64,000 nt of DNA, taken from positions 8,781 through 72,780 of IMG/VR virus record IMGVR_UViG_3300020440_000014. One strand, 5' to 3'. Each line of letters begins with the position of its first letter. Position 1 is the first letter of the stretch. This DNA comes from a virus. Taxonomy: Duplodnaviria > Caudoviricetes. This document shows, piece by piece, positions 1 to 64,000 of this stretch. Under the pieces are notes generated by a model. That model was not told the DNA's origin, made no database searches, and worked only from the letters and a program-made list of their open reading frames with translations. The translations under genes were made by a program, and so were the position numbers.

Positions 1-293
1 GGGAATAATTGTTTCTTTGGTTTAACTTCGATGATTTCTCTAATAATTTGTTTGTCTTTGTTTATATACTTTATATAGAAATCAGGAAAGTATCTATGGA
101 CTTTTTTATCGATAGGACTTCTATAAGGTATGATAAGTTCTTCTGAACCCCATTCAAGTATTGCATCATTATTATCACACCAGACCATGAATCGTCTTTC
201 TAGAAGAGAACGATAGAAGATTTTTGTTGGGTCGCCTTTATATTTTTTGTAGTTCTTTGGTTTGAATCTGCCGCTATATGGTTTTTTAGACAT
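1..293 (-). CDS. gp4: Head completion protein / TnsA-like endonuclease (T4 gp4-like); runs off the window edge; not in the ORF track
   Basis: Manual translation of the minus strand from 293: MSKKPYSGRFKPKNYKKYKGDPTKIFYRSLLERRFMVWCDNNDAILEWGSEELIIPY...HRYFPDFYIK...IIEVKP. The YRS..E, W.SE, Y.PDF and EVKP motifs are typical of gp4. Confidence 0.9.
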   Translation of the reverse strand, partial: MSKKPYSGRFKPKNYKKYKGDPTKIFYRSLLERRFMVWCDNNDAILEWGSEELIIPYRSPIDKKVHRYFPDFYIKYINKDKQIIREIIEVKPKKQLF

Positions 294-329
294 AAATAGT
301 ATTACATAATTTGATTAAAGGTATTTATA
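292..329. promoter_or_regulatory. Divergent pair of T4-type late promoters: CATAAATA (+, 292-299) for gp48 and TATAAATA (-, 322-329) for gp4
   Basis: Matches to the gp55-dependent TATAAATA consensus; each overlaps or abuts the start region of the opposite gene. Confidence 0.7.
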
Positions 330-332
330 CAC

Positions 333-1502
333 ATGGCATATATCGACAAACTCATTGGTAAATTCAATAAAGCACAAAACGCCGTAAACTCTTTAAAAGG
401 AGTTGCAGCTAAATTACAATCAATTAATTACAATACTGCTTTAGATGCATTAGGCGAACAAAAAGCAGAAGTATTAGAAAAGATTAAAGATAGAAGAAGT
501 TCTTTACAAAGTAGTCTTGATGCAAAAAACTTAACTTCAAAAAAATTGTTAAAATCAGTACCTAGTAATCGTCCTGTAGAATTAGTATATCCTTTACATG
601 ATGAATTAGCAAATTATCTAGTGTTTGATATTCGCCCTAGAAGAGATGTTGGTAATGTAGGAGGCGGAAGTGAAAATTCTTCAACTGAAGCTAATTCAAT
701 TGCACTATATGTACCAGACGGAATTGTATCAACTGCTGTAACTGAATACGAAGTAAAGAGTATGGGTGCTTTAGGTACTGCTGTAATGAATATCAAAAAG
801 GCGATAGATTCGCCACAAAATGATTTAGCACAAGCAATAGGCGATAATGCAGGTCAAATGATTTCAGGTATGATGTCCGAAATGACAGACGGAATAACAG
901 GTGGTCTATCAAACTTAGCAGTAGGTCAAGCAGTTAATCCAAGAGAAGAACAAACACTTAGAGGTATACCTTTTAGAACTTGGAATTTTACATTCGATTT
1001 TTATCCTAGGTCACCAAATGAAGCAAAACTAGTAAATGAAATAATTTATACGTTTAGAAATTCTATGTTACCAAATACAACGTCAGTAAATTTTTTCAAA
1101 GGTTCAAATAAAAAAGAAGTTGGGTCAAAAGAACAAATAACACCTAACTATTTTAACTATCCAAATGTCTTTGATATTTACTTTGATGGTCCTGTAGCTG
1201 GTAAGATAGATGGTTTTCTACCTTCTGTTTTAACATCATGTGAAGTTGACCATACAGGTGGTCAAAAATTTGCAACGTATTACGATGGTCAAATATTAAA
1301 AACATCTATGACATTAGCATTTCAAGAAATCAGAATTCTTAGTCAAAATAATTACAATAGAATATCTGCTCTTAAACAATCAGAAAACGGATTAGTAGAA
1401 AGGTCAAACGAAGAAAGAGCTGATGCATTAGCAGATGGTGGTAATAGTATTTTTGATAGACGTTCAAGACAGAACTTTGACCAAGAAGGTGGTAATACAT
1501 AA
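333..1502 (+). CDS. gp48: Baseplate tail-tube cap/junction protein
   Basis: NP.EEQTLRGIPFRTWNFTFDFYPRS..EA, YPNVFDI and LTSCEVD motifs; divergent from gp4 and upstream of gp53. Confidence 0.8.
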   Translation: MAYIDKLIGKFNKAQNAVNSLKGVAAKLQSINYNTALDALGEQKAEVLEKIKDRRSSLQSSLDAKNLTSKKLLKSVPSNRPVELVYPLHDELANYLVFDIRPRRDVGNVGGGSENSSTEANSIALYVPDGIVSTAVTEYEVKSMGALGTAVMNIKKAIDSPQNDLAQAIGDNAGQMISGMMSEMTDGITGGLSNLAVGQAVNPREEQTLRGIPFRTWNFTFDFYPRSPNEAKLVNEIIYTFRNSMLPNTTSVNFFKGSNKKEVGSKEQITPNYFNYPNVFDIYFDGPVAGKIDGFLPSVLTSCEVDHTGGQKFATYYDGQILKTSMTLAFQEIRILSQNNYNRISALKQSENGLVERSNEERADALADGGNSIFDRRSRQNFDQEGGNT

Positions 1503-2236
1503 TGGCAAACGAATTCTTTAAAAACTTTCCTAAAATACAATACAAAATGGATGATGGTAAAATCATCTTCATTAAAGATTGGTTTCGTAAATCTAAGATA
1601 GAACAAGATGCAGTTAATTCTTTAGTCGAATACACACATTATGAAGTGAAAGAAGGCGATAGACCAGATGTAGTTGCAACAAAACTATATGGTAATCCAG
1701 ATTTACATTGGACATTTTTTCTAGTAAATGATTTTGAAAATTATTACGACTGGTATATGGACAATGAGATATTTGCTAAGTACTTAGACAAAAAATATCA
1801 CGGACAATTTTTAATCTTTTCGAGTTCATTAGATGTCATCAATAATTCAAATCCAAATAATATCACAAAATTTCTACTAGGTGAAAAAATAACAAGTGTA
1901 TCAGCAGAAGGCAGAATTGTATCAGTAGAACCAACATTCAAAAGAATTGCAGTCGACTCAACAGGATTTAAAGCAAACGAATCTATTACAGGTGCTGTAA
2001 GCACAACTCACGGTTCAAAAACACCAATCAGTGTTGTTAACAGAGTAGATGGTATTTTTGAATATAAAAATCCTACAACAGGAATCAAACGTAATTCTGA
2101 AGCTTCAGGATTTACAAGTGTGTCTATTTTAGACCACGAAATAGAAGAGAACGAAAAAAAGAGAAAGATAAAAGTTATCAGACCTGACCTTATCAACGGA
2201 GTTGTTCGAAGATTTGAGAAGGTAATGTTGTCATGA
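1502..2236 (+). CDS. gp53: Baseplate wedge subunit (LysM-like)
   Basis: FFKNFPKIQY N-terminus, GDRPDVVATKLYGNPDLHW, and C-terminal NEKKRKIKVIRP. Confidence 0.9.
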   Translation: MANEFFKNFPKIQYKMDDGKIIFIKDWFRKSKIEQDAVNSLVEYTHYEVKEGDRPDVVATKLYGNPDLHWTFFLVNDFENYYDWYMDNEIFAKYLDKKYHGQFLIFSSSLDVINNSNPNNITKFLLGEKITSVSAEGRIVSVEPTFKRIAVDSTGFKANESITGAVSTTHGSKTPISVVNRVDGIFEYKNPTTGIKRNSEASGFTSVSILDHEIEENEKKRKIKVIRPDLINGVVRRFEKVMLS

Positions 2237-3699
2237 GTGAAAATTTTATACCAGGTGAGGTAGTCATTGATTCTATCACACTCGTCAATCAAGAAGGAGA
2301 TGTTATTGACCTCAAAAGTATTTGTGGTCAAATAGATATTTTCGAATCTATCAATGAGGGATTTCTAACAGGCAGATTATCTATTGCAGATGGTCTTGGT
2401 ATTTTTAGACGATATAAAATTTTAGGTCAAGAACACATAACAATTCGTTATCGTGCAAAACTTCAACATGAATTTGAATCTGGTGATTTCTCAGTTGAAA
2501 AAGTTTTTAGAGTATATAAAGTTTCTAATATGAGGGCACCTGAGTTTCATACTTATGGTTATGTTCTACACATTATAGAACCAAAATATCTTACATGTAT
2601 ACGTAAAAGATTATCTAAAGTCATGAGAGGTTCTTATTCAGAAATACTTTTACAAACACTTCTTAAAGATGCACAATTTGAAAAACTTCCTAAAAATAAT
2701 AGAATTGATTATTGGGAAGAAACATTGCCCGAGAATCAACAATTGATATGTCCTAATTGGTCTATTGCAAAGTTAATTGAATATATCGTAGAAAATGCCA
2801 ATAAGGGAGAAGATGCCGTATATAAAAATAGCATGTTCTTTTATCAGACTTTGATAGGTGGGTTTAAGTTCATGTCACTAAATCAAATGGTGAGTGGCGA
2901 AAATGACCACGTTGTTGAATTTGATTTCTTACCGAGAAACTTTGATATTGACCAAGAGAATCGTGGTTCAAATGAACCATTAGGCGGACAATCAACTAGA
3001 ATTTTACATTTCGAAATAGTACAAAGAGGCGATACCGTAAGAGGTATATCAGCAGGCGCTTATAGTTCTATGCTAAAAACGTATGACCCAATTCGTAAAT
3101 TAGAAAAAGAAATCGTATTCGATTTAGGTGAAAATTTTAAAAAGAAAGGCAAAAAACATCTATCAGGTTTTCCACTTTTAAGATTAGACGAAGACGAAGT
3201 TGTTCATATGGGTGTAGTACCTTTAACAGATGATGAAGATTATACTTACAACGAAATAGGTGCTGAACTTGCTTTAAACAAAAGTATCGATGATAGAACT
3301 TTCTATCGTGTGAATCCTACAAATGCATTTAGTGATAAACAAGCTCTGCAAGACACATCTCAGTATGTAGGAAATGAACAAATGGATTCAGGTATGTTAG
3401 AAAGAAATAGTATGTCAATTGCTTTATCATCACACACATACAAAGTTACAATACCTGCTAGAACAGATATGACATCAGGTATGGTCGTTAATTTAAAATT
3501 GCCTGGTGGTGTTATAGATAAAAACGATGAAGATATTTTAAACGATGATAGATATCTTATCACACATATACATCACGTCATAAATCCACAACAGGCAAGA
3601 GGCACGATGGTCATGAATGTAGTTAAAGAAAGTTTTGCAGAAGACATTCGAAAGGTCGACCCATTAAAAGATTATGAAGGATTTAAGCAAGATGACTAA
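2233..3699 (+). CDS. Putative baseplate hub protein (gp27-like)
   Basis: Lies between gp53 and gp5; N-terminus IDIFESINEGFLTGRLSIAD and C-terminus G.VVNL...YLITHIHHVI resemble hub/gpD-like proteins. Confidence 0.6.
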   Translation: MSENFIPGEVVIDSITLVNQEGDVIDLKSICGQIDIFESINEGFLTGRLSIADGLGIFRRYKILGQEHITIRYRAKLQHEFESGDFSVEKVFRVYKVSNMRAPEFHTYGYVLHIIEPKYLTCIRKRLSKVMRGSYSEILLQTLLKDAQFEKLPKNNRIDYWEETLPENQQLICPNWSIAKLIEYIVENANKGEDAVYKNSMFFYQTLIGGFKFMSLNQMVSGENDHVVEFDFLPRNFDIDQENRGSNEPLGGQSTRILHFEIVQRGDTVRGISAGAYSSMLKTYDPIRKLEKEIVFDLGENFKKKGKKHLSGFPLLRLDEDEVVHMGVVPLTDDEDYTYNEIGAELALNKSIDDRTFYRVNPTNAFSDKQALQDTSQYVGNEQMDSGMLERNSMSIALSSHTYKVTIPARTDMTSGMVVNLKLPGGVIDKNDEDILNDDRYLITHIHHVINPQQARGTMVMNVVKESFAEDIRKVDPLKDYEGFKQDD

Positions 3700-4990
3700 T
3701 TGGTACTACGGCATAATTGAAGATAGAAACGACCCATTACAAATTGGTCGTGTTAGAGTTCGTGTACATGGTGTTCATACAGACAATAAACAATTCATTG
3801 CAACACCCGACTTACCATGGTCTCAAGTTTTAGTACCAACATCAAGTGCAAGTTTATCTGGATTTGGTCATAGTCATGGACTTGTTGAGGGTTCTAGTGT
3901 TTTTGGAATGTTTCGTGACGATGATTTACAAGACTTTGTTGTCTTTGGTGGTGTTGCAGGTTATTCTCAAAAAGGATATAAAGAAACAATTACAGGTGAA
4001 ATACTAGATAGGTCACCTGATAAAGGTTTTAATGACCCAAGACGAGCAACTGAAGCTGATTATAAAGATACAGCAGATGGTTTAAATCCACCAGCAGGTA
4101 AGAGACCAAATAGTCTAGCATTAGCATTAGATAAATCACCGCATCTTCCAGATTCACTTACTATAAATTATGACGGTTCAGGAAGTACTATTACTGAACC
4201 AACAGATAAAACTTTACCTTATTACCCATTAGCAGATTATTATGATGAATCAGACATCAATAGATTTGCAAGAGGTCAAGGTACATATGATATCAGAGAT
4301 AACTTACCAGAAAAATTCAAACTTTCAATCGACAGAAGTGGTACAATGTATCCTTTCAATAAAGTTCATCATACCGAATCAGGTCATTTAATTGAGATGG
4401 ACGATTCAGTTGGTGCAGAAAGACTTGCTGTTCAACATAGGTCTGGAACTTTCTATGAAATACATAAAGACGGTTCTGAAGTTCATCAAATAGTAAACGA
4501 CCATGTCACCGTTACAGCAAAAGATGATAAAGTTTATATTGGTGGTAATGCTGATGTTGTTGTTGAGAGTGGTAATGTAACAATCAATGTTAATACTGGT
4601 AATGTTGACTTAACGGTAGCAAAAGGAAACGTTACAGAAACCATATCTGAAGGTAACGTGACATCATCAATCACAAAAGGTAATTTCACAGGAGATATAG
4701 GTGGTAATTTCAAAGGAGACATAGGCGGAACTACTGATATATCTTCTTCAGGTAAAGTTACATTGACAGGTAACTCTGGTACAGAAATTATATCAGACAC
4801 AACCGTAACAGGAACATTAAACGTAACAGGTGCTACGAAATTGCAATCAACTTTAAATGTATCAGGTTCTCAAACTAATAGTTCTACTATAACTGCAAGT
4901 GGTGATGTTAAAGGTGCTGGTATATCTCTTAAAACACATACACACGTTGTAGGCGGAAGTGCAGCTCCTTCAACAGGACTTCCAAAGTAA
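3692..4990 (+). CDS. gp5: Baseplate central spike (gp5-like): OB fold plus beta-helix, no lysozyme domain, HxH apex
   Basis: GIIEDRNDPLQIGRVRVRVHG OB fold; YPFNKVHHTESGHLIEMDD..GAERL; VxG-type repeats; ends ISLKTHTH. Start moved to ATG 3692, overlapping the upstream stop. Confidence 0.9.
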   Translation: MTNWYYGIIEDRNDPLQIGRVRVRVHGVHTDNKQFIATPDLPWSQVLVPTSSASLSGFGHSHGLVEGSSVFGMFRDDDLQDFVVFGGVAGYSQKGYKETITGEILDRSPDKGFNDPRRATEADYKDTADGLNPPAGKRPNSLALALDKSPHLPDSLTINYDGSGSTITEPTDKTLPYYPLADYYDESDINRFARGQGTYDIRDNLPEKFKLSIDRSGTMYPFNKVHHTESGHLIEMDDSVGAERLAVQHRSGTFYEIHKDGSEVHQIVNDHVTVTAKDDKVYIGGNADVVVESGNVTINVNTGNVDLTVAKGNVTETISEGNVTSSITKGNFTGDIGGNFKGDIGGTTDISSSGKVTLTGNSGTEIISDTTVTGTLNVTGATKLQSTLNVSGSQTNSSTITASGDVKGAGISLKTHTHVVGGSAAPSTGLPK

Positions 4991-4993
4991 TTG

Positions 4994-5001
4994 TATAAAT
5001 A
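4994..5001 (+). promoter_or_regulatory. T4-type late promoter TATAAATA
   Basis: Exact consensus 5 nt upstream of ATG 5007. Confidence 0.8.
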
Positions 5002-5006
5002 GTATT

Positions 5007-5429
5007 ATGGCTGAGTATCTAAAACCAAATTCTAAAGTAAACGCAGTAAAAGATGCTTATGTAGATTTGGATTTATTAATGAAACCACATCCAGTTACTG
5101 GCGATATAACAACAAAAAAAGATTCAGATGCAGTTAAAAGGTCAGTAAGAAATATTGTACTTACAAATAAGTTTGAAAGACCATTCAAACCAAATTTTGG
5201 TGGTAGTGTAAGAGATATGTTATTTGAATTAGACTCGTCAAGAAAAAAAACAAGATTCAAAAAAGAATTGATATCTTTAATAGAATCTTTAGAACCTAGA
5301 GTTTTCAATGTTTCAGTGGAACTAGGAGAAATGGGCGATTCAAATAGTCTAGATGTAAGAATATTCTATAGTATAACAAATGGTCTACCAAACCAAACAT
5401 CAGAATTTACGGTAACAAGGGTAAGATAA
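5007..5429 (+). CDS. gp25: Baseplate wedge subunit gp25
   Basis: DAVKRSVRNIVLT...ERPFKPNFG...LEPRV. Start placed at ATG 5007, after the late promoter. Confidence 0.92.
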   Translation: MAEYLKPNSKVNAVKDAYVDLDLLMKPHPVTGDITTKKDSDAVKRSVRNIVLTNKFERPFKPNFGGSVRDMLFELDSSRKKTRFKKELISLIESLEPRVFNVSVELGEMGDSNSLDVRIFYSITNGLPNQTSEFTVTRVR

Positions 5430-7300
5430 TGTCAATAAAAAGTTCAAATATAAACGCAACAGATTTAGATTTCGATGCTATTGCATCAAACATAAAAACA
5501 TACTTAAAAGGTCAAGATAAATTTAAAGACTACGACTTTGAAGGTTCTACAATGTCAGTTCTCATTGATATGTTAGCGTATGCTCAACATATTGGTGGTG
5601 TAAACACTAACATAGCTGCTTCAGAATTATTTTTAGACTCAGCACAAATTAGAAAGAATGTTGTATCAAGAGCAAAAGATTTAGGTTTCATACCTGCAAC
5701 AGAAAAGGCTTCAAGTGCCACCGTATCTCTCGATTTTAACGGCGTACTAAATCCAGATGGAACAATACCAAGTGTAAACGATATGATTTTACCAAGAGGT
5801 CATAAGTTTAGTTCAGTCTTTGATGGCGTAACTTATGAATTTGTAGTTTCAAAGTCAGTTACACCAAGTGTATCAGTAAATGATTTCAATTACGAATCGG
5901 TTGAAATTGTTCAAGGAACATATGTAACAGACTCATTTGTATTCGACTCACAAATAAAAAATGCAAAATTTGTTTTATCAAATGCTAGAGTCGATAGGTC
6001 TAAACTTTCAGTTTCAGTCAACTCAGCTGGTGTAGACACCACTTTTGCATTATCAACAGATGTGTCTAGCATAACATCATCTTCAGAAGTTTTCTATACT
6101 CAAGAAAATGAAGAAGGTTTCTTAGAAGTATATTTTGGTGACAATGTTTTAGGTAAAGGTTTAAAAGACGGAGATGTTATCAGTGTAACTTATATCGTTG
6201 TAGATGAAGTACACGCTGATGGTGCAAAAATATTTTCTTTATTACAATCAGTTAACGGATTTTCAAACGCAACGGTCACTACCATATCACCTGCAAATGG
6301 TGGCGCAGAAAAAGAATCAATCGAATCAATTAAGTTTAAAGCAACAAAATTCTATACATCACAAAACAGATTAGTTACATTAAACGACTACAAAGCAAAA
6401 GTTTCAGAATACTACCCTAACGCAGATGCAGTAGCAGTATGGGGTGGTGAAGACAATGACCCACCTGAATATGGAAAAGTTTTTGTATCGTTGAAACCTC
6501 AAAATGCTGATTATCTTTCTGAAGTGGAAAAAGCAGACGTGCAACTTAAGTTAAATCAACTTAACATGTTGACCGTAAGACCAGTCATTGTTAATCCAGA
6601 AATTATTAAAATTTTAATATCAAGTACATTTAAATACAACGATAATGAAACTACACTATCTAAGGGTGAACTCGAAGCTGTAGTTAAAAATTCAATTATA
6701 AATTTTGACAATACAAATCTTAATAACTTTGATGCAATTTTTAGACATTCAAATCTAGTGAAAGCTATCGATGAATCAGAGAAGTCTATACTTTCAAATA
6801 TTACAAATATAAGATTAGCTAAAAAGGCATCAATAACTTTAAATAAGTCTCTTGGTTTCAAAGTGAATTTAGGCAATTCTTTATATAATCCTCATGCAGG
6901 TCATAATTCAACGTCTGGTGGTATAACATCAACAACAGGTTTTTATATTTCAGGAGACTCAACAAACATACAATACTTCGATGATGACGGAAATGGTAAA
7001 ATTAGAAGATACATTCTGTCAGGTGGAGTAAGGTCAATACAAGACAGCGAGGCAGGTACAATAGACTATGTCTCAGGACAGATTTCGATTAATGCCGTCA
7101 ATATTACATCAACAATTAATACAGACACATCAATCGAATTCACCTTGATACCGAATAGTAATGATGTCATTGCAATTCGAGGTTCTTTAATTGATATTGA
7201 TATCGATAGAATCAGTGTCAAAGGTGAAGAAGACACCATCGCAAGTGGTGAAAGTAGTGCTGGTGTAGGTTATTCATCTACATCATCAACTAGTTATTAA
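5429..7300 (+). CDS. gp6: Baseplate wedge subunit gp6
   Basis: LDFD.I..NIKTYLKGQ..FKDYDFEGS, FLDSAQIRKNVVSRAKDLG, QNRLVTLNDY, WGGEDNDPPEYGKVF. Confidence 0.95.
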   Translation: MSIKSSNINATDLDFDAIASNIKTYLKGQDKFKDYDFEGSTMSVLIDMLAYAQHIGGVNTNIAASELFLDSAQIRKNVVSRAKDLGFIPATEKASSATVSLDFNGVLNPDGTIPSVNDMILPRGHKFSSVFDGVTYEFVVSKSVTPSVSVNDFNYESVEIVQGTYVTDSFVFDSQIKNAKFVLSNARVDRSKLSVSVNSAGVDTTFALSTDVSSITSSSEVFYTQENEEGFLEVYFGDNVLGKGLKDGDVISVTYIVVDEVHADGAKIFSLLQSVNGFSNATVTTISPANGGAEKESIESIKFKATKFYTSQNRLVTLNDYKAKVSEYYPNADAVAVWGGEDNDPPEYGKVFVSLKPQNADYLSEVEKADVQLKLNQLNMLTVRPVIVNPEIIKILISSTFKYNDNETTLSKGELEAVVKNSIINFDNTNLNNFDAIFRHSNLVKAIDESEKSILSNITNIRLAKKASITLNKSLGFKVNLGNSLYNPHAGHNSTSGGITSTTGFYISGDSTNIQYFDDDGNGKIRRYILSGGVRSIQDSEAGTIDYVSGQISINAVNITSTINTDTSIEFTLIPNSNDVIAIRGSLIDIDIDRISVKGEEDTIASGESSAGVGYSSTSSTSY

Positions 7301-7374
7301 TATGTATAAAGTGATTACGGAAATTACCGTAAGTAGCATCCCATTAACTTGGTTTTTATAGGAGGAAACTTAAA

Positions 7375-7863
7375 ATGGCGGATAAAAAAATAACAGCGCT
7401 AAATTTAATAGACGAGGCGCAAATTCACTCAGGAGATTTACTTCACATAGTAGATAGTCCTAGTGGCACACCAGTTAACAAAAAGTTAACTTTAGAAAGA
7501 TTGTTTAACAATATACCATCTTTTATAGCATTAGATGATATCGAGTCTTTAGACGAGTCATCAGCTGTATCATCTGGTATATCTGCTGGAGAAGCTGTAA
7601 CATTTTTAGATTTTACAGGTGAATCTGGTGGTGTAGACTTAGCCGTTGCTCTCGGAGCACCGACTCATGCAGGACAGGTTAAAATAATTGTTCGTAAAAA
7701 AGATGATGTAGCAATCAATGCTGACATTGATGTACCATCATCAAATTGGGTAACAGGAACATCATCTGATTCATTAGTAATGCCATCAAACTCAGCAGTG
7801 ATATTGATAGCAATTGCTTCAGTTTGGTATCCTGTATCAAACATTGGTGCAACGGTTAATTAA
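7375..7863 (+). CDS. Hypothetical virion structural protein
   Basis: MADKKITAL...GDLLHIVD...NKKLT N-terminus, common in phage fibre/structural proteins; strong GGAGG RBS. Confidence 0.6.
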
Positions 7864-7876
7864 TAAGTAGTAATTT

Positions 7877-10800
7877 ATGGCTCATCAAGACCACATTGTA
7901 GATAGATTATCGACTCGACTTAGTTCGCTTCTTCCTGATTATATCAAAGATGAAGCGCCTATATTCGAATCGTTTCTTGAAGCATATTTTGAATATCTTG
8001 AGAGTGAAATAATTACGCTTGATACAATCCAAGCACTAGAAGGTACGAAGTTCGAGGACGGTACTCAAATCGATGGAGGTTCACTTCTTATCGAAGAGGG
8101 TACCGACCCAACTGCACCCGACATAGCAAACGCTAAACTTTTACAAGAAGGTACAATCGACCCATTTCAAGTAGGTGAATACATCTACGGCGAATCAAAT
8201 GGTTCTATTGCAAAAATTAAAGTTATTAATGATAAAACACTTATCGTTGATACAATTTCAGGAACAGGTTTCGCTATTGGCGAAACAATTAAAGGTCGAG
8301 ATGGTAATCAAACTGCAACAATTAAAACATACAAAGAAAATTCAGTCGTTGCAAATAATAGATTATTAGATTACTCAGACATAGATTCAACACTTGAAAC
8401 TTTTTTAGAATACTTTCAAAAAGATTTCATACCATCTCTTGACCTAAAAGATACACAAAACAAAAGACTTACTCTTAAGAATATAGGTTCATTGTACAAA
8501 CAAAAAGGTACACCTGAATCTGTTCAATTCTTAATGAGATTGTTGTTTGGTCAAAATGCCACAATTAAATATCCAATAGACGAAACAACATCAGCTTCAG
8601 ATTCAGATTGGCAAGAAACCAGAAGAATGAATATAACTATGACTTCTGGTTTAGGTAAACCAAAAGCAACCGATAAAGTAGTACAATATAATCAGAATGA
8701 TGCATCTATAATCGATGCAGAAGCTGTAATAGAACAAGTACAAATTATTGATTTAAATAATTTTAGATATTCTATTTCTATAACCACAACACATAGAGGC
8801 GAATTTCAACCTAACAGACAAGTATCGATAATCGATAGAGACGGTATAACATCTTACGTAGCAAATGTTAAAGGTATTATTTCAGATATTTTACCTGATG
8901 AGTCTTCAACATCATTTGGTCTAGAAAACGAAAATGGTGAATTATTATTAGAAGATGGTTCTTCTATATTATTTGAAAACACATCGATTGGTTCGATGTA
9001 TAATATAAACGATGTCATTAATTTTACTGGTTCAAAAATAGATACAGGCGAAGTAGATGCCAAAGCAGTTGTAACAGGACTATCAAGAGGTCCAGTCGAA
9101 CATGTATATATTGAAAATGCAGGTTCAGGTTATTCTGCTGGAGACATTGTAATATTTGAAGATGAAAATACAGAAGGTGCTGGTGCAGAAGGTATAATTG
9201 AAGCAGTAGGCGATGAAATTATACTTGAAGATAGTATTGCATTAGACCAATACACATTGACTGCTACAGCAAATCAAACCACATTTGGTGGAGTCGATGC
9301 AGATGGAAATAGTATTCGAGATAATGGTGGAAAACCATTTGCATTAAATGGTTTAGATGTCAAAGTATTCGTAAACGGAATAGAGCAAAACAGAGACAAT
9401 TATGATGTTAGATTAGATAGAGTTGTATTTACTACAACACCAACGCCTGACGGTGGGGAAAAAGTGGAAGTCTTTTCTAGTTTTCAAAGAATTTTACAAG
9501 AAGATGGAGATGCTGTACATCTAGAATCTTCAGACCAAAGAATAAGAAGAGTTAAGATAACAAATGGCGGTTCTGGTTATCAAATTTTACCAAGAGTTTT
9601 TCCAGGTGGTTATCTATACTTCGATGATGTTTCAGGTTACACTGCTGGTGAATTAGTCACAGGTGCTGGTGGTGCTACAGGTGAGATATCTAAAATAGAT
9701 AATGCCAATAATAGACTCGTCATTAGAAGATTATCTACACATACAGGCACATTTAACACCAACGAAATTGTAACAGGGTCTTCTTCGTCTACAGCAAAAA
9801 CATGTACTCTCGCAAAAGTTACCTCAGGTACAGGTGGTAATTTATTCGCTTGGTCAACAAAAATTGGTGGTATCGAAAATATCAGAATATCAAGTCAAGG
9901 TTATGATTTCGATGAAAATGCTAGAGTAGCAAGCGATTCAACATTTAGTATATTGATGACAAATCCATCAGCTGAAGCCGATTTACAAAAAGATGTGGTT
10001 ATCACAGGTTCAGATTCAGGTTCAACTGCTAATATCATATCATTCGACAATCAAAGAAACATATTAAAGATTACTGGTTTAGATGGATTCTTTTTGCCTA
10101 ACGAAAAGGTTACATATGCTAATAATCAAAGTTTTCGTGTCTTACAATTCGACCCATACGATGCCAGAGGTAAGTTTGCAGGTGAGGGTATTATAAACGA
10201 TAATTTCTTTGGTGAAAAGAGTTATGTTTCAAATCAATATGCAAATTTACAAGATAGTAAATATTATCAATCACACTCATATGTAATTAGAGTAGGTGAA
10301 TCAATTGAAAAATATCGTTCTATTGTCAAAGATTTAGTTCATCCAGCAGGTCATTTATTTTTTGGTGAAGTTGCAGTAGAAAACATCATCGTATCAGATA
10401 CAAAAGGTGGTAGATTTAGTAGAAGAATCGATGTAGATGGTGTTGATAACTCTCTTGCATTAGAACAAAGACAATTTCTACCAACTTTAATTATACAATT
10501 AGAAGAAACAAGTCATCTCTTACTCGAAGATTCAACTAGAGATAATGTAAATCGCTTTGTTATGGAAGATGGTTTCACTTATGTTGAAGATGATGCCGCT
10601 TTCGAATCATCAGCATCAACAAAGAAAGAAACAATAGTTCTTGTACATACTAAGAAAGAAGAACTTGATTCATATAACATGTCTCATATATTAAGAGATT
10701 TTGTCCAACAAGCAACCAATCATGATAGAGACTATCTAGATGCTGGAAGACAAACAATAACACAAATTAAAAAATTCTTATCAAGTGAAACTGATACAAA

Positions 10801-11641
10801 CATTGCAAATAATGTCTCTGGTCAAGTTGCAGTCAACAATACACATGTTTCATTTGTACAAAAGTCGCCTAGACTTGACGGTGTTATATCAGTTTTAAAT
10901 ATTGCAACAGCAGATAATAATTATCTTGTCTTAGATAGAGAAAATGCATTGTCACCAATAGGTGTGAGACCTCAAGACCAAGGTAAAGTATTCACATCAC
11001 AAAATATGCAAGAAGAGAGATTGATGTTTGAAGATGGTTCTCTCATTCAAGCAGAAGAACCATTAAACAGATTAAGACATGAACCAGAAAGAAGAGATTT
11101 TCTTGGTGAAGCAATTTTATTAGAAGACAATTCAGGAAACATTTTAATAGAAGACGATACAATACCAGAAGAAATAGACCACTTCTTAACAGAGAGGTCT
11201 TTAGAATTAGTAAACCCATACATGTATATGGAAAATAATTCTGATAGAATAGTAATGGAAGACGGAAGTGCATTAGTGTCAGAACAAAACGGAACTGGAG
11301 TTGCGCTACATAGTTTTGTTCCAATAGGTCATACTTTTAGAACTATAAATAAAATTGCATTTCAAAACACTTACAGAATAGCATACTATTTACTTGATGA
11401 GTCAGATGGAAGTTCAGAAGAAGATAGAATACTTTTAGAAAGTGGTACAGAAGGTGGTGCAGGCCATCTATTATTAGAAACTTCTGTTAGAGAAGGAATG
11501 AGAGTTAATCAGTTAGATAGTATATTAGGTAATTTTTATGTCAGTTCATTTGACACACATGAGAATAGAAGAACAAATATCGCCTTTAGTTCTTACGTTT
11601 CTTCGACAAATATTACCAATTCTACCTTAGAAGGCATATAA
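7877..11641 (+). CDS. gp7: Baseplate wedge initiator (gp7-like), expanded
   Basis: LLPDYIKDEAPIFESFLEAYFEYLE, LYKQKGTPESVQFLMRLLFG, LQDSKYYQSHSYVIR...VKDLVHPAG; located between gp6 and gp8. Confidence 0.75.
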   Translation: MAHQDHIVDRLSTRLSSLLPDYIKDEAPIFESFLEAYFEYLESEIITLDTIQALEGTKFEDGTQIDGGSLLIEEGTDPTAPDIANAKLLQEGTIDPFQVGEYIYGESNGSIAKIKVINDKTLIVDTISGTGFAIGETIKGRDGNQTATIKTYKENSVVANNRLLDYSDIDSTLETFLEYFQKDFIPSLDLKDTQNKRLTLKNIGSLYKQKGTPESVQFLMRLLFGQNATIKYPIDETTSASDSDWQETRRMNITMTSGLGKPKATDKVVQYNQNDASIIDAEAVIEQVQIIDLNNFRYSISITTTHRGEFQPNRQVSIIDRDGITSYVANVKGIISDILPDESSTSFGLENENGELLLEDGSSILFENTSIGSMYNINDVINFTGSKIDTGEVDAKAVVTGLSRGPVEHVYIENAGSGYSAGDIVIFEDENTEGAGAEGIIEAVGDEIILEDSIALDQYTLTATANQTTFGGVDADGNSIRDNGGKPFALNGLDVKVFVNGIEQNRDNYDVRLDRVVFTTTPTPDGGEKVEVFSSFQRILQEDGDAVHLESSDQRIRRVKITNGGSGYQILPRVFPGGYLYFDDVSGYTAGELVTGAGGATGEISKIDNANNRLVIRRLSTHTGTFNTNEIVTGSSSSTAKTCTLAKVTSGTGGNLFAWSTKIGGIENIRISSQGYDFDENARVASDSTFSILMTNPSAEADLQKDVVITGSDSGSTANIISFDNQRNILKITGLDGFFLPNEKVTYANNQSFRVLQFDPYDARGKFAGEGIINDNFFGEKSYVSNQYANLQDSKYYQSHSYVIRVGESIEKYRSIVKDLVHPAGHLFFGEVAVENIIVSDTKGGRFSRRIDVDGVDNSLALEQRQFLPTLIIQLEETSHLLLEDSTRDNVNRFVMEDGFTYVEDDAAFESSASTKKETIVLVHTKKEELDSYNMSHILRDFVQQATNHDRDYLDAGRQTITQIKKFLSSETDTNIANNVSGQVAVNNTHVSFVQKSPRLDGVISVLNIATADNNYLVLDRENALSPIGVRPQDQGKVFTSQNMQEERLMFEDGSLIQAEEPLNRLRHEPERRDFLGEAILLEDNSGNILIEDDTIPEEIDHFLTERSLELVNPYMYMENNSDRIVMEDGSALVSEQNGTGVALHSFVPIGHTFRTINKIAFQNTYRIAYYLLDESDGSSEEDRILLESGTEGGAGHLLLETSVREGMRVNQLDSILGNFYVSSFDTHENRRTNIAFSSYVSSTNITNSTLEGI

Positions 11642-11644
11642 ATA
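11637..11644 (+). promoter_or_regulatory. Late promoter TATAAATA upstream of gp8
   Basis: Exact consensus overlapping the gp7 stop codon. Confidence 0.75.
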
Positions 11645-11672
11645 GTTATTACAACCGAGGAGTTATTTAAAA

Positions 11673-13163
11673 ATGGCAGCAATAATTTTAGAAAAATTTA
11701 GAACTCACAATGCAAAGCAGTTCATAGAAGATTTTGGAGAAACAGGTTCTTCAAATTATATTTTTATAGGTCGTTCACATTCGTGGACAGACGACAATTC
11801 ACCCCCAGCACCTTTCAATGCAGAATCAGAAGAAGTTCGTGCATTCGAGGACATGATAGCACTTAAAAAAGTAAGTACTACAGATGTTAGTCATGGTCTA
11901 GTTAGATATAACTGGACAGCAGGTGTTGTTTATGACGAGTACAGAGATGACTATAGTTCATCAAATCAAACACCTTCAGGTGCTAATAATTTCTATGATG
12001 GTAGAGGTTATGTTGTTACTTCAGATTACAAAGTATATAAGTGTTTAAAAACACCAAAATCTGGTGGTGCTCATGCAGACGTAGGTACTCCAGTTGCTGC
12101 CGCTGTTGGAAGTGAACCTAGTGGAACATCTACTGCAAATCCAGAAATTACTGCTGACGGTTATCAATGGAAATTCATGTACCAAATAAGTGCTTCAGAT
12201 GTTATTAAATTTGTAACTAATGATTTCATTCCTGTAAAAACTCTCGGTGCTCAAGTATCAGTTGCAGGTTCATTAGGTGCTTTAGGTTCAACTGGTACAG
12301 ATGACGGTTCTGCTCAATATGATGTTGAAGCAGCCGCAAATGATGGTGGAATTTATAGATACATCATTACAAATCCAGGTTCTGGTTACACACTAGATTC
12401 AGGCACAACGATTGATGTTGCAGTCGAAGGTGATGGTTCAGGTGCAATCGCAACTTTAACTTTCGCTTCAGGACAATTAAGTTCAGTTACATATAAAGAT
12501 GCAACATCATATGGTGCAGGTTATAAGAGAGCATCTTTCCCAACTCTTGATTCTACAATTTCAGGAATATCAGGTGGTTCAGGTGCAACAATCGAAGCTG
12601 TTATATCACCAATTCACGGACATGGTGCGAACCCAATCGAAGAATTAGGTGGAAACTATGTTGTTGTAAACTCTAGACTTGAGTTTAGTGAAGCTGCAGG
12701 TGGTAACGACTTCCCAACAGACAACGATTTTAGACAAATTGGTTTAATTAAAAATCCAATTGCATCATCTTCTGGTGCGGTATCTACTGCTAATACAATG
12801 ACAGCTACAAGAGAATTAACTTTATTAGATGCTTCTAATATTGCAGTTGATAACATTATTACTTCAGATACAACGAATAATGTTTCAACAAAAAGAGCAA
12901 GAGTTATTTCTAAAACAGGTAATGTAATTAGAGTTCACACTATTGTAAATGGCGGTGGTGAATTTGTAAACTTTGCAAATGATGATGACGTTTATATCAA
13001 TGCCTCAGGTGTTAAAATTACAGACGTAGCATCTAGCGGAGTTTCATCAGTTCATCCAGAAATGACACAATATACTGGACAAATATTATATCTTGAAAAC
13101 AGAGGACCTGTTACAAGAGCTGCCGACCAGATTGAAGATATTAAATTGATTATTGAAATGTAA
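11673..13163 (+). CDS. gp8: Baseplate wedge subunit gp8
   Basis: MAAIILEKFR..NA..F, YIFIGR...W, YVVTSDYKVYKCL, DGYQWKFMY, DFRQIGLIKNP, RAADQIEDIKLIIEM. Confidence 0.92.
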   Translation: MAAIILEKFRTHNAKQFIEDFGETGSSNYIFIGRSHSWTDDNSPPAPFNAESEEVRAFEDMIALKKVSTTDVSHGLVRYNWTAGVVYDEYRDDYSSSNQTPSGANNFYDGRGYVVTSDYKVYKCLKTPKSGGAHADVGTPVAAAVGSEPSGTSTANPEITADGYQWKFMYQISASDVIKFVTNDFIPVKTLGAQVSVAGSLGALGSTGTDDGSAQYDVEAAANDGGIYRYIITNPGSGYTLDSGTTIDVAVEGDGSGAIATLTFASGQLSSVTYKDATSYGAGYKRASFPTLDSTISGISGGSGATIEAVISPIHGHGANPIEELGGNYVVVNSRLEFSEAAGGNDFPTDNDFRQIGLIKNPIASSSGAVSTANTMTATRELTLLDASNIAVDNIITSDTTNNVSTKRARVISKTGNVIRVHTIVNGGGEFVNFANDDDVYINASGVKITDVASSGVSSVHPEMTQYTGQILYLENRGPVTRAADQIEDIKLIIEM

Positions 13164-13205
13164 TTCAGACTTGTCTGATTACACCAATAAATAAGATAGA
13201 AAGCT

Positions 13206-16200
13206 ATGACACAAAAGACTGACCTTAATATTACGCCCTATTACGATGATTACTCAGAGGACAAAAAATTTCATAAAGTCCTTTTTCGTGCCGGCAGACC
13301 TTTACAAGCTAGAGAATTAACTCAATCACAATCTATTCTCCAAGACCAAGTAGAAAGATTTGGTGACCATTTCTTTAAAGAAGGTTCTATTGTCGCTGGC
13401 GCAGAGTCAAACATCGATATGGATGTTTACTTTATTAAAGTAAAGGCAGATAATCCAACTCAAGCAGGCGATGATTCAGTAGAATCTTATAGAACTTCTT
13501 TTCACGGAAAATTCTTACAAGGTCAAACAACAGGTGTCGTAGTTAAAGTGTTGACTTCAGCAGCTGCAACATCAACTGATAGTGCAACTCTTATATGTAA
13601 ACAATATACTCAAGGTACAGATGCTAAAGGTTCTTTCTTAGTAGGTGGAGACGAAGTATTAAAAGAAGTTACGATTACAGAAAACACTGGTGCTATAACT
13701 ATAAACGCATCAAACAATAATCACTTCAAGTCTGTATCAGAATCAGACACACCTTCAGGTCGTGCATCTATAGCTGAAATTCAAGATGGTGTTATCTTCA
13801 CTAGAGGGTTCTTCGTATTAGTAGATAAACAAATAATTATTTTAGAAAAATATAGCGGTGTTCCTTCTTACAGAGTAGGTGTACAAATTGTTGAATCATT
13901 GGTATCATCATCAGCAGATGCATCACTGAATGATAATGCTCAAGGTACAAATAATGCAAATGCGCCTGGTGCCGATAGATTAAAAATAGATTTAAACTTC
14001 AAAAAAATTGCTCTTACTGATACAACTGATATAAATTTTATAGAGTTAGGTAGAGTAAACAATGGTATAATTGAATTAGAAATCAATAGACCAATTTATT
14101 CACAAATAGAAGACACATTAGCAAGAAGAACATTTGATGCAAATGGCGATTTTGTAGTAAGACCATTTAAGACATCATTTAGAGAACATTTAAAAACAAC
14201 TTTAAACAGAGGATTCTATACCCAATCTAATGGTGGTGATGAATCTAAATTTGTATGTCAAATATCACCAGGTAAAGCATACGTTAGAGGATATGAGATT
14301 GAAAAAATTGGTACAACTAATTTAGAAATTTCCAAAGCAAGACAGACAGCGAAATTAGAAAATGCATCTACACCAGTAAGATTAGGCAATGAGTTATTAG
14401 TTAATAACGCAAAAGCATTACCAGAAATATCCGATTCAAGTACTACCGATGCATACAAACCAGTCAAATTATACGATGTCGGACAAAATGCAGGTGATTT
14501 AGATACAGCTGCAAAACACATTGGTTTCTCTAGAGTAAGACATATTGAGAATAAAACCAATGTATCTTCTCAAGCAAGTGATGAAATTCAATTATTTCTA
14601 TTTGATGTTAAGATGTTTACGCAACTTAACATTCCAGTATCTTCAGGTGAATTCTTAGCAGGAGATAAAGTAATAGGTTCAAGTTCAGGTGCAACAGGTA
14701 TCGTTGCATATTCAGATAGTTCAAATAATTATGTCATGATACATGATGTTGTTGGTACGTTTACAACATCTGACCAGTTAGAAGTTAAAGGATTAGGAAC
14801 TTATAGCGGTACTAATACAATAACATCAACACAATCATTTAATGTTGGTCAAACAAGATGTGTATTTCAAGCAACACCAGGTTCAGGAAGTCAAAACTTT
14901 ATAGCAGACGTTGTTTTAGATGACTTAAGAGAATTAAGTGGTATTCTTAGTTTTGCAACTAACTCAGGTTCAGTAACAGGTGTCGGTACATCATTTACAA
15001 CTGAGTTGCAAATTGGAGACCAAATATTAGATTCTCTTGGTGGTCAACATAAAGTTAGTGCTATAACAAATGATTTTGCTATGACAATTACACAATTAGA
15101 TGGCAGTGCAATATCATCATTGACTTCTCAGACTCAAGTTAAAGTTGTAAGAAAAAGAGCTAAACTTAAAAATCAAGACCAATCAGCTGCTATATTTGCA
15201 TGGCCTAGAGATTACGTAGATAGTATTTCTCCTCTTTCCAATGGTGTTCAAACAAGAAGACAGATAGTTTTATCTGTAGATTCGAGTGGTAAAATTACAA
15301 TACCAATTAATGGTTCTACAGAAAAATTTTCTGTAAAATCAAATGATAACTATCAATTTGCAGTCATAACACAATCATCGAGTGGAAGTAGAACACTTAA
15401 TAATGGTGATATCATATATCCTGATGATATTAGTAGTTCTGATTTTGCATCAACAAGCGATGTACCTCTTGAAGTTACATTGGGTGATGCTAATGATAAT
15501 GCAGCTCAAATTTTAGTGTCGTATGCTGTAACTACAAAAACTCCATCCGTTAAACCTAAAACTTTAAATGATTATAGAGCAATTAAATTTTCATCAGCAG
15601 ATAGTGGTTCAGTTGAATATGGTTGTGCATACAATCATAAAGAATTGTCATTGGGTGTTTCAGATGTTCACAAAGTACATGCAGTTTTAGAAGCAGTTCC
15701 TGGCACAACTTCAGGTTCACAATCAAATGCAACACCACCTAATTTTATACCAACAGAAACATCTGGTAGTTTAGTATCTGGTGAAATAATTATAGGTCAG
15801 ACATCAGGTGCAAAAGCAAAATTAATAGATTTCGCCTCTTCAGGTACAAAAACACATTTTGTTTATCTAGAAACAGAGGCAACTTTTTCTAACGGAGAAG
15901 CAATTGTAGGTCAAGAAAGTTCAGCAGTTGCTACAATAGCAAGTGTAGATATTGGTTCACCAAATATTAAAAATAGGTACTTTGTCGACAATGGTCAGAG
16001 AGATGGTTATTATGATGCATCTAAATTGCAGTTAAAGTCTGGTCATGTTACCCCTAACAACCCTATAACCGTTATCTTCGATTATTTCGAACCTTCTGGA
16101 AATGGTCAATACTTCGCAGTCAATTCATATCAAAATCAAATTGATTACAAAGATATACCAAACTATTCACCAAACAAAGTAGATTTAGGTGGATTTGAAC

Positions 16201-19200
16201 CAGACGGACAATTTGAATTATCAGATGCAGTAGATTTTAGACCACACGTTAATGATATACAAGCACCATCAACTGGTGAATACAATCAAGATAGTGTTAC
16301 TGATATGTCAAGTATAAGTACACAACCTTTTGCATACGAGTCAAGGGTGTTTAGTTTGAAAGAACTTAATACACCAATACCAAATACAACGGTAGATGCA
16401 ACTATAGATTTTTATGTGCCAAGAATAGATAAAATATTTTTACATAAATCTGGTAAATTTGAATTAGTAAATGGTTATTCTGATATTTCACCACAAAGAC
16501 CAGATGCATTACCAGAAGCAATTGAAATGTTTGAATTGTTTATACCAGCATTTACTGAGAATCTAAAAGAAATAGCAGTCAAACAAAAAGACCATCGAAG
16601 ATTCACAATGAAAGACATTGGTAGAATCAATCAAAGAGTTACCAATTTAGAAAGAGTGACAGCACTTTCACTATTAGAACAAGATACACAATCAAAACAA
16701 ATTTTAGATGCCGATGGTTTCGATAGATTTAAATCTGGATTCTTAGTCGATAACTTTAGAGGTCACAAAATTGGAGATGTATCTCATCCAGATTATCATG
16801 TTGCTATAGATACTAAGAGAGGACAATTAAGACCTCAACATTTTACAAACTTCTTTGATATAGATTTAAATACATCTAAGTCTACTAACTTTGTTAAGAC
16901 AGGAGATTTGATAACATTACCATTTACAGAATTATCATATGTTAATCAAAATAAAGCATCAAGAGCTGTAAATGTCAACCCTTATCATGTTTTCTCATTC
17001 GTTGGTGATATAAAATTAACACCTTCAGTAGACTTATGGCAAGACACAGAAAATTTACCTGAAGTTAGAATCAATAGAGAAGGTAATTTTGATGCAGTAG
17101 TAGCAGAGAATCAAAATAGTCTTGGAACCGTTTGGAACGCATGGCAGACAACTTGGGCAGGTGAACCTGAAGTAGTAGACACTGAAACTATATCAAGTGT
17201 TGAGGGCGGTTCATGGGACGGTGACCCTTCTCAAGGTGGTAATTTTGCACCTAATAATTTAACAACAATTACAAGAGAAGTGACGAATACTCCTGAAACT
17301 CAAGTCAGGTCAGGTATTACAACTTCAGTCGTAGAAGAGTTTACAGAAACAAGAAATGACAGAGTTGTCAGTGTATCAGTTATACCTTTTATAAGGTCTA
17401 GAACTATAGCAATCGATGCTAATAATTTAAAACCAAATACAGCTCACTATGTATATTTTGATGGTATCAGAGTTGATGAATATGTAACACCACATTCAGC
17501 AACTTATTCAGCAGATTCAAATGCTGACGTTATTTCAACCGTAATAACTGATAGTAATGGTCGATTGAGAGCAAATTTTGAAATACCAAATAATCCTAAA
17601 CAAAGATTCCCGACTGGTGAAAGACAACTAAGAATCACTTCAAGTTCTAATAACTTAAGTAACCCACCTTCAGTTGCAAATACAATTTATCAAGCAACAG
17701 GTACATTACAATCAAATCAAACAGAAATCGTATCAACAAGAAATGGTAGAGTTATTTCTGAAAGTACAAGTGGTGAAAGGCAGTTTACAAGACGAGGTGA
17801 AAATATTAACGTATCTACTCAAGAGATACCACAACCAGAGCCAATTGTTCCACCAGAACAACCTCCATTTGTGAGTGCGAGAGAGATACCTCCGATAGAT
17901 ATACCGGCGCCAACACCTGTAACAACACCAATAGTTCCTTTATTGGTTGAACCATTGCCAGTTGACGATGTAGAAAGGTCAACTGAAGATGTTTTTGGTC
18001 AGAATAGAAGATTTGGTTTTAGATTTATGAGAGAGTTTGGTTGGGGTGACCCATTAGCACAATCTTTCTTGGTCGAATCAAATGGAGGTATGTTCTTATC
18101 TTCAATCGATGTATTCTTTAAAACTAAAGATAAAGCATTACCTGTTTCATTACAAATAAGAAATATGGTGAATGGTTATCCAGGTCAAGTAATTTTACCT
18201 TTCTCAGATACCGTTAAAATGCCAGGAGATGTTAATATTTCAGCTGACGGTTCAAGTGCAACAACTTTCCAATTTGAATCACCAGTGTATCTAGAAGATG
18301 GTCAAGAGTATTGTTTTGTTCTATATTCAAACTCAAACGAATATGAAGCATTCATCTCTAGAATGGGTGAACCTGATATTATATCAGGCGAAACAATATC
18401 AGGTCAACCATATGCTGGTTCATTATTCATGTCTCAAAATGCATCTACATGGACAGCAGAACAAACAGATGACCTTAAATTTAACATAAAACAATGTAAC
18501 TTTGATGATAGTCAAGTATCTAATCTAGTATTTGAAAATGCTGATTTACCTTCAATTAAATTACAAGAAAATCCAATTCAAACATTTAGTGGTCAAACAT
18601 ACATTAGAGTTTTAAATTACTCACACGGACATTATTCTACTAACTCTAGAGTTACTTTATCTGGAGTAGCAGGAGACAAAAAATCTGGTGTTATAAAATT
18701 ACAAACACCAAGTGCTATCTCAGGCGCAGTAACCGCTCAAACTTACGAAACAGGCGGTAGTAATGAGGCAGCTGTAACAGGTGGTTCAGGTTCTGGATTA
18801 AAAGTTAAATTAGTTGTCGATTCAAGTGATACAGATGCAGTCAATTCAATTAGTATTACAGACCCAGGCGTAGGTTACGCTACAGGTAATACAATTACCG
18901 TAACAATAGATAGTCAAACATTTACCGTTGACGTAGAGAGTGTAGAAGACACACTAGGTGGTATACCAGTCAGTGCGATTAATTCTGCTCATACAGCATT
19001 AGTTGATTATGGTATAGATTCATTCACTATAGACCTGAATACACTTTTAGATGGTGCATCATATGAATTAGATTCTGGTTTCAGTGCGACCGCATCAACA
19101 AATGGTGGTGGTGAAAACGTAACGTCAACAAGAAATTTATACTACGATGCAATTCATACAATGATACCAAATATTAAACCGCAAGATACAGAAATATTTG

Positions 19201-19910
19201 CAAGTATGAATAGAACAGGTACAGCATCTCCAGAATCAACTCAAGATGCACAATACGTTAAGAGAACAACAAGTAACTTTGTTAGATTGAATGACAACGT
19301 ATATTTCTCAACACCTAGTGTTGTTGCTTCAGTACCAAATGAATCAAGTAATATGGGTGGTATAAAATCTTTTGAGACTAGATTACAATTAAGGTCAATC
19401 AATCCAAACGTATCGCCTGTCATAGATGTTAATACAATTGGTGCATTATCAATCATGAATAGAATCAATAATATAGATTCTTCTAGCGATGTTCATACAG
19501 GTGAAACACATGTTAAAATGACAGAACCAGACGGCGATAATAATGCAATGGTTTATGTAACAAGAAAAGTTACGCTTAAAACGCCTGCGACAACATTGAA
19601 AGTTCTTGCAGATAACTTTAGACCACCAAATTCAGATTTAAAATTAATGTATAAAATATTAAAGAGTGATGAAGAAACACCAATCGATGATTTAGGTTTT
19701 GAGTTCTTTAACGAAACAAGTACATATGGTGCAAATCCGGGTAACGCAGACATAGATACACCTAGAGATGCAAGAAACTTTAAAGAATATGAATATACAG
19801 CAGATAACTTGCCAGAATTCAGTTCTTTTGTAATTAAGATAGTTGGTCAATCATCAAACACATCGGTTGTTCCAATTGTATCATCATTGAGGGTGTTAGC
19901 ATTAGCATAA
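13206..19910 (+). CDS. Large virion structural protein (VrlC / DUF4815-like)
   Basis: TDLNITPYYDDY...KVLFRAGRPLQARELTQSQSILQ, APGADRLKI, DNRRFTMKDIG-like HRRFTMKDIG, DRFKSGFLVDNF, DPLAQSF; characteristic of marine T4-like phages. Confidence 0.8.
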   Translation: MTQKTDLNITPYYDDYSEDKKFHKVLFRAGRPLQARELTQSQSILQDQVERFGDHFFKEGSIVAGAESNIDMDVYFIKVKADNPTQAGDDSVESYRTSFHGKFLQGQTTGVVVKVLTSAAATSTDSATLICKQYTQGTDAKGSFLVGGDEVLKEVTITENTGAITINASNNNHFKSVSESDTPSGRASIAEIQDGVIFTRGFFVLVDKQIIILEKYSGVPSYRVGVQIVESLVSSSADASLNDNAQGTNNANAPGADRLKIDLNFKKIALTDTTDINFIELGRVNNGIIELEINRPIYSQIEDTLARRTFDANGDFVVRPFKTSFREHLKTTLNRGFYTQSNGGDESKFVCQISPGKAYVRGYEIEKIGTTNLEISKARQTAKLENASTPVRLGNELLVNNAKALPEISDSSTTDAYKPVKLYDVGQNAGDLDTAAKHIGFSRVRHIENKTNVSSQASDEIQLFLFDVKMFTQLNIPVSSGEFLAGDKVIGSSSGATGIVAYSDSSNNYVMIHDVVGTFTTSDQLEVKGLGTYSGTNTITSTQSFNVGQTRCVFQATPGSGSQNFIADVVLDDLRELSGILSFATNSGSVTGVGTSFTTELQIGDQILDSLGGQHKVSAITNDFAMTITQLDGSAISSLTSQTQVKVVRKRAKLKNQDQSAAIFAWPRDYVDSISPLSNGVQTRRQIVLSVDSSGKITIPINGSTEKFSVKSNDNYQFAVITQSSSGSRTLNNGDIIYPDDISSSDFASTSDVPLEVTLGDANDNAAQILVSYAVTTKTPSVKPKTLNDYRAIKFSSADSGSVEYGCAYNHKELSLGVSDVHKVHAVLEAVPGTTSGSQSNATPPNFIPTETSGSLVSGEIIIGQTSGAKAKLIDFASSGTKTHFVYLETEATFSNGEAIVGQESSAVATIASVDIGSPNIKNRYFVDNGQRDGYYDASKLQLKSGHVTPNNPITVIFDYFEPSGNGQYFAVNSYQNQIDYKDIPNYSPNKVDLGGFEPDGQFELSDAVDFRPHVNDIQAPSTGEYNQDSVTDMSSISTQPFAYESRVFSLKELNTPIPNTTVDATIDFYVPRIDKIFLHKSGKFELVNGYSDISPQRPDALPEAIEMFELFIPAFTENLKEIAVKQKDHRRFTMKDIGRINQRVTNLERVTALSLLEQDTQSKQILDADGFDRFKSGFLVDNFRGHKIGDVSHPDYHVAIDTKRGQLRPQHFTNFFDIDLNTSKSTNFVKTGDLITLPFTELSYVNQNKASRAVNVNPYHVFSFVGDIKLTPSVDLWQDTENLPEVRINREGNFDAVVAENQNSLGTVWNAWQTTWAGEPEVVDTETISSVEGGSWDGDPSQGGNFAPNNLTTITREVTNTPETQVRSGITTSVVEEFTETRNDRVVSVSVIPFIRSRTIAIDANNLKPNTAHYVYFDGIRVDEYVTPHSATYSADSNADVISTVITDSNGRLRANFEIPNNPKQRFPTGERQLRITSSSNNLSNPPSVANTIYQATGTLQSNQTEIVSTRNGRVISESTSGERQFTRRGENINVSTQEIPQPEPIVPPEQPPFVSAREIPPIDIPAPTPVTTPIVPLLVEPLPVDDVERSTEDVFGQNRRFGFRFMREFGWGDPLAQSFLVESNGGMFLSSIDVFFKTKDKALPVSLQIRNMVNGYPGQVILPFSDTVKMPGDVNISADGSSATTFQFESPVYLEDGQEYCFVLYSNSNEYEAFISRMGEPDIISGETISGQPYAGSLFMSQNASTWTAEQTDDLKFNIKQCNFDDSQVSNLVFENADLPSIKLQENPIQTFSGQTYIRVLNYSHGHYSTNSRVTLSGVAGDKKSGVIKLQTPSAISGAVTAQTYETGGSNEAAVTGGSGSGLKVKLVVDSSDTDAVNSISITDPGVGYATGNTITVTIDSQTFTVDVESVEDTLGGIPVSAINSAHTALVDYGIDSFTIDLNTLLDGASYELDSGFSATASTNGGGENVTSTRNLYYDAIHTMIPNIKPQDTEIFASMNRTGTASPESTQDAQYVKRTTSNFVRLNDNVYFSTPSVVASVPNESSNMGGIKSFETRLQLRSINPNVSPVIDVNTIGALSIMNRINNIDSSSDVHTGETHVKMTEPDGDNNAMVYVTRKVTLKTPATTLKVLADNFRPPNSDLKLMYKILKSDEETPIDDLGFEFFNETSTYGANPGNADIDTPRDARNFKEYEYTADNLPEFSSFVIKIVGQSSNTSVVPIVSSLRVLALA

Positions 19911-20119
19911 TGAAAGAAGTTAAAGTGAAAGGACATTCAACTTTAATTAGAGATGAAGAATCTCATGCTATTGTGAATACAGATGTGGAAACATATAAAT
20001 TGACAATGAAACGCAGACAGATGTTAATGTCTCAGAGAAATGAAATAAATAGTTTAAAGAATGAAATTGGTGAAGTAAAGCAATTATTGTTGCAAGTAAT
20101 AGAGAGAGTAAATGGCTAA
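19910..20119 (+). CDS. Small conserved hypothetical protein (coiled-coil C-terminus)
   Basis: KVKGHSTLIRD..SHAIVNTD pattern typically follows the VrlC-like gene; translationally coupled. Confidence 0.65.
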   Translation: MKEVKVKGHSTLIRDEESHAIVNTDVETYKLTMKRRQMLMSQRNEINSLKNEIGEVKQLLLQVIERVNG

Positions 20120-21881
20120 AACGGTAGATAATTTTTCGACAATAGAAGACTTCAGACTGAAGTATAATGAATTAGCAACAGACGTTGGTGATATAAGCGG
20201 TCTTCAAACTCCAAGAAGTGGTAATTTAACAGACGCTTTAAATAGTGTTAATGAAAAAGACTTTTTCTTCCAAGAATTTATTTACAGAGTTACTTCAAAT
20301 AACGAAGTTAATTTTAGCGGTTTAGATGAATTTGCTAATACTTTAAAATTTAGAAAAGATAGAATTCAAGTATTTGTCAATGGTAAACATCTAATCGAAG
20401 ATATCGATTATGTTATCTCAAATCAAAATTCAGATGGTACATATGGTCAAATAAATCTACAAGGCACTTACGCTTCAGGTCAAGCAGATGCAACTCAAGT
20501 AAATGATAGAGTTGTAGTATACTCTTACACAGGTTCATATCTAGGTGTTGCAGTACAATCAACTGGTTCAACATTCTGGTTATTATCAGATACAAATTCA
20601 ATTTATAATAGTAATCAATCTGGTGTTATTATAAATGGAGTTTCAACAGATGTTGATACAGAACACGAATCAGGTTTCAATATCAAATTAAATGGTAGAA
20701 CTTTTGCTACAGATGATATCGTTGCAACTACCGGTAAAAGAATCGAAGCACCAACATTAACTGACGGCACTGCATCATTATCAAGTGGTTCAATAACAAG
20801 TGCAGTAAACGGAACATTCTCAGGACAAGTTCAGGCAGAACATTTAGTATCAACAGATGATTTAGCAGTGAGTGATGATGCAACAATTGGTGGTGCATTG
20901 TCAGTTGCTGGTGGTTTTGGTTCAAGTGGTCTTTCAGTATCAGATGCAGGTAATTTATCTGCTGACGGTGATTTGACAATTGGTGGTAGTTCAAGTTTAA
21001 ATGGTAGTGTTACTCTAGGTGATAGTGCTTCAGATAATATTACATTTACTGGTAAAGCAAATTCAAATATAAGACCAAGTGCAAATAACACATACTCGTT
21101 AGGTTTATCAACATTAAAATGGTCAAATGTTTTCTCAAATACATTTACTGGTGACTTAACAGGAAACGTAACCGGAAATGTCACCGGAGACATCATAGGG
21201 AATGTAACTGGTGCAGTAACAGGAACGGTTTCAGATATTTCAAACCATGACACTGGCAATTTATCAGAAGGTTCAAACTTATATTATACTAACGCAAGAG
21301 CAGATGCTAGAATAGCAAATGCAAGTATAGGTGATTTAGGTAATGTCTCAAATACGAGTGCATCTATAGGACAAATTTTAGCATGGAGTGGTTCTCAATG
21401 GGCACCAGTCGATAACCAAGATTCTGATGCTGTTACTGAAGGAAGTACTAATCTATTCTATACAAACGAAAGAGTTGATGATAGAGTTAATGCATTGTTA
21501 ACAGCAGGCACAGGCATCACATTAAATTATGACGATGCTAATAATACATTACAAATATCTGGTGTTGCTCAATACTCAGATTCAAATGCAAGACAAGCTA
21601 TAACAATAACAGATGCTGGGGGTGACGGTTCATTAGTATACAATAGTTCATCAGGTGTTGCAACATATACAGGACCTAGTGCTAGTGAAACTAGAGCTCA
21701 CTTTACTGGCGGTAATGGTATATCTCTCTCTTCAGGAGATATCAGTGCAAATGTATCAAACGGTATCGAAATAAATAGCGATAATATAGAATTAGATTAT
21801 GAAGTAATTAGTTCTGGTTCGTTCTCTGGAACACCAAGTGGAGCAGGACACCAAGTTGGACACTTGTTTTTTGTGATATGA
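20112..21881 (+). CDS. Tail fibre / whisker-like structural protein with NL.EGSNLYYT..R repeats
   Basis: TIEDFRLKYNEL N-terminus, GDLTGNVTGNVTG, DTGNLSEGSNLYYTNARADARIA, EGSTNLFYTNERVDDRV. Confidence 0.65.
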   Translation: MAKTVDNFSTIEDFRLKYNELATDVGDISGLQTPRSGNLTDALNSVNEKDFFFQEFIYRVTSNNEVNFSGLDEFANTLKFRKDRIQVFVNGKHLIEDIDYVISNQNSDGTYGQINLQGTYASGQADATQVNDRVVVYSYTGSYLGVAVQSTGSTFWLLSDTNSIYNSNQSGVIINGVSTDVDTEHESGFNIKLNGRTFATDDIVATTGKRIEAPTLTDGTASLSSGSITSAVNGTFSGQVQAEHLVSTDDLAVSDDATIGGALSVAGGFGSSGLSVSDAGNLSADGDLTIGGSSSLNGSVTLGDSASDNITFTGKANSNIRPSANNTYSLGLSTLKWSNVFSNTFTGDLTGNVTGNVTGDIIGNVTGAVTGTVSDISNHDTGNLSEGSNLYYTNARADARIANASIGDLGNVSNTSASIGQILAWSGSQWAPVDNQDSDAVTEGSTNLFYTNERVDDRVNALLTAGTGITLNYDDANNTLQISGVAQYSDSNARQAITITDAGGDGSLVYNSSSGVATYTGPSASETRAHFTGGNGISLSSGDISANVSNGIEINSDNIELDYEVISSGSFSGTPSGAGHQVGHLFFVI

Positions 21882-21882
21882 T

Positions 21883-23124
21883 ATGGCTAACGACATTTAT
21901 ATAAAACATAACTTCGCACAAACGCCTGACGGAAGTTTTCAACAACCATATATACATCAGGTATCAGTCGATAGTCAAACACCTCTTGAGAGTCAAACTC
22001 AAATTGTTGCTCAAAGAATAGCACAACAGCCTGCTATTGCACAACAACCTTCTAGAGTTTCAACTCAACAACAAAATACGGTTTCTGCTCAATACACATC
22101 TCAGATTCAACAAAATCAACCTTATACATTTCAAACACTATTACAAAATGTAAATCGTCAGGTATCGTTAAGAGATGTAGATAGACAAATATCTTATCGA
22201 ACTCCTTCGCCTTCACCTTCAACGTATCAAGTGGTTGAAAATGTTCAACAACCAAATACAAGACCGGTACCATCATCAGTAGCAGCACGATATGCCAACT
22301 CAGTACAGAATCCTTTTGTAGATGATGCACATATATTTGTTTCATATACTGCTAGACGGCCTTCTCCTTATATATCACAACAACCTGTAATAGTGCAAAC
22401 ACCAGGCAATGCTCCTTCTACACAACAAACGATTAGAGAAGAAATATATGTTGCAAATGCAACTAAAAGAACTGAACTACACCGCAGTGTGTCTGCTTCA
22501 AGTTCATTAGCCAATCCTGGTACAATAAACAATTATATGCACGTTAGTATATTTGAAAATGATGATGATTATAACTTTTATTTCCGTGTTAGAACTGATT
22601 CAAATGCTAATGGTTCTAAATTACTTCAATTAGAATCAGGTCAAACAACAATGCCTACATCAGGTGTCGGAACCATAGTGGTCTTTTTTCGATTTCCAGC
22701 TGGTTCTATTCCTAGTTCATGGGCTATAGACGTTGGCCCTATTTCGGTGACAACATCTGGTGCAGGTTCAGGCGGTAATATTACCTTATCTGATGGCGGT
22801 TCTCATCCTAGTTCAACATATGATATGGGAAATGTTGTTCAGTTTGACGGCAGTTCTAGTTTTGCTACTTGGTCTGAAGATAGTTTTGGTATGAATGTGC
22901 AAGCCACTGGCAGTCTAAGTTCTTTAAGCGGCGCCGGAACATATGTAATAGGTGGGTCTTTTCCTGTGAGATTTAGATTTAATCATTCAGACAATAGAGG
23001 AACTTTAACACAAACTTATGCAGTAAATATGTACAATCAATTTAATGTAACGTATAATCAGTCGCCTTCACCATCACCAGGATTCCAACCTTTCGGTAGT
23101 TTCAACCCAGGTGATATAAGGTAA
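21883..23124 (+). CDS. Q/P-rich repeat protein with a beta-rich C-terminal domain (putative virion protein)
   Basis: The N-terminal half is Gln/Pro/Ser/Thr-rich (QQP, QPYTF); the C-terminal part is S/G-rich. Confidence 0.6.
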   Translation: MANDIYIKHNFAQTPDGSFQQPYIHQVSVDSQTPLESQTQIVAQRIAQQPAIAQQPSRVSTQQQNTVSAQYTSQIQQNQPYTFQTLLQNVNRQVSLRDVDRQISYRTPSPSPSTYQVVENVQQPNTRPVPSSVAARYANSVQNPFVDDAHIFVSYTARRPSPYISQQPVIVQTPGNAPSTQQTIREEIYVANATKRTELHRSVSASSSLANPGTINNYMHVSIFENDDDYNFYFRVRTDSNANGSKLLQLESGQTTMPTSGVGTIVVFFRFPAGSIPSSWAIDVGPISVTTSGAGSGGNITLSDGGSHPSSTYDMGNVVQFDGSSSFATWSEDSFGMNVQATGSLSSLSGAGTYVIGGSFPVRFRFNHSDNRGTLTQTYAVNMYNQFNVTYNQSPSPSPGFQPFGSFNPGDIR

Positions 23125-23129
23125 ATGAT

Positions 23130-23768
23130 ATGAGTAATCAACAACAACAATGGCCTTTTATTACGTCAACTCCGACTCCAGCTAGATATGCTAATAGTGG
23201 TCAACAGCAAAATCCATACCCAGCAATTCGTCAAGCGCCTTATACTTTTCAAAACCCAGGTCCATCGATTGTTCGAACACCTGTATTAACACAGGTACAA
23301 ACTCAACAGGATTATCGAACACCATTTACATATCGACATACAGAGAACAGGCAAACCATAGTTCAGGTTACAGCGCAACAACCTACACTTTATCAAACTC
23401 AACAACCGATAATATATCAAGGTCGACAACCTACTCCTGCTATAAGACAAAATCCTGTCATATATCAAAACCCGATTATAGTTCAGTCGCCTGCTATTGT
23501 TCAAACACCTCAAAGAAATAGTGTTCAACAGAGAAATAGTTTTCAACAATCTTATAGAACTCAAACACCATATACTTTTAGACAACCTTCAATTGTTCAA
23601 CAAACAAATACAGGCACTAGACCAATTCAACAGGTTGCTAAAGTTAAAGCAGTATACGTCAAGACAGCGGTTGGTGTACAAAAACTTGATGAAATCTTTG
23701 TTAAAAAAGATAGTAGTACCGTTGAGAAAATACACCAATCAGTACCTACTGCTCAATTAAACAAATAA
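23130..23768 (+). CDS. Q/P/T/Y-rich repeat protein
   Basis: RQAPYTF, RTPFTYRH, QQPIIYQ, RQNPVIYQ repeats; C-terminal AVYVKT module. Confidence 0.65.
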   Translation: MSNQQQQWPFITSTPTPARYANSGQQQNPYPAIRQAPYTFQNPGPSIVRTPVLTQVQTQQDYRTPFTYRHTENRQTIVQVTAQQPTLYQTQQPIIYQGRQPTPAIRQNPVIYQNPIIVQSPAIVQTPQRNSVQQRNSFQQSYRTQTPYTFRQPSIVQQTNTGTRPIQQVAKVKAVYVKTAVGVQKLDEIFVKKDSSTVEKIHQSVPTAQLNK

Positions 23769-23772
23769 TTAG

Positions 23773-23780
23773 CATAAATA
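23773..23780 (+). promoter_or_regulatory. Late promoter variant CATAAATA
   Basis: 6 nt upstream of ATG 23787. Confidence 0.6.
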
Positions 23781-23786
23781 GATAGC

Positions 23787-24119
23787 ATGGCAGCTATATC
23801 AAACATTTTCATTGACCAAGGAACAGACTTTAGTGTGACCGTTGATGTCACTGATGCTAATGGTTCGCCATTAAACTTATCAGGATATACAGCAGCTTCT
23901 CAAATTAGAAAGTCATATGCATCATCTTCTGCTAGTGCAACATTTACAACAAGTATTTCAGCATCTTCAGGTCAAGTAACAATGTCTCTTACAGATACGC
24001 AGACATCTGGTTTAGCGGCTGGTCGTTATTTGTACGACCTAAATATAACAAGTAGTGCAAGTGTTACATCGAGAGTGGTAGAAGGACAAGTAATTGTAAC
24101 ACCAGGAGTTACGAGGTAA
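23787..24119 (+). CDS. Conserved small virion protein (Ig/BppU-like fold)
   Basis: NIFIDQGTDF...LNLSGYTAASQIRKSY...GRYLYDL...RVVEGQVIVTPGVTR, widespread in T4-like phages. Confidence 0.7.
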   Translation: MAAISNIFIDQGTDFSVTVDVTDANGSPLNLSGYTAASQIRKSYASSSASATFTTSISASSGQVTMSLTDTQTSGLAAGRYLYDLNITSSASVTSRVVEGQVIVTPGVTR

Positions 24120-24121
24120 TT

Positions 24122-24364
24122 ATGGCAATTAAAGGTGTAGTAGGAAGAGTAGCAGGTATATCTGCTAGAGTTCAAGGACAAGGTAATGTCCGTGTAAAAC
24201 AGGTTGCAATCGGTGATGCTTCATCAGCAGTTAATTTATCTGCTAAATCTATTCAAGAATTACAAGATGTAGATGCAACAGAAACAGACAAAGGTTTATT
24301 ACAATATGACCAAGCATCTGACCAGTGGAAAACAACCACGGTTATAGATGGCGGAACATTTTAA
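24122..24364 (+). CDS. Small virion protein ending in IDGGTF
   Basis: LQDVDA...GLLQYD...W...IDGGTF motif. Confidence 0.6.
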   Translation: MAIKGVVGRVAGISARVQGQGNVRVKQVAIGDASSAVNLSAKSIQELQDVDATETDKGLLQYDQASDQWKTTTVIDGGTF

Positions 24365-24367
24365 TAA

Positions 24368-24375
24368 TATAAATA
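24368..24375 (+). promoter_or_regulatory. Late promoter TATAAATA preceding a long structured leader
   Basis: Exact consensus, about 140 nt upstream of ATG 24516. Confidence 0.75.
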
Positions 24376-24388
24376 ATTTTACAATCAA

Positions 24389-24465
24389 GGTGTCATTCAG
24401 TGAGACACGACCCACATAGTGAGTGGACCGATACATGATGTTCTTTCTCGGATAGTGAAGAGAAA
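24389..24465 (+). ncRNA. Candidate cis-regulatory RNA: three hairpins with AGUGA-containing loops
   Basis: GTGTC-ATTCAGTGA-GACAC, CCAC-ATAGTGA-GTGG and TTTCTC-GGATAGTGAA-GAGAAA form a GC-enriched island in an AT-rich 5' UTR. Confidence 0.5.
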
Positions 24466-24515
24466 TTAATTAATTAATTTTTATAATAACATATTAAATT
24501 TTTTAGGAGAAAAAA

Positions 24516-25949
24516 ATGGCAACGGTTATTCAAATCAAAAGAAGTACAGGAGCTTCCGCACCAGCAGTCTCAGACTTAGCTGAGGGCGAATTAGCGTATG
24601 TACAAGATAGGTCTAACGATGGTGCTTCTGCTAAATTGTATATTGAGTCTGTAGACTCAGGCGGCTCAGCTGCTATTCACGAAATCGGTGGTAAATACTA
24701 TACTGATATCGTAGATGGTGCTGCTCCAACACCTGCTAACTTTGTAGTAGGTAATGGTTCATCAGCTGGTGCATCTTTACAACTTAGAGAAGATTCAGAC
24801 AACGGTTCAAACTTTGTTGCTCTTAAATCACCTGACTCAGTAGCAAGTAATTTAACATTTACTTTGCCTGGTTCAGATGGTTCAGCAAACCAAGTTTTAG
24901 CAACTAATGGTTCTGGAACACTTTCATTCCTATCAACAACTTCAACACTTGCAGGTGCAACTGATTCAGATATTTCATCACCAACATCAGGACAAATTCT
25001 TGTTCATGACGGTAGTGATTCATTTGATAACGTATCACTTTCAGGTGACGTAACAATGGCATCAAATGGTGCCGTAACTATCGCTAACACAGCAGTCGAA
25101 ACAGCAATGATTGCTAACGATGCGGTAACTTTAGACAAAATTGCAGATGCAGTAATTATTTTAGAATCAGAAGGTATTGGTAACAACGATGTTGATACTG
25201 GATTCCCAACAGCAGCTGCAGTTAAAGACTATGTTGATTCTCAAGTAACAGCTCAAGACCTTGATTTTCAAGGTGATTCAGGTGGTGCTTTATCAATAGA
25301 TTTAGATTCAGAAACTTTATCTATTGTTGGTACTGCTAATGAAATCGTAACAGCTGGTTCTGGTAATCAAATTCAAATTGGTCTTCCTGACAACGTGACT
25401 ATTGGCGGTAACTTAACCGTTAGTGGTACAACTACAACCGTTAACTCAACAACGGTTTCAATTGCTGACCCAGTGTTTGAAATCGGTGATGATGGTTCAG
25501 ATGACAACCTAGACAGAGGTATCAAATTTAAGTACAACTCAGGTGGTGCTAAAGTTGGTTTCTTTGGTATGGACGATTCAGATGCTAAATTTAAGTTTAT
25601 TGCAGATGCAACAGACTCAAGTTCAACATTCTCAGGTTCATTAGGTAATGTTGCTTTCGGTAATATCGAAGGTTCAGGTCTTGCTCTTTCAGGTTCAATT
25701 ACTTCAGTAGATGGTTCTGCTCCTACAGCAGGTCAGATACTAATAGGTAATGGTTCTAACGGAGATATGGAACTTGCAACATTAACTGCTGGCGAAGGTC
25801 TTGACGTATCAAATGCAGACGGTTCAATAACATTATCAGCTGAAGACGCTACAAGCACCAACAAAGGTATAGCAAGTTTTGCAAGTGCAAACTTTACCGT
25901 AAGTTCAGGTGCTGTTACCATTACTGCTATCGATGGAGGCACATTTTAA
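24516..25949 (+). CDS. Tail fibre-like protein (Mtd_N-like N-terminus)
   Basis: MATVIQIKRS.....P...L.EGELA N-terminus; GNLTVSGTTTTVNSTTVSIAD repeat; ends IDGGTF. Confidence 0.7.
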   Translation: MATVIQIKRSTGASAPAVSDLAEGELAYVQDRSNDGASAKLYIESVDSGGSAAIHEIGGKYYTDIVDGAAPTPANFVVGNGSSAGASLQLREDSDNGSNFVALKSPDSVASNLTFTLPGSDGSANQVLATNGSGTLSFLSTTSTLAGATDSDISSPTSGQILVHDGSDSFDNVSLSGDVTMASNGAVTIANTAVETAMIANDAVTLDKIADAVIILESEGIGNNDVDTGFPTAAAVKDYVDSQVTAQDLDFQGDSGGALSIDLDSETLSIVGTANEIVTAGSGNQIQIGLPDNVTIGGNLTVSGTTTTVNSTTVSIADPVFEIGDDGSDDNLDRGIKFKYNSGGAKVGFFGMDDSDAKFKFIADATDSSSTFSGSLGNVAFGNIEGSGLALSGSITSVDGSAPTAGQILIGNGSNGDMELATLTAGEGLDVSNADGSITLSAEDATSTNKGIASFASANFTVSSGAVTITAIDGGTF

Positions 25950-25978
25950 TTAGTGTTTTTAATCAATAGGAGGAAAAT

Positions 25979-26806
25979 ATGGCAACATTAATTCAGTTCA
26001 AAAGAAGTTCTACACAAAACTCAGTTCCCGCTGTTAGTGATTTATCAGTAGGGGAACTTGCAGTTAATACTTATCATGGTAGATTCTATACTGAGAAAAA
26101 TGATGGTTCGGCAGCAGTCGTAGAAGTAGGGTCAAATCCTTCTTCATTAACCATTAATGACGCTATTACTTTCCCAACTAGTGATGGTTCAGCAAATCAA
26201 GTATTGCAAACAAACGGAAGTGGTACATTATCTTTTGCATCACAACCAAGTTCTGGAATAGTTATCTTTAGATACACTATTACTAGCAATACAACCGCCA
26301 TAACAGGTAACGATGATGATAGTAATTCATTATCATATAGTCCTGGTTCAGAACAAGTATATCTTAATGGTGTACTTTTAGAAGATGGTGGTGCTGACTA
26401 TACGGCAACTAATAGTTCGACCGTCACTTTATCGGAAAATGCGATAAACGGTGACTTAGTAACTATAGTAGCGATAACCTCAGCTGCAAATCTAGTACAA
26501 GGGTTTTTTACCCAATCTACTTTTTCAGCAACAACAGCAAACCAAGTGTTATCATCTAATGCGATTGCCAACAAGGGAATCAAATATGTGATAAACGCTA
26601 CACATGCTAGTGCTGGTACACATGCAGCTGAAGTACTTTTAATCAACGATGGTTCGAGTGCATATTTCGTACAATACGGCGATGTATTTTCGAATTCATC
26701 ATTGTTTTCATTGAGTGCAGATATTGATTCAGGTAATATGAGACTTCTCATTACGCCTGCCAATACTGCTACTACCGTGGACACATTTCAAATCAGACAT
26801 AGTTAA
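25979..26806 (+). CDS. Tail fibre-associated protein (Mtd_N-like N-terminus)
   Basis: MATLIQFKRS...P..SDL..GELAVN; FPTSDGSANQVLQTNGSGTLSF; VYLNGVLL; C-terminal EVLLINDG...QYG domain. Confidence 0.65.
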   Translation: MATLIQFKRSSTQNSVPAVSDLSVGELAVNTYHGRFYTEKNDGSAAVVEVGSNPSSLTINDAITFPTSDGSANQVLQTNGSGTLSFASQPSSGIVIFRYTITSNTTAITGNDDDSNSLSYSPGSEQVYLNGVLLEDGGADYTATNSSTVTLSENAINGDLVTIVAITSAANLVQGFFTQSTFSATTANQVLSSNAIANKGIKYVINATHASAGTHAAEVLLINDGSSAYFVQYGDVFSNSSLFSLSADIDSGNMRLLITPANTATTVDTFQIRHS

Positions 26807-26819
26807 GGAGATATAAGAC

Positions 26820-27230
26820 ATGGCATTATCAAGAGGATTTAAAATCGCTGAATTGATTCGTCATTTATCATATGACTCCACCAATGATGTAATTGTTACT
26901 GCAAAGAAAACTCAAGATAAGAACAAGAAAAGTGGTGCAGAAACAAAAACTGCCACTGACCAGTTCTCTTTAGATTCTTTTGCACATGCAGACTTTAGAG
27001 CTGCTAGATACATCATTGCAATGTCAAGAGGAAGTGATTTCCATTCAACTGAAGTTGTGTTAGTTCATGACGGAAGTGCGGTAACATTAACTCAATATGG
27101 TACATTAAAAGACGCTAATTTAGCTACAATAGACGCTGACATCTCAGGTTCAAACGTAAGGTTGTTAGTCACTCCAGCGAGTGCTACATCAACCGTGATT
27201 AAATTTGATAGAACCTTAGTAGACGCTTAA
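26820..27230 (+). CDS. Small virion structural protein
   Basis: Shares the EV..VHDGS....QYG...DI.GSNVRL..TPA domain with its neighbours. Confidence 0.65.
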   Translation: MALSRGFKIAELIRHLSYDSTNDVIVTAKKTQDKNKKSGAETKTATDQFSLDSFAHADFRAARYIIAMSRGSDFHSTEVVLVHDGSAVTLTQYGTLKDANLATIDADISGSNVRLLVTPASATSTVIKFDRTLVDA

Positions 27231-27250
27231 ATAATAATTTACATTATTTT

Positions 27251-27278
27251 AAAGGGGGCATTTCGCCCCCTTTTTTTT
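27251..27278 (+). terminator. Rho-independent terminator
   Basis: AAAGGGGGC-ATTTC-GCCCCCTTT followed by a T run. Confidence 0.9.
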
Positions 27279-27291
27279 AATCTTTAAAAAT

Positions 27292-27299
27292 CATAAATA
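27292..27299 (+). promoter_or_regulatory. Late promoter variant CATAAATA
   Basis: Immediately after the terminator and 5 nt before ATG 27305. Confidence 0.65.
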
Positions 27300-27304
27300 G
27301 TACC

Positions 27305-28138
27305 ATGGCAACAAAAGCGAAATTTTATACAGACCTAGGTTTTCAGTCAGCATTATCTGCTCAAGTAGACGGAGATTTTACGGTTACAGGTAATTTAACC
27401 GTAAACGGAACAACTACAACGGTCAATTCATCTACTACTTCTGTTACAGATAGTATGTTTGAATTAGCTAACTCAAATACTTCAGCTGATACATTAGATA
27501 TTGGAATATATGGTAATTATAACGATGGACTATCTGATGGTGGTGCAAGTGAATATACTGGTCTATTTCGTGATGCTTCAGATTCTACATGGAAATTATT
27601 CGATGGATTAGAAGTTGAACCGACTACAAGTGTTAACATATCAGGAACAGGATATGCTTTAGCAGATTTACAAGTTGGTGATTTGAATGCTACTACATTA
27701 AATGTAACAAATTCTATTACAGGTGCTAGTATAGCATATCCTACAAGTGATGGTACAAATGGACAAGTTCTTACAACAAACGGTTCAGGAACTTTAACAT
27801 TTCAAGATGCTGGTGGTTTAGATAGTGGGTCAATTACAACTACGTCTACGTCTATAACAAACTTAGATACATTCTCAGCATCGACTTCAAGAGGTGGAAA
27901 ATATACAATAACATTATCAGATTCAACTTCAGGTGTTTATCAAACTACAGAAGTGCATATAATACATGACGGAAGTGCATCAAGTATGTCACAATTTGGT
28001 ACGGTTTTGCAAGGTGGCAACAACGAGCTCGCAACATTTTCTACAGATATCAATTCTGGTAACGTTAGATTAAGAATTACACCTGCTTCAACGAATTCTA
28101 CGAAAATTTCTTTTAAAAAAATTCTAATTGACGTGTAG
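27305..28138 (+). CDS. Tail fibre-associated virion protein
   Basis: GNLTVNGTTTTVNS repeat, YPTSDGTNGQVLTTNGSGTLTF, and the same C-terminal HDGS domain as the two upstream genes. Confidence 0.65.
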   Translation: MATKAKFYTDLGFQSALSAQVDGDFTVTGNLTVNGTTTTVNSSTTSVTDSMFELANSNTSADTLDIGIYGNYNDGLSDGGASEYTGLFRDASDSTWKLFDGLEVEPTTSVNISGTGYALADLQVGDLNATTLNVTNSITGASIAYPTSDGTNGQVLTTNGSGTLTFQDAGGLDSGSITTTSTSITNLDTFSASTSRGGKYTITLSDSTSGVYQTTEVHIIHDGSASSMSQFGTVLQGGNNELATFSTDINSGNVRLRITPASTNSTKISFKKILIDV

Positions 28139-28199
28139 GAAGAAGGCACATTTTACTAAATATTAGCGTCAATTGAACATTAAAGAGGACACATAAAAA

Positions 28200-28463
28200 A
28201 TGGCAACACAAAATTCATTTGTAATAGAGTATGGATTGACGGTTGGTTCAACCGAGGTGATAAACTCTTCTGGTAAATTACAATCTAGTGCGATTAGTGA
28301 GTTAGATACGGATAATCTTTCAGAGGGGTCAACGAATCAATATTTTTCAAACGCAAGAGCAAGAGGCGCAATTAGTCTAGCATCTGGCGAATCAAATCTT
28401 TCATACAACTCTACATCTGGTGAGTTGTCTTTACCATCGGTGAACGGAGGCACATTTAGTTAA
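28200..28463 (+). CDS. Small virion protein, paralogous to the N-terminus of 28466
   Basis: F.I..GLTVG.TEVI.SSG N-terminus, DNLSEGSTNQYF, ends VNGGTFS. Confidence 0.65.
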   Translation: MATQNSFVIEYGLTVGSTEVINSSGKLQSSAISELDTDNLSEGSTNQYFSNARARGAISLASGESNLSYNSTSGELSLPSVNGGTFS

Positions 28464-28465
28464 AA

Positions 28466-30379
28466 ATGACAAGTAAGAATTTTATAATCAAAAACGGCCT
28501 TACCGTTGGAAACACAGAGGTCATAGATAGTTCAGGTAATATAACAGCAAGTGGTGTAGGTGCAGCTGTACAAGAAGCAATCGCTGATAAAATTGGTGGT
28601 ATCATTCAAGGTTCAGGTTCAACAACCGTAACTTATGATGATGCAAACGATACAATTACCATTTCATCAACAGGAAAAACAGAAGAAGAAATACAAGACA
28701 TAGTTGGCACTCAGATAGTATCAAATGGTTCACATACAGGTGTTTCATTTGTTTATGATGATTCAACTGATGGTGGTATAAATGCTACGGTTTCATTATC
28801 ATCTTTTAACACAGGCAACTTAGATGAAGGTGCTAACTTATACTATACCGATGCAAGAGCAGATGCTAGAATCGCAGCTGCAAGTACAAGTGACTTATCA
28901 GAAGGTTCAAACAAATATTATACAGACGAAAGAGTAGATGATAGGGTTAACGCTTTAATCACAGCAGGTTCAAACATAACAACTACATATGATGACGCCG
29001 CTGGTACTTTGACTATCGCTGCTACAGAAGATAATCTTTCAAACAACGATACAGATGACCTTTCAGAAGGTACAACAAATCAATACTTTACTGAAGCAAG
29101 AGCAAGAAGTTCAATATCAGTTTCAGGCGACTTATCATATAACTCTACATCTGGTGTTATTTCATTTACAAACGATGCTGGTGATATAGAAAGTGTCACA
29201 GCAGGAGATGGTCTATCAGGTGGTGGTTCATCAGGAGCTGTCTCACTTGCATTAGATTTAAATGAATTAACAGACCAAGCAGTAGATGTCGCAAACGATA
29301 GTATTGCGATTATAGATGCAACAGACAATTCTACCAAAAAAGATTTAATTAGAGATGTTGTCACAGGTATCGCTGGTACAGGTCTTGGTGCATCTTCAGG
29401 TGTTTTAAATGTTTCATTAGCATCATTTGATACAGGCAACTTATCTGAAGGTTCAAACAAATATTATACAGACGAAAGAGTAGACGACAGAGTTAATGCA
29501 TTAATTACTGCTGGAACAAATATCTCAACTTCATATGACGATGCAAACGGAACACTTACGATTAACTCTTCAGGTAAAACTGAAGAAGAAATCGAAGATA
29601 TTGTAAACGGTTTAATAGTCGGTGGGACAAACATCACATCAACATACGATGACGGTGCTGGAACACTTACACTTGCTGGTCTATCAGATTCAGATATCAG
29701 AGGTTTAGTATCTGCTGGTGGTAATTTATCATACAATAGTTCAACAGGTGAATTCTCATTTACAGAAAGAACAGATGCAGAAGTCAGAGGACTTGTATCA
29801 GTCACAGATTCAGGCGGAGATGGTTCACTTGCATATAATTCATCTACAGGTGTAATCACATACACAGGCCCAAGTGCATCAGAAGTCAGAGCTCATCTAA
29901 GTGCAGGAACTGGTGTAACATATTCAAGTGGTGAATTTAGTATCGGTCAGGCAGTTAACACTAATAGTAATGTTACATTTAACAATGCAGTAATCGATGG
30001 TAACTTAACGGTTAATGGAACAACAACATCAGTTTCATCAACAAATACTACAATCGAAGATGCATTAATCGAATTAGGGTCTGGTAACACAGGTGCTAAC
30101 TCAAATGACCTTGGACTTATCTTAGAGAGAGGAAGTACAGGTGATAATGGATTTATGGGTTGGGATGAAAGTGCCGATAGATTCGTAGTTGCGACAACAA
30201 CTGCAACAGGTTCTTCAACTGGTGGACTAAGTTTATCTGAAGCAAACTTTAGAGCAAATCAGATAACAACAAGTTATGCATCAAATAGTGGTGGTGTAGC
30301 GAGAAACATATATCAATCAACTTCTGCTCCGGGTAGTTCAGATGGACAAGTTGGCGATTTATGGATTTTATACTCTTAA
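28466..30379 (+). CDS. Tail fibre-like protein with internal repeats
   Basis: Repeated DL.EGSNKYYTDERVDDRVNALITAG, YDD..GTLTI and GKTEEEI.DIV; ends PGSSDGQVGDLWILYS. Confidence 0.7.
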   Translation: MTSKNFIIKNGLTVGNTEVIDSSGNITASGVGAAVQEAIADKIGGIIQGSGSTTVTYDDANDTITISSTGKTEEEIQDIVGTQIVSNGSHTGVSFVYDDSTDGGINATVSLSSFNTGNLDEGANLYYTDARADARIAAASTSDLSEGSNKYYTDERVDDRVNALITAGSNITTTYDDAAGTLTIAATEDNLSNNDTDDLSEGTTNQYFTEARARSSISVSGDLSYNSTSGVISFTNDAGDIESVTAGDGLSGGGSSGAVSLALDLNELTDQAVDVANDSIAIIDATDNSTKKDLIRDVVTGIAGTGLGASSGVLNVSLASFDTGNLSEGSNKYYTDERVDDRVNALITAGTNISTSYDDANGTLTINSSGKTEEEIEDIVNGLIVGGTNITSTYDDGAGTLTLAGLSDSDIRGLVSAGGNLSYNSSTGEFSFTERTDAEVRGLVSVTDSGGDGSLAYNSSTGVITYTGPSASEVRAHLSAGTGVTYSSGEFSIGQAVNTNSNVTFNNAVIDGNLTVNGTTTSVSSTNTTIEDALIELGSGNTGANSNDLGLILERGSTGDNGFMGWDESADRFVVATTTATGSSTGGLSLSEANFRANQITTSYASNSGGVARNIYQSTSAPGSSDGQVGDLWILYS

Positions 30380-30416
30380 TTGAGTAACATATATATTATA
30401 ACAGAGATTTAAAAAT

Positions 30417-31280
30417 ATGGCAACAGGTTCACAAAAAGTAAAAACACCATCGGGTTGGAATAGTACTCGAGGTGCTTGGGTAAAAACAGGTGCAAGTACT
30501 TGGAAAGATGCAGACCAAATCTACATCAAAACGCCTTCAGGTTGGAATAACGCATCTGGTCAAACAAGTGTTCAACAACCTTATCCATATATTGCAAATG
30601 CTCAGAATCCTGTAATTAGAAATAGACAAAATCCATATCCTTACATAGCAAATGCTCAGAATCCTGTAATCAGAGACGCTCAAGAGCCTAATATTAGAAG
30701 TGCTCAAGAGCCTAATATTAGAAGTGCTCAAGAACCTAATATTAGAGATGCAAGACAACCTGCTATATATCAAGTTAACGTGCCTTCTAGAAGTCCATTT
30801 ACATATCAACACAGGTCACCGTTTACATATAGAAATCCGGTGAGTGCTCAAGAACCTAATATTAGAAATAGACAAACACCATTTACATATAGACACCCAG
30901 CATCTGCTCAAGAACCTAATATTAGAAATGGTCAAACACCATTTAGATACCCAGCAAATGGTCAAACGCCATTTAGATATCCTGCTAATGCAAGACAACC
31001 TGCTGGTTATAGAGCAAGTGCTAGACAACCATTTACATATCAAGCGCAATATAGAAGTCCATTTACGTATCGAGCAAGATATCCAGCTATTTACTCTTTT
31101 AGTTTTCAAAGCCCGTTTAATCAAACTGACCCACAAGCTGATGGACAAACACCTTATAGAGCGTCAGCTCAACAACCTGCGATTGCTAGAAGTCCGTTTA
31201 GATATATAACGCCAGCTAGACAACCATACTTTTATACATTCGGCGGTTTCGGCGGTTTCGGTGGTTTTAATATAAGGTAA
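30417..31280 (+). CDS. Pro/Gln/Arg/Tyr-rich tandem-repeat protein with an N-terminal KT..W module
   Basis: VKTPSGW/WVKTGASTWK/IKTPSGW N-terminus, then AQEPNIR, RSPFTY, GQTPFRYPAN and RQPFTY repeats; ends GGFGGFGGF. Confidence 0.75.
   Translation: MATGSQKVKTPSGWNSTRGAWVKTGASTWKDADQIYIKTPSGWNNASGQTSVQQPYPYIANAQNPVIRNRQNPYPYIANAQNPVIRDAQEPNIRSAQEPNIRSAQEPNIRDARQPAIYQVNVPSRSPFTYQHRSPFTYRNPVSAQEPNIRNRQTPFTYRHPASAQEPNIRNGQTPFRYPANGQTPFRYPANARQPAGYRASARQPFTYQAQYRSPFTYRARYPAIYSFSFQSPFNQTDPQADGQTPYRASAQQPAIARSPFRYITPARQPYFYTFGGFGGFGGFNIR
30678..30749 (+). repeat. 24-nt coding tandem repeat, three copies (AQEPNIRS)
   Basis: gctcaagagcctaatattagaagt twice plus a near-identical third copy. Confidence 0.9.
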
Positions 31281-31314
31281 ATGATATGAATAGTTTAAGT
31301 AGGAAAAAAATATA

Positions 31315-32037
31315 ATGCCATCAGGAAGAAGAATAGTAGGCTCAAGAGCATCAGGTCAATCACCTGGTAATGTTGGAAATCCGTTTACTTATAATAATAG
31401 GCAGCCATTTACGTATCCACATTCCGTACAGGCTCGACAACCAAACATTGGTTCTGGTAGTTATCGAGCAAGATATCCTGCTAACGGTCAACAACCTGTT
31501 CCTTATATTGCTAATGGTCAAACACCATTTAGATACCCAGCAAGTTATCAAATACCATTTACATATAGAGCAAGTGCTAGACAACCATTTACATATAGAG
31601 CAAGTGCTAGACAACCATTTACATATAGTCATAGGTCACCGTTCACATATAGACACCCAGCAAGTGCTAGACAGCCATCTACGTATCAACATAGGTCACC
31701 GTTTACATACAGAAATCCAGTAAACGGTCAAGAACCAAATATACGTGACGCAAGACAACCTAATATAGTTCAACAATCCAGAAACTATCAAATACCATTT
31801 ACGTATCAACACAGGTCACCGTTTACGTATCAACATAGGTCGCCATTTACGTATCAACACAGGTCACCATTTACGTATCAACATAGAAGTCCTTCTACAT
31901 ATGCTAGACAAGGTCAGACACCAACTACGTATCAACATAGAAGTCCTTCTACATATGCTAGACAAGGTCAGACACCAGTGATACGTTGGGATAATGACTT
32001 GGCTAATCAGTGGCCAGGTTCTCCTGTGACTGGATAA
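31315..32037 (+). CDS. Pro/Gln/Arg/Tyr-rich tandem-repeat protein
   Basis: 11 PFTY copies in 240 aa (RQPFTYRASA, QHRSPFTY). Confidence 0.75.
   Translation: MPSGRRIVGSRASGQSPGNVGNPFTYNNRQPFTYPHSVQARQPNIGSGSYRARYPANGQQPVPYIANGQTPFRYPASYQIPFTYRASARQPFTYRASARQPFTYSHRSPFTYRHPASARQPSTYQHRSPFTYRNPVNGQEPNIRDARQPNIVQQSRNYQIPFTYQHRSPFTYQHRSPFTYQHRSPFTYQHRSPSTYARQGQTPTTYQHRSPSTYARQGQTPVIRWDNDLANQWPGSPVTG
31798..31977 (+). repeat. Coding tandem repeats: four 24-nt units (QHRSPFTY) overlapping a 54-nt-period duplication
   Basis: tttacgtatcaaca(c/t)ag units at 31798, 31822, 31846 and 31870; 52-nt identity between 31872-31923 and 31926-31977. Confidence 0.9.
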
Positions 32038-32071
32038 ATAAGTTAGTACAAGCTAATAAAAACTTTATATT

Positions 32072-33679
32072 ATGAAAAGACTCACGTTAAAAGAAGCCCA
32101 AGAACTATTTAAAGACTACGATTCAGAAAAATTTCCTAATTCAACTACAACTCAAATTGGTCATTTTGATATCGTCAAAGATAAACAAATAGGTCAAAAT
32201 AAAGAACAGACAATTGAAGTTTTACATTGGATATATGAAAATGTAACTAGTTATCCAAAAATTGTTAAATGGAAAGAAGTTAGAAAAATATTTCAAACCG
32301 AATTATCTCATAATAATTATAAATTAAGTAGTTGGGGCAAACTCAAACATCCATCTTTTATCTACAACGCATTATTACCAAAAGTCTATACGTCAGAACC
32401 TGAAGTAGCTGCTCCAGGTTTTTTAGGTTTTGGTACTAAGAACCTAAAAGACGAACACGATGACTTATCTCATTTATCAGATGTTACAAGAGAAACAGAT
32501 TTAGTAAAATCATCTTACTATCATGCTGCTAAAGCACACTGGTTAGTGCAAGACATAAGAAAAAACGGATTATGGAATAGACCGCAAGGCAAAGTATATA
32601 AAGATGGAGATAATCGTTTTAGACTTATGATGCATCCAGGTTCTGTTCGTTCACAGGTCATTGAAATGTTAGATGATGATGATTTAGAACTTATGATTTA
32701 TGATAAACATAATTTATTTCCAGATATACAACCTACGACTCTTGAGTTTATGCTCGATGAAATAAAAACAAGAATTTCAGAAATAGAAGAGAATGATGCC
32801 CTTTCACGTAAGTTGCATACAGATGTTTCTTTTCATCTTTCAGCTGGAGGATATATTGAAATGAGTTCATCTTTAGCACATATGCATAATATGGATTTTA
32901 GAACTGAGGTTTATAAATTTAATAGACAAGTGACCGAATTATCTTCAGGTAAACCTATTACAATCTATGTTGGTTATGATAGTAGACATGAAAACATATC
33001 TGAACAAGCAAAAAGATTAATTGATTTAAGAATAGCACAAAGTCTCGGTGGAGGAGATATAACAGGTCTCTTCAAGTGGTTTAAACCTGAAGTCAAGTTA
33101 TTAGATATTTCAAAAATACCAGAGTATACAAGAGAATATGCAAACCAGTCTACTGAATTCACTTATAGTAGATTTTTGATACCTTATCTAGAAAATTATG
33201 AAGGATTCAGTATGTTTGTTGACAATGATATTTTATTCAGAGAAACGCCTTTACCCTTTTTATATTTTTTAAATCCAGAAGACGCTGTAGCTTGTGTACA
33301 ATACAATTTTGATAAACACGATGAAACAAAAATGGATGGCGAAAAGAACGTCTCTTATCCTAAAAAGCTTTGGTCTTCATTAATGGTTTTCAATAATAGT
33401 CATGAAGATTGTAAGAAGTTAACTCCTGAGGTAATCAATACAGAATCAGGTAAATATCTACATCAATTTGAATGGACAAATGCAATCAGTGAAATACCAG
33501 AATCACATATTGTCACTGAAGGATTTGATACGTTAAAAGATAAACCACATGCATTTGCAATACATTATACAAGAGGTGGTCCTTGGATAAAAAACATGAA
33601 TTTAGACAACCTAAATATGCTTGACGAATATCAAAACATGATTAATAAAATACAAGTAGAGGAAAACTTTTTAAAATAG
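32072..33679 (+). CDS. Fusion of an unknown N-terminal domain with a C-terminal GT-A glycosyltransferase (GT8-like phage family)
   Basis: IYVGYDSR, STEFTYSRFLIPYL, FVDND (DxD), KKLWSSLMVFN, LHQFEW, HYTRGGPW. Late promoter variant GATAAATA at 32033. Confidence 0.8.
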   Translation: MKRLTLKEAQELFKDYDSEKFPNSTTTQIGHFDIVKDKQIGQNKEQTIEVLHWIYENVTSYPKIVKWKEVRKIFQTELSHNNYKLSSWGKLKHPSFIYNALLPKVYTSEPEVAAPGFLGFGTKNLKDEHDDLSHLSDVTRETDLVKSSYYHAAKAHWLVQDIRKNGLWNRPQGKVYKDGDNRFRLMMHPGSVRSQVIEMLDDDDLELMIYDKHNLFPDIQPTTLEFMLDEIKTRISEIEENDALSRKLHTDVSFHLSAGGYIEMSSSLAHMHNMDFRTEVYKFNRQVTELSSGKPITIYVGYDSRHENISEQAKRLIDLRIAQSLGGGDITGLFKWFKPEVKLLDISKIPEYTREYANQSTEFTYSRFLIPYLENYEGFSMFVDNDILFRETPLPFLYFLNPEDAVACVQYNFDKHDETKMDGEKNVSYPKKLWSSLMVFNNSHEDCKKLTPEVINTESGKYLHQFEWTNAISEIPESHIVTEGFDTLKDKPHAFAIHYTRGGPWIKNMNLDNLNMLDEYQNMINKIQVEENFLK

Positions 33680-33681
33680 TA

Positions 33682-33710
33682 TTGTAATTAAAGACCACTT
33701 AGTATATAAT
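33682..33710 (+). promoter_or_regulatory. Host sigma70-type promoter TTGTAA-N17-TATAAT
   Basis: Near-consensus hexamers with 17-nt spacing, followed directly by AGGAG and ATG 33721. Confidence 0.6.
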
Positions 33711-33720
33711 AGGAGTTATT

Positions 33721-34272
33721 ATGAATATGTTAATTTATTGTGAAAATGGAAATCTAACCATCAGAAAATCAAATGGTTTAGAATATACCTTTAATAATAC
33801 AGATAAACCAAATTTTGGTTTTGAGTATGATGTCATCATTTACGATGACATAGAAGTAAAGATTTTAGAGTGGAAAGAAAATGTTCCTTTTGATAAACAA
33901 GAACATATAACTCTAAATGAAACAGAAATCGATGCTATTGAGCAGTACATAGAAAATTCAGAACCGCCTGAAGGCCATTCGTTAAATCAACAATATAGCA
34001 ATCAACTATGTAATATGACAAACAATTATTGTCAAGAACAGGCTCAAAATTATGGTTTTAATGACTTATTGGAAGTTATGATAGCAGCAAGAGAGGGTTC
34101 TTGTCACCCATTTAGAATTAATGCAAGAAGAACCTTAGAATATTATGATGCAGTCTGGTCGGTATATGATAATCTTATGCAAGAGATAATCAATACAAGA
34201 GAAGATGTGTTAAGAGAATATGAACATTATGCTTCTGCTATACCAACTCCAGTGAGACCACCTCAAGCTTAA
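33721..34272 (+). CDS. Hypothetical protein; C-terminus resembles tail-fibre assembly/chaperone proteins
   Basis: QAQNYGFNDLL...A......F...A....YYDAVW pattern, recalling the GYD.....W...VW motif of tail assembly proteins (by eye). Confidence 0.45.
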   Translation: MNMLIYCENGNLTIRKSNGLEYTFNNTDKPNFGFEYDVIIYDDIEVKILEWKENVPFDKQEHITLNETEIDAIEQYIENSEPPEGHSLNQQYSNQLCNMTNNYCQEQAQNYGFNDLLEVMIAAREGSCHPFRINARRTLEYYDAVWSVYDNLMQEIINTREDVLREYEHYASAIPTPVRPPQA

Positions 34273-34275
34273 ACA

Positions 34276-34947
34276 ATGCAAGTCGAGTATATAGATGCTC
34301 CATTTAGCATTGAAAAATTACCTTTAGATAAAATTTATGTAATTGACAATTATCTAGAAAAATCATTACATCATTTTTTTGACAAGTATATCACAAATGC
34401 TTCAATATGGTCTAAAACCAATCAAGTCAATTCAATTAGCCCAACAGGTTTGCCTCATCATAGTTTTTGGGGAGGAAGTTTTTTTAGAACAAAAAATGGT
34501 TTGAAGACTATCGAAACAGACATGGAACCAAGGCATACTTATTTTGCTGATTTTTTAGATAAAAGAATACAAACCGATTTTGGTTTCGAATGGATTAGAT
34601 TTCAATATATGGGTTTAAATTCACAAACACACGGACTACAAGGAACTACCCATTCAGATTGCCCAAAAGAAGATGAATGGAATCTTTCTTTTTTATATTA
34701 TTACAATAGATATTGGAATAAAGATTGGGGTGGTGTATTGAGATTTTACGATGAGCATCAACAAGGGCTAGATGGTCGTGATGAACACATACAGAATCAT
34801 CAAATTGCAGAAGTTGAATTTAAACCCAATCGATTATTAATGTTTGACGGAAGAATACCACACGGTGCAGATGCGCCGAATGAAAATGCAAGATATATGG
34901 ATAGAAGGTCAGTTGTGTTGAGAGGAGATGAAGTATGCCTACTATAG
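34276..34947 (+). CDS. 2OG-Fe(II) oxygenase, prolyl-4-hydroxylase-like
   Basis: HSD...LSFLYY.N..W..DWGG.L.F...FKPNRLLMFDG.IPHGA...R: HxD...H triad plus the 2OG-binding Arg. Confidence 0.85.
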   Translation: MQVEYIDAPFSIEKLPLDKIYVIDNYLEKSLHHFFDKYITNASIWSKTNQVNSISPTGLPHHSFWGGSFFRTKNGLKTIETDMEPRHTYFADFLDKRIQTDFGFEWIRFQYMGLNSQTHGLQGTTHSDCPKEDEWNLSFLYYYNRYWNKDWGGVLRFYDEHQQGLDGRDEHIQNHQIAEVEFKPNRLLMFDGRIPHGADAPNENARYMDRRSVVLRGDEVCLL

Positions 34948-35774
34948 ATTTTATCTCATTCACCGAAGAAACGGTAAGATTAGTAAAACCAGTTTTAGCT
35001 AAAAAAGCTCAACCTGAATGGTGGAAGAAATCAAAAATAGCTGATATCACACATGGCGAAATAGCCAGAACTATTAGAAGTTGTCCTGCGATGGACGATT
35101 GGTTAAAGTCTGGTTGGATTATTGAAACATTACATGATATAGATGTGATACAAGGAGATAATAATGGTACATTTAATTCTGAATTTAAAGTAACAACATT
35201 GCCTCATCATGCTGTAGCATCGCCAAGCCATCCCGAAACACAATTAAATAATTTTTTACCATACGGTTTAAACGATAGAATCAAGTCTGCTTTTAAAATC
35301 AGACAACCATGGAATGTTATAACTCCGCCTGGTTATTCATGTTTATTCTTAGACCCATTTCTTACTAACAACATACACTTTACGGTATGGCAAGGAATTA
35401 TAGATACAGATAAATTTAATGTAAATAACGATAATGCTCAAATGATATTTTATCCTAAAGTTAATCATAGTTTTACGATAAAAAAAGGCACAGCATTATG
35501 TCAAATTATACCTTACAAAAGAGAAGTCTGGACTGCAACGTATCAAGTACATTCTAGTAAATCTTATATAGAAAATAGAAATAAAGTTACCAAAAATGTT
35601 GAAAATACATCTATGGAAGAATATAACAAAGATTCTAAATATGAAGTAGACAACGCATTAGGCGGCGCAAGTCCGTATAGAAGAGAAGGACAATGGCAAG
35701 AAAAAGGTAAATTGTATAAAGAAAGTGAACCGCCACCAGAGTGCCCATATCACGGTAAAATAGAAAATGATTAA
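34935..35774 (+). CDS. Conserved marine-phage hypothetical protein
   Basis: TIRSCPAMDD, K...PW...TPPGYSCLF..P, GIIDTD, IKKGT.L.QIIP..RE; this family is often found beside 2OG oxygenases. Confidence 0.65.
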   Translation: MPTIDFISFTEETVRLVKPVLAKKAQPEWWKKSKIADITHGEIARTIRSCPAMDDWLKSGWIIETLHDIDVIQGDNNGTFNSEFKVTTLPHHAVASPSHPETQLNNFLPYGLNDRIKSAFKIRQPWNVITPPGYSCLFLDPFLTNNIHFTVWQGIIDTDKFNVNNDNAQMIFYPKVNHSFTIKKGTALCQIIPYKREVWTATYQVHSSKSYIENRNKVTKNVENTSMEEYNKDSKYEVDNALGGASPYRREGQWQEKGKLYKESEPPPECPYHGKIEND

Positions 35775-36441
35775 GTTGATGTTTCCAGCTTTTGTTTGTG
35801 TCAAAGAATTTCTTGATAAAGATTCAGAACAATATCCAAATATGACAAGAGAGTATTTTAAGATACTCAAAGATGAAATGGATAACATGCAAAAGTTAGA
35901 CCCTAAAGGTAGAAATGTTTCTAATTCAGGAGGTTGGCAGTCTAACGATGGTATAGAATCTAATCCTATATTTGTTAAAGCATATCGTACAATTAAGAGA
36001 GTCGTAGCAAATGAATTGGTGCCTGCTTTAGGTTTAGAAAAAAATTCTTTTAATGTTGTAATGCATAACTCTTGGGGTAATATGAATTTCAATGGCAATT
36101 TCAATAAACCTCATCTACATAATGGCTGTTTTTATTCTGGTGTCATGTATATTAAAGCTGATGGTGATGAAGGAAATTTAGTATTTGTAGATACAAATCA
36201 TAAAATAGCAGGTGTATTTCCACCAAATCCGATGATGAAAGAATCGGAGATATATTCACCTAGAACAGGCGACTTATATTTGTTTCCTAGTGGTTTGATG
36301 CATATGGTAGAACCGAATCTAACAGATAAAACCAGATATAGTATATCATTCAACTTAGAAGTTAATGGTGGTCAACGAAGAGAAACTATTCAAAATGAAC
36401 ATTTAAAGTATGAAGTGAATGATGAGGGTGACTGCTTTTGA
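35767..36441 (+). CDS. Putative 2OG-Fe(II) oxygenase (TIGR02466-like)
   Basis: SWGN.N...FNKPHLH.G.FYSGVMYI...G.L.F...P..GDLYLFPS.L.HMV.PN...RYSISFN. Confidence 0.85.
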   Translation: MIKLMFPAFVCVKEFLDKDSEQYPNMTREYFKILKDEMDNMQKLDPKGRNVSNSGGWQSNDGIESNPIFVKAYRTIKRVVANELVPALGLEKNSFNVVMHNSWGNMNFNGNFNKPHLHNGCFYSGVMYIKADGDEGNLVFVDTNHKIAGVFPPNPMMKESEIYSPRTGDLYLFPSGLMHMVEPNLTDKTRYSISFNLEVNGGQRRETIQNEHLKYEVNDEGDCF

Positions 36442-36453
36442 TAAATAGTATAT

Positions 36454-36717
36454 ATGGACAATATAGTTATAGACCCAACATTACTTTGGAATTTAATTCT
36501 TTCTCTTATCATAGTGCCTGTGGGTGTTCTTGTTAGAACTATTCTAGCAGAACAAAAAAGAATGGATATTCTCATTAATAAAACAAGAGAAGAAATAGCA
36601 AAAGATTATGTAACTAGAGACCAGTTAGAAAAGGATTTAGAGAAATTAATTTCTACGGTAGAAAGAATGGACGAAAAACTTGACAGAATCCAGACCAAAA
36701 CTTATTTTCAAGACTAA
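36454..36717 (+). CDS. Small protein with one N-terminal TM helix and a coiled coil
   Basis: LLWNLILSLIIVPVGVLV hydrophobic stretch; late promoter variant GATAAATA at 36440. Confidence 0.65.
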   Translation: MDNIVIDPTLLWNLILSLIIVPVGVLVRTILAEQKRMDILINKTREEIAKDYVTRDQLEKDLEKLISTVERMDEKLDRIQTKTYFQD

Positions 36718-37399
36718 AGAAGATTTTTTACAAAGTCAATCACTCAGAGAAAATTTTCAAAATTGCCAAGGAGAAGTAACTCGATTTGATACAGAGTCTT
36801 TGCCTGATTGGTACAAAGAGCATTTTGAATTATTACTCAGTCATTATAATATAGAACCTACATACGATAGTTTTCTATATCATTTCGAAAAATATCATTT
36901 AACACCTTATGATTGTTCTAAGTATCTTTGGTTAAAAGATAGTGTTAAAAAAGAAAACACGTATTGTCCTAGTCAGTCTTTTTATAATCCATCAGAATTT
37001 GATAGTAAAGAATTATTTCATGCCGGTAGATTAAAGTCTTTGGTCACATATGAAATGAATGTTGGTTTATATGATATATGGACTCGCAAAGACCATCCAA
37101 AAGATTGGATAGAATGGTCTTGGATAAAACCCATGACTTATGAAGAGTGGTTATCTGAATATCATTTTAATGAAAATATAATACATTATCATTACATGAA
37201 AGATAGAAAAGTTATATGTGTTTTAGTTCAAAAATCTAATAAACCCGGTCTTCGTGAAAAATATGGCGACCTAATAGATAGAGTTTACAATGATGCTAGA
37301 TTTACGGTAGATGGTATTGTCTACTCTTATGATGATTTGAAAACTAAACGATATTGTATTGATTCACAATTAGAACCAAAAATCGAGTTTATGGAATGA
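36680..37399 (+). CDS. Hypothetical protein
   Basis: 239-aa ORF in the operon direction; no recognised motif. Confidence 0.55.
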   Translation: MTESRPKLIFKTKEDFLQSQSLRENFQNCQGEVTRFDTESLPDWYKEHFELLLSHYNIEPTYDSFLYHFEKYHLTPYDCSKYLWLKDSVKKENTYCPSQSFYNPSEFDSKELFHAGRLKSLVTYEMNVGLYDIWTRKDHPKDWIEWSWIKPMTYEEWLSEYHFNENIIHYHYMKDRKVICVLVQKSNKPGLREKYGDLIDRVYNDARFTVDGIVYSYDDLKTKRYCIDSQLEPKIEFME

Positions 37400-37426
37400 T
37401 AAATAGTAGGATTAAAGGAACTTACT

Positions 37427-38242
37427 ATGGCAAAACCAACCTCAAAAACAGAACTAAAAGAATACATCAAAAGAAAACTTGGTGCGCCTGTACTTGAAAT
37501 TAATGTCGATGACGACCAATTAGACGATAGGGTAGACGAAGCACTACAATACTTTTATACTTATCATTATGATGGTTCAATGAAAGTATATCTTAAACAC
37601 CAGTTATCAACAAATAATCTAGCTACTATGCGTACAGACGAGACGTTTACGGAATCAGCTTCAGGTACGCATGATTACAACAACCAACAAGTAAAACAAC
37701 AAAAAAACTATATTGTTTTGCCTGATTTTGTAATGTCAGTTACTAATATATTTCCATTTGCAGACAAATCAAATATGAATATGTTTGATTTAAGATATCA
37801 ATTAAGACTCAATGATTTATATGACTTAACAAGTACTAATATTTTGTATTATGAAATGGTACAACAACACATATCTCTTCTAGACAGAGTATTGGTCGGA
37901 AGAACACCAATTAGATTTAATCAACACATGAACAGATTATATCTTGATGGAAACATAGAATCTTTGTCAGATGGTGAATACATTATCATTGAATGTTACA
38001 GAAAGATGGACCCAACAACCTTTACAGATGTCTTTGATGATATGTGGTTAAAAAAATATGCAACTGCATTAGTCAAATATCAGTGGGGTGAAAACTTAAG
38101 TAAATTTCAAGGTATAGCATTGCCAGGTGGAGTTACATTAGATGCTTCACAAATGAAACAAGAAGCACAGGAAGAAATTCAAAGATTAGAAGAAGAGTCA
38201 AGACTGAATCATGAAATGCCAGTTCTTGATATGATAGGTTAA
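37427..38242 (+). CDS. gp13: Neck protein gp13
   Basis: LKEYIKRKLGAPVLEINVDDDQ, WLKKYATALVKYQWGENLSKF, LPGGVTL. Late promoter variant at 37398. Confidence 0.95.
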   Translation: MAKPTSKTELKEYIKRKLGAPVLEINVDDDQLDDRVDEALQYFYTYHYDGSMKVYLKHQLSTNNLATMRTDETFTESASGTHDYNNQQVKQQKNYIVLPDFVMSVTNIFPFADKSNMNMFDLRYQLRLNDLYDLTSTNILYYEMVQQHISLLDRVLVGRTPIRFNQHMNRLYLDGNIESLSDGEYIIIECYRKMDPTTFTDVFDDMWLKKYATALVKYQWGENLSKFQGIALPGGVTLDASQMKQEAQEEIQRLEEESRLNHEMPVLDMIG

Positions 38243-38244
38243 TT

Positions 38245-39099
38245 ATGCCGACAAATGTATATTTCAATCATGCTGTAAGTAGCGAGCAACACTTATACGA
38301 AGATATCGTAGTAGAATCTTTACGAATGTATGGTCATGAGTGTTTTTATTTACCAAGAGAAGTAATAGAAGAAGATTCAATCTTCAATGAAGATGTACAA
38401 TCTACTTTTGGTGATGCATATTCGGTTGAAATGTACATAGAAAATACAGATGGATTTGAAGGTGAAGGTGACCTTATGTCTAAATTTGGTGTTGAAATAA
38501 GAGACCAAGCTACCTTTGTTATATCGCTTAGGTCGTGGGAAAGATTCATTTCATTAGATACTAATCTTGCGACATCACTTAGACCAAACGAAGGTGACCT
38601 CATCTATTTCCCGCTATCAGGCAGTATGTTTGAGATTAAGTTTGTTGAACATGAAGACCCATTTTATCAAGTAGGTAAACTATTTGTATTTAAAATGAGA
38701 TGTGAATTATTTGAATACTCAGGAGAAGACTTTGATACAGACATCGCACAAATAGACCAAGTAGAAGACGAACAAGCATATATTATAGAAATGAATATGG
38801 CAGCTGGTGGTTCAGGTACTTTCGCAGTCAATGAAGATGTTAAATTAAACAATGTTGTTGTGGGTGAAGTAGTTTCATGGAAAGCTGACGGTAGATTACT
38901 TAAATTAAAAGATGTCACAACAACACTAGCTATCAACGATGTATTAGTTGGTGCAACATCTGAAGCTTCACATACTATAGGAACTATTTCAGACGTATTA
39001 ACAATGTCAAACGACCCACAAGCAGACAATCTAGAATTTGAAAACAATGATGCAAATTTCTTAGACTTGTCAGAAACTAATCCATTTGGTGAACCATAA
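38245..39099 (+). CDS. gp14: Neck protein gp14
   Basis: EQHLYEDIVVESLRMYG, RPNEGDLIYFP, FEIKFVEHEDPFYQVGK, ETNPFGE. Confidence 0.95.
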   Translation: MPTNVYFNHAVSSEQHLYEDIVVESLRMYGHECFYLPREVIEEDSIFNEDVQSTFGDAYSVEMYIENTDGFEGEGDLMSKFGVEIRDQATFVISLRSWERFISLDTNLATSLRPNEGDLIYFPLSGSMFEIKFVEHEDPFYQVGKLFVFKMRCELFEYSGEDFDTDIAQIDQVEDEQAYIIEMNMAAGGSGTFAVNEDVKLNNVVVGEVVSWKADGRLLKLKDVTTTLAINDVLVGATSEASHTIGTISDVLTMSNDPQADNLEFENNDANFLDLSETNPFGEP

Positions 39100-40145
39100 T
39101 GTTCGGTACATACTTTTATAACGAAACAATCAAGAGATGTGTGTCTGTTTTTGGCACTATGTTTAATAATATAGATGTTAAAAAAGTAAAAGCAGATGGT
39201 ACAATATTATCATCTCAAAAAGTTCCTATATCTTATGGTCCTGCTCAAAAGTTCTTAAACAGACTAGCAGAAGAACCAAATTTATCAGATAGAAATAGAA
39301 CTGCATTGTCTTTACCTCGTATGGCATTTGAACTTACAGGATTTAATTATGATGCACAAAGACAACAAAACAAACTGATTCGTTCTGAAAAAAATAGTTT
39401 AGAAACAGGAAATGTAAATAGAAAGTTTCAATATTCACCTGCACCATACGATTTAAATTTCACATTATCTATTATTGCAAAAAATATGTCAGATGCTTTA
39501 CAAGTAGTAGAACAAATACTTCCTTACTTTCAACCAGAGTATACGGTTACTATGAAAATGATTGATGACATGTCAGATAATAGAGATGTGCCAATAGTTT
39601 TAAATGACATATCTTTTACAGACGAATATGAGGGAGATATAGCTGATAGAAGAACTATAACTTACGAATTAAGTTTTACTATGAAAACATATTTCTTTGG
39701 TCCTGTTTATCAAGGCAAAATTATTAAAAATGTTATCGAGAGAGATTATATTGGAACAGGCAGAGACGGTTTCACATCAACACAAATCAATAGTGCTGGT
39801 CTTGTAAAAGAAGTAAAACACTATGAACCTGCCTTTGCAGAAGTAGCAAATGCTGTGTCTAATTCTACAACCGTAACATTTGGAACTGCAATAAATAGTT
39901 CTATAAGTAACGGAGATGAAGTTTTCAATACAGGTTTAACTACTAATCCAACAATCAGTAGTATAGCAGAAAACAAATTATCATTAGTATTATCGAGTGC
40001 GATTACCATACCAGATAATACAACATTAATGTTTGTTGGTTCAGTTACACCAAATGATACTTTTGTCGTTGCAGAGAACGTGACATTCTACGATGATGGT
40101 TCACCGAGAACTTTTACTGAAGACAAAACAACAGACGCTAGTTAA
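39099..40145 (+). CDS. gp15: Tail sheath stabiliser / tail terminator gp15
   Basis: YFYNETIKRCVSVFGTMFNNI, KVPISYGP.QKFL, LPRMAFE, EQILPYFQP. Confidence 0.95.
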   Translation: MFGTYFYNETIKRCVSVFGTMFNNIDVKKVKADGTILSSQKVPISYGPAQKFLNRLAEEPNLSDRNRTALSLPRMAFELTGFNYDAQRQQNKLIRSEKNSLETGNVNRKFQYSPAPYDLNFTLSIIAKNMSDALQVVEQILPYFQPEYTVTMKMIDDMSDNRDVPIVLNDISFTDEYEGDIADRRTITYELSFTMKTYFFGPVYQGKIIKNVIERDYIGTGRDGFTSTQINSAGLVKEVKHYEPAFAEVANAVSNSTTVTFGTAINSSISNGDEVFNTGLTTNPTISSIAENKLSLVLSSAITIPDNTTLMFVGSVTPNDTFVVAENVTFYDDGSPRTFTEDKTTDAS

Positions 40146-40150
40146 ATATT

Positions 40151-40552
40151 ATGAGTAAAACAGACGAGAAGTTAAATGAACTTCTGAACATTGACACTGA
40201 AATAAAGAAAGAAACAAAGTTGGTCAAAGTTCCAGAAAGAGCAAAAAATATAGAAACAGATTATCGATATGCTCGTGAGAATCTCTACAATCTCGTGGAG
40301 AGAGGACAAGATGCAATCGATGGTATCTTAGAACTATCCAAAGAAACTGAACACCCGAGAGCCTATGAAGTTGCAGGTCAATTGATTAAGACCGTTGGTG
40401 AAACAGCAGAAAAATTATTGGACATACAAAAGAAAATTAAAGATTTAGAAAAAGAAGACGAACAGAAAGTAGGTACTCAACACAATCATTTATATGTGGG
40501 TTCTACTTCTGAATTACAAAAGTTTTTGAAAACAAAGAATGTTAAGGAATGA
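40151..40552 (+). CDS. gp16: Terminase small subunit
   Basis: DYRYARENLYNLVERGQDAI, EHPRAYEVAGQLIK, VGSTSELQKFL. Confidence 0.93.
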   Translation: MSKTDEKLNELLNIDTEIKKETKLVKVPERAKNIETDYRYARENLYNLVERGQDAIDGILELSKETEHPRAYEVAGQLIKTVGETAEKLLDIQKKIKDLEKEDEQKVGTQHNHLYVGSTSELQKFLKTKNVKE

Positions 40553-41288
40553 GAACGTATTAAAGTTCTTTAAAACTGCATATTGTTTTACTGATTCTCA
40601 GAGAAATACCGCATACGAAAATTGGATATCTGAGAATGTCAAAGATAAGATAGTAATAGATTTGGGCGCAGGTTCAGGCATACTATGTTATCTTGCAGTT
40701 AAATATGGCGCTAAAAAAGTATATGCCTTAGAAAGAAGAGGTAGACTCATTCATAGAATGAAGGAAACGTTAGGCGACACCATAGAGTATATACATGCAG
40801 ATTTATTAGAAACAGAATTGCCAGAGTGTGATATTTATTTACATGAGTGGTTATCATCTAATTTTTGGAATGAGAAAAAATTTCTTATGAACTTTCATGA
40901 AAAAGAAGATAAAGAATTAGAATTTGGTCACATACTAGATTTAGTAGAGTATGCGGAGAAGAATAAGTTTATACACAAATTATACCCTAATATCGTTGAG
41001 TTGTCAAGTATACAAGGCAAATCTACAGCAGAGTGGGTAGATATAGAGTTACAATCACATGGTGAACATTCTAGACAATTTCTGCAAGAACATTATGGTG
41101 ATTTAACAAAATGTCCTATATATAGAAACGAAATACATGATAAAAAAGAAATATGGACAGGTCATATAAAAGATTTGAAGTATAGAAAAGTTGATGGCTT
41201 TCTAGGTTGGAAGTTATCTTTTGATGGTAAATACGAGTTATCAAACCACATTTCTGTATCTCATTGGGGATTAAAAAGTGAAACCTAA
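40539..41288 (+). CDS. Class I SAM-dependent methyltransferase, PRMT/PrmA-like
   Basis: VIDLGAGSGIL (motif I), AVKYGAKKVYALE, and DIYLHEW resembling the PRMT D.I.SEW loop. Confidence 0.8.
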   Translation: MLRNENVLKFFKTAYCFTDSQRNTAYENWISENVKDKIVIDLGAGSGILCYLAVKYGAKKVYALERRGRLIHRMKETLGDTIEYIHADLLETELPECDIYLHEWLSSNFWNEKKFLMNFHEKEDKELEFGHILDLVEYAEKNKFIHKLYPNIVELSSIQGKSTAEWVDIELQSHGEHSRQFLQEHYGDLTKCPIYRNEIHDKKEIWTGHIKDLKYRKVDGFLGWKLSFDGKYELSNHISVSHWGLKSET

Positions 41289-42858
41289 AAATGATGGATA
41301 TCTAGGTAATACACAGGTCAAACGTGCCGGTGTAGATACCTCATATACAGATGAAGAGATGCAAGAGTACATCAAATGTACTAAAGACCCTATTCATTTC
41401 ATAGAATCATATACGCAAATTATCTCACTTGATGAGGGCATGATTCCTTTTACACTTCGTGGTTATCAAGGAAAACTAATAGAACATTTTAATCAAAATA
41501 GATTTAGTGTTGTGCTTGCATCACGTCAGAGTGGTAAATCTATAACTTCGTGTGCATATCTACTCTGGTATATTCTTTTTCATCCAGAAGTCACGGTGGC
41601 CGTTCTTGCTAACAAAGGTGCGATTGCAAGAGAGATGATTGCACGTATCGTAACGATGTTAGAGTCTGTACCATTCTTTTTACAACCAGGTGTAAAGATA
41701 CTCAACAAAGGTAATATAGAATTTGGCAATGATAGTAAAATAGTCGCAGCTGCTACATCTTCATCATCGATTCGTGGTATGTCAATTAACATGTTGTATC
41801 TTGATGAGTTTGCATTCGTAGAAGATGCAGAAACATTCTACACTGCTACTTATCCTGTTATCACATCTGGTAAAGATTCTAAAGTTATTATCACATCTAC
41901 TGCAAACGGCGTAGGTAATATGTTTCATAAGATATACGAGTCTGCAATACATGAACAATCTGAGTATAAATCATTCACAATCAACTGGTATGATGTACCA
42001 GGTAGAGACGAAGAATGGAAAGAACAAACGATTGCAAACACCTCAGAAGCACAATTTGAACAAGAATATGGTAACTCATTTTTAGGAACAGGAAATACTC
42101 TTGTTAACTCAAATACATTACTAGGATTAAAGGCAGTAGAACCAGATTGGAACAAAGATGGTGTAAATGTATACGAAAGACCAAAAGAGGGTCATGAGTA
42201 TATCTGTACGGTTGATGTATCTCAAGGTCGAGGACTAGATTATTCGACTTTTACTATTATTGATGTTACAGAAAAACCTTTTAAACAAGTTTGTACATAC
42301 AGAGACAATACCTTAAGTCCTATGCTATATCCTGATTTACTAAATAAGTATTGTAGACCATATAATGAAGCATTAATTATTATTGAAAATAATGCTGAGG
42401 GCGGAATGGTCGCAACTCAATTACATTATGATATAGAATATCCAAATGTTTTTGTACAAGGAATGACAAAAGCAGATGACATTGGTGTTACAATGTCAAG
42501 AAAAATAAAAAGAATAGGATGTTCGACAATGAAAGAGTTATTAGAAGAAAACAGACTTTTAGTTAAAGATAGAGCTACAATAACTGAGTTAATGACTTTC
42601 ATTAACAAAGGACCATCATTTGAAGCAGATAAAGGATATAATGATGATATGGTTATGAATTTAGTATTGTTCAGTTGGTTTATAACAACAGACTATTTCT
42701 ATAATTTAACAGACAAAAAAGTAAAAGATTTATTATACTCAGAGCAACAAAAATTAATAGAGGACGATTTGCTCCCGCCAGGAGTATTCGGAACCGACAA
42801 ACAAGAAGAGTCATTCGTTGATAAAGCGGGTGATAGATGGTATCTAGATAACTCGTAG
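41278..42858 (+). CDS. gp17: Terminase large subunit
   Basis: YLGN, ASRQSGKS (Walker A), YLDEFAF (Walker B), STANG, DVSQG.G.DYS, NDDMVM. GTG start. Confidence 0.97.
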   Translation: MKPKNDGYLGNTQVKRAGVDTSYTDEEMQEYIKCTKDPIHFIESYTQIISLDEGMIPFTLRGYQGKLIEHFNQNRFSVVLASRQSGKSITSCAYLLWYILFHPEVTVAVLANKGAIAREMIARIVTMLESVPFFLQPGVKILNKGNIEFGNDSKIVAAATSSSSIRGMSINMLYLDEFAFVEDAETFYTATYPVITSGKDSKVIITSTANGVGNMFHKIYESAIHEQSEYKSFTINWYDVPGRDEEWKEQTIANTSEAQFEQEYGNSFLGTGNTLVNSNTLLGLKAVEPDWNKDGVNVYERPKEGHEYICTVDVSQGRGLDYSTFTIIDVTEKPFKQVCTYRDNTLSPMLYPDLLNKYCRPYNEALIIIENNAEGGMVATQLHYDIEYPNVFVQGMTKADDIGVTMSRKIKRIGCSTMKELLEENRLLVKDRATITELMTFINKGPSFEADKGYNDDMVMNLVLFSWFITTDYFYNLTDKKVKDLLYSEQQKLIEDDLLPPGVFGTDKQEESFVDKAGDRWYLDNS

Positions 42859-42871
42859 GGATTTCGGATTA

Positions 42872-42879
42872 CATAAATA
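42872..42879 (+). promoter_or_regulatory. Late promoter variant CATAAATA upstream of gp18
   Basis: Intergenic position with an AGGAG RBS downstream. Confidence 0.7.
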
Positions 42880-42915
42880 AAGTAGTAATAATATTTTACG
42901 AAACAGGAGAAAAAT

Positions 42916-44919
42916 ATGGCATTTCAAGTATCACCAGGCATTCAAATCAAAGAAGTTGATTTGTCGAATGTCGTTCCAGCAGTTTCATCTACCGTAGGTG
43001 CTTTTGTTGGAAGTTTTCAATGGGGCCCTGTTGACGAAGTAAAAACGGTTTCTAGTAGTCAGGAATTGGTTGATGAGTTTTATCAACCAAGTAGTTCAGA
43101 TTCTAGCATAGAAGATTTTTATACAGCAGACTCATTTTTAAAATACGGTTCAGCGCTTAAAGTTGTAAGACTAGGTACTTCACAACTAACAAACGCTAAT
43201 GCTTCAGGTGCTGGTTCAGTCTTACTTAAGAATGACGAACAATATCAAGAGAGTTATTCAGACGGTTCACAAAATGGTACCGTTGGCCAATTCATAGCAA
43301 AATATGCAGGTGCTTTAGGCAACTCGTTAAAAGTATCAGTTTGTGCCTCATCAGACGCTTACTTTAACGATAATGCATCATTAGTCAATAATGGAAGTGG
43401 TCATTCAGCTGGTTCAAACACCGTTATCGTAGATAGCGGAGCGGCATTCTTAGTCAGAGACATTATCAAATTCTCTGGTCACGCTACAAAATATAGAGTG
43501 ACAGGTATTTCAACCAATACTTTAACAATCGAATCAATAGGTCAACCAGTTGCAGGCGGTTTAACAAATGCAGTTGTTGACAACGAACAAGTTGATAGAT
43601 ATTGGGAGTTTTACGAATTATTTGATAAAGCACCAGGCACATCAGCAAACGCATCTTCTATAGGAACTGGAAATGACGAGATGCACGTAGTAGTTTGTGA
43701 CGAAGACGGACTATTCGGCGGAGTTAGATTTCAAGCATTAGAAACATATGCATTTGTAAACAAAGCATCAGATGGCAAAGACGCTTCAGGTAAGTCAAGT
43801 TACTATAAAAACGTCATTGCAGAAGAATCAAAATACGTATATTGGTCAGGTCACTCAACAGGCGGAACTGGAATATATACGACAGCAACAGAAAATAAAA
43901 CATTGAATGCATCAATATCATCAGCATTTGGTGTACCAAGTCTTCCAATCAATAATTCACTTGCAGGTGGTGTTGACGGAAGAAGTAAAGTTGTAGGCGA
44001 TGTAACAGCTGCTTACGACAAGTTCTTTAAAGATTCAGAGACAATGGACATTTCTTTCTTAGTTGTTGGTTCAACAAGAACAGATAATGGTTCAGGAACA
44101 GACCAAGACACTATAGCAGACCACAATTCAATTGTAAATCATGCTATTTCAATTGCAGAGTCAAGAAAAGATTGCATGGTTGTTGCTTCACCAAGAAGAA
44201 CATCATTAGTCAATGTTACTTCAGAGTCAACTCAAGTCGCTAATGTGCTTGCAGATTACTCTAGTGTAACATCAAGTTCATATGCAGTTTTAGATAGTGG
44301 TTGGATATATCAGTACGACAGATTTAATGACAAATATTGTTATGTACCAGGTAACGGACACACCGCAGGTATTATGGTAAGAAGTGATTTACTTCAAGAC
44401 CCATGGTATTCACCTGCTGGTTTCTCAAGAGGTCAATATCTTGGAATTACAAAACTTGCATTTAATCCACAACAAGCATCTAGAGATGAGTTGTACAGAA
44501 ACAGAATTAATCCGATAGTAACATTTCCTGGTCAAGGAACGGTTCTATTTGGAGACAAAACAGCATTATCATCTCCATCAGCATTTGACAGAGTCAATGT
44601 TAGAAGGTTATTCATCGTTTTAGAGAAAGCAATAGCAGTAGCTGCTAAAGCACAACTCTTTGAATTTAACGATGCATTTACAAGAGCTCAATTCAGAAGT
44701 TCAGTAGAACCTTTCTTAAGAGATGTTAAAAATAGAAGAGGTTTGGTAGACTTCTCAGTTGTTTGTGACGAAACAAACAATACTGATACGGTCATCGATA
44801 GAAATGAATTTGTATGTTCTATCTTTGTAAAACCAAATCGTTCAATTAACTTTATAACTTTAAACTTTGTCGCTTCAAGAAGTGGTGTCGAGTTTGAAGA
44901 AATCTACGGAGCAGTGTAA
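42916..44919 (+). CDS. gp18: Tail sheath protein
   Basis: MAFQVSPGIQIKEVDLS, FQWGP, PWYSPAG..RG, INPIVTFPGQG.VLFGDKT, NVRRLF. Confidence 0.97.
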   Translation: MAFQVSPGIQIKEVDLSNVVPAVSSTVGAFVGSFQWGPVDEVKTVSSSQELVDEFYQPSSSDSSIEDFYTADSFLKYGSALKVVRLGTSQLTNANASGAGSVLLKNDEQYQESYSDGSQNGTVGQFIAKYAGALGNSLKVSVCASSDAYFNDNASLVNNGSGHSAGSNTVIVDSGAAFLVRDIIKFSGHATKYRVTGISTNTLTIESIGQPVAGGLTNAVVDNEQVDRYWEFYELFDKAPGTSANASSIGTGNDEMHVVVCDEDGLFGGVRFQALETYAFVNKASDGKDASGKSSYYKNVIAEESKYVYWSGHSTGGTGIYTTATENKTLNASISSAFGVPSLPINNSLAGGVDGRSKVVGDVTAAYDKFFKDSETMDISFLVVGSTRTDNGSGTDQDTIADHNSIVNHAISIAESRKDCMVVASPRRTSLVNVTSESTQVANVLADYSSVTSSSYAVLDSGWIYQYDRFNDKYCYVPGNGHTAGIMVRSDLLQDPWYSPAGFSRGQYLGITKLAFNPQQASRDELYRNRINPIVTFPGQGTVLFGDKTALSSPSAFDRVNVRRLFIVLEKAIAVAAKAQLFEFNDAFTRAQFRSSVEPFLRDVKNRRGLVDFSVVCDETNNTDTVIDRNEFVCSIFVKPNRSINFITLNFVASRSGVEFEEIYGAV

Positions 44920-44929
44920 GGAGTAATCA

Positions 44930-45427
44930 ATGGCAACAATAGACCAGTTTAAAGCACAACTACTAGGCGGCGGTCCTAGAGCAAATAGATTTAGAGTATT
45001 CATACCTAGGTCTGGCGACAAGATTGAGTTTCTATGTCAAGCCGCACAGATTCCAGCTGCTACCGTTGGTGTTGTAGAACAGCAGTTCAGAGGACATGTA
45101 CTAAAACTCGCAGGAGATAGAACATTTGAACCTTGGACCGTGACTATCATCAACGATGTAGAATTTTCAGCTAGAAGCGCATTAGAAGCTTGGCAGACAG
45201 ATATACAAGAGTTAGATTCAGGTGAAGGTATCACTTCATTAGATTATCTAGTAGACAGAGCTTTTGTAGAACAACTTAACAAAGACGATTCAGTGTTAGC
45301 AAGGTACGAATTCTTTAACATGTTCCCAACCTCAATAGGGGCAATTGACCTATCTTACGAAACGGTCGATGCATTGGAGACATTTGATGTTGAATTCCAA
45401 TACTCACACTGGGAAAGAGTCGTTTAA
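44930..45427 (+). CDS. gp19: Tail tube protein
   Basis: GGPRANRF, AGDRTFEPWTVTIIND, FDVEFQY..W. Confidence 0.95.
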   Translation: MATIDQFKAQLLGGGPRANRFRVFIPRSGDKIEFLCQAAQIPAATVGVVEQQFRGHVLKLAGDRTFEPWTVTIINDVEFSARSALEAWQTDIQELDSGEGITSLDYLVDRAFVEQLNKDDSVLARYEFFNMFPTSIGAIDLSYETVDALETFDVEFQYSHWERVV

Positions 45428-45433
45428 TTACAA

Positions 45434-45464
45434 TTATATCGCTGCTTCGGTGGCGATATAAATA
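45434..45464 (+). promoter_or_regulatory. C(UUCG)G hairpin whose 3' arm contains the late promoter TATAAATA (45457-45464) of gp20
   Basis: TTATATCGCTGC-TTCG-GTGGCGATATAA: 12 bp including two G-U pairs. Confidence 0.7.
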
Positions 45465-45470
45465 TATATT

Positions 45471-46997
45471 ATGGAAATATTTGGGTTTGAAATAACTCGT
45501 AAGAAAGAAGAATTACGAGATTTAGATGTCGAAAAAAATTCGGCACCTTCTTTTGTCGCACCGACAATAGATGATGGTACTGCTGTTATACAACAACAGG
45601 CAGGATTCATTTCAGGTGGGGCGTATGGACAATATGTCGATATGGAAGGTGGTATCAAGAGTGAGATAGAACTCATTCGAAGATATCGTGAGACATCTTT
45701 GGTGCCTGAATGTGATGCGGCTATCGAAGACATAGTAAACGAATGTGTAGTTTCTGATACCGAAGATAGGATAGTATCACTTGACCTCCGAGATGTGAAC
45801 TTCTCAGAGAGTATAAAGAAAAAGATACAAGAAGAGTTCAAACACATCTTATCTTTAATGAAGTTCAATCAGAACTCTCATGAAATATTCAGAAAATGGT
45901 ATGTCGATGGTAGAATCTACTTTCATAAAGTAGTAGATTCAAAGCAGCCACAAAAAGGTATGGTCGATATTAGAAATATTGACCCGACCAAAATTAAAAA
46001 AGTCCGTAATATAGAAAAAGAAAAAGATGCTAAGAAAGGCATCGAAAAGGTTAAAAAGGTTGAAGAATTTTATGTCTTCAGCGATAAAGGTTTCGATAAG
46101 AGTAGTGTTAATGAAGGCACAACTCTTAAAATTGCACCTGAGGCAGTAAGTTATACTACTTCAGGAATGTTAGATTACACTAAGAATATTGTAATCGGAT
46201 ATTTGCATAAGGCATTGAAGACTGCAAATCAGTTATCAATGATGGAAGATGCGCTTGTTATTTACAGAATATCAAGAGCACCAGAAAGAAGAATCTTCTA
46301 CATTGATGTTGGTAACTTGCCGAAAGCGAAAGCAGAACAATACTTAGCAGATGTTATGAATAAGTATAGAAATAAACTTGTTTATAACTCGCAGACAGGC
46401 GAAATCAAAGATGATAGACGCCATATGTCGATGTTAGAAGACTATTGGTTACCTAGAAGAGAGGGTGGTCGAGGAACAGAGATATCAACTTTGCCGGGTG
46501 GTTCAAACCTATCAGAGATTGATGATATAGAATACTTTAAAAAGAAACTATATCAGTCTTTAAATGTTCCAACTTCTAGAATGGAAGCAGACAATGGATT
46601 TAACATGGGTCGTGCTTCAGAGATTTCTAGAGATGAACTTAAGTTTAATAAGTTCACACGAAGACTGCAAGATAAGTTTGCAAGAGTCTTTACAGACATG
46701 TTAAGAACTCAATTAATTCTGAAGAATATTGTGACTTCAGATGAGTTTGATAAGTATAAAGATTTTATACATTATGATTTTGCAACAGATAATCACTTTA
46801 CGGAGTTGAAATCTGGTGAAATCATGAGAGAAAGATTTGACTTATTGGGACAGGCAAGTGAGTATATTGGAAAATACATCTCACATGACTATGTCAGAAA
46901 AAATATATTAAAGCAGTCTGAGTCTGATATTAAAAGGTTAGACCAAGAGATAGAAGACGAAGGCGGTGATGGAGGAGATTCGGAAGACGAATTTTAA
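45471..46997 (+). CDS. gp20: Portal vertex protein
   Basis: MEIFGF, RKWYVDGR, RAPERRIFYIDVGNLPK.KAEQY, EDYWLPRREGGRGTEISTLPGG. Confidence 0.97.
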   Translation: MEIFGFEITRKKEELRDLDVEKNSAPSFVAPTIDDGTAVIQQQAGFISGGAYGQYVDMEGGIKSEIELIRRYRETSLVPECDAAIEDIVNECVVSDTEDRIVSLDLRDVNFSESIKKKIQEEFKHILSLMKFNQNSHEIFRKWYVDGRIYFHKVVDSKQPQKGMVDIRNIDPTKIKKVRNIEKEKDAKKGIEKVKKVEEFYVFSDKGFDKSSVNEGTTLKIAPEAVSYTTSGMLDYTKNIVIGYLHKALKTANQLSMMEDALVIYRISRAPERRIFYIDVGNLPKAKAEQYLADVMNKYRNKLVYNSQTGEIKDDRRHMSMLEDYWLPRREGGRGTEISTLPGGSNLSEIDDIEYFKKKLYQSLNVPTSRMEADNGFNMGRASEISRDELKFNKFTRRLQDKFARVFTDMLRTQLILKNIVTSDEFDKYKDFIHYDFATDNHFTELKSGEIMRERFDLLGQASEYIGKYISHDYVRKNILKQSESDIKRLDQEIEDEGGDGGDSEDEF

Positions 46998-47000
46998 TAA

Positions 47001-47186
47001 TTGATGGAAAAAACAAGAGATATAGTAGACCAAATTGAATCGGGCAAATTACAAGATGCTAAAGACACAATTAATGATGTCTTAAAGCAAAAAGCTGCTG
47101 AAGTTGTTGATATGAAAAGAGTTGAAACATCTACTAATTGGATGGAAAAACAAGCAGATGAAAACTTGGAAACAGATAACAACTGA
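47001..47186 (+). CDS. Small prohead core protein (gp67 position)
   Basis: Synteny between gp20 and gp21. Confidence 0.55.
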   Translation: MMEKTRDIVDQIESGKLQDAKDTINDVLKQKAAEVVDMKRVETSTNWMEKQADENLETDNN

Positions 47187-47463
47187 GTTAAACGAAGCTA
47201 AGTTCAAACTTCCTAAAGACCAGAAGGAAGTAAAACGACAGACTGAGAAAGTCTCAGGAAAGTCACTGGACATAGTATACGGAGAAGACAAACGAGGAAA
47301 GATTCACGTATACGTAGACGGCGTATCTATGGGTGAACCTCATAGAAATATGAAAAACGCTGAAAAAGAAATGAAAAATGTTAAAAAATTAATTTTGCAA
47401 ATGGGTGAAGAGAACATAACTAAAGAAGAAATATTAGGAGTAATAAATGAAGTTAATATCTGA
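47158..47463 (+). CDS. Prohead core protein (gp68 position)
   Basis: Synteny. ATG 47158 (MKTWKQITTEL) preferred over the TTG start in the ORF track. Confidence 0.55.
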   Translation: MKTWKQITTELNEAKFKLPKDQKEVKRQTEKVSGKSLDIVYGEDKRGKIHVYVDGVSMGEPHRNMKNAEKEMKNVKKLILQMGEENITKEEILGVINEVNI

Positions 47464-48100
47464 ATTTAATGATTACGCAGTTTCACCTGTGATTGTAGAA
47501 GAGAACGAAAACGGTAAAAAAGATTATTTTATCGAAGGTATTTTCATGCAATCTGAAATCAAAAACAGAAATGGTCGTGTATATCCGAAAGACGTAATGA
47601 GAAAAGAAGTAGCACGATACAACAAAGAGTTCGTAGAACAAGATAGAGCTTTCGGTGAATTAGGTCATCCAGACGGACCAACAATCAATTTAGACAAAGT
47701 ATCTCACATGATTACTAAACTAGAAGAAGATGGTAATAATTATGTGGGACGTGCAAAGATTTTAACAACACCTAACGGTCAAATCGTAAGAAACTTGATT
47801 GATGACGGTGCAAAACTTGGTGTATCATCTCGTGGTCTAGGTTCCCTAGAACAAAAAAATGGTTCTCAAGTTGTTAAAGGCGATTTTCAGTTGGCAACGG
47901 CCGCTGATATCGTTGCAGACCCTTCTGCTCCAGAGGCTTTCGTAGAAGGCATCATGGAAGGAGTAGAATGGTATTATGAATCAGGTATTCTAAAAGCGAA
48001 AGAGATTGACCAAATGCATAAAGAAATGCGTAGTGCCAAACTCAATAAACTTGAAGAAACCAAATTAAATTTATGGAAAAAGTTCGTAGAGAACTTGTAA
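47447..48100 (+). CDS. gp21: Prohead core protease
   Basis: IEGIFMQSEIKNRNGRVYP, GELGHP, LGVSSRG.GS, DIVADPSAP.A.V. Confidence 0.97.
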   Translation: MKLISEFNDYAVSPVIVEENENGKKDYFIEGIFMQSEIKNRNGRVYPKDVMRKEVARYNKEFVEQDRAFGELGHPDGPTINLDKVSHMITKLEEDGNNYVGRAKILTTPNGQIVRNLIDDGAKLGVSSRGLGSLEQKNGSQVVKGDFQLATAADIVADPSAPEAFVEGIMEGVEWYYESGILKAKEIDQMHKEMRSAKLNKLEETKLNLWKKFVENL

Positions 48101-48102
48101 CA

Positions 48103-48110
48103 TATAAATA
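48103..48110 (+). promoter_or_regulatory. Late promoter TATAAATA upstream of gp22
   Basis: Exact consensus. Confidence 0.8.
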
Positions 48111-48140
48111 AAAGAGTATTTACTCAAACAGGAGAAACAA

Positions 48141-49490
48141 ATGGCAGATTTAGAAAAAAACCTAGAACAAGCAATAGAAGAGGCTATGCAGCCTGATTCT
48201 AAAGCTGAAAAAGGTGACTCAAAAGCTGTTAAGCAAGGTTCATCTGATGCCGCTTCAATTGAAAGTGGTAAAGGTGAAGTCGTCAAACCTGAAGAAAATC
48301 CTGTTGACAAAGCCGTTGATTCAGTTAAAAGCGCTGAAGGTGGTTCTAAAGAAATTAGTAACGACCCCCAAAAGAAAGGCGCTTCAAAAGCTGAACCTCA
48401 ACCAAAATTAAAGAAAGTTTCTGAAGAAGAAGATTCTGAAGAAGAAAAACCTTCAAAAATGGAAATGATTAAGGCTATGGTCAACTCAATGAAAGAAATG
48501 GATAAAAAAGACCTTCAGGCTATGTACAACAAAATGTCAGAAGAAGAAGTTGACGAATCCCTTAGCAAAGCAGAAATCGCAAGAAGCATCGTAGAACTCA
48601 TGAAGAAAAAAGATGAGGAAGACGTTGAAGAAGGTTATAAAAAACTTAACGCAATGAAGATGAAAAAGGAAGAAGAGGAAGACGAAGACGAGGACAAAGA
48701 AGACGAGAAAGAAGTCGAAGAGTCCGCAGAAGTCGAGTCAGACCTAGTTGAGATGGAAGTAGAAGACGACCTAGAAAAAATCTCAGAAGCTCTTGAACTA
48801 TCAGAAGAGAATCAAGAGAAAGCTAGAACAATCTTCAAAGCCGCAGTATCATCAAAAGTTGCTGAAATTAAAGAAGAACTTTCAAAAGAACATGAAGAAT
48901 CATTAAAAACCTCAATAGAAAAAGTGAAGGACGAATTATCAGAAGCTACTGATAAGTATCTTTCATATGTTGCTGAAGAGTGGACGAAAGAAAACGAATT
49001 AGCAATCGAAAGGGGTTTGAGGTCAGAAATGACAGATAACTTTATCGAAGGACTAAAAACATTGTTCGTAGAACATTATGTTGAAGTACCAGAAGATAAG
49101 TATAATGTCATGGACGAACTCGCAAATCGTCTCGATGAAATGGAAGACAAACTAGACAACGAAGTCAATAAGAATATGGGCTTAGTTGAAGAGTTAGATT
49201 CTATGAAGAGAGACAATGTTGTCAGAGAAGCCTGCAAAGACTTATCTGAATCACAACAAGAGAAATTAGTTTCATTATCAAATGGAGTAGATTTCAAAGA
49301 CGAAGCAGACTTTCAAGATAAGATTGCAGAAATCAAAGAAGCATACTTTCCAGTTGACGGTGAAACGGTTGTTGAAGAGACAAACATAGAAGAAGGTACA
49401 GGAGAGTTCGAATCTAACGAAGAGAACGTTCTTCCACCTGAAATGAGTGCGTATTCATCAGCAATTTCAAAATTAAAACCATTAGGGTAA
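48141..49490 (+). CDS. gp22: Prohead scaffold (core) protein
   Basis: Acidic coiled coil; KARTIFKAAV, YLSYVAEEW..ENELAIERG, MSAYSSAI. Confidence 0.92.
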   Translation: MADLEKNLEQAIEEAMQPDSKAEKGDSKAVKQGSSDAASIESGKGEVVKPEENPVDKAVDSVKSAEGGSKEISNDPQKKGASKAEPQPKLKKVSEEEDSEEEKPSKMEMIKAMVNSMKEMDKKDLQAMYNKMSEEEVDESLSKAEIARSIVELMKKKDEEDVEEGYKKLNAMKMKKEEEEDEDEDKEDEKEVEESAEVESDLVEMEVEDDLEKISEALELSEENQEKARTIFKAAVSSKVAEIKEELSKEHEESLKTSIEKVKDELSEATDKYLSYVAEEWTKENELAIERGLRSEMTDNFIEGLKTLFVEHYVEVPEDKYNVMDELANRLDEMEDKLDNEVNKNMGLVEELDSMKRDNVVREACKDLSESQQEKLVSLSNGVDFKDEADFQDKIAEIKEAYFPVDGETVVEETNIEEGTGEFESNEENVLPPEMSAYSSAISKLKPLG

Positions 49491-49510
49491 TTTAGAGGAA
49501 AATAAAAAAA

Positions 49511-50815
49511 ATGTTTTTATCAGAAAACTTACAAGAAAAGTGGTCGCCTATTCTAGAACACTCCGATTTGCCAAAAATCGAAGACAACTACAAGAAGGCA
49601 GTCACAGCAGTTATTCTTGAAAACCAAGAGAACGCTTTACAAGAAGATAGAGCTGTTCTTTCAGAAGCTGCACCTTTAAACTCTACTGGAGCTGCTATTT
49701 CTAATTGGGACCCGATTTTAATCAGTCTCGTTAGAAGAGCAATGCCAAATCTCGTTGCATACGACATTTGCGGTGTTCAACCTATGACAGGTCCAACAGG
49801 TCTTATATTTGCTATGAAAGCAAGATATCAAGACGATGCTAACGCTACAAGAGATGCTCAATCAGAAGCATTATTCAATGAACCAAGAACTGCTTTTTCA
49901 GCAGGTAATTCAGGTGACATTGACAACACAGCTGACCCAGACCCAGAAGGTAACCCATTTGCTAGTTCAAGTGCGTATGAAAACGCTACTTCAACTGGTA
50001 TGTCAACCGCAAACTCAGAATCATTAGGTGATGCTTCAAGCAACCACTTCAATGAAATGTCTTTCACAATCGAGAAAAGCACGGTAACAGCAGTTTCAAG
50101 AGCTTTAAAAGCAGAGTACTCATTAGAACTTGCTCAAGACCTAAAAGCAATCCACGGTCTAGATGCAGAATCAGAACTCGCTAATATTTTATCATCAGAA
50201 ATTCTATCAGAAATCAACAGAGAAGTTGTTAGAGAAGTAAACAACCAAGCTAAAGTAGGTGCATCAGCAACTGCTTCAGCAGGTACTTTTAACTTAGACG
50301 TTGATGCTAACGGTAGATGGTCTGTAGAGAAGTTCAAAGGATTATTATTCCAAATCGAAAGAGAATCAAATGTAATCGCTAAAGAAACAAGAAGAGGTAA
50401 AGGTAACTTTATCCTATGTTCTTCAGACGTAGCATCTGCTCTTTCAATGGCAGGAGTATTAGATTACACTCCAGCACTATCAACTAACTTAAACGTTGAT
50501 GACACAGGTAATACATTTGCTGGTGTTCTTAACGGAAGAGTTAAAGTATATATTGACCCATATGCTGGTTCAGATTACTTAACCGTTGGTTACAGAGGGT
50601 CTAACCCTTACGATGCTGGTATGTTCTATTGCCCATACGTACCATTACAAATGGTTCGTGCCGTTGGTGAGAATACTTTCCAACCAAAAATCGGATTTAA
50701 AACAAGATACGGTATGGTTTCAAACCCATTCGTAGGTTCATCACCTGCAAACGGTCTTGCTTCCGATGGAACTAACCAATACTACAGAAAATTAGCAGTA
50801 TCTAACATTCTGTAA
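49511..50815 (+). CDS. gp23: Major capsid protein
   Basis: LQEKWSPIL, LVRRAMPNL, GVQPMTGPTGLIFAM, LKAEYSLELAQDLKAIHGLDAESEL, FYCPYVPL; probable gp21 cleavage site LSE/AAP. Confidence 0.98.
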   Translation: MFLSENLQEKWSPILEHSDLPKIEDNYKKAVTAVILENQENALQEDRAVLSEAAPLNSTGAAISNWDPILISLVRRAMPNLVAYDICGVQPMTGPTGLIFAMKARYQDDANATRDAQSEALFNEPRTAFSAGNSGDIDNTADPDPEGNPFASSSAYENATSTGMSTANSESLGDASSNHFNEMSFTIEKSTVTAVSRALKAEYSLELAQDLKAIHGLDAESELANILSSEILSEINREVVREVNNQAKVGASATASAGTFNLDVDANGRWSVEKFKGLLFQIERESNVIAKETRRGKGNFILCSSDVASALSMAGVLDYTPALSTNLNVDDTGNTFAGVLNGRVKVYIDPYAGSDYLTVGYRGSNPYDAGMFYCPYVPLQMVRAVGENTFQPKIGFKTRYGMVSNPFVGSSPANGLASDGTNQYYRKLAVSNIL

Positions 50816-50832
50816 AAAAAGTTTCGACTTTT

Positions 50833-50861
50833 AAAAGGGGTCTTTTTAGACCCCTTTTTTT
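50833..50861 (+). terminator. Rho-independent terminator after gp23
   Basis: AAAAGGGGTCT-TTTT-AGACCCCTTTT plus a T run. Confidence 0.9.
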
Positions 50862-50865
50862 ATAC

Positions 50866-50873
50866 ACTAAATA
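50866..50873 (+). promoter_or_regulatory. Late promoter variant ACTAAATA immediately upstream of the riboswitch
   Basis: TAAATA core 6 nt before the aptamer 5' end; the same ACTAAATA variant occurs at 28155. Confidence 0.55.
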
Positions 50874-50879
50874 ATAATA

Positions 50880-50940
50880 ATCGTTCATTCACTCTAAATG
50901 TAGCAGTGAACGGAAGTAGGCATGGGGCCGAAGGAACGCA
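50880..50940 (+). ncRNA. Glutamine-I riboswitch (glnA RNA motif)
   Basis: P1 CGTTC/GAACG, P2 TTCACT/AGTGAA, CGG-AAGTA...GAAG E-loop and P3 GGC/GCC. The order and conserved nucleotides match the glnA aptamer (AUCGUU...GGAAGUA...GAAG.AACGC). Confidence 0.88.
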
Positions 50941-50972
50941 TTTTTGTTCAACCTTTAAACGGAGGAATGGAA

Positions 50973-51092
50973 ATGACAAAGAAGAAGGCTGACCTCAAGT
51001 TAGTATACCGTGGCACTCGTCACAATGGTGAATCTACAAAGTCAAAACCACAGACCAAGGGTGTATACCGTGGTCAAAAGTGGTCGGCTTAA
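50973..51092 (+). CDS. 39-aa DUF4278-like peptide (two YRG motifs); not in the ORF track
   Basis: MTKKKADLKLVYRGTRHNGESTKSKPQTKGVYRGQKWSA*. GGAGG RBS at 50961-50965. An in-frame ATG at 50967 is an alternative start. Confidence 0.8.
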   Translation: MTKKKADLKLVYRGTRHNGESTKSKPQTKGVYRGQKWSA

Positions 51093-51110
51093 AATAACCT
51101 ATATACTATA

Positions 51111-51141
51111 GTAGTTGGGGGTTTCTAAAACCCCCTACTAC
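51111..51141 (+). terminator. Strong hairpin downstream of the peptide ORF (terminator or stabiliser; no U tract)
   Basis: GTAGTTGGGGGTTT-CT-AAAACCCCCTACTAC inverted repeat. Confidence 0.55.
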
Positions 51142-51173
51142 GACATAAACACACATACACACAGGAGGAAATT

Positions 51174-51392
51174 ATGTCAAATCACGCAAAATCTGGGTAC
51201 GAAATCCGTGCCGATTTACTATCTCTAGCAGAGAGTGTTATTATCAACAACATCGAGAATGAAAGGCAAACCATATATTCATGGAATGACAATCATGCTG
51301 AGTCTAAAAAGGAGATACCTTTAAGGACATATTCTGCTCAAGATGTTATTAATACTGCAAAGCAGTTTAATGATTTCGTTAACGAGAAGTAA
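51174..51392 (+). CDS. Small conserved hypothetical protein
   Basis: GYEIRADLL.LA and DVINTAKQFNDFV motifs; AGGAGG RBS. Confidence 0.7.
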   Translation: MSNHAKSGYEIRADLLSLAESVIINNIENERQTIYSWNDNHAESKKEIPLRTYSAQDVINTAKQFNDFVNEK

Positions 51393-51449
51393 GTTAAGAT
51401 AAATAGTAAAGTGGGGTGAAATTATTCGCCCCCCTTAGAAGGAAATAAA

Positions 51450-51668
51450 ATGTCAGAATATGCAAAAAATGTGAAAGTGTTGGAAGGACCTTGGGAAAAA
51501 AGTGCATTTCCAAATGGGGTAGAAACAACAGACGTTATCAGTAGAACGATATCTACACGATACATTCAAGACGGTTATCTTTGTGAAGAGATAGTTCAGA
51601 GAGAGTATCGTGGTGAAGATTATCTAGACACTACATCATCTAAAAGGATTATAAAACTTGACAACTAA
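51450..51668 (+). CDS. Hypothetical protein
   Basis: Preceded by GATAAATA (51398) and the hairpin GGGGTGAA-ATTA-TTCGCCCC (51413-51432). Confidence 0.65.
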   Translation: MSEYAKNVKVLEGPWEKSAFPNGVETTDVISRTISTRYIQDGYLCEEIVQREYRGEDYLDTTSSKRIIKLDN

Positions 51669-52197
51669 TATTAATAAATCGATTCTCAATAAAAATAACT
51701 TTAGATTACTAATTGATAAAGTTCCAAATGTTGAGTATTATGTTAGAACCGTAAATATACCTGGATTGCAATTCAGTGAAACCGTTCAAGCAGCTGGTGT
51801 TGGATTAGATGCATATTTTCCAGGTGATAAAGTAACTTTCGATACATTAGATATAGAATTCTTAGTTGACGAAGATTTAGCAAACTTTAAAGAAATATAT
51901 GATTGGATGGATGCAATCGTTCCAGTCAATGACCCTAGTATATACGGTGCATATACTGAAAGCACTTCTACAAAAACAAATATACTCGCTAATGTCGGCG
52001 ATGATTTAAAACAATTCTCAGACATAACACTTGTAACAAATACAAACAAAAATATACCAAATAGATACTTTAGATTTCATGATTGTTTTCCAATTAATCT
52101 AGGTGGTATTCAACTTGAATCTGGTGCTGATGCAGAACCTGTAATTGCAACCGTGTCATTTAGATTCACATATTACGAGATAAAAACCACTTCATAA
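51658..52197 (+). CDS. gp3: Tail tube terminator / tail completion protein
   Basis: NNFRLLIDKVPNVEYY...NIPG, FLVDEDLANFKEIYDWM, F.DCFPINLGGIQ, VSFRFTYY. Confidence 0.88.
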   Translation: MTTNINKSILNKNNFRLLIDKVPNVEYYVRTVNIPGLQFSETVQAAGVGLDAYFPGDKVTFDTLDIEFLVDEDLANFKEIYDWMDAIVPVNDPSIYGAYTESTSTKTNILANVGDDLKQFSDITLVTNTNKNIPNRYFRFHDCFPINLGGIQLESGADAEPVIATVSFRFTYYEIKTTS

Positions 52198-52225
52198 ATA
52201 CTACAAAGTATAGTATAATTATAGT

Positions 52226-52669
52226 ATGACATTGGATGAAATAAAAGCGATGTGGTCTAACGATTGCGAAATCGATGACATAGAATTAGATAAATCTAGT
52301 TTAGATGTTCCTCGATTACATGCAAAGTATTCAGACTTACTAACAGATAACATTCTTAGATTAAAGAATGCTCAAATGCAATACAATCTACTTAGAAAAG
52401 ATAAGTGGTTGTGGTTCAATGGCAAAATGGATGAAAATAGAATTAAAGAATTGGGTTGGTCAGATGACCCATTCGATGGTCTCAAAATAATGAAAAACGA
52501 TATGGATATTTTTTTCAATTCAGATGTAGACCTTACAAAATTAAAAGCAAAGATAGATTATCTACAAGAGGTTGTAGAGTATATCAAAAGATGTATGGAC
52601 AATATTACATGGCGCCATCAGACAATAAAAAATACAATTGAATGGCGTAAGTTTATGGCAGGCGTATAA
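52226..52669 (+). CDS. uvsY: Recombination mediator UvsY
   Basis: W..D..ID..ELD..S...P.LHAKY, I.NIT.R...IKN.IEWRKF.AG. Confidence 0.93.
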   Translation: MTLDEIKAMWSNDCEIDDIELDKSSLDVPRLHAKYSDLLTDNILRLKNAQMQYNLLRKDKWLWFNGKMDENRIKELGWSDDPFDGLKIMKNDMDIFFNSDVDLTKLKAKIDYLQEVVEYIKRCMDNITWRHQTIKNTIEWRKFMAGV

Positions 52670-53352
52670 TGGTTTACTTTAATAGTGTTATAATTTACCC
52701 TAGTTTTCTAACAGAAAGAGAAGTAGAAGAAATACATATTCATTCAAAAGGAATTGAACTTCAAGATGCTGGTGTTGGTGGTGAAGTTTTAAATGACCCG
52801 GACGCAGCTGCACTTAGTTCGCAAGGTAATATCAGACATAATATAAGACAATCAGATGTTAAATGGATGAATCATCAGGTTATGCCTCAAGATATCAGAA
52901 AAAAGATAGAAGATGGTATAAATCAAGCAAATAGTGAAGCACAATGGAATTTACAATGGGATGAAATAGAGAATCATCAATATACAATTTATCGTCATAG
53001 AGAAACAGAACATACTAGAGGAGATTTTTATACTTGGCATGTTGATTCAGGACCAGGTCTTTTAAATACAGGTAAAATGAGAAAACTCTCTTCAACAATA
53101 CAATTATCAGCACCTGAAGATTATGAAGGCGGAAACTTTGAGTATATCGATTACAATGGTATATTTGATAGGTTAGAAACTTACGAGACTCAAATTGATA
53201 TAGCAAATAACAAAAAACCTCTACCGTTTTCAGCAAAAGAAAAAGGAACGCTAATTGTGTTTCCTTCACACACTTATCATCAAGTGACTCCAGTGATTAA
53301 GGGTACAAGAGTATCTCTAGTAAGTTGGTTTCACGGCCAACCTCATGCCTAA
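52669..53352 (+). CDS. 2OG-Fe(II) oxygenase (PKHD/P4Hc-like)
   Basis: FYTWHVD, RKLSSTIQLS.PEDYEGG, GTLIVFPS..YHQVTPV..G.R.SLVSWFHG. Confidence 0.92.
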   Translation: MVYFNSVIIYPSFLTEREVEEIHIHSKGIELQDAGVGGEVLNDPDAAALSSQGNIRHNIRQSDVKWMNHQVMPQDIRKKIEDGINQANSEAQWNLQWDEIENHQYTIYRHRETEHTRGDFYTWHVDSGPGLLNTGKMRKLSSTIQLSAPEDYEGGNFEYIDYNGIFDRLETYETQIDIANNKKPLPFSAKEKGTLIVFPSHTYHQVTPVIKGTRVSLVSWFHGQPHA

Positions 53353-54766
53353 AGTCACCGTAGAAAAGATTAACGAATGTTTCATGAAAGTCAATTGTGA
53401 TGATGGACTTGCACGTGACCTTTATGATTACTTTTCTTTTTCTGTACCAAATGCAAAGTTTATGCCTTCTGTTAAAAATAGATATTGGGACGGCAAAGTA
53501 AGATTATTTTCTATTAAAACAAACAGAGTATACATTGGTCTTTTACCATATGTCGATGAGTTCTGTAGGGAAAGAGGTTACGAATTTGGCGGAATCGAAG
53601 ATGTTATCGGTGAAAAACAAAGAGAAAAATGTAGTCAGTCTTGGTTAGCAGATTTGAATCTTCCTTTTGAACCTAGAGATTATCAGATAGATGCTTTTAA
53701 TACTGCAATACAATATGGAAGACAACTTCTATTATCTCCAACTGCAAGTGGTAAATCACTAATCATTTATTTACTTGCAAGATACTATAATAAGAAAACC
53801 GTAATTATTGTGCCAACAACATCATTGGTTGAACAAATGACAAAAGATTTTATTGATTATGGTTATAAAGAACCTGTTTGTAAAATATATCATGGTCAAG
53901 AAGTTTTCGATGCAGACATCACGGTGACTACGTGGCAATCTTTCAGTAAAGCGCCTAAAGAAGTATTAGAATCATTTGATATGGTCATAGGTGATGAAGC
54001 ACATTTATTTAAAGCGACAACACTGAAAGGCATTCTAGAAAAAATGAAGAATACTGCTGTTCGTATTGGTACAACAGGTACTTTAGATGGTACAGAAGTA
54101 CATAGATTACAACTTGAAGGTCTATTTGGTCCTGTAAAGAAAGTTATCACATCATCAGAGTTGATAGAAGACGGTACTATTGCAAAGATTGATATTGATT
54201 GTATTATACTTAAACATGCGAAGTGTCATAAAATGTCATACCAAGAAGAAATGGATTATCTGGTTTCATGCGAAGAGAGAAATAAATTTATTGTCAATCT
54301 TGTTAGAAATTTAAAAGGTAACACACTTGTTCTTTTTCAATATGTCGAAAAACATGGTGTGGTTTTACATGGCATGTTAGATGGTCTTGTAGACAATCTG
54401 CATTATGTCTATGGTGGAACTGATACTTCTGATAGAGAAGCTATTCGTGGTATAGTAGAAGAAGCAAAAAACGATGTGATACTAGCATCATACGGAACAT
54501 TTTCCACTGGTGTTAACATAAAGAAAATAGATAATATTGTTTTTGCATCTCCTTCAAAATCTAAGATTAGAAATTTACAATCTATAGGTCGAGGTCTTAG
54601 AAAGACAGAAGGTAAAGATAGTATGCGATTATTTGATATTGCAGACGACCTTCAATGTGATAATTATACACTTGAACACTTGAAAGAAAGGATAAATATC
54701 TATAGTGAGGAGAATTTTCCTTACGAACTAAAACAATTCGACTTATGGCAACAGCAAAAGACTTAA
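53345..54766 (+). CDS. uvsW: DNA helicase UvsW
   Basis: PRDYQ, SPTASGKS, IGDEAH, TTGT, SYGTFSTGVNI, QSIGRGLR. Confidence 0.96.
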   Translation: MPKVTVEKINECFMKVNCDDGLARDLYDYFSFSVPNAKFMPSVKNRYWDGKVRLFSIKTNRVYIGLLPYVDEFCRERGYEFGGIEDVIGEKQREKCSQSWLADLNLPFEPRDYQIDAFNTAIQYGRQLLLSPTASGKSLIIYLLARYYNKKTVIIVPTTSLVEQMTKDFIDYGYKEPVCKIYHGQEVFDADITVTTWQSFSKAPKEVLESFDMVIGDEAHLFKATTLKGILEKMKNTAVRIGTTGTLDGTEVHRLQLEGLFGPVKKVITSSELIEDGTIAKIDIDCIILKHAKCHKMSYQEEMDYLVSCEERNKFIVNLVRNLKGNTLVLFQYVEKHGVVLHGMLDGLVDNLHYVYGGTDTSDREAIRGIVEEAKNDVILASYGTFSTGVNIKKIDNIVFASPSKSKIRNLQSIGRGLRKTEGKDSMRLFDIADDLQCDNYTLEHLKERINIYSEENFPYELKQFDLWQQQKT

Positions 54767-55281
54767 TACCTAGTAAATACGAAGTCATCAAAATGACAAC
54801 TGGTTCAGAGATAGTGGGTATGACAAGAGACCTAGGTGACAATCTAGAAATAACATTACCAATGATATGTCATTTATCTATCATTCCAGGTTCTGTTAAG
54901 ACACAGGTAATATTTTATCCCTATAGTCCTCTTTCAGAAGAAGAAAAGATAGTTATGCCAAAAACTTCAGTTATGCATAGAACTAGTATGAATGAGCAAT
55001 TCATTCCTCACTATGATAATGCTAGTTCATTATGGATGAAAATGATAGAAAATAAATCAATACCTATCGGTGATGAAAAATCAGTTAGAAAAGATTTAGA
55101 TACAAGAATCAAAAGAGCTATGGATAGATTGATGACACAATCTAGAATAGAGTCAGAAATGGATTATGATGATTATATCTTAGAAGACATGGGTTTAGAT
55201 AGTCAAGGTTTCGATGTTAGTTCAGCTGAAGATTTATTTGAAACTTCAGAAAAACCAGAAGACCCTAAGAAAATCCATTAG
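54745..55281 (+). CDS. Conserved hypothetical protein downstream of uvsW
   Basis: VIKMTTGSEIVG N-terminus (Sm-like pattern) and KKIH C-terminus, typical of T4-like phages at this locus. Confidence 0.65.
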   Translation: MATAKDLIPSKYEVIKMTTGSEIVGMTRDLGDNLEITLPMICHLSIIPGSVKTQVIFYPYSPLSEEEKIVMPKTSVMHRTSMNEQFIPHYDNASSLWMKMIENKSIPIGDEKSVRKDLDTRIKRAMDRLMTQSRIESEMDYDDYILEDMGLDSQGFDVSSAEDLFETSEKPEDPKKIH

Positions 55282-55389
55282 TTATAAAAATTATATTTCT
55301 TAAAACCCATTGTTTTATAAATAGTTGCGTGTTATAATATATTTTTATAATTAATTATAATTTTTAATAATAGTTTTTTTGGAGAAACC

Positions 55390-55554
55390 ATGACCACAGC
55401 AATTTTAAAGGTTGCGAAGAGCGTGGTAAGTGACGTAGAAAACCTGAGAGAAACAGAGATTATATCAAAGAGCCTGGAAGTAATCGATTTCATTTTACAC
55501 ATAACTCTTCCTTTCGCATTACCTATAGCGATATTATCATCATATGGTATTTAA
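55390..55554 (+). CDS. 54-aa small protein with a hydrophobic C-terminus; not in the ORF track
   Basis: MTTAILKVAKSVVSDVENLRETEIISKSLEVIDFILHITLPFALPIAILSSYGI*; GGAG RBS at 55381. Confidence 0.6.
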   Translation: MTTAILKVAKSVVSDVENLRETEIISKSLEVIDFILHITLPFALPIAILSSYGI

Positions 55555-55659
55555 ATGAAAATACCTAGTAAAGAAGAAATAAAAGATAAGTTGGAGATTT
55601 CTGGTCTCGTAATTATTTTTGCGCTAACTTTAATGGGCGTAAATGGGATTAATATATAA
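55555..55659 (+). CDS. 34-aa small membrane peptide; not in the ORF track
   Basis: MKIPSKEEIKDKLEISGLVIIFALTLMGVNGINI*; ATG directly follows the upstream stop (TAAATG). Confidence 0.5.
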   Translation: MKIPSKEEIKDKLEISGLVIIFALTLMGVNGINI

Positions 55660-55811
55660 TGGAGTATATTAAGAAAAATCTTATAAAAATCATTTGTCAT
55701 AATCTATTAATAACAGGTGTGGCATTTGACGGAAATATACAAGGCGCTTTAAGAGCTATTAGAGAAATTGAAAATTCACAAAAAATATATCATGAAAGAA
55801 AAGCAGATTGA
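55659..55811 (+). CDS. 50-aa small protein; not in the ORF track
   Basis: MEYIKKNLIKIICHNLLITGVAFDGNIQGALRAIREIENSQKIYHERKAD*; TAATG coupling. Confidence 0.5.
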   Translation: MEYIKKNLIKIICHNLLITGVAFDGNIQGALRAIREIENSQKIYHERKAD

Positions 55812-56049
55812 AATTGACTTTACATCTGAAGACCCAAAAGTTGCAAGACAACCCGGAATACGTTGGGCGCCAAGAGATGCAACACCAGAAGAACATAAAC
55901 ATTGGATAGATACTGACGGTAAATTTTGGGTTGAAATGAATTCGAAAATAGTCATCATAATGAGTTTTGTACAAGTAGGTATGGTAGCTTTAATGTTAGC
56001 AACATTCAAGATTATTGATACGTTTGTTAACGGTCCATCTCCTTATTAG
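55792..56049 (+). CDS. Small protein with a C-terminal TM helix
   Basis: MKEKQIEIDF...IVIIMSFVQVGMVALMLATF. ATG 55792 preferred as start. Confidence 0.6.
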   Translation: MKEKQIEIDFTSEDPKVARQPGIRWAPRDATPEEHKHWIDTDGKFWVEMNSKIVIIMSFVQVGMVALMLATFKIIDTFVNGPSPY

Positions 56050-56117
56050 GTCCTGACCCTGGCGACATAGTCAGTTTAACATATAAATCTAAATTATAAA
56101 AGAGGGTTTTTATAAAA

Positions 56118-56684
56118 ATGTCAAATTTTTTTGCTTTATCAATGACAAAATTCTTTCGTCTTATAGCAGATACATTTTTTGCACATAGATATGGACATAG
56201 AGCAGTTGTTCTAGAAACTATTGCTGGTGTACCTGGTATGGTAGCAGGCATGTGGATTCACTTAAAAAGTCTTAGACAAATGAAAACAGGACATGGTCCT
56301 ATGATACGTGAACTTTTAGCAGAAGCAGAAAATGAACGTATGCATCTTATGTTCTTCATAGAGATTACTAAACCAAATATCTTTGAGAGATATCTTGTTC
56401 TTTTTGCACAGGCAATCTTTTGGATATTCTATTTTGTTTTATATGTTTTATTCCCTAAAACAGCACATAGAATGATTCACCATTTCGAAGAAGAGGCAGT
56501 TAAATCGTATACAGAATATCTTGCTATGGTAGAATCTGGCGAAGTCGAAAACGTACCAGCACCAAAACTCGCAATTGATTATTATGGTATGTCTGAAGAC
56601 GCTAAACTATCTGATTTAATTAAAAAAGTTAGAGCAGACGAACAACACCATAGTGACATTAATTACAAATACTCAATCGAATAA
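56118..56684 (+). CDS. aox: Alternative oxidase (AOX; di-iron ubiquinol oxidase)
   Basis: LETIAGVPGMVAGM, EAENERMHL, EEEAVKSY and RADEQHH supply all di-iron ligands. The VPGM motif is AOX-type rather than PTOX-type (RVPYF). Confidence 0.92.
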   Translation: MSNFFALSMTKFFRLIADTFFAHRYGHRAVVLETIAGVPGMVAGMWIHLKSLRQMKTGHGPMIRELLAEAENERMHLMFFIEITKPNIFERYLVLFAQAIFWIFYFVLYVLFPKTAHRMIHHFEEEAVKSYTEYLAMVESGEVENVPAPKLAIDYYGMSEDAKLSDLIKKVRADEQHHSDINYKYSIE

Positions 56685-56733
56685 ATACTAAAAAGCACTT
56701 ACAATCCAAGTGTTTCTAGTGTATTATCCATAT

Positions 56734-57279
56734 ATGGCAGACAAAAAACAAAACGAACACTATGTCAATAACAAAGAGTTCACAACAGCAGTCGCCGAGC
56801 ATAACGAAGCAGTTAAACTCGCCGAATCAAAAGGAGAAACACCTCCAAGAATGTCCGACTACATAGGTGAATGCATTTATAAGATTGCTACTCGTCTATC
56901 TACTCGACCAAACTTCATTAACTATACTTACAGAGACGAAATGATTTGCGATGCAATCGAGAATTGTATACAATATATCGGCAACTTCAACAGAGAAAAA
57001 TCAAATAATGCTTTCGCATACATTACTCAGATTTGTTACTATGCATTTTTAAGAAGAATACAAAAAGAAAAGAAACAAGTATTCATTAAACAAGAAGTAT
57101 TAAAAGAAACAGGTATATCAGAAGCTGCTTTTGATACTATAGATGGTGATACTAGTGGCATGGTAAATTCAAATGTAGAATGGTTACAAGACAATTATAA
57201 TCCTGTTAACTACGAACCAAGAAAATCAAAGAGAGCAAAAACTAAAGAACAGAAAAACTTAGAAAAATTTACTGAATGA
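56734..57279 (+). CDS. gp55: Late transcription sigma factor
   Basis: HYVNNKEF, YIGECIYKIATRLS.RPNFINYTYRDEMI.DAIENC, NAFAYITQI.YYAFLRRI.KEKKQ. Start set to ATG 56734. Confidence 0.96.
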   Translation: MADKKQNEHYVNNKEFTTAVAEHNEAVKLAESKGETPPRMSDYIGECIYKIATRLSTRPNFINYTYRDEMICDAIENCIQYIGNFNREKSNNAFAYITQICYYAFLRRIQKEKKQVFIKQEVLKETGISEAAFDTIDGDTSGMVNSNVEWLQDNYNPVNYEPRKSKRAKTKEQKNLEKFTE

Positions 57280-58340
57280 AAATCGCAATACTGAATGATA
57301 CACATGCAGGTATAAGAGGCGACATGATAGAAATGTCTAATTATCAAGGACGTTTTTATAATGAAGTCTTTTTTCCTTATCTAGATAAACATGATATTAA
57401 ACATATCATCCATTTGGGTGATTACTTCGACAGAAGAAAGTATGTCAACTTTGCAAGTCTCAAAGCAAATCGTGAACACTTTATTAAACCTATGGTAGAA
57501 AGAGGCATTACTATGGATTTAATTTTAGGTAATCATGATGTTTATTACAAATCAACAAATAGTGTAAATAGTCCTGAACTTTTATTGTTTGAAGAAAATG
57601 TTAATATCATTTATGACCCTATTGTAAAAGAATATGATGGTTTTAATATTGCATTAGTACCATGGATTAACAATGAGAACTATGCAGACTCAGTTGACTT
57701 TTTACTCAGTGCAAATGCAAGTGTTTGTATGGGTCACTTTGAAATAGAAGGTGCATTGATGATGCCTGGTGCCGTGTGTTCACATGGATTAGATATCAGT
57801 TATCTAAAAAGATTTGAAAAAGTTTATAGTGGTCACTTTCATAGTAAATCAGAAGTTAAGAATTGTAGATATCTAGGTTCACAAATGCAATTTACTTGGT
57901 CAGATTATGGTGATGAAAAGTATTTTCACATCTTTGATACAGAAACAACAGAGATAAGTCCAATACACAACCCAATTAAAATGTTTGAAAAAGTTTTTTA
58001 TGATGATACAAAAGAAACATTTGAATCAATTGTTAATCAAGATTTCGAAAAGTATGCCAGCAAGTTTGTCAAAGTTATAGTTGTCAATAAAGATAATCCG
58101 TATTGGTTCGATGCTATGATTGATAAATTACACAAAGTCAATCCAATTCATTTATCAGTTGTTGATGACCACAAACATATGGACATGTTATCAGATGAAG
58201 ATATTGATGGTGTAGAAGACACTCTTACCATTCTTCACAAATATGTTGATAATTTAGAAGTACAAGGAGACAAAAACCAACTTACATCTTTAGTAACTTC
58301 CTTGTATAATGAAGCTTTAGACGAACATAACTATCTATGA
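57276..58340 (+). CDS. gp47: Recombination endonuclease subunit (Mre11/SbcD-like)
   Basis: DTHAG, HLGDYFDRRK, GNHD, GHFE, SGHFH metallophosphoesterase motifs. Confidence 0.96.
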   Translation: MKIAILNDTHAGIRGDMIEMSNYQGRFYNEVFFPYLDKHDIKHIIHLGDYFDRRKYVNFASLKANREHFIKPMVERGITMDLILGNHDVYYKSTNSVNSPELLLFEENVNIIYDPIVKEYDGFNIALVPWINNENYADSVDFLLSANASVCMGHFEIEGALMMPGAVCSHGLDISYLKRFEKVYSGHFHSKSEVKNCRYLGSQMQFTWSDYGDEKYFHIFDTETTEISPIHNPIKMFEKVFYDDTKETFESIVNQDFEKYASKFVKVIVVNKDNPYWFDAMIDKLHKVNPIHLSVVDDHKHMDMLSDEDIDGVEDTLTILHKYVDNLEVQGDKNQLTSLVTSLYNEALDEHNYL

Positions 58341-60055
58341 TAAAATTTAAATCAGTTAGATGGAAGAACTTACTTTCATCTGGCAACAAGTTTACTACCA
58401 TTGAATTAGACCGCTCACAAACCACATTAATAGTGGGTGAAAATGGTGCAGGTAAGTCAACACTACTCGATGCATTGTGTTTTGGTTTATATGGTAAAGG
58501 TTTTAGAAATCTCAAAAAAGACCTTCTCATAAATTCAATCAATCAAAAAGACCTAATTGTAGAAATAGAATTCTCAGTAGGCAAAAAGAACTACAAAGTC
58601 ATTCGTGGTGCCAAACCCAATAAGTTTGAATTGTATCTTGGTAACGTTTTAATCAATCAAGATGCAACCATGAGAGACTATCAAGACCATCTAGAATCGA
58701 ACATACTCAAAATGAGTCATCGTTCTTTTACTCAGGTGGCAATTCTAGGGTCTGCTAACTTTACTCCGTTTATGCAACTTCGTGCTAGAGATAGAAGAAA
58801 GTTGGTTGAAGACTTACTAGACATATCAATCTTTTCGACTATGAAAGATATACTCAGAAAAAAGATTGCGAATCATAATGTTGAAGTGAAAGAAACCAGT
58901 CATGAAATTGACCTTTTGGAAGAAAGAATCAATGGTTTAAATGAACAGCTTTCTGCTCTTCAGAAAAATCGTGACGAACAAGTTTTAAAGTATGAATCTA
59001 CCGTGAATGAAACCCAAGATAACATATCATCAATCATGGAGCAAATAGATGAAAAGACGGAAAATGTGGTGGAGAAAAAATCCACTATCGAGGATAGCAT
59101 TTCTCAGAAAGATAGATTACAACAAGCAAATGAACTGGAGAGAAAACTCTCAGAGAATTACAAGAAAGCAATTAGAGATGTTAAATTCTATGAAGAAAAC
59201 GAAGAATGTCCAACATGTAAACAAGGTCTAGATGAAGAACATAAAAAGCAACATATTGCAGAACGAGAAGAGAAGGCAACTGAAATAAAAACAGCACTTG
59301 GTCAAATTGCAAAAACAATAGGCGAATCTCAAACTAGATTAGAAGAAATCAGAGAAGTTCAAGATAAAATAGAAGAACTTCAAAGAGAAATAGGTTTAAT
59401 GCAGACAGAAGTCACTTCTAATCAAAAGTATATCAAAAAACTCCAAAGTCAAATAGATGACCTAAAGAAAGATATATCAGGCGATGATGATGTTTCTGAT
59501 AAATTGCTTGATAGTGAAGACTCTTTAAGCAAACTCATTGCAAAAAAAGAAGACTTAACCAACAGAAGTCACTATTTTGAAATTGCAACACTTTTATTAA
59601 GAGACGAAGGTATCAAATCTAAAATAATCAAACAATATGTTCCTATCATGAACAAGATGATTAATAAGTATCTTGCTAATTTAGAGTTTTATGTTGGTTT
59701 TGAACTCGATGAAAACTTCGAAGAAACAATTAAGTCCAGATTCCGTGATGTATTTAAGTATGATAACTTCTCTCAAGGCGAGAAGATGAGAATTGACCTT
59801 GCACTTTTATTTACTTGGAGAGCAATAGCAAGAATGAAGAATTCAGTAAACACTAATTTGTTGATTCTTGATGAGGTATTTGATTCATCATTAGACAATC
59901 AAGGTACAGATGACTTCTTAAGATTATTAAATACATTGACAGAAAAGACTAACGCATTTATAATATCACATAAAGGAGATGCACTTTACGATAAGTTTGA
60001 TGAGGTTATCAAATTTGAGAAACATAAGAACTTTAGTCGTATATCAACCGCATAA
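58337..60055 (+). CDS. gp46: Recombination ATPase subunit (Rad50/SbcC-like)
   Basis: GENGAGKST (Walker A), CPTC zinc hook, FSQGEKMRIDLAL signature, LILDEVFD, ISH. Confidence 0.96.
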   Translation: MIKFKSVRWKNLLSSGNKFTTIELDRSQTTLIVGENGAGKSTLLDALCFGLYGKGFRNLKKDLLINSINQKDLIVEIEFSVGKKNYKVIRGAKPNKFELYLGNVLINQDATMRDYQDHLESNILKMSHRSFTQVAILGSANFTPFMQLRARDRRKLVEDLLDISIFSTMKDILRKKIANHNVEVKETSHEIDLLEERINGLNEQLSALQKNRDEQVLKYESTVNETQDNISSIMEQIDEKTENVVEKKSTIEDSISQKDRLQQANELERKLSENYKKAIRDVKFYEENEECPTCKQGLDEEHKKQHIAEREEKATEIKTALGQIAKTIGESQTRLEEIREVQDKIEELQREIGLMQTEVTSNQKYIKKLQSQIDDLKKDISGDDDVSDKLLDSEDSLSKLIAKKEDLTNRSHYFEIATLLLRDEGIKSKIIKQYVPIMNKMINKYLANLEFYVGFELDENFEETIKSRFRDVFKYDNFSQGEKMRIDLALLFTWRAIARMKNSVNTNLLILDEVFDSSLDNQGTDDFLRLLNTLTEKTNAFIISHKGDALYDKFDEVIKFEKHKNFSRISTA

Positions 60056-60063
60056 ATATCAGT

Positions 60064-60702
60064 ATGTATGAATTAGTAGAAGAAGCAAGTAAGGTATTAA
60101 GAACACCACCACCCGAATTCGATTTCGAAAATCCAAAAGAGGACCCAAAAGAAATCGAAAAAAACATGGTAGAAGCAATGAAAAAATTTGGCGGTATTGG
60201 TCTATCTGCTAATCAAGTAGGGTTACCTTATAAAATGTTTGTTATGGACACTCAAGATAAAGGACCTGTAGGATTTTTTAATCCAAAAATTACAAAAGCG
60301 TCTTCAGATACAGAAAACATGAAAGAGGGGTGTTTATCTTTCCAAGACATATACGTAATGATAAAAAGGTCAAAAGTAATAGAACTAACATATCAAGATT
60401 CTGATGCTAAAGAACATACATTGGTTTTATCTGGTATGGCTGCTAGATGTGTGCAACATGAATGCGACCATTTAAATGGAGTTTTATTCATACAACGTGC
60501 ATCAAGATTGAAAATCGAGAGAGCACTAAAATCAAGACCAAAAGAAAGAAAGAAAAGACTAGAATATGAAAAGAGAATTGCAATGGCCAAGTTCATCGCA
60601 GAGCAACAAAAACAACTTGAAGAGTCAAGAACAAACTCAAGTGATAAATCTGAAGGAGAAGGAAATACTGGAACCTCAGATGATAAAGTTGCTCAGACCT
60701 GA
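60064..60702 (+). CDS. def: Peptide deformylase
   Basis: GIGLSANQVG, EGCLS and QHECDH motifs. Late promoter variant CATAAATA at 60051. Confidence 0.93.
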   Translation: MYELVEEASKVLRTPPPEFDFENPKEDPKEIEKNMVEAMKKFGGIGLSANQVGLPYKMFVMDTQDKGPVGFFNPKITKASSDTENMKEGCLSFQDIYVMIKRSKVIELTYQDSDAKEHTLVLSGMAARCVQHECDHLNGVLFIQRASRLKIERALKSRPKERKKRLEYEKRIAMAKFIAEQQKQLEESRTNSSDKSEGEGNTGTSDDKVAQT

Positions 60703-61294
60703 ACTTTGTACTGAATTAATCCAATACTATAAAGAACATGAACACATGATAAATGTGGGAAATGGTAGCGACTATTATGGTATTCGTTTCTTAACAATTC
60801 ATACACAATGGGTTAGAGATTTAATATTTCAAGTAATTTATGATTTAGTAGGCAGAATCAGAGTTACAAACGACCAACTAGTTTATCCTGAAATGATTGC
60901 AATCAATAAATGGCCCAAAGGCGGTTTTCAAGACCCACATTTAGATACGTATTCAAATCAAGAAATGATGCATGGAACAACTTCTGAGCACGTCTCCAGA
61001 GAGTGGACATGCATACTTTATCTAAATGATAACTACAGAGGGGGTCGCACTTACGTACCAGACACCCAAGTTTATGAACCAAAAACAGGTCATGGTCTTC
61101 TATTTCAAGGGGTAAACATACCTCATGGAGTGCAAAAAGTTCGAAGAAACGATAGATATACAATATCTTTTTGGTTCAGTTCAGACCCAAGTAAACAAAT
61201 GATTCAAAGTCCTATCAGACATAATCCTGAAGAAGATATAAACGAAGATTCTGTTCGTTTAATTCCAGAACTTGCTTATCGCAACACCAACTAA
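60680..61294 (+). CDS. 2OG-Fe(II) oxygenase, prolyl-4-hydroxylase-like
   Basis: KWPKGGFQDPHLD, CILYLNDNYRGG, G.GLLF...HGV..V...DRYTISFW. Start set to ATG 60680. Confidence 0.88.
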   Translation: MIKLLRPELCTELIQYYKEHEHMINVGNGSDYYGIRFLTIHTQWVRDLIFQVIYDLVGRIRVTNDQLVYPEMIAINKWPKGGFQDPHLDTYSNQEMMHGTTSEHVSREWTCILYLNDNYRGGRTYVPDTQVYEPKTGHGLLFQGVNIPHGVQKVRRNDRYTISFWFSSDPSKQMIQSPIRHNPEEDINEDSVRLIPELAYRNTN

Positions 61295-61297
61295 AGC

Positions 61298-61327
61298 TTG
61301 ACAATAGACCTACTTTTATAGTAGGAT
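61298..61327 (+). promoter_or_regulatory. Host sigma70-type (early) promoter TTGACA-N18-TAGGAT
   Basis: Perfect -35 hexamer; near-identical copy at 61587; AAGGAG RBS downstream. Confidence 0.7.
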
Positions 61328-61354
61328 ACTCCCATTCAATAAAAGGAGTATATT

Positions 61355-61579
61355 ATGAGTCATTTTTCAAACGATTTAATTGCCGATAGAGTAATATCAA
61401 ATGTAGCGGACATGTCAGACTTTCAAGTCTTAGATTCGCTTTCTGACGATTTCAACATTGCATCACTAATTAATGCAGAAGATGTCAACAATCCAGATGC
61501 ATTTATGGAAAACAAAAGAAATCTATTGGTAGAGTTAATGTTCGAACAAGAAGTAGAAATACCTGGTCCTTGGGGCTAA
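61355..61579 (+). CDS. Small hypothetical (early) protein
   Basis: AAGGAG RBS; flanked by two early promoters. Confidence 0.65.
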   Translation: MSHFSNDLIADRVISNVADMSDFQVLDSLSDDFNIASLINAEDVNNPDAFMENKRNLLVELMFEQEVEIPGPWG

Positions 61580-61586
61580 TCAATGC

Positions 61587-61616
61587 TTGACAATGACCTC
61601 TATTTTTTGTTAGGAT
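61587..61616 (+). promoter_or_regulatory. Host sigma70-type (early) promoter TTGACA-N18-TAGGAT with extended -10 TG
   Basis: GCTTGACAATGACCTCTATTTTTTGTTAGGATA. Confidence 0.7.
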
Positions 61617-61622
61617 AACCAC

Positions 61623-63995
61623 ATGATAAACGAAAACTTAAAAACACAGAAATCTAATCTTGCGAAGTTGATGGCTTCTGAGAACATTACGGTTCTTCAT
61701 AAGAAGATACCTACTGCATATTTTGATGTAAAGAACAGAGTGCTTGCTTGTCCTACTTTCAAAGATGATATGTCAAATGAACTTTATGACTTGTTTATGG
61801 GTCATGAAGTTGGTCATGCATTACATACACCTTATGAAGGTTTACATTCAACTCTAAAAGATAATGCAACTCTTAAAGGTTATCTTAACGTTGTTGAAGA
61901 TGTCAGAATTGAAAGAAAAATTAGAGAAAGGTTTTCAGGTCTTAGAAAATCATTTTTCAAAGCATACGATGAATTGATGCAGAGAGACTTCTTTGGTTTG
62001 AATGGTAGAGATTTACAGACACTATCATTGATTGACAAAATCAATCTTATTACAAAATGTGGTTCTAGAGTTTCAATCACCCTTACAGATGAAGAGAAAG
62101 TATTCTTAGAAGCGGCAGAAAAATGTGAAACATGGGAAGACGTTGTTCAAGTTGCTACTGCAATCTATGAGTGGTCAAAAGAAAACGAAGTCAGAGACCA
62201 AAAAGACGAAGCAATCACAAACACTCACTATCTACCAGAAGATGAAGATGAAGATAATGAGTATGATGAAGACTTCGAAGAACAAATGTCAGATGGTTAC
62301 GGCGATGATGAAGAAGACGAAGATGGTGAAGAACTAGAAACTGAAGAAAAAGCAAATGGCGACAAACTTCCAGAAATTGATGAAGAAGATGAAGAAGTTG
62401 AAGAAGAGTCTGATAAAGAACTTGGTAAAAAAGGTGGTGCAGGCAGTCACGATGATGAAGATGGTGCTAGAGAGGCATTGACAGAACACTTTGCACATAA
62501 CAATGAAGACCAGTTCATCGATGAGAATGCAGTCGCAAAAACATATTTTCAACCTAAGAATTTTGATGAACTTGGTAACAACATTGTTTATTCTTACAAA
62601 AGAGTTATTAAAGATTGGGAAGATTACACAAAAAAACTTTCTTATAAAGTTCAATCTGCTGACTCTTACGATAAAGAATACAATCAAAAAGAATTGGACA
62701 CAATACTAACTATGGGTCCAAAAATGAGAAACTATTTCAAAAACAAAAACAAAAAGATTGTTGCTCACATGGCAAAAGAATTTGAAATGAGACAAACTGC
62801 TCAAAAGGCAATCAAAGCTCAAGTCGCAAAATCTGGTGAATTAGATATGAACAAACTTGCTAAGTATCAGATTATTGACGATGTTTTCAAAAGAGTTACT
62901 TACGTTCCTGAGGGTCAAAACCATGGTGTAAACGTTCTTGTAGATTGGTCTGGTTCAATTTGCAGAGAAGTCAAAGACATCATAGAACAATTTGTAATAC
63001 TTGCAGAGTTCTGTAATAAAGTAAACATACCTTTCAGAGTATATCTATTCTCAGACCACATCTTGAGTAGTGATGACAAATATTCATACGTTTCTAATGG
63101 TGCGGCTCTCGTTGAAATATTTTCAAATGAAATGCCTGCCAGACAATATGTAAAAATGTTAGAAATTGTTGGTCTTATTTACCTAACATACTGGCACGAC
63201 AGCGTAGGTTATAATAGCTGGTATGACAATGACGATGATAATCCAAAGTATAATGAAATAACATCAGCAACTGGTTTATCAATGAGAGAGTTAGATTCAA
63301 AAATGGTCTATCACATGGGTCCTCACAATTACAGATTGGGCGGCACACCTCTTGATACATGTCTTGTTGGTTTAAGAAAAATTCTTCCAGAGTTCAACAA
63401 AAAATACAATGTTGAGAAATCAATTCTCACCGTTATCACTGACGGATTTTCTCATGGTGCTGATTGTCTTTACGAACAATCTGAAGAGAGAGACGAATTT
63501 AGGTCTCAGTGTGAAAACGGAGATACATGGAGTATCAAAAGAGAGAGATATTTGATTGACCCAATAACTAAAAAACCTTTTATCTATTCTACAAACGGTG
63601 GTTATGAAAGAAATGGTTTTAAACAAACTCAAAATCTTTTAGACTGGCTTTCAAAAACATGCCATGTATCAGTAACAGGTTATTTCATCTTTTCTAAGAA
63701 AAGAGAATTTCTCAATTCATTATCAATCATGTTATCAAATGATGACTATTGGAAACTAGACAAAGATGCAATGTGGAGAGATACAAGAAAAACAGGATAC
63801 GTTCTTGAAATTCCGGGTTACAACAAATTATTCCTACAAGGAAATACCAGTTTGTCTGCCTCTTCAGACGATGGATTATCCGAAGAACTTGAGGGTGCTA
63901 AGAAAGGTAGAATCTTGGCGGCTTTTAAGAAAAACCAAAAATCTAAAACAACAACTAGATTTTTGACAACTGAATTTATTAAGGAGATTGCATAA
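61623..63995 (+). CDS. HEXXH metallopeptidase-like domain, acidic linker and VWA domain (CobT-like partner of a MoxR/CobS AAA+ ATPase)
   Basis: LFMGHEVGHALHT, NVVEDVRIE, a D/E-rich linker, VDWSGS (MIDAS), GGTPL and ITDG. Confidence 0.8.
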   Translation: MINENLKTQKSNLAKLMASENITVLHKKIPTAYFDVKNRVLACPTFKDDMSNELYDLFMGHEVGHALHTPYEGLHSTLKDNATLKGYLNVVEDVRIERKIRERFSGLRKSFFKAYDELMQRDFFGLNGRDLQTLSLIDKINLITKCGSRVSITLTDEEKVFLEAAEKCETWEDVVQVATAIYEWSKENEVRDQKDEAITNTHYLPEDEDEDNEYDEDFEEQMSDGYGDDEEDEDGEELETEEKANGDKLPEIDEEDEEVEEESDKELGKKGGAGSHDDEDGAREALTEHFAHNNEDQFIDENAVAKTYFQPKNFDELGNNIVYSYKRVIKDWEDYTKKLSYKVQSADSYDKEYNQKELDTILTMGPKMRNYFKNKNKKIVAHMAKEFEMRQTAQKAIKAQVAKSGELDMNKLAKYQIIDDVFKRVTYVPEGQNHGVNVLVDWSGSICREVKDIIEQFVILAEFCNKVNIPFRVYLFSDHILSSDDKYSYVSNGAALVEIFSNEMPARQYVKMLEIVGLIYLTYWHDSVGYNSWYDNDDDNPKYNEITSATGLSMRELDSKMVYHMGPHNYRLGGTPLDTCLVGLRKILPEFNKKYNVEKSILTVITDGFSHGADCLYEQSEERDEFRSQCENGDTWSIKRERYLIDPITKKPFIYSTNGGYERNGFKQTQNLLDWLSKTCHVSVTGYFIFSKKREFLNSLSIMLSNDDYWKLDKDAMWRDTRKTGYVLEIPGYNKLFLQGNTSLSASSDDGLSEELEGAKKGRILAAFKKNQKSKTTTRFLTTEFIKEIA

Positions 63996-64000
63996 TGGAT

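Follow-up and report, generated by a model that had tools for sequence, protein, structure and literature searches.

The 64,000-nt window analyzed here, whose numbering is used for all positions, derives from an uncultured marine T4-like phage. The seven ORFs that a sequence-only reading had placed at 30417–36441 were all present at these coordinates; all are on the + strand and closely packed, with intergenic gaps of 3–42 nt or overlaps of 8–13 nt. They are listed below, together with two further ORFs and the basis of each assignment.

30417..31280, + strand: RepA, 287 aa (tandem repeats, coding frame, relatives)
31315..32037, + strand: RepB, 240 aa (tandem repeats, coding frame, relatives)
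32072..33679, + strand: GT535, two-domain protein (predicted fold, weak phage homologs)
33721..34272, + strand: u183, conserved acidic protein, 183 aa (conservation)
34276..34947, + strand: ox223, P4H/PHD-type 2OG-Fe(II) oxygenase (Pfam PF13640)
34935..35774, + strand: u279, DUF6065-like protein with a predicted dUTPase-type fold (predicted fold, profile comparison)
35767..36441, + strand: ox224, PF13759 (2OG-FeII_Oxy_5) oxygenase (Pfam and PHROG searches)
36454..36717, + strand: s87, small protein (conservation directly before gp13)
36680..37399, + strand: u239 (present in this genome alone)

Genes upstream of the block match PHROG structural and tail fiber families, and those downstream are gp13 (Ad2), gp14 (Hc2) and gp15. 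These flanks agree with the earlier placement of the block inside the virion morphogenesis region, with tail fibers on one side and gp13 on the other. The block is co-oriented and tightly packed within this late structural gene string, and the T4-type late promoter motifs closest to it are at 24368 and 45457. The s87 protein, which has a hydrophobic N-terminus and a coiled-coil-like remainder, is kept immediately before gp13 in 77 of 80 related loci. The extra ORF in the wider block, u239, is absent from related loci and may weakly resemble the N-terminal domain of GT535.

Repeat proteins

Tandem repeats of 24–60 nt were confirmed in the RepA and RepB genes. The frames are open in 150 related ORFs (213–774 aa), the N-terminus of RepA and the C-terminus of RepB are conserved among relatives, and the 8–12 PF[TR]Y units of each window protein are encoded by 6–7 different DNA versions; thus, both frames are coding. 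The repeats are therefore real, but their description as extremely Pro-rich was too strong: Pro, the most frequent residue, makes up 12–13% of either protein and occurs once per unit of 6–10 residues. Gln, Arg and Tyr are also abundant, and both proteins are strongly basic. RepA (R+K 33, D+E 11) has a conserved N-terminus of ~48 aa, in which a VKTPxGW motif occurs 2–3 times, a middle part built of 6–10-residue units of the type [Q/R]-x-P-[F/Y/N]-[T/I]-[Y/R/A], and a Gly/Phe-rich C-terminus. In RepB (R+K 28, D+E 4), the same repeat types are flanked by an N-terminus that varies and by a C-terminal motif, RWDxxxxxxWPxxP(I/V), that is conserved. A Hint domain was found at the C-terminus of RepA in 19 of 71 relatives, and since this domain is self-cleaving, RepA is post-translationally processed in these relatives.

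The sequence around the prolines is constrained. A survey of 90 distinct Rep proteins with 4242 prolines gave Q or R at position -2 in 85%, T or I at +2 in 69% and Y, A or R at +3 in 84%, and the spacing from Pro to Pro is 8, 6 or 10. Such a context could have a purely structural role. In being basic, Tyr/Pro-rich and composed of short repeats, the Rep proteins resemble plant extensins and other Hyp-rich glycoproteins as well as mussel foot protein 1. The properties of extensins and of the mussel protein depend on hydroxylation and, in plants, also on Hyp-O-glycosylation. However, Rep proteins have a single Pro per unit and lack SPPPP or PPTYK-type motifs, the block is devoid of GT95 and GT77 enzymes, and Rep proteins are cytoplasmic rather than secretory.

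Enzymes encoded in the block

The product of 34276..34947 had been called a P4H-like 2OG-Fe(II) oxygenase, and this was borne out: ox223 scores above the Pfam threshold for PF13640, its HxD...H triad (H126-x-D128 and H196) is invariant, and its best solved relatives, although distant (best PDB E-value 0.001), are all prolyl hydroxylases (6t8m, PHD, Tpa1 and EGLN1). The best of these, 6t8m, is deposited only as 'prolyl 4-hydroxylase subunit alpha'; we take it to be PhyA, the Dictyostelium Skp1 hydroxylase. The second predicted 2OG oxygenase, ox224, indeed belongs to PF13759, with invariant H116, H118, H179 and R190. Neither enzyme belongs with the TET/JBP or AlkB oxygenases. The virion proteome of a cyanomyovirus was found to contain a P4H-family oxygenase (PMC12801897). 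The protein between GT535 and ox223 had been labeled tail-assembly-like, for which we found no support: u183 had no match in Pfam, PHROG or PDB, and its language-model neighbors were all sub-threshold.

The next protein, u279, was previously seen as conserved but of no recognizable kind. It is conserved, with an invariant Cys50, but can be placed: it is DUF6065-like and homologous to gp43 of phage Syn9 (hhalign 96.6%), a member of a published cyanophage dioxygenase array. Its predicted model, which is modest (pLDDT 64), shows a fold of the dUTPase type (Foldseek E 5e-4), whereas no dUTPase match was significant in the Pfam search. A GIIDTD stretch, judged by inspection rather than by alignment, resembles dUTPase motif III. 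The fold and this stretch are consistent with an alternative in which the substrate is nucleotides or phage DNA: an oxygenase and a GT-A enzyme would act as in base J synthesis, with the dUTPase-fold protein handling pyrimidine nucleotides. Haloarchaeal virus homologs of u279 also adjoin thymidylate synthase and DNA polymerase genes. However, the families of the two oxygenases and the solved relatives of ox223 argue against such substrates, as do the modest u279 model with its lack of a significant Pfam match and the position of the genes in a late structural string; modification of DNA is required at the time of replication. We consider this explanation very improbable.

GT535 consists of an alpha/beta domain (residues 1–290), with an invariant HPGxxRS motif, and a GT8-like GT-A domain (residues 295–535), with invariant D384-x-D386 and H498...GGPW. 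The assignment of the C-terminal domain as GT-A is based on its predicted fold and weak phage homologs; thus, the proposed GT-A glycosyltransferase fusion holds at the level of fold, but a Pfam search gave no glycosyltransferase match. The nearest folds are GT8 enzymes. Several of these glycosylate proteins (Skp1 alpha-galactosyltransferase 6mw8, Z 14.0; GlyE, Z 14.0; glycogenin, Z 13.2; PBCV-1 A64R, Z 12.0), and others are LPS or O-antigen enzymes (LgtC, Z 14.5; WbbM, Z 13.9). Some phages that have no Rep proteins encode standalone homologs of the GT domain.

The latter group of folds is in line with another possibility, that GT535 modifies host envelope glycans (LPS core, capsule), as many GT8 enzymes do, perhaps together with CMP-sugar genes of the phage, altering the cell surface in infection and having nothing to do with Rep, regardless of the role of the oxygenases. 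A paralog of the N-terminal domain is encoded elsewhere in the genome with a CTP_transf_3 cytidylyltransferase and a HAD hydrolase, and the usual interpretation of glycosyltransferases in cyanophages is that they modify the cell wall (PMC12801897). Against this, the predicted fold cannot tell protein from glycan acceptors, and the GT535 gene lies directly 3' of RepB in the late structural string in >130 loci. We regard a role in host glycan modification as unlikely.

Conservation of the block and related arrays

The gene order fiber-RepA-RepB-GT535-u183-ox223-u279-ox224-s87-gp13 was syntenic in 80 of 80 loci found with RepB and in 55 of 55 found with GT535 (the latter limited to loci with >2.5 kb upstream), at a protein identity of only 41–70%. 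The two sets of loci form one clade, in which co-occurrence is inseparable from common descent. We found no cultured phage that carries the block.

Arrays of 2OG oxygenases at the same or similar loci in Mosig, HTVC008M and Syn9 adjoin Gly-rich rather than Pro-repeat proteins. In Mosig the array precedes gp13 together with ho1 and pcyA, and in HTVC008M it precedes gp13 on the opposite strand; PF13759 homologs occupy the same place in both phages. Further such genes lie between the terminase genes of HTVC008M, as does an ox223-like gene in S-SSM4. The Syn9 gp41–gp54 array, which is co-oriented and directly follows fiber genes, likewise combines several unrelated 2OG-type dioxygenases with a dUTPase-fold protein containing a conserved Cys (PMC2938197). 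It differs in that the array in our block is short and without halogenases and follows Pro-Tyr rather than Gly-rich repeat proteins, and that the GT8-like fusion and u183 are features of the block. Iyer et al. 2010 interpreted the Syn9 array, including the dUTPase-fold protein, as machinery for secondary metabolite synthesis and named no protein substrate (PMC2938197), and marine phage 2OG oxygenases are treated in the literature as putative AMGs (PMC11561400).

These arrays lend real support to the alternative already raised in the sequence-only reading, that unrelated accessory genes accumulate at a variable locus. The enzymes would then be 'auxiliary metabolic' genes collected at hot-spots of the structural region, with host metabolites, host proteins or small peptides as substrates, and Rep proteins would be unmodified fiber or whisker proteins and chance neighbors. 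However, the block is invariant in spite of its sequence divergence, unlike a variable island, and Melnitz has neither oxygenases nor repeat proteins at the corresponding locus. We consider this explanation somewhat unlikely.

Additional evidence came from a second, deeper T4-like lineage (gp13 40–46% identical), whose repeats differ (Q-P-x-Y) and are directly followed by a PF13640 gene, accompanied by DUF6065-type, JmjC and PF13759 genes. In one genome (G002), a 647-aa protein with QPYSY/PYPFQ repeats precedes the PF13640 gene, a u279 homolog (hhalign 97%), JmjC, PF13759 and gp13, and a homolog of the C-terminal half of u183 is directly upstream of the ox223 ortholog. In another (G001), the gene of a 625-aa protein with QPAYSVTTNYPSR repeats lies 44 nt ahead of the PF13640 gene, after which come DUF6065 (hhalign 99.2% to u279), a second u279-like gene, JmjC and PF13759. 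This cluster is upstream of the fiber genes and does not adjoin gp13; thus, it stayed together while its place changed, which argues against chance neighbors. The second lineage is better evidence for the pairing of repeats and oxygenases than synteny within one clade.

The two-domain transferase of this lineage, in contrast, lies apart from the repeat protein among replication and nucleotide genes, so that the link to glycosylation is weak. The expected co-occurrence of repeats and enzymes was found in both lineages for the oxygenases but not for the transferase. The fusion gene overlaps an NT5C 5'-deoxynucleotidase gene after clamp and clamp-loader genes, which favors nucleotide or DNA substrates; it belongs to an island carrying isocitrate lyase and an M12 peptidase, as accessory genes might; and its separation from the repeats would suit modification of host glycans.

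Possible modification of the repeat proteins

We tentatively favor the possibility that the dioxygenases modify the phage's own fiber-like repeat proteins. RepA and RepB, probably virion-associated, would be made late alongside tail fibers and neck, each unit presenting one proline in a fixed context, with an aromatic or small residue at +1 in addition to the positions given above. The co-encoded peptide-type dioxygenases, i.e., ox223 (probably with u183), ox224 and the DUF6065-type u279, would hydroxylate these units, proline being the likeliest target. In a further step, far less certain than hydroxylation, an alpha-linked hexose may be transferred by the GT8-like domain of GT535 to a hydroxyl of Hyp, Thr or Tyr. 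Thus, of the original proposal that the phage hydroxylates and glycosylates its fiber or decoration proteins, the oxygenase part is strengthened by the repeat/oxygenase link in both lineages and the conserved Pro context, but the sugar step is not: besides the distant location of the second transferase, GT8-like enzymes are not a known family for the first sugar on hydroxyproline.

Several known systems show parts of this arrangement. Freeman et al. 2023 reportedly described mycobacteriophage glycosyltransferases that adjoin structural genes and modify the phages' own virion proteins. These belong to other families and are not accompanied by oxygenases, and their targets, C-terminal extensions of capsid and tail-tube proteins, are unlike Rep. 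The chlorella virus PBCV-1 has repeats of the PAPK type, and its enzyme and substrate genes are not known to be adjacent. According to a review, this eukaryotic virus, like the phage, encodes a P4H-type enzyme and short Pro-containing repeat proteins (Eriksson et al. 1999, in PMC7019647), and this enzyme shows sequence specificity toward peptides and is present in virions. The same review states that no Hyp was found in virions of PBCV-1, although the viral P4H is active (PMC7019647).

The Skp1 pathway of Dictyostelium and Toxoplasma (PhyA, Gnt1, PgtA, and AgtA or Gat1) also resembles the proposed modification of Rep, as a cytoplasmic P4H is followed by glycosyltransferases acting on protein, and its alpha-galactosyltransferase is among the nearest folds of the GT domain. 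However, the block has no GT60 (Gnt1-like) enzyme for the first sugar on Hyp, and the GT8-type enzyme of the pathway adds a distal sugar. The substrates differ as well: one Pro in a folded protein is modified in Skp1, whereas Rep is a repeat array.

Genomic context of the repeat-protein block

The IMG/VR viral contig from which the window was taken (its bases 8781-72780) is 72.8 kb long and is estimated to be 40% complete. No near-identical DNA was found among cultured phages; judged by gp13, the nearest of these are the marine myoviruses Melnitz, HTVC008M and Mosig (52–54% identity). Seven ORFs noted in a sequence-only reading are all located at the described places on the plus strand, and that observation was confirmed with corrections, among them the Pro content of the repeat proteins and the label of a 183-aa protein, u183. 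The genes are separated by gaps of 3–42 nt or overlap by 8–13 nt. ORFs upstream of the block matched PHROG structural and tail-fibre families as well as Melnitz tail-fibre genes, and gp13, gp14 and gp15 lie downstream. The block begins with two short-repeat proteins:

30417-31280, plus strand: RepA, with 24–60-nt tandem repeats
31315-32037, plus strand: RepB, with 24–60-nt tandem repeats

These are followed by a two-domain transferase (GT535, 32072), u183 (33721), an oxygenase (ox223, 34276), a DUF6065-like protein (u279, 34935), a second oxygenase (ox224, 35767) and a small protein (s87, 36454).

Repeat proteins RepA and RepB

RepA and RepB had been described as extremely Pro-rich. Tandem repeats are indeed present and Pro is the most frequent residue, yet it accounts for only 12–13%; Gln, Arg, Tyr and Thr are abundant too, and both proteins are strongly basic. 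They are real genes, since RepB has 169 relatives in IMG/VR and 150 related ORFs of 213–774 aa stay open. Proteins of the RepA type have a common N-terminus of ~48 residues with VKTPxGW motifs, those of the RepB type have a common C-terminal motif (RWD...WP.TP), and the number of repeats between the conserved ends is freely variable. Across 4242 prolines in 90 distinct Rep proteins, position -2 was Q or R in 85%, +1 was F, Y, N or V, +2 was T or I in 69% and +3 was Y, A or R in 84%. Arg occupied position -2 of Pro in 42% of the units, and Pro-Pro spacing was 8 (45%), 6 (29%) or 10 (7%).

A Hint/intein-type domain (start GGGG|CF.AGT, end VHN) terminates 19 of the 71 RepA-type proteins, including:

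L031:2854-4158, RepA relative with Hint domain
L033:3173-4603, RepA relative with Hint domain
L060:4651-6975, RepA relative with Hint domain
(16 more)

It is of the self-cleaving type, with a poly-Gly linker ahead of it and a catalytic Cys. With the Intein_splicing/Hint profile the first of these proteins scored 45.1 bits (cut-off 35.8), and others had E values of 1e-6 to 1e-8. RepA of the window has no Hint domain and stops in a Gly/Phe-rich stretch, where its Hint-bearing relatives would self-cleave.

We infer that the Rep proteins are carried in the virion, because of the position of their genes, the conserved terminal segments that may serve as anchors, and the Q/P-rich segments in other ORFs of the structural region. 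The latter are degenerate repeats (QQPY, QPYTFQ, SPSTYQ) in two ORFs:

21883-23124, plus strand: structural-region ORF with Q/P-rich segments
23130-23768, plus strand: structural-region ORF with Q/P-rich segments

Three related genomes (G004-G006) have additional Rep-like ORFs 8–10 kb away from the main Rep pair. A match of Rep to Pseudomonas phage proteins (E 5e-4) and matches to Pfam Cementoin were rejected as compositional. A literature search on the PFTY repeat returned nothing relevant.

Oxygenases and associated proteins

ox223 passed the PF13640 model (37.1 bits, gathering cut-off 27). In a PDB profile search its best match was 6t8m (E 0.001), followed by PHD, Tpa1 and EGLN1, and its solved relatives were prolyl hydroxylases only. 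In 25 sequences the invariant residues included the iron triad (H126-x-D128 and H196) as well as R210 and R216, either of which is a candidate for the 2OG-binding Arg. By sequence, ox223 is a P4H/PHD-type 2OG-Fe(II) oxygenase predicted to hydroxylate peptidyl proline. The label of its PHROG family (PHROG 274, 'DNA endonuclease V') was rejected, since prolyl hydroxylases are all that the profile retrieves from PDB. The same label, propagated to RefSeq, is also attached to Syn9 gp51 and gp53, Mosig_00058 and S-SSM4 CYXG_00079, and it looks misleading for these 2OG-Fe(II) oxygenases. At two related loci (L075:11075-12319 and L050:3316-4560) the ox223 orthologue is encoded by a longer ORF (414 aa) that has ~190 additional N-terminal residues.

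The second oxygenase, ox224, is PF13759/TIGR02466-like (Pfam, 70.9 bits) with invariant H116, H118, H179 and R190; its PDB relatives are two uncharacterised proteins, 3bvc and 2rg4. u279 is a DUF6065-like protein with a dUTPase-type fold that occurs in phage dioxygenase arrays. Its model (pLDDT 64) matched dUTPases by Foldseek (E 5e-4), and hhalign related it to Syn9 gp43, a protein encoded within the Syn9 dioxygenase array (96.6%), and to a protein of the second-lineage genome G001 that passes Pfam DUF6065 (99.2%), a threshold that u279 itself does not reach. Cys C50 is invariant. Of the five dUTPase motifs only a motif-III-like GIIDTD stretch was evident, and the best E value with Pfam dUTPase was 0.13. 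In L028, L157 and L159 the u279 and ox224 homologues lie ~1.3 kb further apart than usual, which probably reflects an additional gene within the block.

The earlier designation of u183 as tail-assembly-like is unsupported, since this protein matched no Pfam, PHROG or PDB profile. Its language-model neighbours (Caudo_TAP_N, XkdW and DUF4376) scored just 0.83–0.87, and neither Pfam scans of individual family members nor hhalign to Syn9 gp40 and gp47 supported a fibre-assembly protein.

A two-domain glycosyltransferase

The predicted structure of GT535 (pLDDT 83.5) has a GT-A Rossmann-like fold in residues 295–535, with GT8 enzymes as the nearest relatives. VIA-align Z scores were 15.2 for 3tzt (GT8) and 14.5 for LgtC, over 190–217 aligned residues, then 14.0 for both the Skp1 alpha-galactosyltransferase (6mw8) and GlyE, 13.2 for glycogenin and 12.0 for PBCV-1 A64R; WbbM and the UGGT catalytic domain were also found, and Foldseek was consistent with a GT8-like fold. 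Residues D384 and D386 (DxD), H498, G502, G503, P504 and W505 were invariant in 27 sequences, and we take the positions of D384/D386 and of H498...GGPW to be the GT8 signature. No Pfam family, including Glyco_transf_8, matched GT535 at E <= 0.01; its sole family match was PHROG 28018 (function unknown), and tblastn found phage homologues annotated as glycosyltransferases at 29–40% identity. On this basis GT535 is a divergent GT8 relative by predicted fold, not a sequence-level member of the family.

Residues 1–290 had no match in Pfam (E <= 5) or the Atlas, and no shorter homologues in a word-indexed search. Structure searches were run with the full-length model, and their lists were filled by matches to the GT domain; in BFVD, the only match to the N-terminal domain was an unnamed 256-aa phage protein. 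For a possible ParB/Srx fold there was no profile or fold match in Pfam, the Atlas or these GT-dominated structure lists. The N-terminal domain has a 257-aa paralogue (BLASTP E 1e-8) at another place in the genome:

L002 (G000:C1:5400-8753), minus strand, upstream of the window: genes for a HAD hydrolase, a CTP_transf_3 cytidylyltransferase and the 257-aa paralogue, apparently forming an operon

The cytidylyltransferase belongs to the CMP-Kdo/CMP-nonulosonate synthetase family. That the paralogue shares an apparent operon with this enzyme and a HAD hydrolase suggests that the N-terminal domain of GT535 handles an activated sugar.

Conservation of the block within one clade

The full block, in unchanged order, was present at all 80 loci found with RepB, with synteny scored as far as each contig extends. 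In these loci gp13 was 61–82% identical and the block proteins 41–70%. A scan of IMG/VR with the single GT535 sequence gave no matches; an alignment-based profile yielded 77 further loci, and Rep genes were present in all 55 of these with more than 2.5 kb of upstream sequence. Coupling of GT535 with the hydroxylase and Rep was seen at all 135 informative loci of this clade. Conservation of the block is strong, yet the loci belong to one clade, so common descent could explain this co-occurrence just as well. For the distant GT535 relatives P0027 and P0020, whose gene contexts were sought in IMG/VR, no loci were found.

Oxygenase clusters in other phages and in a second lineage

Findings beyond the clade point both ways. 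Speaking against a dedicated module, the fibre genes of Melnitz lead directly to gp13 with nothing between. In HTVC008M, four genes for 2OG oxygenases stand on the opposite strand ahead of gp13; Mosig carries a 2OG array, co-oriented and including ho1 and pcyA; in S-SSM4 the terminase genes flank an ox223-like gene; and the dioxygenase array of Syn9 comes after its fibre genes. Unlike Rep, the proteins preceding the arrays of Syn9, Mosig and HTVC008M are Gly-rich (22–35% Gly), not Pro-rich.

In favour of a link between repeat proteins and oxygenases is a second, diverged T4-like lineage, which was examined in two near-complete genomes, G001 and G002 (gp13 of the latter 40% identical). Both have a repeat-protein cluster:

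G002, L194:10650-15653
G001, L201:7570-12974 together with L200:222-2435

In G002 the order is a 647-aa QPYSY/PYPFQ repeat protein, PF13640, a u279 homologue (hhalign 97%), JmjC, PF13759, an LtfC-like gene and gp13. G001 encodes a 625-aa orthologue of this protein with QPAYSVTTNYPSR repeats, and a PF13640 gene lies 44 nt downstream; then come DUF6065, four small ORFs, a second u279-like gene (giving two DUF6065-type paralogues), JmjC and PF13759, and finally fibre genes and gp13. BLAST and HMMER searches with RepB missed these repeat proteins (a positive control was run), which nevertheless share the Q-P-x-Y theme. The repeat-protein/oxygenase cluster has been kept together though its location has shifted. 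At a separate site in G002, a homologue of the C-terminal half of u183 (hhalign 98%) adjoins an ox223 orthologue (E 5e-51); u183 and ox223 are a conserved pair.

Again speaking against a dedicated module, a whole-library profile search found the two-domain GT fusion in this lineage, where it is uncoupled from Rep: it follows clamp and clamp-loader genes, overlaps an NT5C nucleotidase gene and is succeeded by M12 peptidase, isocitrate lyase and PF13759 genes, and neither Rep nor u183, ox223 or u279 occurs within 10 kb. Standalone GT-domain homologues had no Rep neighbours either. The pairing of repeat proteins with oxygenases recurs in two lineages; the tie to GT535 holds only within one clade.

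Possible modification of the repeat proteins

The block is modular. A core of repeat protein, PF13640 enzyme, DUF6065-type protein and PF13759 enzyme recurs across deep divergence, and the best explanation of this recurrence would be that the core enzymes modify the repeat protein. The GT fusion, a mobile gene, is tied to Rep in this clade only. Its acceptor might just as well be a host glycan, a reading in line with the location of the second-lineage fusion away from Rep. The first sugar is attached to Hyp by families such as GT60 Gnt1 and GT95 HPAT. No transferase like these, as expected for Hyp O-glycosylation of the extensin or Skp1 type, was detected in the block, only the GT8-like one, and Pfam and PHROG revealed no other glycosyltransferase among nine block-region ORFs. 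The earlier hypothesis that the phage may hydroxylate and glycosylate its own fibre or decoration proteins is partly supported. Hydroxylation of the Rep proteins by the co-encoded enzymes is plausible, if tentative, as the pattern recurs in a second lineage, but their glycosylation is weakly supported.

It is possible, although rather unlikely, that marine T4-like phages carry out multi-step tailoring of their own appendage proteins. PF13640 enzymes would hydroxylate proline, PF13759, JmjC and DUF6065-type proteins would oxidise further, and the two-domain GT8-type transferase would add sugar, yielding extensin-like or mussel-glue-like virion fibres. Such a pathway would provide a substrate for the orphan 2OG-Fe(II) oxygenases that abound in ocean phages, and would be the first demonstrated case of hydroxyproline-type modification in a bacterial virus. 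The locus is a variant of two familiar systems: dioxygenase arrays of phages, and viral P4H enzymes accompanied by Pro-repeat proteins.

Few unexplained genes of marine phages are as common as those for 2OG-Fe(II) oxygenases. They are generally classed as putative AMGs (PMC11561400), and phage arrays of them have been read as secondary-metabolite enzymes (Iyer et al., PMC2938197). A virion preparation of a cyanomyovirus was found to contain a P4H-family oxygenase (PMC12801897), and PBCV-1 has an active virion-associated P4H, yet according to a review Hyp was undetected in its virion proteins (PMC7019647). In our case the candidate substrates are concrete, being repeat proteins with one Pro per unit whose genes lie directly 5' of a P4H-type enzyme in two lineages; therefore this old question becomes experimentally testable. 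If hydroxylation is real, it would represent a class of virion modification new to bacteriophages, with possible effects on adsorption, particle stability and recognition. Should it prove wrong, the block remains a defining feature and useful marker of a large clade of uncultured phages.

Additional features of the window

A 239-aa ORF, u239 (36680-37399, plus strand), lies between s87 and gp13 and is present in none of 157 related loci. Its TTG start overlaps s87, and the true start may therefore be further downstream. Its resemblance to the GT535 N-terminal domain was too weak (BLASTP E 0.18, hhalign 29%) for us to count it as a third paralogue. T4-type late promoter motifs near the block occur only at 24368 and 45457, both on the plus strand, and their count was not above chance level; sigma-70 and terminator scans were uninformative. 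A strong terminator-like hairpin (27251-27273, plus strand; 9 bp including 6 GC pairs, then a T run) is located 3' of a 136-aa fibre-region ORF, within the long string of structural genes.

Follow-up and report, generated by a model that had tools for sequence, protein, structure and literature searches.

A glutamine riboswitch and its short YRG peptide in a T4-like marine phage: a probable SAR86-type nitrogen-status cassette

Introduction

Why does a T4-like marine phage carry a glutamine riboswitch directly behind its major capsid gene, which product does the switch control, in which direction does it act, and from which lineage was it taken? The components are familiar: a 2010 study described the glnA RNA together with short ORFs downstream of it (PMC2864571), and its link to DUF4278/gifB and its ON behaviour followed in 2018 (Klaehn et al; PMC6212724). 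Reports on T4-like cyanophages (PMC9964418) and on the phages Melnitz and Mosig together with ten pelagimyophage MAGs list glutamine riboswitches, with the Melnitz copy being read as controlling ssrA (Buchholz et al, 2022; PMC9004378). Neither the switch nor the peptide family is new, nor is their occurrence in such phages; in the literature, we found no paper that describes a riboswitch-to-peptide unit in such phages or a SAR86 origin.

We consider it probable (roughly 0.75) that the present locus is a host-derived nitrogen-status cassette of SAR86 type, residing in a T4-like marine myophage, starting at a late promoter and using glutamine to turn on translation of a shortened YRG peptide. 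To our knowledge, the analysis of phage riboswitches beyond their detection is still rare; in the present case, it is possible to name the product under control, the expression platform, and the lineage that likely served as donor and host.

Results and Discussion

The cassette lies behind gp23 in a late region

The DNA analyzed is a 64 kb stretch (the window) of an IMG/VR contig that measures 72.8 kb and is estimated to be ~40% complete. It represents the late, structural region of a T4-like myophage with a GC content of 34.5%, in which all ORFs of at least 50 codons except two lie on the + strand. Pfam and PHROGs searches identified genes for the terminase, tail sheath, portal, prohead protease, scaffold, and gp23, as well as for the tail tube, UvsY, a 2OG-Fe oxygenase, a helicase, and a gp55-type late sigma factor. 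At the amino acid level, gp23 is 66% identical to that of Methylophilales phage Melnitz, 65% to that of Pelagibacter phage HTVC008M, and ~62% to those of cyanomyophages. The cassette is found directly 3' of gp23, where an earlier note on this DNA, made from the letters alone, had placed it. The features relevant to the following sections are:

49511–50815, + strand, gp23 major capsid gene (Pfam Gp23, 493.6 bits), the upstream neighbour of the cassette
50833–50861, + strand, terminator-like hairpin after gp23 (GGGGTC, 6-nt loop, GACCCC, then T7), read from the sequence
50866–50873, + strand, T4-type late-promoter-like element ACTAAATA, with TAAATA at 50868–50873
50880–50942, + strand, type-1 glutamine riboswitch aptamer (glnA RNA; RF01739, 59.8 bits)
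50939–50975, + strand, putative expression platform, in which C50939–C50949 pairs with G50965–G50975 and covers the AUG and part of the SD
50973–51092 (stop included), + strand, DUF4278-like 39-aa basic peptide with two YRG repeats, taken from the ORF list
51111–51141, + strand, strong 3' hairpin without a U-tract (10 pairs, one mismatch)
51174–51392, + strand, 72-aa ORF with its own SD and no TAAATA upstream, kept after the hairpin in relatives
56118–56684, + strand, alternative oxidase (Pfam AOX, 226 bits), adjoining the late sigma gene
56710–57279, + strand, gp55-type late sigma factor (phrog_234 'late sigma transcription factor', 198 bits)

Elsewhere in the window, the coarse ORF map shows a 510-nt gap (60056–60565) in which one frame resembles peptide deformylase (GLSANQVG, EGCLSF, HE.DH); this gene was probably missed by the map rather than being absent.

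The aptamer is a full-length member of the type-1 glutamine class

The segment 50880–50942 matches the Rfam family RF01739 over the entire model (positions 1–53 of 53) with 59.8 bits and an E-value of 1.1e-10, compared with a curated gathering score of 35 bits, and RF01739 is the sole Rfam family matched in the whole 64 kb. Alignment to the consensus assigns P1 to 50882–86/50934–38, P2 to 50888–92/50906–10, and P3 to 50919–21/50927–29; the junction strands GGAAGUA and GAAG are intact, and the conserved C located 3' of P1 is C50939. The RF01739 consensus fold is also found in the unconstrained minimum free energy (MFE) structure of 50880–50990. Judged by this match, which agrees with the complete glnA-type aptamer read in the earlier note and answers the RF01739 search proposed there, 50880–50942 is a genuine, full-length type-1 glutamine riboswitch aptamer, and the RNA would be expected to bind L-glutamine.

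The downstream ORF encodes a short two-repeat DUF4278 member

An SD sequence (GGAGG, 50961–50965) begins 19 nt after the end of the aptamer match and lies 7 nt before the ATG at 50973, with the AUG at 31 nt from the aptamer. The ORF that follows encodes a peptide with the motifs LVYRG and GVYRG, and the 11-mer gtataccgtgg occurs twice (51003–13 and 51063–73). The ribosome binding site (RBS), the 39-aa ORF with both motifs, and the 11-nt repeat are thus all present in the sequence as first described. The earlier note had described the unit as missed by the ORF track; gene callers elsewhere have picked up the ORF, and their records include identical or 80–90% identical proteins of 38–41 aa from hundreds of contigs, the longest of ~147 kb, in which these copies are unnamed or annotated as 'hypothetical protein'.

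Searched on its own, the peptide matches Pfam DUF4278 (PF14105) at profile positions 2–34 of 57 with 19.6 bits (E = 0.0012) and stays below the family's gathering score of 25.3 bits because it is short and has only two repeats. In an alignment of 26 phage and SAR86 peptides including the one from the window, all members match PF14105 at E ≤ 0.01 (best 6e-10), and Y-R-G is at least 90% conserved in two blocks. The window peptide aligns to repeats 2 and 3 of three-repeat peptides of 52–56 residues and is 38–50% identical to the three-repeat peptides of SAR86. The proposed relationship to DUF4278 was therefore recovered through all 26 aligned relatives, whereas the peptide by itself falls short of the curated threshold, and we treat it as a short two-repeat member of the family whose own score lies below that threshold. 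As a lead only, the nearest ESM Atlas clusters are all DUF4278 (scores 0.83–0.84). The peptide matches no family in PHROGs, and tblastn against GenBank phages returned chance-level matches only, in Cellulophaga phages. AlphaFold modelling on the peptide alignment yielded, at low confidence (mean pLDDT 72, pTM 0.25), only a C-terminal beta-hairpin with R-G at the turn.

The cassette is conserved in related phages

DNA pattern scans of IMG/VR revealed an identical P3 half of the aptamer in 18 contigs and an identical P2 half in 56. Twelve of these contigs contain a gp23 that is 84–88% identical to that of the window, and the cassette lies directly behind it in 11 of the 12, the exception being L332, where it is found ~0.6 kb downstream of gp23. 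The conservation after gp23 that the earlier note had suggested looking for is thus seen in at least 12 related IMG/VR contigs. Their shared layout consists of a hairpin with a T-run, [C/A]TAAATA, a spacer of 6–8 nt, the aptamer, the SD, an ORF of 38–40 codons, a hairpin, a CA-rich leader, and the next ORF. The hairpin and T-run behind gp23 differ in sequence among the 12 relatives and keep their place, and the 3' hairpin likewise keeps its position in two different sequence types. The aptamer is invariant except for two single-base changes.

Within the ORF of the 12 relatives, the frame and stop codon are kept, the N-terminal indels comprise whole codons, and YRG is invariant, with changes in its codons confined to wobble positions. 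Synonymous divergence exceeds non-synonymous divergence in most of the more divergent pairs (pS 0.32 and pN 0.12 for the window and L089). On these grounds of sequence comparison, the 39-aa ORF is real, conserved, and coding; together with the family match of the relatives, they bear out the DUF4278-like short ORF that had been proposed. In GenBank phages, blastn with 50700–51300 found no match. Melnitz, HTVC008M, and Mosig do not have this placement after gp23.

A related cassette was also observed in a second phage backbone that has no gp23 match (L088, L328, L329, L334, L338, and L342; e.g., L328 4300–4560). There, it follows a holin-like gene and the gene of a 61-aa phrog_17747 protein; P3 has the sequence known from the window, P2 differs, and the 38-aa peptide with two YRG motifs is homologous. 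Because this second backbone is unrelated, the cassette moves between phage lineages.

A plausible late promoter precedes the aptamer, and the transcript probably runs past the peptide gene

In T4-type late promoters, TATAAATA precedes the transcript start by ~6 nt and is read by gp55-RNA polymerase. The predicted start, ~6–7 nt 3' of ACTAAATA, coincides with the first base of the aptamer. ACTAAATA agrees with TATAAATA at 6/8 positions and departs at one position from the ATAAATA consensus of the window. In the 2.9 kb of intergenic DNA of the window, TAAATA occurs 14 times, compared with 5.9 ± 2.4 times in shuffled sequences and four times for its reverse complement; the preceding base is A in 12 copies and C in two, one of which belongs to the cassette. 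The relatives L330 and L332 have the canonical TATAAATA at the promoter position of the cassette. Moreover, the window encodes a gp55-type late sigma factor (57% identical to that of Melnitz), which strengthens the late-promoter reading. The suggestion of a late promoter hence stands as far as TAAATA at the right distance, TATAAATA in two relatives, and an encoded gp55 are concerned, but the core of the window differs from TATAAATA at two positions. We therefore regard ACTAAATA as a plausible but unproven gp55-dependent late promoter.

On both sides of this unit, the hairpins recorded earlier are present. The one after gp23 has the stem, loop, and T7 of the terminator described before, and a consensus terminator scan called neither it (50833–50861) nor the 3' hairpin (51111–51141). 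The latter, also described before, does form a stem of 10 pairs but is followed by GACAUAAACAC instead of the U-tract expected of an intrinsic terminator. As the U-tract is missing, it is not a canonical intrinsic terminator; it is possibly an RNA stabiliser or a weak terminator. The next TAAATA 3' of the cassette occurs at 51400, beyond the 72-aa ORF at 51174–51392, for which no Pfam or PHROG family match was found. Since the 3' hairpin has no U-tract and this ORF has no TAAATA of its own, the transcript probably runs on, so that the 51174 ORF would share the late transcript of the cassette. The idea of a self-contained transcription unit could not be upheld for the same reasons.

The switch most likely acts on translation and is read as glutamine-ON

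The sequestering hairpin of the expression platform has a predicted stability of -11.0 kcal/mol, is part of the unconstrained MFE structure together with the aptamer, and would have to be opened at a cost of ~7 kcal/mol to free the SD-AUG region. Its two arms are invariant in the 12 relatives, in which the loop length and the SD (GGAGG, GGAGAG, and GGAG) vary, and no compensatory changes are seen in this helix within the close family. A broader comparison covered 102 non-identical phage cassettes: the tail following P1 pairs with its own RBS at -6.4 kcal/mol, compared with -4.3 kcal/mol for the RBS of other cassettes (p = 1e-9) and -4.6 kcal/mol for shuffled tails (p = 2e-8), although the sequences are related and these p-values overstate independence. 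As this tail-to-RBS pairing has statistical support across ~100 phage cassettes, control is most likely translational.

The direction of the switch is suggested by homology. C50939 corresponds to the conserved C that forms a ligand-dependent long-range G-C pair in the solved aptamer (model in PMC6212724). According to a proposal for the gifB leader of Synechocystis, the source of the C60/C68 model, this C and the bases following it pair with the RBS and are freed by glutamine; reporter assays with this leader showed activation (PMC6212724). For both glutamine riboswitches tested in vivo, in the gifB and MED4 leaders, addition of nitrogen led to higher expression (PMC6212724). By analogy with the gifB leader, we favour an ON switch. 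Because the folded aptamer and the sequestering helix can coexist in secondary structure, the ON direction depends on a tertiary effect carried over from the homologue.

Two other ways of using the same RNA have to be weighed. The coexistence of both helices in the MFE structure is the classical arrangement of an OFF platform, in which a glutamine-stabilised P1 would leave the tail 50939–49 free to hide the AUG; in the absence of glutamine, pairing of GUUcaaCCUU at 50946–55 with AAGGAAC, the 3' strand of the aptamer, would release the start site. This alternative pairing is present in the window (-4.8 kcal/mol), yet over 100 cassettes the complementarity between the aptamer 3' strand and the linker barely exceeds that of shuffled sequences (-2.65 versus -2.40 kcal/mol) and is not enriched, and L332 weakens CCUU to CAUU while keeping the sequestering arms. 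Given also that the gifB and MED4 leaders respond to added nitrogen with increased expression (PMC6212724), we consider an OFF switch unlikely. Less probable still is that the switch mainly governs the late genes from the 51174 ORF onward through RNA stability or termination, for instance with the aptamer and the U-rich 50940–45 serving as a terminator, and that the YRG ORF is a leader peptide. Between the YRG ORF and the next ORF there is neither a promoter motif nor a U-tract terminator, and a U5 run immediately follows P1, both in favour of this reading. However, a P1 of only 5 pairs would make a poor terminator stem, and the U-rich tail is accounted for by its locus-specific pairing with the purine-rich SD-AUG region. 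The peptide sequence, moreover, has been conserved as protein, and free-standing homologues occur both in SAR86 and in the unrelated phage backbone, so that we give control of the downstream genes very little weight.

Under glutamine-ON translational control, the locus would work as follows. A gp55-dependent late promoter, ACTAAATA, located after the gp23 terminator, would produce an RNA that starts with the type-1 glutamine aptamer. At low glutamine, pairing of C50939–C50949 with G50965–G50975 would hide the AUG and part of the SD, leaving the ORF untranslated. At high glutamine, the ligand would draw C50939 into the long-range G-C pair, the weak, A-U-rich helix would open, and ribosomes would make the 39-aa basic peptide with its two YRG motifs. 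The peptide would be a shortened copy of the riboswitch-controlled three-repeat YRG (DUF4278) peptides of SAR86, which the phage probably supplies to sustain the glutamine-feedback response of the host after shut-off of host expression.

The cassette and an alternative oxidase point to SAR86

A scan of species-representative bacterial genomes for the aptamer core yielded matches in cyanobacteria, where the switch precedes DUF4278 proteins of the MKLTYRG... type, and in SAR86, SAR116, and other marine proteobacterial MAGs. The presence of RF01739 in SAR86 has been mentioned in passing (PMC12379486); we detected it above the cut-off in 64 of 151 sampled genomes of the SAR86 order. Peptides matching that of the window (E ≤ 0.1, best 1.2e-5) were found in 42 of 266 SAR86 genomes, some of them directly behind tandem riboswitches. 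A 41-nt P1-P2 half that is identical to window 50881–50919 and spans P1, the unusually long P2 loop, and the junction is present in five SAR86 genomes, in contigs ranging from 54 kb to 1.6 Mb. The SAR86 aptamer with this stretch comes first in a tandem pair; it deviates only in P3, where G-C is replaced by U-A in a compensatory manner.

Independent evidence comes from the alternative oxidase of the window, which is 69–76% identical to the enzymes of many SAR86 genomes. In a sample of 401 Gammaproteobacteria genomes, the seven matching genomes outside the SAR86-order sets reach at most 59%; the sole match among GenBank phages is Phage C48C1 (60%), and no cyanophage PTOX matched at E 1e-5. The gene looks like a host-derived respiratory auxiliary gene and, as such, a host marker. 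Since the 41-nt aptamer half, the YRG peptides, and the alternative oxidase all point in the same direction, the host is probably SAR86, an assignment based on gene similarity. It fits the heterotrophic host that the earlier note had suggested, and it provides a concrete, testable tie of an abundant phage lineage to the SAR86 clade, both of them uncultured.

The phage unit and its SAR86 counterparts also differ. Compared with the tandem riboswitches and 52–56-aa three-repeat YRG peptides of SAR86, with which it shares the identical 41-nt half and 38–50% peptide identity, the window has a single aptamer, GGC/GCC instead of GUC/GAC in P3, and a peptide that is one repeat shorter. The SAR86 copies of this particular P2 variant, as the first of tandem aptamers, are followed by peptides of another family, whose members end in DNPFYP.

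Among MAGs of SAR86 and related marine Gammaproteobacteria, the riboswitch class is also found ahead of a porin-like gene and of genes for a GSII-type glutamine synthetase (GS), the two subunits of glutamate synthase, and a TonB-type receptor (L167/L249, L186, L193, L236, L136, L152, and L215). In uncultured marine Alphaproteobacteria, tandem aptamers occur with no obvious ORF downstream.

Glutamine synthetase is a doubtful target of the peptide

One possible model for the function of the peptide is the cyanobacterial GS inactivating factor IF17 (or IF7), which would imply that the phage product shuts down host GS at high glutamine, in line with an action on GS that had been considered earlier. 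IF17 includes DUF4278, which in cyanobacteria is, as a rule, paired with the riboswitch (PMC6212724); like the inactivating factors, the peptide is small and very basic, and in SAR86 the same riboswitch class is found before GS and glutamate synthase genes. However, DUF4278 constitutes the N-terminal part of IF17, which contributes to stability and is not required for inhibition; the 39-aa peptide lacks the IF7-like C-terminal region and, with it, the critical residues (PMC6316151). It is this C-terminal part of IF17 that contacts GS, with conserved Arg and Lys residues (PMC6316151, PMC6212724). In agreement, the only match of the peptide, which ends 5 residues past the second YRG, is to the N-terminal DUF4278 part of IF17.

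As far as five SAR86 genomes show, the enzymes themselves also tend to argue against GS inactivation. IF7 and IF17 act on GSI, and we know of no IF-type inhibition of GSII. Four of five SAR86 genomes, all incomplete, contain only a GSII-type frame of 323–332 aa (~325 aa), and the fifth has an additional GSI of 464 aa. Searching solved structures with a profile of the 26 YRG peptides identified no PII protein and nothing else credible at E ≤ 10, and thus no relative of the peptide. With the C-terminal IF7-like part absent and only GSII-type enzymes in four of the five genomes, the earlier suggestion of a possible action on host GS is not supported, and we consider an IF-like GS inactivator improbable. 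A mimic of the PII T-loop was considered as well and rejected, as the likeness is confined to a tripeptide and the profile search contains no PII.

Relation to known systems and the wider repertoire

The closest characterized counterpart is the gifB (IF17) leader of Synechocystis sp. PCC 6803, with which the window cassette shares the aptamer class, the conserved C and the stretch pairing with the RBS, and a DUF4278 gene downstream (PMC6212724); both presumably use translational activation by glutamine. The two differ in that the gifB leader is transcribed from an NtcA-regulated host promoter, whereas the window cassette is phage-borne and preceded by a T4-type late-promoter-like element. Likewise, IF17 has a GS-binding C-terminal part, which the window product of 39 aa with two YRG repeats does not have, and gifB is cyanobacterial, whereas the nearest relatives of the window cassette are found in SAR86 (Gammaproteobacteria).

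The window belongs to the broad group of marine T4-like phages (Kyanoviridae) from which the aptamer class has been reported, and its gp23 is 62–66% identical to those of Melnitz, HTVC008M, and Mosig. For Melnitz, the published reading assigns the switch to ssrA and describes no downstream peptide (PMC9004378), in contrast to the window, where the switch is located directly before an SD and a small basic ORF. Re-reading the Melnitz and Mosig genomes, we found the switch in this position there as well. The assignment to ssrA may need to be revisited, we suggest, in favour of the small downstream ORF. The Melnitz ORF behind the switch (L004 1501–1670, + strand) encodes 32 aa and has no annotation; the switch overlaps the annotated tmRNA at the 3' end of the latter. 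The 51-aa ORF in Mosig (L005 1329–1560, - strand) is annotated as hypothetical protein Mosig_00116.

It is conceivable, although we put it forward only tentatively, that the cassette exemplifies a broad repertoire, not described so far, in which the production of various micro-proteins by marine phages of SAR86, SAR11, and OM43 depends on the glutamine of the host, and that the YRG member acts on a nitrogen-assimilation or signalling protein of the host, such as GSII, PII, or a transporter. If true, DUF4278 would gain its first function outside cyanobacteria. With an aptamer of 63 nt and a peptide of 39 aa, the cassette offers a short, tractable system for the function of DUF4278/YRG peptides.

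At least 100 marine viral contigs (IMG/VR loci L007–L126) contain a glutamine riboswitch 20–37 nt upstream of an SD and an ORF of 16–65 aa. The riboswitch-led ORFs fall into at least six unrelated families, comprising YRG, basic W-C-Y/F, ...DPRLQGI, ...GTSGY..., ...DNPFYP (behind tandem aptamers), and KNNWQLVLIK-type peptides.
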